DNA of 26,807 nt from an uncultured Methylophilaceae bacterium (lineage in GTDB: Bacteria > Pseudomonadota > Gammaproteobacteria > Burkholderiales > Methylophilaceae), in the NCBI GenBank assembly GCA_964022105.1, contig CAXIBZ010000001.1, positions 1 to 26,807 on the forward strand. Reading direction: 5' to 3'. Position 1 is the stretch's first letter. Every line of letters begins with the position of its first letter. The notes under the pieces are model-generated. The model worked only from the letters and a program-made list of their open reading frames with translations, had not been told where the DNA came from and did not search any database. The position numbers and the translations under genes were made by a program. Of this stretch, positions 1 to 26,807 are shown piece by piece.

Positions 1-814
1 CACCCATTTTTTTTATTTTGCTATCAATCGGGTACATAAAAACACCACCCCTGATTAATATCCTGTGAATTTCTGCCACCATGGATGCGACCCAACGCAT
101 ATTGAAATTCTTATTACGTACACCTTCCACACCTTGCAAACACTCATCGATATATTGCTGAACTGGCGCTTGCCAATAGCGATAATTCGACATATTAACT
201 GCAAATTCTTCCGTATCGGCATCGATCATCATTTGCGGATGTGTTAGAAAAAACTCTCCAGACTCAGTATCTAACGTAAACCCATTTACACCTTTTCCCA
301 CAGTAATCACGAGCATAGTGGAAGTACCGTATAGTGCATAACCTGCACAAATCTGTTGGCTACCTGTTTGTAAAAACGCATTAATGCCAGGCTTTGATGA
401 TTGGCTGTTGAGAATTGAAAAGATTGTCCCCACTGAAATATTGACATTAACATTTGAGGAGCCATCTAGCGGGTCGAATAATAATAAGTATTTACCGTCA
501 GATTGATATGTAGCGTCTACCTCTATGATATCGGCTATTTCTTCTGATACCATGCCAGCAACATAGCCGCTTTGCTGTGTTCTTTCGATAAATACATCGT
601 TCGCAATCATGTCCAGCGCTTTTTGTATTTCGCCTTGAATATTTTCAGCATTAAGCGTACCCATATTCCCAGCTAGCGCACCACTGTCAATTGCAACCGC
701 AATTTCTTTACATGCCATGGCGATATCTGCCAACATTTGCTGCAATGGCAATCGATGTTGGTGGTCGGTTAAATGTTGCGCTAAAAAGTCTGTAAACGTC
801 TGATTTTGTGTCAT
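1..814 (-). CDS. fbp: Class 1 fructose-1,6-bisphosphatase, partial (3' end runs off the window; absent from the supplied ORF track)
   Basis: Manual minus-strand translation from ATG at 814 is open to the window edge: MTQNQTFTDFLAQ...GEIQKALDMIAND...SEE...FDPLDGSSNVNVNISVGTIFSI...GYALYG...FNMRWVASMVAEIHRILIRGGVFMYP. FDPLDGSSN and RW-x-x-SMVA are FBPase class 1 signatures. Confidence 0.95.
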   Translation of the reverse strand, partial: MTQNQTFTDFLAQHLTDHQHRLPLQQMLADIAMACKEIAVAIDSGALAGNMGTLNAENIQGEIQKALDMIANDVFIERTQQSGYVAGMVSEEIADIIEVDATYQSDGKYLLLFDPLDGSSNVNVNISVGTIFSILNSQSSKPGINAFLQTGSQQICAGYALYGTSTMLVITVGKGVNGFTLDTESGEFFLTHPQMMIDADTEEFAVNMSNYRYWQAPVQQYIDECLQGVEGVRNKNFNMRWVASMVAEIHRILIRGGVFMYPIDSKIKKMG

Positions 815-820
815 ATAGCT

Positions 821-826
821 ATTATA
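821..826 (-). promoter_or_regulatory. Putative sigma70 -10 hexamer of a leaderless fbp promoter
   Basis: Minus strand reads TATAAT-AGCTAT-ATG: a consensus -10 exactly 6 nt before the start codon, with no SD. Confidence 0.5.
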
Positions 827-902
827 AGCTGATATTAAGCACCAACAAACCAGTGTTTACTATACCCATTCAAAATAAAATGAAATTAAGATTAGCGATA
901 TA

Positions 903-1370
903 ATGAACGCTAACGATATTACATTCCGAACCATGCCAAACCTTAGTTTATCCATTCAGTTCGCCACCAAACTAACAAATTTGCCTAGCCGCTACCAGCT
1001 ACGCAAATGGGTAAAAGCTACTATACGTGTTAATACGGAAGCCACTATCCGTATTGTCGATGAAGCAGAAGGACGTTATTTAAATAAAACCTACCGCGGT
1101 AAAGATTATGCAACCAATGTACTCACTTTCCCTATCACAGATGAACCCGATCTGATGGGTGATATTATTATTTGTGCGCCAGTGGTGTTTAAAGAGGCTG
1201 CTGATCAAAACAAATCTATCGAGGCACACTTTGCCCATTTAACTGTGCATGGCACACTCCATCTTCATGGCTATGATCATCAAACAGAAGAACAAGCAGG
1301 CTTAATGGAAACGATTGAGGTGACAACTCTACTGAATTTAGGGTATCCTAATCCCTATCTTATTACATAG
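903..1370 (+). CDS. ybeY: rRNA maturation endoribonuclease YbeY (true start may be the ATG at 933, MPNLSL)
   Basis: Motifs LNKTYRGKDYATNVLTF, GDIIIC and the zinc-binding H-x3-H-x5-H in HGTLHLHGYDH; directly upstream of corC. Confidence 0.95.
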   Translation: MNANDITFRTMPNLSLSIQFATKLTNLPSRYQLRKWVKATIRVNTEATIRIVDEAEGRYLNKTYRGKDYATNVLTFPITDEPDLMGDIIICAPVVFKEAADQNKSIEAHFAHLTVHGTLHLHGYDHQTEEQAGLMETIEVTTLLNLGYPNPYLIT

Positions 1371-1381
1371 GGCGCCAATGC

Positions 1382-2230
1382 ATGGCTTCCGACTCGGAAA
1401 AACCAAGTTTATTAGAACGTCTAAGTCACCTTTTACTGCGTGAACCCGAAGACCGCGAGCAGCTGGTCGAGCTATTACATAGTGCATACGAAAACCACTT
1501 GATGGACGGTGATTCGCTGGCCATGATTGAGGGTGTGTTACAAGTCAGCGAGATGCAAGTGCGGGATATTATGATTCCACGCTCGCAAATGGATCTTATT
1601 GACATTACTGATCCGCCAGAAACGTTTATTCCTTACGTGATTGAAACGGCACATAGCCGCTTTCCAGTTATCGAAGATGATAAAAATGACGTGATTGGCA
1701 TTTTGCTTGCTAAAGATTTACTCCGCTATTATGCAGGAGAAGATTTTGAGGTGCGTGACATGCTTAGGCCAGCCGTCTTCATTCCGATGTCAAAGCGTCT
1801 GAATGTGTTACTGAAAGAGTTTCGCAGTACTCGCAATCATATAGCGATAGTGGTTGATGAATACGGTGGCGTAGCAGGCATGGTCACTATTGAAGATGTG
1901 CTTGAGCAAATTGTCGGCGACATTGAAGATGAATATGACTATGACGAAGATGAAGACAATATCATTGAGAATGCAGATGGTAGCTACCGTGTAAAAGCGC
2001 TCACTGAGATTGATGACTTTAACGAAATCGTTGGTACGCAATTTAGTAACGAGGAATTTTCTACCATTGGTGGTTTAATCGTTAATAAGTTTGGTCATTT
2101 ACCTAAACGTGGCGACCTTATCACCATTGAAAATCTTAGTATTAAAGTCGTCCGTGCCGATAGCCGACGGTTACATTCAGTTGCAATTGAAGTACTGGCA
2201 CCCAACCAACCGCCAGAAACTGCTGAATAA
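1382..2230 (+). CDS. corC: HlyC/CorC family Mg2+/Co2+ transport-associated protein (CBS pair plus CorC domain)
   Basis: VRDIMIPRSQM, HSRFPVI, IVVDEYGGVAGMVTIEDVLEQIVGDIEDEYD, TIGGL; ybeY-corC synteny. Confidence 0.93.
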   Translation: MASDSEKPSLLERLSHLLLREPEDREQLVELLHSAYENHLMDGDSLAMIEGVLQVSEMQVRDIMIPRSQMDLIDITDPPETFIPYVIETAHSRFPVIEDDKNDVIGILLAKDLLRYYAGEDFEVRDMLRPAVFIPMSKRLNVLLKEFRSTRNHIAIVVDEYGGVAGMVTIEDVLEQIVGDIEDEYDYDEDEDNIIENADGSYRVKALTEIDDFNEIVGTQFSNEEFSTIGGLIVNKFGHLPKRGDLITIENLSIKVVRADSRRLHSVAIEVLAPNQPPETAE

Positions 2231-2295
2231 TGGGCGTAAATATGAACTATATTTAAATATAACAATCTCTCTAATAATCTTAATGAGGAATTGAT

Positions 2296-2730
2296 ATGAA
2301 AACCTTAATATCTGTATTAACAATTGCTGTACTTACTGTTGGATGCTCATCCGTAAACACCTCTGCAACCAAACCAGAAACAGCAGCAACAGTAAAAAAA
2401 GCATCTAGCGTAGCAAATAAATTGCCTACGGATGAAAAAGCATTTGTGGCTGCCATCAAAGAGTTTGATAAAAAAACGATTGTAGAGAACTTGGGCGAGC
2501 CAGCCAAAGCAGAGGATGTCAGGATAAAAGGTACGGATAAAATAGCAGCCTCAATTTGGGAGTACCACTACATCAACACTGGGGAAAATGGTGAATATTT
2601 CCCAATAACAGAATTAGACTTTATTGATGATAAAGTTGTTCAGGTTGTGTTTATTAACCATAGCGAAAAAAACGATACTGCTAAAGATGGTCAAGTATAC
2701 GAGTTCCCTGAAAATAAACCGCAAGAATAA
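2296..2730 (+). CDS. Hypothetical outer-membrane lipoprotein, possible BamE/SmpA (BLIP-like) fold
   Basis: SD GAGGAA; signal MKTLISVLTIAVLTVG-C17 with Ser at +2; internal LGEP...IWEY...LDFIDDKV pattern; followed by a terminator. Confidence 0.7.
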   Translation: MKTLISVLTIAVLTVGCSSVNTSATKPETAATVKKASSVANKLPTDEKAFVAAIKEFDKKTIVENLGEPAKAEDVRIKGTDKIAASIWEYHYINTGENGEYFPITELDFIDDKVVQVVFINHSEKNDTAKDGQVYEFPENKPQE

Positions 2731-2742
2731 TATGCAGCAAAA

Positions 2743-2773
2743 TAAAAAAGGGCGATTTAATCGCCCTTTTTTA
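2743..2773. terminator. Bidirectional intrinsic terminator between the convergent lipoprotein gene and mscL
   Basis: Perfect 15-bp inverted repeat TAAAAAAGGGCGATT-T-AATCGCCCTTTTTTA, giving a U tract on both strands. Confidence 0.9.
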
Positions 2774-2784
2774 ATAGCTGATGC

Positions 2785-3195
2785 TTATTTCTTTAATGCG
2801 TCACGAATTTCACGCAAGAGTACAATATCTTCCGCAGGCCCTGCTGGCGCAGCTGGTTTTGGTGGATTTAATCTGTTTACCATTTTCACCATTTGAAAAA
2901 TAATAAATGCCAGAATAATAAAATTTAATGCAATTGTAATGAAATTACCATAAGCCAATACTGCGCCTCCCTTTTGAGCCTCTGCTAGAATCATTCCTGA
3001 TTCTTGTCCATTTAGAGGGATATATAAATTACTAAAATCTAAACCACCAAATAATTTACCGACGATAGGCATAATAATGTCACCGACGAGTGAGTCAACA
3101 ATCTTGCCAAATGCACCGCCGATGATGACACCGACAGCTAAATCCATAACATTTCCCTTGCTAATAAAGTCCTTAAATTCTGACACCATACTCAT
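2785..3195 (-). CDS. mscL: Large-conductance mechanosensitive channel
   Basis: [54 protein letters not shown]; SD GGAG upstream. Confidence 0.97.
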
Positions 3196-3372
3196 TGTTG
3201 TTCTCCAAAAATTTTTTATTTAGACTTGCAAACGAAGGTGTATAGTCCACTTTAGCTTTTTTTTTTTCAAGTGCTTGCAGTGAAATCATGTTGTGATTAA
3301 CATTTTTTATTATTTTCTCGCTTTAACATATACTGTGCCTTCAAAAATATAATCAATTACTCACATCAAAAA

Positions 3373-4857
3373 ATGTTAAAAAGAAACTACCCATATTTTC
3401 TGGCTTTTATATTAGGCGCTTTTGCAGTATTAGGGTTTGCACCCTATTATATTTTCCCCACCACCATCGTGTCACTCATCGGCATTATCTATCTTTGGGC
3501 AAAAACACCTTCCGCATTAGCATGCTTACAGTTAGGTTTTATGTTTGGTCTAGGACTTTATATTCTAGGTATTTATTGGATTTATATTAGCTTGCATGAC
3601 TTTGGCGGCATGCCATGGTGGTTTGCAGGGTTTTGTACCTTTTGCTTATGTGCATTTATGGCTTTATTTCCCGCACTTGTAGGTTACTTTAGTAAACGGT
3701 TAGGTTTTTTGAGCTTAAGCGCCCCGATATTGTGGGCACTGTCAGACTGGGTTAGAAGCTGGATATTCACTGGTTTCCCATGGCTAACGATTGGCTATAG
3801 CCAGACTCCACATAGTCCATATGCTGGCTATATGCCAATTCTAGGCGTATATGGTGTGTCTTTACTCACCGTGCTTGTAGCTGCCTGCATTGCCGCCTGG
3901 ACTGCAAATAAAAACAATGTTAGCACTACCTGGAAACAGACTGTTATTGCATCAATCACGGTTTTCACTGTGTTAGGCTTTGTATTAAAAACCGTTGAAT
4001 GGACTAAGCCAGTCGGTGCACCATTTGACGTTAGCTTAATACAAGGCAATATTCCACAAGACATTAAATGGTCGCCGGATGCCGCTGAGAGTACGATGCA
4101 GCAATATGTCGAGATGACAAGAGCAAGCCATGCACAACTCATCGTGCTACCAGAAACTGCACTACCTGTGATAGCAAGCCAATTAGATCCCAATATCAAA
4201 CAAGCACTAACTGAATATGCTATAGATAACGACGGCAACTTAATTGTTGGCATGGTGGAATACAACCCTGAGACACAGGAATATTTTAATAGCGCTCTCA
4301 GTTATGGCGTTAACCCAACACAATCTTATAGCAAAAATCACTTAGTGCCTTTTGGTGAGTTTATCCCACTGAAGAATCTATTGGGCTGGATTTATCGTGA
4401 CTGGCTTAATATTCCTTTAAGCGATTTATCCAGAGGTGGAACCCACCAAAAACCGATGCAACTTAATGACCAAAAAGTAGCGGTTAATATTTGTTATGAG
4501 GATGTATTTGGTGAGGAGATTATTCGTCAACTACCTGAAGCTACTTTACTAATAAACATCAGCAACGACGCTTGGTATGGTCAATCCTATGCAGCTGATC
4601 AACATATGCAATTCTCACAAGCGCGTGCACTAGAAACTGGCCGCATGATGCTACGATCAACCAATACAGGGGCAACTGCTGTCATCGACCAGCACGGGCA
4701 TCTACAAGCGCATGCATCACACGACATTAAAACAACGCTCAACGCCACTGCACAAGGCTATCAAGGCAGCACCCCATACATACGTTGGGGTAACTGGCCA
4801 TTTATTATCATTAGCTTCGGATTGTTAATTGGCTTAATCATAAAGCGTCGATTGTAG
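3373..4857 (+). CDS. lnt: Apolipoprotein N-acyltransferase
   Basis: Multi-TM N-half (TGFPW); nitrilase-fold catalytic E-K-C triad in LPET, KNHLVPFGEFIP and ICYED; QGNIPQ; NDAWYG. Confidence 0.96.
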   Translation: MLKRNYPYFLAFILGAFAVLGFAPYYIFPTTIVSLIGIIYLWAKTPSALACLQLGFMFGLGLYILGIYWIYISLHDFGGMPWWFAGFCTFCLCAFMALFPALVGYFSKRLGFLSLSAPILWALSDWVRSWIFTGFPWLTIGYSQTPHSPYAGYMPILGVYGVSLLTVLVAACIAAWTANKNNVSTTWKQTVIASITVFTVLGFVLKTVEWTKPVGAPFDVSLIQGNIPQDIKWSPDAAESTMQQYVEMTRASHAQLIVLPETALPVIASQLDPNIKQALTEYAIDNDGNLIVGMVEYNPETQEYFNSALSYGVNPTQSYSKNHLVPFGEFIPLKNLLGWIYRDWLNIPLSDLSRGGTHQKPMQLNDQKVAVNICYEDVFGEEIIRQLPEATLLINISNDAWYGQSYAADQHMQFSQARALETGRMMLRSTNTGATAVIDQHGHLQAHASHDIKTTLNATAQGYQGSTPYIRWGNWPFIIISFGLLIGLIIKRRL

Positions 4858-4887
4858 CTTAGCTACCAACTGCTCAAGACTATCTAT

Positions 4888-7800
4888 TTAATCCTTTCCA
4901 AAAAAGCGGTGATACAAAATCGGCAGGATAAATAAGGTTAACAATGTAGCCGTGGTTAAGCCACCAATCACAACAATAGCGAGCGGTCTTTGTATCTCTG
5001 AGCCTGGCCCTGTTGCAAACAGGAGTGGAATCAAGCCGAATACAGCAATACTCGCCGTCATCAAAACTGGTCTTAACCGCCGCTTGGCTCCTTCAAACGC
5101 AATCAGGCTTTTTTGCATACCTTCATAATCGAGTTGCTTAAAGTAAGACACCATGACTACGCCATTGAGTACAGCGATACCAAGCAACGCAATAAAACCA
5201 ACGGATGCTGGTACCGATAAATATTCGCCAGAAATCCAAAGTGCAAACACACCACCAACCATTGCCAGTGGAATATTTGAAAGTATGAGTGCTGCCAACT
5301 TTAAAGAACCAAAAGTCAGATAGAGTAATAAAAACACCATTGCAATCGAAATAGGTATGACAATACTCAAGCGCTTAGCGGCGCGTTGTTGGTTCTCAAA
5401 CTGCCCACCCCATTTCATCCAATAACCTTGCGGCAATTTAACTGCCTCCCCTACTTTCTGTTTTGCTTCATTCACAAAACTCACTAGGTCTCGGCCTTGT
5501 ACATTAGCTGTCACAACAACCATACGAATACCACGCTCACGATCAACTTTCACAGGTCCTTCGGTGCGCTCTAATGTCGCGATGCTGGAAAGCGGGATAT
5601 TATTGCCATCGGGCAAAGTCAGTAGCAATTGACCGAAGTTTACTGGTGACAAACGCACTTCTTCACTGCCTCTTAATAAGATGGGCGTGCGACGAATACC
5701 CTCCTGCACGATGCCTAGCTGCTGTCCTTCAATTTGGCTTTGCAGTATTTGATTAACTTCGGCAATCGTCAACCCTAATTTGCCGGCTGCAGCTCGGTTG
5801 ACTTTAATTTGCAAATATTGAATGCCACTATTTTCTGGGGTATAGACATCTTGGCTACCTTCTATCCCCCCTAACACAGTCACAATTTTTTGTGCCGTTT
5901 CGCCCAAAGCATCCAAGTCTTCTCCAAATATTTTTATGGCCAAGTCACCTCTTACACCGAGAATCATTTCACTCACCCGCATATCAATCGGTTGGGTAAA
6001 GCTAAAATCAAGGCCTGGCGTTTGTTTCATCACTTTGCGTAATTTTTCGATGAGCGCCTCTTTACTATCTACCGTCCACTCGTCGCGTGGCTTGAGTACT
6101 AAAAAGTTATCTGTTTGGTTTAAACCCATTGGGTCTAAACCAAGCTCATCAGATCCCACGCGTGAATAAATACCTTTCACTTCAGACACTTGATTTAAAA
6201 TATTTTTTTGAACAGCTAAATCCGTTGCAACACTTTGCTTTAATGTAATAGACGGTAACTTTTCTACTCCAATAATAATGTCGCCCTCATCCATTACAGG
6301 CATAAAGGTTTTACCAATAAAAAGATAAACAACAACTGTTAAGGCTAATAAAATCCCTGCACCAGTGAGCAATTTATTAGGATGCTGCATAGCCTTACTC
6401 AAGGCAGGTGCATAAATTGCTGACAACTTCCGGACCAACCAAGGCTCTTCTTCATGCTGATCTTTAATGATAAATGAAGCAATGACGGGTATCACCGTAA
6501 GAGACAGCACTAATGACCCTGCAAGGGCAAAAATAATGGTCATGGCAACAGGAGAAAATAATTTACCTTCCAAACCTTGCAGCGTTAATAACGGGAAAAA
6601 AACGGTGATAATAATTACCACGCCAGAAGCAACAGGCAAGCTTACTTCACGCATCGCGTTCAATATAATGCTCATTTTTGATTGCACATGCTTATCTGGC
6701 GTATGAGCCAAATGTGAAATAATGTTTTCCACTACTACGACGGAAGAATCGACCAACATTCCGATGGCTATCGCCAATCCACCTAAGCTCATTAAATTTG
6801 CTGACATGCCAAACTGTTTCATGAGTAAGAATGTCGTTAATACGGCTAGTGGCAAAGAAAAAGCAATAGTTAATGCTGCACGCCAATTACCCAGAAAAAG
6901 AATCAGTAGAATAATCACCAGAACTACCGCTTCTGTTAACGCTTTATTAACCGTATTAACAGCACGTTCAACCAAATTACCACGATCATAAAATACATTG
7001 GTGGTAACGCCCTTAGGCAGCGTTGGTGCAATTTCTGCTAATTTTGCACGCACACCTTCAACGACGGCACGGGCATTGGCACCACGTAAACCCAGTACCA
7101 AACCCTCTACGGCTTCAGCTTTGCCATTTGCAGTGACTGCGCCATAACGGGTTAAAGCACCAATGCGTACTTCAGCTACATCTGCAATAAAAACAGGCTT
7201 GCCATCCTCACTTTTCACAACAATATCGCGTACATCGTTTAAATTTTGGATTGCCCCTTCTGAGCGGACTAACAATGCGTCTTCATTATCGCTCAAGCGC
7301 CCCGCGCCATCATTGCGGTTATTCTCAGTTATGGCATCACGCAACATATTTAAACTAATGCCTCGTGCATACATGCGCGCATTATCAGGCACTATTTCAT
7401 AGGTGCGTACTAAACCACCTAAAGCATTTACATCTGCCACACCTGGTACGGTTCTTAATTGCGGGCGGATGACCCAATCAAGCAAATTACGCTTTTCTTC
7501 CAAATCTAAAGTATCAGACTCAACCGTAAACATAAACATCTCGCCCAATGGTGTGGTCATCGGCGCTATACCACCGGAAATATTACTTGGCAGATTCCCC
7601 CAAACATTACTCAAACGCTCACTCACTTGCTGACGCGCCCAGTAAATATCGGTACCATCTTCAAAGTCCACCGTAATATCAGTGAGTGCGTATTTGGCCA
7701 CTGAGCGCAAACCTGATTGTTTAGGAATACCCAGCATTTCTACTTCAATTGGTGCTGTAATGCGTGTCTCTACCTCTTCTGGGGTCATCCCTGGAGATTT

Positions 7801-7953
7801 CACGATTACTTTAACCTGTGTTGACGAAACATCTGGGAAAGCATCAATGGGTAGTTGCTGATAAGCTAAATAACCTGCAATACTTAGCAATATTGCCAAA
7901 ATCAGCACCATAATGCGTTGGCGTAAGGAGAATTCAACAATGAAATTAAGCAT
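4888..7953 (-). CDS. CusA/CzcA family heavy-metal efflux RND permease
   Basis: 1021 aa; IDAFPDVS, APMTTPLGE, TM4 NLMSLGGLAIAIGMLVDSSVVVVEN, GIAVLNG, RLRPVLMTA, QRPLAIVVIGGL. Confidence 0.92.
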   Translation of the reverse strand: MLNFIVEFSLRQRIMVLILAILLSIAGYLAYQQLPIDAFPDVSSTQVKVIVKSPGMTPEEVETRITAPIEVEMLGIPKQSGLRSVAKYALTDITVDFEDGTDIYWARQQVSERLSNVWGNLPSNISGGIAPMTTPLGEMFMFTVESDTLDLEEKRNLLDWVIRPQLRTVPGVADVNALGGLVRTYEIVPDNARMYARGISLNMLRDAITENNRNDGAGRLSDNEDALLVRSEGAIQNLNDVRDIVVKSEDGKPVFIADVAEVRIGALTRYGAVTANGKAEAVEGLVLGLRGANARAVVEGVRAKLAEIAPTLPKGVTTNVFYDRGNLVERAVNTVNKALTEAVVLVIILLILFLGNWRAALTIAFSLPLAVLTTFLLMKQFGMSANLMSLGGLAIAIGMLVDSSVVVVENIISHLAHTPDKHVQSKMSIILNAMREVSLPVASGVVIIITVFFPLLTLQGLEGKLFSPVAMTIIFALAGSLVLSLTVIPVIASFIIKDQHEEEPWLVRKLSAIYAPALSKAMQHPNKLLTGAGILLALTVVVYLFIGKTFMPVMDEGDIIIGVEKLPSITLKQSVATDLAVQKNILNQVSEVKGIYSRVGSDELGLDPMGLNQTDNFLVLKPRDEWTVDSKEALIEKLRKVMKQTPGLDFSFTQPIDMRVSEMILGVRGDLAIKIFGEDLDALGETAQKIVTVLGGIEGSQDVYTPENSGIQYLQIKVNRAAAGKLGLTIAEVNQILQSQIEGQQLGIVQEGIRRTPILLRGSEEVRLSPVNFGQLLLTLPDGNNIPLSSIATLERTEGPVKVDRERGIRMVVVTANVQGRDLVSFVNEAKQKVGEAVKLPQGYWMKWGGQFENQQRAAKRLSIVIPISIAMVFLLLYLTFGSLKLAALILSNIPLAMVGGVFALWISGEYLSVPASVGFIALLGIAVLNGVVMVSYFKQLDYEGMQKSLIAFEGAKRRLRPVLMTASIAVFGLIPLLFATGPGSEIQRPLAIVVIGGLTTATLLTLFILPILYHRFFGKD

Positions 7954-9041
7954 TATTCACCACCTAAGCCTAACCAACTACCTTTGAGCGCGGCCAAACC
8001 AGTGATGGCTATCTCATCAGCATCACGCAGTGCACCTTTAACCAAAGCATACTGCTTATCTTCATTTAATAAAGTCACTGGAATAATTTCAAAGCCTTGA
8101 TTAGTCCGCTTAAAGACGAAATTTTTTTGTCCATTTCGTACTAAGGCAGTTTTCGGGATTTGGATACTGTCACTATCCGTTTTGATTGTCATGGCTACTT
8201 CAATAAATTGGCCTAGTGAAAGCTTGTCTGCACCCTGATTAATTTCAGCGCGCACTTGTAACGTTTGCGTTGCTTTATCAACGCTACGCAGGATAGCGAT
8301 AACTTGACCACTAACCCCTATGTTGGGTATTTCTACTTTCAAGCCTTTTTGAATTTTGGCAGCATCTTCAATTGGTATATTCATCTCCAACCACAATGGA
8401 TTTAGTTGAGCAATTTGATACAGCGGCATTCCACTATCGAGACGGTCACCTACTTTGGCATATTGCGCAATGACTTGCCCTTTCATCGGCGCAACAATGC
8501 TAATCTTGCTTTGCATGCTGTTGCTACTGCTCAAACGATTAATTGTTGCATCAGTCATTCCCGCCAAACGTAACGATTGCTTCTTTTGCATCACCTCGGT
8601 TTGAAGTGCTTCTTGCGCGCTTTTAGATTCAATATAACGCCTGTTTGGGATAATGCCTTCTTCAGCCAAACTTTTATCGCGTGTAGTTGTTTGTATTGCC
8701 AAAGCCAGTTTGGTTTTTGCTTGCAGATACTCACCTTGCAAGCTAATCAATTCACTACTACTTATCTCAGCTAGCACTTCTCCCTTCTCAACTTCCTGCC
8801 CTGTAGCAACTCGCAAAGCACTAATTAATCCATGTTGCGGCATACTCACTATTTGTGTTTGATCGTTTGGCAGTGTTACTTCAGCGCTATATTGACGCAT
8901 ATATTGACCAGCACCCACATTCACTTGCTTTGTTGTTATTTGCATTTGTTTGATTTGCGCATTGCTTAAAGGTAATGATTCAGCAAACCCAGTTAACGGT
9001 AATAGCAATGCAATGCTGATAAAGCTTATTAATTTATTCAT
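7953..9041 (-). CDS. RND efflux periplasmic adaptor (membrane fusion protein, CzcB/CusB-like)
   Basis: N-terminal signal/anchor; lipoyl-like hairpin (GQEVEKGEVLAEI ... IVAPMKGQV ... GDRLDSGMPLYQIA); stop overlaps the RND start (TAATG at 7953). Confidence 0.88.
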   Translation of the reverse strand: MNKLISFISIALLLPLTGFAESLPLSNAQIKQMQITTKQVNVGAGQYMRQYSAEVTLPNDQTQIVSMPQHGLISALRVATGQEVEKGEVLAEISSSELISLQGEYLQAKTKLALAIQTTTRDKSLAEEGIIPNRRYIESKSAQEALQTEVMQKKQSLRLAGMTDATINRLSSSNSMQSKISIVAPMKGQVIAQYAKVGDRLDSGMPLYQIAQLNPLWLEMNIPIEDAAKIQKGLKVEIPNIGVSGQVIAILRSVDKATQTLQVRAEINQGADKLSLGQFIEVAMTIKTDSDSIQIPKTALVRNGQKNFVFKRTNQGFEIIPVTLLNEDKQYALVKGALRDADEIAITGLAALKGSWLGLGGE

Positions 9042-10288
9042 GGTAAAACTCCTACAGCTTGGTTATATCTGGCAATATTCCATTGATGTTGTATTTGCAC
9101 TGCACGGTATTTGCGCTCTGCATCAAAGGTTTGGCTTTTAATTCTAATTAGCGTAGCAAGGTCATGTTCGCCGAGCGCATAGGCTTTTTCTGCAAGCCGC
9201 AAACTTTCACTGGCTATTTCCCAATGCTGTTTTGCCAGCGTAAGCTCAAGCTCATTCACCTCTAGGTTATGTTCAGCTTCATGAAGCGCTGCCTCTAATA
9301 CTCTTTTGAGCTCATCACGCTCTGTAAGCGCCTGTCCCAAATTCATTTCTGAAGCGGCAGCAATCGGTGTTGTTCTTGCTGGTGTGGCAAAAGGAATACG
9401 AATGCTGAGACCCATGCTTTGGTTATACTGCGTGTCAAATGCACCTTGAGAATTTCTAGCGTTGATTAAAACTTGAATATTTTCTTTTTTTTCAATATTG
9501 GCAAGATTGCGCTGCTCTTCTGCATAATTAACCTTAGTTAGGATGGCGAGCCAAACAGGTGATTGTTCATAGTTATCCAACGAAGACTTTTCTTCAGAAA
9601 AATACTCAGGAATCTGGTTTAATCCTGTCACTAATTTATATCGGAATCGAGCGTGCATCAGCTCGGCTTGCGCCAGTAGTTTATTTTTAGAAGCTTCCAG
9701 CGTATCTTGCTGAGCGAGTAACCAATCTGTTTTGGCTGCTTCACCTGCTTGATAACTTTTACTTACCTTCTCTTCTAACGCTAATGCACTTTGATATTTA
9801 GCCTCAGTCAAGGCAAGCTCATTTTCATTGAATGCAACATCCCAAATAGCTTCTCTTAATAGACCGGCTGTTTGTATCGCTAGCGCGGATTGGCTTGCAT
9901 CTAAATTCAAAGCACTCAATTCAGCAACTTTCGCTCTTGCCTCACGCTGATTTGGCAACCATAGCGGCAATTCTAATGTCGCTTGATAATCACGCTCATT
10001 TCGGCTACTGCCCAGACGATCATTTTGATGAAAAATTGTAATAGCGGGCGCATCTGGCAGAAAACTATCTGCCAGTGCCTGCTTTGCAGATACCCCATAT
10101 TGCTGCGAATTTAGATTCGCTTGTTGTGGCTGACGCTTAATCGTTTCATTTAATACATCTTTTAAACTCAATGATGGATTAATGTGCAACACATCTTTGT
10201 GCACATCATCTTCCGCAGCTATGCCAATGCTTGCACTAAAAATGAAAGGTAATATCCAAATGCTAAATAGCAAGGATGAAAGTTTCAT
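9038..10288 (-). CDS. TolC/CzcC family outer-membrane efflux protein
   Basis: Signal peptide, two helical OEP-type halves, C-terminal YNQAVGVLP; SD AGGAG; ATGA overlap with the adaptor gene. Confidence 0.85.
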   Translation of the reverse strand: MKLSSLLFSIWILPFIFSASIGIAAEDDVHKDVLHINPSLSLKDVLNETIKRQPQQANLNSQQYGVSAKQALADSFLPDAPAITIFHQNDRLGSSRNERDYQATLELPLWLPNQREARAKVAELSALNLDASQSALAIQTAGLLREAIWDVAFNENELALTEAKYQSALALEEKVSKSYQAGEAAKTDWLLAQQDTLEASKNKLLAQAELMHARFRYKLVTGLNQIPEYFSEEKSSLDNYEQSPVWLAILTKVNYAEEQRNLANIEKKENIQVLINARNSQGAFDTQYNQSMGLSIRIPFATPARTTPIAAASEMNLGQALTERDELKRVLEAALHEAEHNLEVNELELTLAKQHWEIASESLRLAEKAYALGEHDLATLIRIKSQTFDAERKYRAVQIQHQWNIARYNQAVGVLP

Positions 10289-10294
10289 TGAACA

Positions 10295-10350
10295 CTCCTA
10301 AAAACTACAAAACAGATGCCAACGGCATCAATGAATGACTAGTTTTTAAG
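10295..10350 (-). promoter_or_regulatory. Predicted SD-sequestering hairpin (translational attenuator) between the uORF stop and the tolC-family start
   Basis: mRNA 5' arm CUUAAAAACUA (10350-10340, includes the UAA stop) pairs with 3' arm UAGUUUUUAGG (10307-10297, overlaps SD AGGAG). Inner stem GAUGCC-GUU-GGCAUC (10329-10315). Confidence 0.65.
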
Positions 10351-10768
10351 CGTGTGGTGGGGCGTGAGACAGCGGTCGCTGATAAGAAAATGCTTGTTTG
10401 TAATGAAAAGTTATTGCTGGACGAACAAACCATGTCGCAAAAACAAATGCAATCAAGCCAAACAAAATCGCACTAAAGCTAATTACATCTATTGCTTCTT
10501 GATTCAGGATTGCCTGGTCAACATTCACCATGGTTGAATCCAGACTACGGTCTACAAGATGTGTATGTGTATCCGCTTCGACCGCTACAGGCAGATACCT
10601 TGAAAGCGGATCAACATCTAGACTGTGTAAATGTAACACCTGAGAGCCGACACTCTCATGTGCCTGATCACCGTTGTAATGAACGTGTAGAAATGGCAAT
10701 AGCAGTTGCATGATGCCCAAACAGAGAATCAGTGCGAAAGTAAAGCGTTTTGTCCTAACGGAAATCAT
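10346..10768 (-). CDS. His-rich two-TM leader protein ending in HAPP; putative DUF2946/CutF/CruR/CzcI-like regulatory uORF
   Basis: 140 aa: hydrophobic 9-27, HxH at 28-30, 46-48 and 68-70, hydrophobic about 95-115, C-terminus RPLSHAPPHA; co-oriented 57 nt upstream of the tolC-family gene. Confidence 0.75.
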   Translation of the reverse strand: MISVRTKRFTFALILCLGIMQLLLPFLHVHYNGDQAHESVGSQVLHLHSLDVDPLSRYLPVAVEADTHTHLVDRSLDSTMVNVDQAILNQEAIDVISFSAILFGLIAFVFATWFVRPAITFHYKQAFSYQRPLSHAPPHA

Positions 10769-10774
10769 GCAATC

Positions 10775-10803
10775 AATTTACCAAATAAGCTTGCTTGATA
10801 CAA
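10775..10803 (-). promoter_or_regulatory. Putative sigma70 promoter of the efflux operon (leaderless start at the uORF ATG)
   Basis: Minus strand: TTGTAT (10803-10798), 17-nt spacer ending in TGG, TAAATT (10780-10775), 6 nt, ATG (10768). This is an extended -10 (TGn) geometry. Confidence 0.55.
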
Positions 10804-10829
10804 TGCAAATAAGCTATTAGATGTGCTTA

Positions 10830-10847
10830 TTACGTCAAATGACGTAA
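10830..10847. promoter_or_regulatory. Perfect palindrome, putative transcription-factor site between the divergent efflux operon and glyQ
   Basis: TTACGTCA-AA-TGACGTAA (8-2-8 inverted repeat). Confidence 0.5.
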
Positions 10848-10958
10848 AAGATTAACTGTTGCAATAAAGCATCTATCGTGTAAACAGTTGCTTAAGTTAG
10901 TCTTCACAATGGATTCTCATGTAAAATCTGTCTTTTTAGTTCATTTGCATTCACAACA

Positions 10959-11903
10959 ATGGCATTAACCTTCCAACAAATCATTTTAAACTTACAATCT
11001 TATTGGGATAAACAAGGCTGCACATTACTGCAACCATACGACATGGAAGTTGGCGCGGGCACCAGCCACACCGCTACTTTTTTACGTGCCCTTGGTCCTG
11101 AGCCATGGAAAGCGGCCTATGTCCAGCCTAGTCGACGCCCTAGCGATGGCCGCTATGGTGAAAACCCAAATCGCTTACAACACTATTACCAGTTTCAAGT
11201 CGTATTAAAGCCAGCACCTTCCAATATTATGGATTTGTATTTAGGTTCACTTGAAGCGTTAGGTTTTGACCTCAAACAAAACGATGTCCGTTTTGTAGAA
11301 GATGATTGGGAGAATCCTACACTTGGCGCCTGGGGTTTAGGTTGGGAAGTTTGGCTAAATGGGATGGAAGTTACTCAGTTCACTTATTTTCAACAAGTGG
11401 GTGGCATTAACTGCAAACCTATTACTGGTGAAATCACATATGGTTTAGAGCGGTTGGCGATGTATTTGCAAGGTGTGGAGAATGTGTATGATTTGGAATA
11501 CTCCCCAGGCGTAAAATATGGTGACGTGTTCTTACAAAATGAAAAAGAACAATCAGCATACAATTTTGAACATTCAGATATTGAATTTTTGCTAACCGCA
11601 TTTAACGCGCACGAAAAACAAGCGCAACTCTTAATGAACGAAAAGCTTGCACTGCCTGCTTATGAGCAGGTACTTAAAGCAGCACACACATTCAATCTGC
11701 TCGATGCGCGTGGTGCTATTTCGTTCACCCAGCGTGCAGCTTATATTTGTCGTATTCGTAACTTAGCGCGTAGTGTTGCAGCGAGTTATCTTGATAGTCG
11801 TGCCCGCTTAGGCTTCCCTATGGCACCAAAAGATTGGGCTGAGGAAGTCCTTGTACAGTTACAACAGCAACAAGAAAAGAACAGTAAAAAGGCAGCAGCA
11901 TGA
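10959..11903 (+). CDS. glyQ: Glycine--tRNA ligase alpha subunit
   Basis: [77 protein letters not shown]. Confidence 0.98.
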
Positions 11904-13993
11904 GTAATTTATTAGTCGAACTATTTGTAGAAGAACTGCCACCGAAGGCATTAAAAACATTAGATATAGCATTTGCTCAAGTACTGGCTGAATCATTGCA
12001 ATCGCAAGGTTTAAGCAACGCAAACAGTGTTTTAACACATTATGCGACCCCTCGTCGTCTAGCTGTACATTTAACAAACGTAATGTCAAAAGCAGCTGAT
12101 GAAGAAGTCGCGCAAAAACTCATGCCAGTAAAAGTTGGTTTAGATGCACAAGGTAATGCAACGCCGGCATTAATGAAGCGATTAGATGGAATGGGACTAG
12201 ATGCATCTGCGGTAAGCAAGCTGCGTAAAGAAAACGATGGCAAAACAGATAATCTGTTTATCGACATGATTAAAACAGGCGTCACACTGAATGAAGGGCT
12301 GCAAAGAGCAATCGAAGAAGCATTATCTAAACTGCCGATTCCAAAAGTGATGACTTATCAGATCAATGATGGCTGGGAAACCGTGAATTTTGTCCGCCCA
12401 GCACATGGGTTAATTGCCTTACATGGTGAAACTATTATCCCAATAAGCGTTTTGGGTTTAACTGCTGGCAACACTACTGTTGGGCATCGTTTTGAATCAC
12501 ATAAAGAGATCATCACGATAAGCAGTGCGGATACTTATGCCGAGCAACTGCGCGCAGAAGGTGCTGTCATTGCCAATTTTAATGAGCGCAAAGAAAATAT
12601 TGCAGCACAACTCAAAGCGGCAGCAAATAAAGAAGGTTTGACTGCAATTAAAGATGATGATTTGCTGGATGAAGTGACTGCATTAGTCGAGTTGCCGAAC
12701 GTGTTGGTAGGACAATTTGAAACGGCATTTTTAGAAGTGCCGCAAGAATGCTTAGTACTGACCATGAAGGCAAATCAAAAATACTTTCCACTGCTAGACA
12801 GTCATGGCAAGCTTTCTAATAAGTTTTTAATTGTCTCTAACATTAACCCGAAGGACCCAAGTGCAGTCGTTGGCGGTAATGAGCGTGTGGTGCGACCTCG
12901 CTTAGCAGATGCTAAATTCTTTTTTGACCAAGACCGCAAAAAAACACTAGAAAGCCGAATTGAAAGTCTGAATAAGGTTGTATACCACAACAAGCTGGGC
13001 TCACAAGGTGAGCGCAATAGTCGTGTTGCTAAACTAGCAGGTGAGATCGCTGAGCAACTTGGTGGCACAGCACTCACTACAAAAGCAGTATTAGCGGCAC
13101 GCTTATCCAAAGCAGACTTAGTGACAGACATGGTGGGTGAATTCCCCGAACTACAAGGCATTATGGGACGGTATTATGCGCAACATGAAGGGATTGATGA
13201 TGAAGTCACCTTCGCCATCGAAGATCACTATAAACCACGCTTTGCTGGTGATGAACTGCCTCGCAACGCAGTTGGCATTTGTGTAGCATTAGCGGATAAG
13301 TTGGAAACGCTCGTAGGCTTGTTTAGCATTGGAGAAAAACCAACTGGTGATAAAGACCCATTTGCATTACGCAGACAAGCGCTTGGTATAATCCGCATGC
13401 TGATTGATGCAAAGTTGCCATTAAAATTTGATATCTTAATCCAACTTGCCCTCTCACAATTTACTGCAGATAAAGACACTTTGAATGCTATCAAATCATT
13501 TTGTTATGACCGCTTAAGTGTCAGCATGCGCGACCAAGGCGCAAGCGCACAAGAAGTAGAAGCTGTTCTCTCGGTTATGCCAGATTTATTAAGTGAAGTT
13601 CCTCAACGTTTGGCTGCTGTACAAACATTTGCAACACTCCCAGAAGCACCAGCACTTGCTGCGGCGAACAAACGTGTTGGTAATATTTTGCGTAAAGTGG
13701 AAGGTGAGATTATATCTAAAGTCGATAGCAACTTACTGAAAGAACCGCAAGAAATTGGATTGGCAGAAGCACTGGCTAAGACCAAACCAGAAGCCGACAA
13801 GCTATTTGAAACTGGTGACTATACAGCCTCATTACAAACACTTGCCGTGCTTAAACTGCCTGTTGATGCTTTTTTTGATAATGTAATGGTGAATGCAGAA
13901 GATCCTGCACTAAAAGCTAACCGTTTAGGTTTACTCGCAACGCTACACCAGACGATGAATCGCGTCGCAGATTTATCTAAACTAGCTAGTTAG
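11900..13993 (+). CDS. glyS: Glycine--tRNA ligase beta subunit
   Basis: [62 protein letters not shown]-terminal DALR-type region; ATGA overlap with glyQ. Confidence 0.97.
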
Positions 13994-14011
13994 GACTACA
14001 TAGGCTAATTG

Positions 14012-14551
14012 ATGAAGCTGGTTATTCTTGATAGAGATGGTGTGATTAATAAAGAGAGCGATCTCTTTATTAAAACACCAGATGAGTGGATTCCAATTCC
14101 TGGTAGTTTAGAAGCCATTGCATTGTTAAACCAGCATGGTTTTCATGTTGTAGTGGCTACGAATCAATCTGGCATTGCGCGTGGTTTATTTGATATGGTC
14201 ACGCTAAATGCCATTCATGACAAAATGCAACATGCTGTGGCTCAGGTTGGCGGCCATATTGACGCTATTTTTTATTGCCCCCATGCCGCCAGTGACAATT
14301 GCGAATGCAGAAAACCCAAGAGCAATATGATTACTGATATTGGTCACCGCTTTGCAGTTGATTTAAAAAAAGTACCTGCCATAGGAGATGCAATGCGTGA
14401 CTTGCAGGCATTTGCAAAAGCAGGATGCCAACCCATGTTAGTTAAAACTGGAAAAGGGAAAGAAACCCTAGCGAAAGGTAACTTACCTGAGAACACACTC
14501 ATCTTTAACAATTTGGCTGATGCTGCTCATTATATTGTCAAAAAACATTAA
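14012..14551 (+). CDS. gmhB: D-glycero-beta-D-manno-heptose 1,7-bisphosphate 7-phosphatase (ATG at 14012 preferred over TTG at 14009)
   Basis: HAD motif LDRDGVIN, TNQSG, zinc site CPH...CECRKPK, IGD; glyS-gmhB-plsC synteny. Confidence 0.93.
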   Translation: MKLVILDRDGVINKESDLFIKTPDEWIPIPGSLEAIALLNQHGFHVVVATNQSGIARGLFDMVTLNAIHDKMQHAVAQVGGHIDAIFYCPHAASDNCECRKPKSNMITDIGHRFAVDLKKVPAIGDAMRDLQAFAKAGCQPMLVKTGKGKETLAKGNLPENTLIFNNLADAAHYIVKKH

Positions 14552-14563
14552 CCGCTGTTTGAT

Positions 14564-15271
14564 ATGATTTATTTACGCTCATTTATCTATAATCTTGGCA
14601 TGTGGATTTTTACCATCCCCTTCACCACTATCGGCTTACTGACTTTTCCGCTAGCGCCAATGCAACGCTACCGCTTTCTGAGTCAATGGGCGCGCTGCAT
14701 GCTATGGTGGTTGCGCATCAGCTGTGGTTTAAGCTTTACTGTTAAAGGTCGCGAAAATATTCCAGATAGTCCAAGCATTATTCTTTGTAAACATCAATCG
14801 GCTTGGGAAACGTTAGCGCTGCAACTCATTTTTCCCCCACAAGTATGGGTACTCAAACGCTCACTGTTATTGATTCCTTTCTTTGGTTGGGCACTGGCAC
14901 TCACATCACCCATTGCAATTAATCGATCTGCTGGACGTGAAGCGCTGAAACAACTGGTTCTTCTTGGCAAAGAACGCTTGGCCAAACAGTTTTGGGTCGT
15001 CATTTTTCCCGAAGGCACTCGCACTTCGCCAGGCGAACGTGGCAAATATCATATTGGCGGTGCCTGGCTGGCCACACATACAAAAACGCAAGTGGTGCCT
15101 GTCGCGCATAATGCTGGGGAGTTTTGGCGTAAAAATTCCTTTCTAAAATACCCGGGCGTCATTCAAGTTAGCATTGGTAAACCAATGCAAACTGATGGTG
15201 TAAAGGCTGATGTGCTAAACCAGCAAGTTGAGAACTGGATAGAAGCCGAAATGAACACTTTCACTCCATAA
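14564..15271 (+). CDS. plsC: 1-acyl-sn-glycerol-3-phosphate acyltransferase
   Basis: KHQSAWET (H-x4-acidic) and IFPEGTR acyltransferase motifs. Confidence 0.88.
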   Translation: MIYLRSFIYNLGMWIFTIPFTTIGLLTFPLAPMQRYRFLSQWARCMLWWLRISCGLSFTVKGRENIPDSPSIILCKHQSAWETLALQLIFPPQVWVLKRSLLLIPFFGWALALTSPIAINRSAGREALKQLVLLGKERLAKQFWVVIFPEGTRTSPGERGKYHIGGAWLATHTKTQVVPVAHNAGEFWRKNSFLKYPGVIQVSIGKPMQTDGVKADVLNQQVENWIEAEMNTFTP

Positions 15272-15279
15272 GCCGCATC

Positions 15280-15990
15280 ATGGTGCAAAAATCTATTCAG
15301 CTTAATAATGGTGAGACGATTCCATATCAATTGGAGCGCAGACCACGCCGCACGATTGGGCTCAAAATCACTGAAGCAGGTTTAGTCGTTCATGCGCCCA
15401 AATATATTTTAGAGTTTCAATTAAAAAAGCTGATTCAGGATAAATCTAACTGGATAATTAACAAACTAGAAGCAAGAAAGAAATATGCAGTACCAGCTTT
15501 GTCTTGGCAGCATGGTGAGACACTGCAATTACTGGGCAATACGATATCTTTAGACGTAGTCTTTAATAGTAAAAACAAGAAACTTGTGTTTGAGCAAAAC
15601 CGCTTAACCATTGCGTCACCTGATGCTAAAAACCCTGCCGTTATCCAACATAAAGTGACGCATTGGTATAAAAAACAGGCGCTAACAGACTTTACTCGGC
15701 GCTTGGAATTATTGGCTACAAAATTAGGTGTACCGACCCCGCCACTTAAATTATCCAATGCTCAATCTCGCTGGGGCAGTTGTAGCAGTCATGGTGATAT
15801 TCGCTTGAATTGGCGGCTTCTACAAGCGCCACCCCATATCATTAATTATGTGATTTGCCATGAGCTTGCGCATTTAAAAGAGATGAATCACTCCGCACGA
15901 TTTTGGGCTGTTGTTGGTAGCATTTATCCAGATTATAAAAATGCGGAAAAAGAATTAAAGCAAATCAGCCATCAGTTACATCGCATGTGA
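15280..15990 (+). CDS. YgjP/DUF45-like zinc metallopeptidase/hydrolase (often annotated M48/SprT family)
   Basis: RWGSCS, LNWRL, YVICHELAHLKEMNHSARFW (HExxH). Confidence 0.88.
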   Translation: MVQKSIQLNNGETIPYQLERRPRRTIGLKITEAGLVVHAPKYILEFQLKKLIQDKSNWIINKLEARKKYAVPALSWQHGETLQLLGNTISLDVVFNSKNKKLVFEQNRLTIASPDAKNPAVIQHKVTHWYKKQALTDFTRRLELLATKLGVPTPPLKLSNAQSRWGSCSSHGDIRLNWRLLQAPPHIINYVICHELAHLKEMNHSARFWAVVGSIYPDYKNAEKELKQISHQLHRM

Positions 15991-16001
15991 GCGAATGGCT
16001 T

Positions 16002-16031
16002 AAAACAAAAAAGGGAGCGATGGCCCCCTCT
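16002..16031 (-). terminator. Intrinsic terminator downstream of the SCO gene
   Basis: Minus-strand RNA AGAGGGGGC-CAUC-GCUCCCUUU followed by UUUGUUUU. Confidence 0.7.
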
Positions 16032-16047
16032 AAATCTAAGATTGGTA

Positions 16048-16650
16048 TTACATCAGTTTTTTTAAATCACTGGCGATCTCTTCAGGTTTTTGACCATAAC
16101 CCAAATAAAGTCTGACCTTACCCGTTTTATCAAACGCATACATACCCGCGCTGTGATCAATACTATAGTCAGTTGGCGATTTGCCTGGTGTCTCGAGATA
16201 ATAAATCTTGAAGTTACCTAAAGTTTCCGCTGTTTCTTGTAAGCTACCCCTTAGGCCAAGGAATCGCTTATCAAATGATGGGACAAACTGCGCAAGCACC
16301 TCTTGCGTGTCGCGCTTAGGGTCAACTGTGACAAATAGCACCTGCACTTCATCCGCTTTATCGCCTAGTATTTTCATCGTATTTTTTAGCTCTAGCATAG
16401 TCGTTGGACAGACATCCGGGCAATGGGTAAATCCAAAAAATAGTACAACCACCTTCCCTTTAAAATCACTCATAGTACGCAACTGACCATTGTGATCTGT
16501 TAGCTTTAATGGTTTGGGAAAGTCAGCTCCCGTGATATCCGTCCCGACAAAACCACCAGAACTCGCAGCACCCTCTCCTGGTGCAGCATTACATGCACTC
16601 AGAAAAGCAAAGCAAATCAGCAAAAAAATGCTTCGTACAAGCTTAAACAT
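16048..16650 (-). CDS. SCO1/SenC family copper chaperone, predicted lipoprotein
   Basis: Lipobox FLSA-C; FFGFTHCPDVCP (CxxxC); VTVDPKRD; IDHSA (copper-ligand His). Confidence 0.92.
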   Translation of the reverse strand: MFKLVRSIFLLICFAFLSACNAAPGEGAASSGGFVGTDITGADFPKPLKLTDHNGQLRTMSDFKGKVVVLFFGFTHCPDVCPTTMLELKNTMKILGDKADEVQVLFVTVDPKRDTQEVLAQFVPSFDKRFLGLRGSLQETAETLGNFKIYYLETPGKSPTDYSIDHSAGMYAFDKTGKVRLYLGYGQKPEEIASDLKKLM

Positions 16651-16752
16651 AGAATAACCTCAATAAAAACAGAATTTAATTTTAACATGCTGAGAAAATT
16701 ATAACCTTTAGTTTACAATAATGGTTTTGATATTATCTAAGGCAATAACATA

Positions 16753-17685
16753 ATGGCAATACCAAGCTCAATGGCAGACCGTGACGGTTTTATTTGGTAC
16801 GACGGTGAATTAGTAAACTGGCGCGACGCCACAACGCATGTGCTAACACACACACTTCATTACGGCATGGGTGTTTTTGAAGGGGTGCGCGCTTACAAAA
16901 CAGATAAGGGCACAGCAATTTTCCGCTTACAGGATCATACGGATAGACTGTTCCGTAGTGCGCACATCTTAGGCATGAAAATGCCATTTGATAAAGCAAC
17001 GATTTCAGAAGCGCAAAAAACAGCAGTACGTGAAAATAATCTTGAATCTGCCTATATCCGTCCAATGGCGTTTTACGGTGCTGAGGCAATGGGTATTTCT
17101 GCCACAACATTGTCTACACATGTTATCTGTGCTGCTTGGAGCTGGGGTGCTTACATGGGTGATGAAGCAATCACCAAAGGTATTCGTGTGAAGACATCTT
17201 CTTTTTCACGCCACCATGTCAACATCACCATGTGTAAGGCCAAAGCTAATGGCAACTACATGAACAGCATTCTTGCCCACCAAGAAGCCATCCATGATGG
17301 CTATCATGAAGCATTATTATTGGACGTTGATGGTTTTGTTGCTGAAGGTTCTGGCGAGAATATTTTTATTGTTCGCCGTGGCAAACTTTACACACCAGAT
17401 TTAACCAGCGCGCTAGAAGGTATTACACGTGACACCATCGTGCAATTAGCAGGTGAAATTGGATTAGAAGTGGTAGAGAAACGCATTACCCGTGATGAAG
17501 TTTATAGTGCAGATGAAGCCTTCTTTACTGGCACCGCTGCTGAAGTTACACCTATCCGTGAACTTGACAACCGCGCTATTGGTAACGGCACGCGTGGTCC
17601 TGTGACGGAAAAATTACAGAGCCTTTATTTTGATGTAGTGAAAGGCAAATCTGCCAAGCATGCGGACTGGCTAACACTGGTTTAA
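16753..17685 (+). CDS. ilvE: Branched-chain amino acid aminotransferase
   Basis: LHYGMGVFEGVRAY, KAKANGNY (PLP Lys), EGSGENIF, LEGITR, GTAAEVTP. Confidence 0.97.
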   Translation: MAIPSSMADRDGFIWYDGELVNWRDATTHVLTHTLHYGMGVFEGVRAYKTDKGTAIFRLQDHTDRLFRSAHILGMKMPFDKATISEAQKTAVRENNLESAYIRPMAFYGAEAMGISATTLSTHVICAAWSWGAYMGDEAITKGIRVKTSSFSRHHVNITMCKAKANGNYMNSILAHQEAIHDGYHEALLLDVDGFVAEGSGENIFIVRRGKLYTPDLTSALEGITRDTIVQLAGEIGLEVVEKRITRDEVYSADEAFFTGTAAEVTPIRELDNRAIGNGTRGPVTEKLQSLYFDVVKGKSAKHADWLTLV

Positions 17686-17718
17686 ATCCACACAATCATT
17701 AAGCAGGAAAGATTGAAT

Positions 17719-17907
17719 ATGTCAGATGTGAAAGAGTTTGAAGTAACGGCGAAAGATTTGCCATTGCATTGCCCTACCAAAGAAGTTGCACTTTGGGCAT
17801 CGCATCCGCGTGTATTTCTAGATATTGCTAAAACTGGGCAGGTCGCCTGCCCTTACTGTGGGACAAAATTCAAACTTAAAGCTGGCGAAGTGGTTTCACA
17901 CCATTAA
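17719..17907 (+). CDS. zf-CHCC zinc-finger protein (NDUFS6-like); ATG at 17719 preferred over TTG at 17713
   Basis: LHCP...WASHPRVFL...CPYCG gives C-H-C-C ligands; AGGAAA SD about 8 nt before 17719. Confidence 0.85.
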   Translation: MSDVKEFEVTAKDLPLHCPTKEVALWASHPRVFLDIAKTGQVACPYCGTKFKLKAGEVVSHH

Positions 17908-17931
17908 GCCTTCTGTACTTAACCATCACTA

Positions 17932-19134
17932 GTGGATTCAACACTCGCGCAATTACAAGCTGGTAAGCTACAAGGCAGCAAACAACTGAAACTGTCTTGT
18001 GGCCTCACCACCTTCCCTTCAGCTATTTACGGTTTAGTTGATACTTTAGAAATTCTCGATTTAACAGACAACGCCCTCTCCACTTTGCCTGATGATTTTG
18101 ACCGCTTTAAAAAACTACGTATTTTATTCTGCTCATCTAACCAATTTACCGAATTACCAGCAGTACTGGGTAAGTGTGAAAGTTTGCGCATGATTGGCTT
18201 TAAAGCTAATCAAATCGGCTATATTCCAGAGGAAGCGATTCCAACAAAGCACTTACGTTGGTTTATTGTGACTGATAACCGACTAAGAAATCTGCCAGAT
18301 GCATTGGGCGACTGTAAACACTTACAAAAACTGATGCTAGCAGGCAACCAATTGAGTGCATTACCTGGAACCATGGCAAACTGCCACGCATTAGAACTGC
18401 TGAGAATTCCGGCAAACCAGTTTAGCGAATTGCCAACGTGGCTATTTGATTTACCCAATCTCACCTGGCTTGCCTATGCTGGCAACCCTTTCTCAAATGC
18501 TATTGAGAAAATGCAAATGCAGCAACTGCATGCGCCTAAAATTGACTGGTCAACACTCGCAATTGGCAAAGTCTTAGGTCAAGGTGCATCTGGCATTACT
18601 TACCAAGCAAATCGGCAACAGAATGGCAGTAGTGAAACTGTTGCAGTTAAGCTCTTTAAAGCAGGACTCACCAGCGATGGGCTACCGAGTTGTGAAATGG
18701 ACGCCAATGTCATGGCTGGAGAGCATCCAAATTTAGTTGGTGTAAAAGGCATCATTAGCAATCACCCAGAAGGTATGCAAGGTTTAGTGATGCCATTGCT
18801 TCCTGCGGGCTTAACCATACTAGCTGAGCCACCCAGTTTTGAAACTTGCTCGCGTGACGTATACCCAGCAGAAACCAAACTAACCGCTTCGCAAGCAAAC
18901 CACATTGCGGAAGGTGTAGCCAAAGCCATGCAACATCTGCATCAACAAGGATTAATGCATGGTGACCTTTATGCGCATAATATTTTATGGGATGATACGC
19001 AAGTCGTATTGAGTGATTTAGGTGGTGCATCTTTTTTACCAGTACATGATAAAAAATTGGCACAAGCACTAATGCAACTCGATAAGCGCGCTTATCAGGT
19101 ACTGCTTGAGGAGTTAGCAAACATCACAGCATAA
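17932..19134 (+). CDS. Leucine-rich-repeat protein fused to a Ser/Thr/Tyr protein-kinase-like domain
   Basis: GTG start; 23-aa LRRs over aa 39-187; GQGASG loop, VAVK (K240), E255, HGDLYAHN (D345, N350), SDLG (D362). Confidence 0.88.
   Translation: MDSTLAQLQAGKLQGSKQLKLSCGLTTFPSAIYGLVDTLEILDLTDNALSTLPDDFDRFKKLRILFCSSNQFTELPAVLGKCESLRMIGFKANQIGYIPEEAIPTKHLRWFIVTDNRLRNLPDALGDCKHLQKLMLAGNQLSALPGTMANCHALELLRIPANQFSELPTWLFDLPNLTWLAYAGNPFSNAIEKMQMQQLHAPKIDWSTLAIGKVLGQGASGITYQANRQQNGSSETVAVKLFKAGLTSDGLPSCEMDANVMAGEHPNLVGVKGIISNHPEGMQGLVMPLLPAGLTILAEPPSFETCSRDVYPAETKLTASQANHIAEGVAKAMQHLHQQGLMHGDLYAHNILWDDTQVVLSDLGGASFLPVHDKKLAQALMQLDKRAYQVLLEELANITA
18046..18492 (+). repeat. Protein-level tandem LRR array: six full 23-aa units plus a partial seventh
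   Basis: Units begin LEILDLTDN, LRILFCSSN, LRMIGFKAN, LRWFIVTDN, LQKLMLAGN, LELLRIPAN, LTWLAYAGN at exact 23-aa spacing. Confidence 0.85.
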
Positions 19135-19146
19135 AAGAGAAAGCAC

Positions 19147-19809
19147 ATGATACACAGACGTCTTGCCTATGCGCTGCAAACAATACTGATTATCGGATTA
19201 ATAGCGGAAATCTGGTCACAGCAGTGGTTTAATGCTGTTATCACAACTGCAATCATTTTATTAACCTTTTCTCCTTTATTACTGGAGAAAAAATTTCATG
19301 TTTATATCCCGCCAGAATTTGTCCTGCTTTCTATTACCTTTGTCTTTGCATCGCTGTTTCTTGGTGAAGTTCATGGCTATTACACACGTTACTGGTGGTG
19401 GGATATAGCGTTACATACTGGTTCTGGCGTCTTGCTGGGTATTGTCGGTTTTTTATTAGTGCATGTTTTAAACGAAACAGAAAAGATTGGCGTCTATATG
19501 AAACCAGGATTTGTTGCATTTTTTTCTTTCCTGTTTGCAGTTGGTATTGGCGCGCTTTGGGAAATATTCGAATTTAGTATGGATAGTATTTTTGGCATGA
19601 ACATGCAAAAAGAGATGCTGGGCGACCCTTCTGGCTTAACTGATACCATGTGGGACCTTATTGTTGACACAATCGGTGCCTTGGTCATCTCGGTGCTTGG
19701 TTATGGCTATATCAAAACAGCCAAGAACGAATCATTTCTTGAACAATGGATTACTCGCTTTATTAGGGGCAACCCGCGCCTATTTAGACGCAAGAAGCCA
19801 CAGAGCTAA
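19147..19809 (+). CDS. Uncharacterised polytopic membrane protein, DUF2238/YjdF-like
   Basis: Five to six hydrophobic segments; polar motifs WWWDIALH, ALWEIFEF, DTMWDL; basic C-tail. The family assignment is from memory of the motif pattern only. Confidence 0.6.
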   Translation: MIHRRLAYALQTILIIGLIAEIWSQQWFNAVITTAIILLTFSPLLLEKKFHVYIPPEFVLLSITFVFASLFLGEVHGYYTRYWWWDIALHTGSGVLLGIVGFLLVHVLNETEKIGVYMKPGFVAFFSFLFAVGIGALWEIFEFSMDSIFGMNMQKEMLGDPSGLTDTMWDLIVDTIGALVISVLGYGYIKTAKNESFLEQWITRFIRGNPRLFRRKKPQS

Positions 19810-19895
19810 CTAGCTTCATATTTCAGTGAAATGGATACAATATATTGCCACTGCATATAAACGATTGTTACCAGACCGAAAGTTAGCCTTAATTT

Positions 19896-20717
19896 TTACT
19901 CAATCTTTTTAATCTGAACATCACCCTCACCCCAAAGCTGTTGAATCACATTACTTGCTTGATTAGATGGGCTATTGGTCCAAAACACCACATCTGGTTG
20001 TTGTGATTCATTTGCCAGCAAATTAGCTTCCATTAATTTTTTTTGCAATTGCACACTGACCGCTTTACCTGTATCAATAATGGCGATTTCTGGCCCTACA
20101 ATTTCTGCAATTAAAGGTCGTAAAAATGGGTAATGGGTACAGCCCAGCACAATGGCGTCCGCTCCAGCAACTAACAGTGGCTTTAAATATTGTTGCAGCA
20201 AGTTACGCGTTGCTTCATCACTAAGCGCACCACTCTCCACACACTCGACCAAGCCTTCGCAACCTTGTGCAATCACCTGAACACCTGCACCATAGTGTGC
20301 TAGCAATGCAGCGTATTGCGCGCTTTTAAGTGTACCAACTGTGGCCAATACGCCGATGACACCATTTTTACTGGCTTGTGCAGCGGGTTTAACAGCGGGC
20401 TCCATACCGATAATTGGTAGCTTATAACGGACTCGCATGTCTTTAATAGCAGCAGCTGTGGCCGTATTACAAGCAACCACTAGAGCTTTAACTTGCTGAT
20501 CCAATAAGAAGTCAGCCACCTTAAAACAACGCTCAATGATTTGCTCTGCTGATTTATTACCATAAGGGGCATGTAGGCTATCTGCCACATAAACAATAGA
20601 TTCATTTGGAAGGACAGCACGAATATGCTTAAGTACAGAAATGCCACCCACACCAGAGTCCATAACGCCGATTGCGTGTGTTTTTAGTTGCTTATTATTC
20701 AATATTTTGTGATGCAT
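19896..20717 (-). CDS. murI: Glutamate racemase
   Basis: DSGVGG, ADSLHAPYGNK, ACNTAT, LGCTHYPFL (two catalytic Cys). Confidence 0.97.
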   Translation of the reverse strand: MHHKILNNKQLKTHAIGVMDSGVGGISVLKHIRAVLPNESIVYVADSLHAPYGNKSAEQIIERCFKVADFLLDQQVKALVVACNTATAAAIKDMRVRYKLPIIGMEPAVKPAAQASKNGVIGVLATVGTLKSAQYAALLAHYGAGVQVIAQGCEGLVECVESGALSDEATRNLLQQYLKPLLVAGADAIVLGCTHYPFLRPLIAEIVGPEIAIIDTGKAVSVQLQKKLMEANLLANESQQPDVVFWTNSPSNQASNVIQQLWGEGDVQIKKIE

Positions 20718-20721
20718 GATT

Positions 20722-20738
20722 TATAATGGAACATTATA
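20722..20738. promoter_or_regulatory. Symmetric pair of TATAAT -10 elements, putative bidirectional promoter for murI and the adenosyltransferase gene
   Basis: TATAATG-GAA-CATTATA in a 36-bp divergent intergenic region. Confidence 0.55.
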
Positions 20739-20753
20739 TTAGAAACAATCACA

Positions 20754-21305
20754 ATGGGTAATCGATTAAGTAAGATCTACACACGCACTGGTGACGATGG
20801 TACAACAGGTTTAGGAGATGGCAGCAGAATCGCAAAAAACAGTTTGCGGGTGCAAGCAATGGGTGATGTGGATGAATTAAATGCTGTTCTTGGTTTGCTG
20901 CTAACAGAACCAGTTTCAGATGCTGTCCGTACTTGTTTAACTGCTATTCAGCATGATTTGTTTGATTTGGGTGCTGAAATTTGCATACCAAACCATGCCA
21001 TGATAAAACCTGAGCGTATTCAAGCACTGGAAACGTGTTTAGATGCTTTTAATGAAACATTAGCGCCGCTGAAAGAGTTTATCTTGCCTGGTGGATGTCG
21101 CGCTGCGGCACAATGTCACCTTGCCAGAACTGGGTGCAGGCGCGCAGAACGTACGCTACACGCGCTAAATGAAAAAGAAGCTGTGACTGAAGCCTCTTTA
21201 CAATATCTCAACCGCTTATCTGATTTACTGTTTGTACTTTGTCGCATATTGAACAAAGAAGTTGGTCAGCCTGATGTGCTTTGGCAAAACACGTCCACCC
21301 AATAG
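20754..21305 (+). CDS. PduO-type ATP:cob(I)alamin adenosyltransferase
   Basis: KIYTRTGDDGTTGL, GDVDELN, IQHDLFDLGAE, FILPGG, RRAER, YLNRLSDLLFVL. Confidence 0.93.
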   Translation: MGNRLSKIYTRTGDDGTTGLGDGSRIAKNSLRVQAMGDVDELNAVLGLLLTEPVSDAVRTCLTAIQHDLFDLGAEICIPNHAMIKPERIQALETCLDAFNETLAPLKEFILPGGCRAAAQCHLARTGCRRAERTLHALNEKEAVTEASLQYLNRLSDLLFVLCRILNKEVGQPDVLWQNTSTQ

Positions 21306-21330
21306 AACTGAATGACTCATCTAACCATCA

Positions 21331-22698
21331 ATGATTAAGAAATTTTTAAACAAAGTATTTAAAAAACGTCAAGAAGCTGAATTAGCCATTAACCAAGCCG
21401 AACGTGATTTACCCAAGACGGTTGCTCGAATTTCCGCCAAAAAACATAAAATCAATCAAGAATTAATCAGCGCTGCTGCTTTAAAAACATGCACAGGATT
21501 ACAAGAAGCTGGCTATGATGCCTATATTGTTGGCGGTGCAGTACGCGATCTAATACTCGATTTCAAACCCAAAGATTTTGATGTGGCCACTAATGCTGAG
21601 CCAGAAGATGTAAAGAGGGTATTCCGCCGTTCACGCATTATTGGCAAACCCTTTCGCTTACTGCATGTGATGTGGGGAAGAGAGGTCATTGAGGTTTCCA
21701 CATTCCGTGGGCATCATCATAATGAAGGTGATGCCTCCGTTAATGATACAGGGCGTATTCTCAGAGATAATATTTTTGGCAGCATGGAAGAAGATGCAGC
21801 CAGACGTGACTTTACTGCCAATGCACTGTACTACAACCCAGTAACCCAAGAAGTGCTAGACTTTCATAATGGAGTAGCTGACGTTAAAGCACGGCTATTA
21901 CGTATGATTGGCGACCCGACCAAACGCTATCAAGAAGACCCAGTTCGTATGCTGAGGGCAGTTAGATTGTCCGCAAAACTGGGCTTAAAAATCGATAAAG
22001 CGACACAAAAGCCGATTGCAGAATTAGCGGACCTATTACATGATGTACCGCCAAGCCGCTTATTTGATGAAATGCTCAAGCTGTTTTTATCAGGCCACGC
22101 CATAGAGAGTATTAATATTTTGCGTGCTCAACACTTGCATCATGGTCTTTTGCCGTTACTAGATGTTGTATTAGAACAGCCTTTGGGTGAAAAATTTGTC
22201 ATGCTGGCATTGAAAAATACAGATGACAGAATCATGCAAGGTAAGTCATCCAACCCCAGTTTCTTATTCGCCACCCTCCTTTGGCATGAAGTGTTAAAAG
22301 CTTGGCAAGAAAACCAAAAGCATGCACCACTATTCCCTGCCCTCTACCAAGCCATGGATGAGGTGATCCAGATTCAAGCAAAAAAACTGGCCATTCATAA
22401 TCGATTTGTTTCTGGCATGAAAGAAATATGGGCCATGCAACCCCGTTTTGAACAACGCTCAGGCAAGCGCCCATTTGCATTACTCACGCATCCTAGATAT
22501 CGTGCTGCTTATGATTTTATGTTATTGCGTTGTGAGTCAGGCGAAATCTCGACTGAAATAGGAGAATGGTGGACGACTTTTGCACACGCCAATTCAGAGC
22601 AACGCACAGCCATGCTGCTACCGAACACAGCCCCTAAAAAACGTCGTCGCAAACCAAAAAGAAAACCAACTGCTAAAAAGGTTGAAGATGGTGCATAG
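21331..22698 (+). CDS. pcnB: Poly(A) polymerase I
   Basis: VGGAVRD, PKDFDVAT, RRDFTANALYY, EDPVRMLRAVR, HPRYRAAYDFMLLR, basic C-tail; followed by folK. Confidence 0.96.
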   Translation: MIKKFLNKVFKKRQEAELAINQAERDLPKTVARISAKKHKINQELISAAALKTCTGLQEAGYDAYIVGGAVRDLILDFKPKDFDVATNAEPEDVKRVFRRSRIIGKPFRLLHVMWGREVIEVSTFRGHHHNEGDASVNDTGRILRDNIFGSMEEDAARRDFTANALYYNPVTQEVLDFHNGVADVKARLLRMIGDPTKRYQEDPVRMLRAVRLSAKLGLKIDKATQKPIAELADLLHDVPPSRLFDEMLKLFLSGHAIESINILRAQHLHHGLLPLLDVVLEQPLGEKFVMLALKNTDDRIMQGKSSNPSFLFATLLWHEVLKAWQENQKHAPLFPALYQAMDEVIQIQAKKLAIHNRFVSGMKEIWAMQPRFEQRSGKRPFALLTHPRYRAAYDFMLLRCESGEISTEIGEWWTTFAHANSEQRTAMLLPNTAPKKRRRKPKRKPTAKKVEDGA

Positions 22699-23203
22699 TG
22701 CCTATATTGCGCTAGGGAGCAACCTATGTGATCCAGTCACGCAAGTGAACAATGCTTTTGCTGCACTTGAACAACTTCCTAGAACCAAGTTAACTAAGCA
22801 ATCCAGCTTGTATCAGTCCGAACCCGTTGGCTATGATAACCAACCAGATTTTATTAATGCTGTTGCCGAGCTGGCTACTGATCTAAGCCCTGAAATATTG
22901 TTGAAAGAATTGCTGTCTATCGAAAAAAATTTCGGCCGTGAGCGCCCTTTTCCTAATGCACCACGGATCCTTGATTTAGATTTGCTGCTATATGAAAACA
23001 TAGTCCAAAAAACAACTTTTTTGACCTTACCGCACCCGCAGATGCACTTACGGAGTTTTGTGATATTACCGTTAGCAGAAATAGCGCCAGACTTAACCAT
23101 TAGCAGCGATGATATTATTCCTAAGCGCTGTAATGTTGTAGAATTAGCGCAATCCTTCCAAAACGAAAAAATTGTAAAACTTAACAATCATCACCCAGCA
23201 TGA
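22688..23203 (+). CDS. folK: 2-amino-4-hydroxy-6-hydroxymethyldihydropteridine pyrophosphokinase (start revised to the ATG at 22688)
   Basis: MVHSAYIALGSNL, SSLYQSEP, FINAVA, PRILDLDLL, LPHP; 11-nt overlap with pcnB. Confidence 0.95.
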   Translation: MVHSAYIALGSNLCDPVTQVNNAFAALEQLPRTKLTKQSSLYQSEPVGYDNQPDFINAVAELATDLSPEILLKELLSIEKNFGRERPFPNAPRILDLDLLLYENIVQKTTFLTLPHPQMHLRSFVILPLAEIAPDLTISSDDIIPKRCNVVELAQSFQNEKIVKLNNHHPA

Positions 23204-23847
23204 GTATTTTTAATAAATTTCCCTTTATCGTGATTGAAGGGCCTATTGGCAGTGGCAAAACAACCTTAGCACGCATGCTGTCCGAAAAGTTTTCTACACA
23301 ATTACTATCTGAAAAAGCGGAAGAAAATCCTTTTTTGGCTCGCTTTTACCAAGATGCAAAACGCTATGCATTACCTACTCAGCTTTTCTTTTTGTTTCAG
23401 CGTTCCAGACAAATAGCTGATGTGAACCAAATGGATATGTTCTCTCAGCCAATCACAGCAGATTTCTTTTTGGATAAAGACCCGTTATTTGCGCGCTTAA
23501 ATTTAAATGATGAAGAGTATGCCCTTTATCACCAGATTTACCATCATCTGCAACTTAAATCTCCTAAACCAGATTTAGTGATTTATTTACAAACGCCAGT
23601 TGAAGCGCTTTCAGAGCGCATTGCAGAACGTAATATTAAATATGAAACAGGTATACCAAATGAGTATATACAGCGTTTATCGAATGCGTATAGCGAATTT
23701 TTCCATACTTATGATGCCGCGCCAGTGCTTATTGTTAACAATGAAAAATTAAACATTATCAAAGATGAGAGCGCCCTTGATCTCCTCATTGACAGAATAA
23801 GTCAATTTAATAGTCGGCGTGAGTATTTCAACCCTAATTTTGACTAA
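23200..23847 (+). CDS. Deoxynucleoside kinase family protein
   Basis: P-loop IEGPIGSGKTT, ENPFLARFYQD, QLFFL, PDLVIYL, RNIKYE; ATGA overlap with folK. Confidence 0.88.
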   Translation: MSIFNKFPFIVIEGPIGSGKTTLARMLSEKFSTQLLSEKAEENPFLARFYQDAKRYALPTQLFFLFQRSRQIADVNQMDMFSQPITADFFLDKDPLFARLNLNDEEYALYHQIYHHLQLKSPKPDLVIYLQTPVEALSERIAERNIKYETGIPNEYIQRLSNAYSEFFHTYDAAPVLIVNNEKLNIIKDESALDLLIDRISQFNSRREYFNPNFD

Positions 23848-23852
23848 AGTAA

Positions 23853-24665
23853 ATGTCACTTCAGCACATACAAGAGCTTATTCAATCAGGTGAAAAGCTA
23901 GCAATGCTAACCTGCTACGATGCAACATTTGCCAAAGCAATGGAGCTGGCTGGTGTTGATATCCTGTTGGTTGGCGATTCATTAGGGATGGTGTTGCAAG
24001 GTGCCGAGAATACACTCAATGTCAGTATGCATCATATGACGTATCATACTAAAAATGTTGCTGCTGGTGCGCCTAACACGTTGATTGTGGCAGATATGCC
24101 GCTTGGCAGTTACGAGCATGATAATGAAGCCGCCTATAAAAATGCAGATTGGTTGATACGCTCTGGTGCGCATATGGTGAAGTTTGAGGGTGGTGGCAGC
24201 AAAGTGGAAACTGCCCGCTATTTGGTCGAGCATGGTATTCCTGTTTGCGCTCACCTTGGCTTTACACCCCAATCTGTGAATCAACTTGGTGGATATAAGA
24301 TTCAGGGGAAAACAGAAGAATCTGCACTTCAAATTATCAAGGATGCACAAGCAATGGACGCAGCGGGGGTTAGCATGATTGTGCTGGAAATGGTCCCTGC
24401 TACACTTGCAAAACAAATTACGCAAACAATTAAAGCGGCAACAATTGGCATTGGGGCCGGCGTACACTGTGATGGTCAAGTGCTTGTTTTGCAGGACTTG
24501 CTAGGTATTTACACAGGGCCAGCTAGCAAAGCCCCTTCTGACTTTAAATCACCGCGCTTTGTACGTAACTTTTTAAAAGATACCAATAGCATCCAGTCAG
24601 CGATTTCTGCATACATACGAGCAGTAAAAGATGAATCCTTCCCAACGCAAGAGCATAGTTACTAA
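23853..24665 (+). CDS. panB: 3-methyl-2-oxobutanoate hydroxymethyltransferase
   Basis: TCYDA, LVGDSLGM, ADMP, EGG, CAHLGFTPQS, IGIGAG...DGQVLV..D. Confidence 0.97.
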   Translation: MSLQHIQELIQSGEKLAMLTCYDATFAKAMELAGVDILLVGDSLGMVLQGAENTLNVSMHHMTYHTKNVAAGAPNTLIVADMPLGSYEHDNEAAYKNADWLIRSGAHMVKFEGGGSKVETARYLVEHGIPVCAHLGFTPQSVNQLGGYKIQGKTEESALQIIKDAQAMDAAGVSMIVLEMVPATLAKQITQTIKAATIGIGAGVHCDGQVLVLQDLLGIYTGPASKAPSDFKSPRFVRNFLKDTNSIQSAISAYIRAVKDESFPTQEHSY

Positions 24666-25516
24666 TGCAAATAATTCATGATAGTGTGACATTACGTGAG
24701 GCGCTCGATAAGCATAAAAGAATTGCTTTCGTCCCTACCATGGGTAACCTGCATGAAGGTCATCTCAATCTGGTCAACCTAGCCAAGCAACATGCTAACT
24801 GTGTTGTTGTTAGCATTTTCGTCAACCCGCTACAATTTGGACCAAATGAAGACTTAGACAGATATCCTCGTACACTTGATGCTGACTGCGATCAGCTCGA
24901 AAAACTTGGCGTGAGCATCGTCTATGCGCCAAGTGTTACTGATATGTACCCTGGATTTGACGGTAAGTCACTTAATCAAACAATCACTGTAACGCCGCCA
25001 CCGATTGCAAGTGAATTGTGTGGTGCAAGCAGACCTGGCCATTTTGCAGGCGTTACTACTGTGGTGACTAAGTTATTTAATATCGTACAACCAAATGTCG
25101 CTGTCTTCGGCAAAAAAGACTTTCAGCAACTCTATATCATTCGCAAGTTGGTTAATCAGCTTAATTTTCCTATTGATATTATTGCGGGCGAAACAATTAG
25201 AGAGCAAGGTGGGCTAGCCATGAGTTCTCGCAATGGCAAATTTAATGACGCGGAGAAAAAACAAGCGGTTCAACTATATCTGACACTCAGACAAATGATT
25301 GAGTCCATCAAGTTAAATCAGCTGGACTTTGCAACAATCGAAAAAAACGCTGCAAAGCAACTAGAAAAACGAGGATGGATAGTCGACTATATGTCTATTC
25401 GTTCATCAGCGACATTGCGCGCGGTATCTAATAAAGATGTGGGCAGCTTAGTCGTACTAGGTGCAGCAACACTGAATGGAACACGCCTAATTGATAATAT
25501 TGAATTTTTGCGCTAA
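24665..25516 (+). CDS. panC: Pantoate--beta-alanine ligase
   Basis: VPTMGNLHEGH, SIFVNPLQF, SRPGHFAGV, FGKKDFQQ, LAMSSRN, RLIDN; TAATG overlap with panB. Confidence 0.97.
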   Translation: MQIIHDSVTLREALDKHKRIAFVPTMGNLHEGHLNLVNLAKQHANCVVVSIFVNPLQFGPNEDLDRYPRTLDADCDQLEKLGVSIVYAPSVTDMYPGFDGKSLNQTITVTPPPIASELCGASRPGHFAGVTTVVTKLFNIVQPNVAVFGKKDFQQLYIIRKLVNQLNFPIDIIAGETIREQGGLAMSSRNGKFNDAEKKQAVQLYLTLRQMIESIKLNQLDFATIEKNAAKQLEKRGWIVDYMSIRSSATLRAVSNKDVGSLVVLGAATLNGTRLIDNIEFLR

Positions 25517-25567
25517 ACCGTTGAATTGATTACAATGCTATCTATCTACAATTAATGGAAAACATGC

Positions 25568-25948
25568 ATGCAAAGAACGATGCTTAAATCCAAGCTACAT
25601 CGTGTCCATGTGACGCATAGCGAACTACATTACGAAGGTAGTTGTGCAATAGATGAAGCTTTGCTTGAAGCCGCTAATATTAGCGAGTACGAAAGAATTG
25701 ATATATACAACGTCACCAATGGCGAGCGTTTCAGTACCTACGCCATTCGCGCTGAACGTCATTCAGGCATTATCTCCACCAATGGTGCTGCTGCGCACAA
25801 AGCAAAACCAAATGATATTGTCATTATTGCTACCTACGCACAATACAGCGCGTTAGAATTAGAAACCTATAAGCCTGTTTTAATTTATGTTGATGATCAC
25901 AATCGCATTAAAGAGCGTAAAAATACCATCCCAGCACAAGCAGCTTAA
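25568..25948 (+). CDS. panD: Aspartate 1-decarboxylase proenzyme
   Basis: [12 protein letters not shown], self-cleavage site [21 protein letters not shown]. Confidence 0.97.
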
Positions 25949-25976
25949 CTAACATACTATTTTAAAAGGTCATTAT

Positions 25977-26342
25977 TTGTCAGATTTAATTGCAATGAAA
26001 GATGCCGTCATAGACGCAATCGAAGACATTAAGGGATTCGATATTAGTGTACTCGACGTAACCAAACTTACCTCCATGACTAGTTATATGATTATTTGCA
26101 GCGCTAACTCGTCACGCCAAACGAAAGCTATCGCCGATAATATATACGTCAAACTTAAAGAAAAAGGTTATAACCCCAGAGGTTTAGAGGGTGAAAAAGA
26201 CGGTGAATGGGTTTTAGTTGATTTGGATGATGTAATCGTCCATATCATGGTTCCCACCACACGCGCCTACTACAACCTTGAGCAATTATGGGGCGGTAAA
26301 AGCAAACATAATGCTGCTGAGAAATCCAAATCAGCTGCATAA
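25977..26342 (+). CDS. rsfS: Ribosome silencing factor (Iojap family)
   Basis: EDIKGFDI, YMIICSANSSRQ, WVLVDLDDVIVHIM, RAYYNLEQLW; TTG start with AAAGGT upstream (alternative ATG at 25995). Confidence 0.94.
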   Translation: MSDLIAMKDAVIDAIEDIKGFDISVLDVTKLTSMTSYMIICSANSSRQTKAIADNIYVKLKEKGYNPRGLEGEKDGEWVLVDLDDVIVHIMVPTTRAYYNLEQLWGGKSKHNAAEKSKSAA

Positions 26343-26354
26343 CTCCTCTATCAC

Positions 26355-26807
26355 ATGAAGCTTAAAATTATCTCTGTTGGTCATAAAATGCCAGCATGGG
26401 TAGAAACAGCTTGTGCCGAGTATATCAAGCGCATGCCCAGAGAATTAGCGACAGAAATTATCGAAATCAAACCAGACAAGCGCGCTGATGGCAGGAATAG
26501 CGCTTCAGTACAAGCCGCTGAAGCAGAACGCATTCGCAAAGCAGCAAATCGAGATTATTTAGTTGCCTGTGATGAAAAAGGCGCTGAAAAATCAACACTG
26601 CAACTCGCCAAATCAATGCAATCCTGGCTGGAAATGGGTCGCGATGTTAGCTTTGTGATTGGCGGTGCAGATGGGCTGGATGCAACGTTGATACAAGAGG
26701 CGGATTGGCATTGGTCATTATCAAAGCTCACGCTACCGCATGCGTTTGTGCGCGTTCTGCTGACTGAACAACTTTATCGTGCATACGCGGTCATACAAAA
26801 CCATCCA
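26355..26807 (+). CDS. rlmH: 23S rRNA (pseudouridine-1915-N3)-methyltransferase, partial (last few codons off the window; absent from the ORF track)
   Basis: Manual translation: MKLKIISVGHKMPAWVETACAEYIKRMP...FVIGGADGL...WSLSKLTLPHAFVRVLLTEQLYRAYAVIQNHP; rsfS-rlmH synteny. Confidence 0.96.
   Translation, partial: MKLKIISVGHKMPAWVETACAEYIKRMPRELATEIIEIKPDKRADGRNSASVQAAEAERIRKAANRDYLVACDEKGAEKSTLQLAKSMQSWLEMGRDVSFVIGGADGLDATLIQEADWHWSLSKLTLPHAFVRVLLTEQLYRAYAVIQNHP

Follow-up and report, generated by a model that had tools for sequence, protein, structure and literature searches.

A candidate histidine-motif arrest leader upstream of a heavy-metal RND efflux operon in a Methylophilaceae bacterium

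Introduction

Small exported proteins with a RAPP C-terminus, such as ApdA and ApdP, carry an established arrest module that controls downstream genes. At a C-terminal RAPP, elongation arrests when the third codon of the motif occupies the P site and the fourth the A site (PMC12992588). That a nascent leader can combine a Pro-Pro arrest motif with metal sensing and control of a downstream gene is also known, from the DUF2946 (PF11162) copper leaders CruR of Bordetella pertussis (Bp2923) and CutF of Rhodobacter capsulatus: CruR needs its RAPP for downstream expression and gives toeprints at Pro-Pro, and stalling on CutF opens a stem-loop over the cutO RBS (PMC9426467; 10.1101/2025.02.05.636593). 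A third point of reference is CzcI of Cupriavidus metallidurans, a small protein reported to act in the periplasm by quenching the activity of its pump (PMC10127602).

Here we analysed a 26,807-nt stretch of DNA from an uncultured Methylophilaceae bacterium (assembly GCA_964022105.1, contig CAXIBZ010000001.1), referred to in its full length as the window. An original prediction, made from the letters of this stretch, proposed that one of its small ORFs encodes a histidine-based, metal-sensing ribosome arrest peptide that controls the RND efflux operon behind it. We compared this ORF, hereafter the leader, and the operon with the systems above by homology searches, alignment, phylogeny and RNA folding.

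Results

A two-TM leader precedes a heavy-metal RND operon

The leader lies 57 nt upstream of a gene for an outer-membrane efflux protein (OEP), on the same strand (Table 1). The ORF itself, its hydropathy and an AlphaFold2 model all agreed with the anatomy described for it in the original prediction, namely two TM segments, three HxH motifs (residues 28–30, 46–48 and 68–70) together with H37, an acidic loop and a HAPP tail. The loop (residues 31–94) holds 11 Asp/Glu against 2 Arg, and the tail reads S134-H135-A136-P137-P138-H139-A140-stop, with the His135 codon CAC at 10364–10366, Pro137 at 10358–10360, Pro138 at 10355–10357 and the stop codon TAA (UAA in the mRNA) at 10346–10348. R5, K7 and R8 precede TM1, which is predicted to insert N-in as a signal anchor, and TM2 ends 22 residues before Pro137. 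AlphaFold2, run on a 35-sequence alignment, returned two helices and a loop that was disordered or of low confidence (mean pLDDT 68); the model offered no fold to search with and no readable geometry for the His cluster.

Table 1 Positions of the leader, the helices predicted for the spacer and the downstream operon within the window
Feature	Position	Strand	Basis
Leader ORF, 140 aa, two-TM, with a His- and Asp/Glu-rich loop; ends HAPP-HA-stop	10346..10768	-	
TM1, residues ~9-27	10688..10744	-	Hydropathy; AlphaFold2 helix 4-31
TM2, residues 95-115	10424..10486	-	Hydropathy; AlphaFold2 helix 95-114
Signature Q21-x3-P25-x2-H28-x-H30, periplasmic end of TM1	10679..10708	-	35-sequence alignment A3
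Second HxH, H46-L-H48	10625..10633	-	Family alignments
H135-A136-P137-P138, RAPP-like candidate arrest motif	10355..10366	-	Conservation in family
P1 5' arm: last two codons, UAA stop and the A-rich bases after it	10340..10354	-	
P2 inner hairpin, 6-bp stem, 3-nt loop	10315..10329	-	
P1 3' arm: U-tract plus Shine-Dalgarno AGGAG of the OEP gene (10295-10299)	10293..10307	-	
Outer-membrane efflux protein, TolC/CzcC-like, 416 aa	9038..10288	-	Pfam OEP, E = 2e-21
CzcB/CusB-like periplasmic adaptor, 362 aa	7953..9041	-	TIGR00999, HlyD_D23
CusA/CzcA-family heavy-metal RND permease, 1021 aa	4888..7953	-	TIGR00914

Upstream of the leader, no Shine-Dalgarno sequence was recognisable in 10769–10803 (minus strand). 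A weak promoter-like pair, TTGTAT-17 nt-TAAATT, ends 6 nt before the leader ATG, with TACATT in relatives; it was found by pattern matching alone and falls under the threshold of the scan tool. The leader mRNA may be leaderless or nearly so.

All three downstream genes matched the components of an HME-RND set, a CusA/CzcA-family permease, a CzcB-type adaptor and an OEP, with the permease scoring 1086 bits against TIGR00914 (cut-off 701). The genes flanking this operon are housekeeping genes (glyQ/glyS, Lnt, MscL, CorC, YbeY and FBPase), and none of the neighbours in the window is a regulator gene, which bears out the earlier description of a tolC-MFP-RND operon directly downstream with no regulator gene. 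In bit score the permease is slightly closer to ZneA (662) than to CusA (609), and it has Gly and Gln at the positions corresponding to CusA M573 and M623. DFG in TM4 marks the divalent-metal HME groups; the TM4 motif of this permease is AIGMLVDSSVVVVEN, without DFG.

Two further observations concern the surroundings of the operon. A near-perfect palindrome, TTTACGTCATTTGACGTAA, lies at 10830–10848 (minus strand), ~65–80 nt upstream of the leader ATG. It is kept in seven loci with a divergent glyQ (the window, L015, L001, L004, L010, L012 and L013) and is missing where the flanks differ. It may serve, for the leader or for glyQ, as the operator of a regulator encoded elsewhere. At 17932–19134 (plus strand), a 400-aa ORF appears by eye to start with leucine-rich repeats and to have a C-terminal half resembling a protein kinase; such a protein would be unusual in a small methylotroph-type genome.

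A leader family with an invariant His motif and Pro-Pro end

Sequence and profile searches recovered ~25 clusters of homologues of 124–149 aa. When 401 genomes of the same order were searched in six frames with a profile, 29 of them, from 19 of 168 genera, proved to contain a homologue. The family falls outside the reference libraries. Pfam and NCBIfam scans of the leader protein returned no model and chance-level matches only, and none of 35 relatives matched a library family in the same scans. The PF11162 profile, which the original prediction had proposed as a check, did not match the window protein at E ≤ 1 and touched one of the 35 family members at E = 0.8. A profile search of PDB sequences yielded nothing meaningful, and tblastn against 72,556 plasmids gave no match. 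The ESM Atlas contained look-alike clusters of hypothetical proteins, one of them auto-named 'Cobalt transporter family protein', which we treat as a lead only.

Close homologues are conserved over the entire length of the protein. Seven positions, Q21, P25, H28, H30, H46, P137 and P138, are invariant in the 35-sequence alignment of the family (A3); A136 is retained in at least 90% of its members, and H48 in at least 90% of the closer homologue set. No column of A3 is a conserved Cys, and the sole cysteine of the leader protein, Cys16, sits inside TM1, as expected from the earlier claim that the protein lacks CxxC. Q21, P25, H28, H30 and H46, all invariant, stand at a long distance from the candidate arrest site and so suggest a sensing site of the kind that CXXC provides in CruR. 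A hydrophobic segment comparable to TM2 is found in 28 of the 35 members, at a median distance of 26 residues from the Pro-Pro motif (range 15–42).

At the other end of the protein, the motif and its position are retained in homologues down to ~20% identity, and in all 35 aligned members between one and six residues follow the four-residue motif. Loss of conservation at the APP end, named beforehand as an outcome that would speak against arrest, is not what the alignment contains, P137 and P138 being invariant throughout. The codons for this end differ synonymously between loci (GCC CCA CCA, GCG CCG CCU, GGC CCG CCA and others), and selection therefore acts on the peptide and not on the RNA.

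A survey of gene neighbourhoods, also suggested by the original prediction, tied the family closely to efflux operons. In 10 of 10 metagenomic loci, including loci with differing outer flanks, the leader stands 56–64 nt upstream of an OEP-adaptor-RND operon. Among 28 genome loci, an OEP gene follows directly in five and a CzcB-like adaptor gene in the rest; one locus (L033) runs off its contig, and the assignment was confirmed in 27 of 28.

This synteny bears on the idea that an arrest on the leader monitors membrane insertion or secretion capacity (Sec, YidC or PMF), as in MifM, SecM and ApdP, with the His motif unrelated to it. Such a monitor would make sense of the N-terminal anchor, the translocated acidic loop, a TM2 ~22–26 residues before the arrest point and the RAPP-like end. 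The downstream genes, however, are always HME-RND components and never sec or yidC, and the invariant His cluster would be left without a role; we give this idea very little credence.

Pro-Pro tails are rare in the genome and cluster in leader-like ORFs

We enumerated ORFs of at least 80 aa in the genome to which the window belongs (1.78 Mb, 81% complete; n = 2079). HAPP occurs once in this set, and x[AG]PP within the last nine residues is confined to six of the 2079 ORFs. Four of these six are proteins of 104–143 aa with an N-terminal TM segment: the window leader, two true DUF2946 genes (ends RGPP and QAPP) and an unannotated 104-aa RAPP ORF. The three leader-like ORFs other than that of the window all precede TonB-dependent receptor genes.

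Each of these three has features of its own. The unannotated ORF (contig C32:3157–3471; L075:2261–2572, minus strand) has an N-terminal TM segment, ends in ...ARAPPSTSRT, contains the sole RAPP in the ORF set and lies 67 nt upstream of its TonB-dependent receptor gene; it has the look of another arrest-type leader, again with no Pfam family. The other two (contig C6:11568–11999 and 14406–14837; L076) are canonical, CruR-like DUF2946 genes with the ends QAPP and RGPP, each followed after ~385–430 nt by a TonB-dependent receptor gene. Variation at the Arg position therefore extends to true DUF2946 proteins.

His replaces Arg in the RAPP-like motif

The window protein has His where the R-A/G-P-P core has Arg. 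Mutational work found the Arg of RAP to be irreplaceable in ApcA, ApdA, ApdP and SecM, every replacement, including His, having abolished arrest (PMC12992588); genetic selections have recovered R/HxPP and HGPP as stallers, in a context-dependent manner. The original prediction had pointed out that the His codon CAC is one base from CGC and had left it undecided whether HAPP was a natural variant or an error. The assemblies and phylogeny settle this point. Position 135 is His in many independently assembled relatives (P0002–P0007, P0010–P0012, L015 and L004), and maximum-likelihood phylogeny places both the window clade and a further H clade (HAPP/HGPP) inside a clade with 98/94 support whose other members carry RAPP. 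Judged on these grounds, HAPP is a natural, derived variant of RAPP and not a sequencing error.

The family samples this position widely. Among the 35 members the ends are RAPP in 13, LAPP in nine, QAPP in eight, HAPP in two, and HGPP, AAPP and APPP in one each; HGPP, a reported staller, is the exact end of two homologues. The nearest relative of the window protein, at 98% identity, ends in QAPP. With this and with LAPP, QAPP and AAPP in other clades, position 135 is evidently not tightly constrained, and any pause may therefore be weak or sensitive to EF-P. The H, Q and L variants may give a weaker, EF-P-sensitive pause, or none.

Predicted masking of the pump Shine-Dalgarno by the end of the leader

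The spacer between the leader and the OEP gene is predicted to fold into two nested helices, with P1 enclosing P2 and P1 pairing reaching the AGG of the AGGAG Shine-Dalgarno (SD) sequence (Table 1). For the window spacer the z-score is −4.56; 200 dinucleotide shuffles yielded no fold as good. The same nested fold was obtained in all 12 related loci tested, with z-scores from −2.1 to −5.1; in each of them the leader stop region is predicted to pair with the U-tract and the SD. The position of P2 is conserved, and its stem sequence changes with compensation in related loci. Run on a MAFFT alignment, RNAalifold returned P1; few double changes were present, as neither the stop codon nor the SD is free to vary. 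Misalignment of the hairpins hid P2 from this method, and the per-locus folds are therefore what supports P2. In more distant loci the SD pairs variously with the stop region, with the final sense codons or with the codons of APP, in every case at the 3' end of the leader.

As a measure of this masking we took the pairing probability between SD bases and the footprint of a ribosome arrested as on RAPP peptides, with the first Pro codon in its P site; this footprint covers 28 nt, −12 to +15 relative to that codon. Across 29 family loci, SD-footprint pairing averaged 0.56, compared with 0.05 for each equal-size flanking window, and exceeded 0.5 in 18 loci. For 54 gene pairs of this genome (same strand, 40–110-nt spacers, SD present) the mean was 0.065 and three pairs exceeded 0.5; the two highest values belonged to the RAPP-ended ORF on C32 (0.95) and the window locus (0.80). 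By the predicted folds and this pairing, the candidate arrest site is so placed that a stalled ribosome would remodel an mRNA structure that masks the RBS. Pairing is weak or negative in most QAPP loci (89–107-nt spacers). The QAPP/APPP members L027, L034, L035, L041, L042 and L043, with spacers of 68–107 nt, show little predicted SD-footprint pairing; here coupling may work by another mechanism or be absent.

The same spacer could instead be an attenuator of transcription, in which P2 and the U-run form an intrinsic terminator, or Rho acts as in CruR, and the position of the ribosome decides on read-through. A terminator scan does mark 10329–10315 plus UGUUUUG, and Rho-dependent termination is the route by which CruR acts. 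Against this, the P2 stem is just 6 bp, the U-run right after it is unconserved in other loci and is explained as the P1 3' arm, and a ribosome on Pro-Pro or on the stop codon falls short of P2 and so cannot modulate it; the spacer, 57 nt and AU-rich, would also be poor for Rho loading. Assembled contigs from public RNA runs include short ones, from relatives, over the leader and the 5' end of the OEP gene, and one contig from a run labelled RNA spans 10134–10362 and so crosses the spacer, which is weak evidence against attenuation, as the contig may derive from DNA. All told, we consider attenuation improbable.

Relation to DUF2946, CzcI and Apd-type proteins

CruR and CutF are the closest parallels in design. 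Like them, the window leader is small, exported or anchored and first in a metal-homeostasis operon, and all three carry a Pro-Pro motif 2–4 residues before the stop together with an upstream metal-ligand motif. The downstream RBS is predicted to lie in a stem-loop that ribosome stalling would open, a further similarity to CutF. Three traits of this type, a DUF2946-like C-terminal RAPP-like end, an N-terminal export signal and first place in a metal operon, are all present in the window leader.

The differences are equally clear. The window leader lacks both a PF11162 match and the CXXC/CXXXC of CruR and CutF, and has the His ligands Q-x3-P-x2-HxH ... HxH instead. Its second TM segment stands where DUF2946 proteins have the linker from CXXC to RAPP, and the spacing is fixed in DUF2946 (~45 residues from CXXC to RAPP), whereas the distance from TM2 to the Pro-Pro motif varies from 15 to 42 residues in the leader family. 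The spacer to the next gene is 57 nt in the window and 162 nt in cruR, and the presumed target is an HME-RND pump rather than a TonB receptor or a multicopper oxidase. An hhalign comparison of A3 with 27 DUF2946 proteins of the same order aligned the last 21 columns only, at a probability of 13%. Because hhalign showed no usable homology, we rejected placing the leader in DUF2946; by sequence comparison, the leader family shares the DUF2946 architecture and C-terminal module, lacks CXXC and is not demonstrably homologous.

CzcI resembles the leader in being a small His-containing protein encoded directly upstream of a czcC-type gene (on pMOL30, with a 75-nt spacer), but it has a cleavable signal peptide and a CxxC, and no APP end. 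The czcI gene (L077:5177–5524) encodes a His-rich stretch and, 11 residues before the C-terminus, the residues R-A-P-D. Assignment to CzcI, the second family that had been proposed for an HMM search, was rejected as well: hhalign of A3 against CzcI gave a probability of 0.4% over 3 columns, that is, no relationship.

ApdA, ApdP and ApcA resemble the leader as small proteins that carry a localisation signal and, close to the C-terminus, a RAPP-like motif, and that are encoded upstream of a presumed target. Their targets are Sec/YidC, as opposed to a metal efflux pump, and they have Arg where the window protein has His, although homologues in the leader family carry true RAPP or RGPP. A screen for RAPP/RGPP motifs would miss the window protein.

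A role like that of CzcI is nevertheless one way to understand the leader. The product could be a stable two-TM, periplasmic metal-binding accessory protein that assists or tunes the pump; P1 would then merely tie the pump to leader translation by plain translational coupling, and the APP tail would be a relic or cause a minor pause. Several observations lean in this direction. The His signature is invariant and close homologues are conserved over their full length, CzcI is reported to quench CzcCBA activity (PMC10127602), and Arg has given way to His, Gln or Leu in many members even though it is essential in the RAPP peptides studied. Any translating or terminating ribosome that gets to the stop would moreover open P1, so plain coupling explains the fold without a regulated arrest. 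What this account leaves unexplained is the fixation of A-P-P beside the stop across ~20% identity with synonymous codons, the rarity of x[AG]PP tails in the genome and their concentration, in four of six ORFs, in leader-like proteins before transport genes, and an SD masking that is specific to the footprint of a ribosome on Pro-Pro; nor is homology to CzcI detectable. We consider this account unlikely, but the most serious of the rivals.

Discussion

Heavy-metal RND pumps are usually under two-component systems or MerR/ArsR-type regulators. The operon described here lies amid housekeeping genes with no adjacent regulator, behind a conserved leader that has the anatomy of an arrest-peptide switch. 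Next to the observed anatomy, family, synteny, conserved motif and conserved, specific SD-masking fold stands the reading that we favour, with somewhat better than even confidence: the leader would be a cis-acting, arrest-type gene for the heavy-metal RND operon, on which a pause unmasks the SD and metal tunes the release. As far as sequence can support it, the combination of an arrest leader with SD unmasking is well supported. The RAPP-like motif, the HME-RND operon in every homologous locus and the helix from stop to SD all speak for the arrest leader originally predicted; the Arg core does not, position 135 being His.

In this arrest-leader model, P1 of the resting mRNA would pair the last codons, the stop and the A-run of the leader with the U-tract and AGGAG, P2 would close the loop, and the pump RBS would be masked. 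A ribosome translating the leader would pause or arrest once Pro137 occupies the P site and Pro138 the A site, an assignment made by analogy with the RAPP peptides (PMC12992588). Its mRNA channel would then hold the P1 5' arm, freeing the SD ~60 nt downstream so that translation of the pump could start, and P1 would re-form after the ribosome is released. N-in insertion would put the His cluster (H28, H30, H46 and usually H48) at the periplasmic face. With its end 22 residues before Pro137, TM2 would be in or just leaving the exit tunnel at the pause, an arrangement in keeping with a release driven by insertion force and modified by metal binding. Metal on the His cluster would change the speed of pause release and so make pump synthesis metal-responsive. 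The pause itself, its modulation, the involvement of metal and the direction of the response are what we infer from the arrangement of the locus.

A more specific version, in which the leader is a Cys-free, His-based, co-translational sensor of periplasmic metal and the dwell time at [R/H]APP sets pump translation with no protein regulator at all, is one that we put forward tentatively and hold to be possible but doubtful. In that version H28, H30, H46 and H48 of the nascent leader would take up a divalent metal during the time that [R/H]APP keeps the ribosome on the stop-codon arm of P1. As a counterpoint, the palindrome upstream of the leader could mean control of transcription by a regulator encoded elsewhere.

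Some of this ground has been touched before. In the supplementary tables of Fujiwara et al. 2025, small ORFs with RAPP/RGPP are enriched ahead of several groups of efflux genes: 'TolC family protein' has RAPP 530 versus AAPP 380 and RGPP 415 versus AGPP 79, and 'CusA/CzcA family' has RGPP 133 versus 4. That supplement also has RAPP/RGPP uORFs before RND adaptor genes, and its tables include two proteins with the signature of the leader family; the main text neither discusses nor tests these efflux groups. The original prediction had supposed that such control was not described for this type of pump. The upstream ORFs, members of the family among them, were thus already tabulated, whereas a text search of the literature found no paper describing arrest-peptide control of an RND pump. 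The new elements are a Cys-free His-motif family, defined here and linked to HME-RND operons, its specific SD-masking fold and a natural replacement of an 'irreplaceable' Arg.

The leader family is a protein family that currently has no Pfam or NCBIfam model, and its RAPP, HAPP, HGPP, QAPP and LAPP ends are a natural series with which to ask how far arrest depends on Arg. If the arrest-leader model is true, the principle of CruR and CutF would extend from copper and cysteine to a His-based family and to efflux pumps. If its His-based sensor version holds as well, the locus would be the first case in which an arrest peptide controls an RND efflux pump, and evolution would have set arrest strength through the choice of R, H, Q or L at the Arg position.
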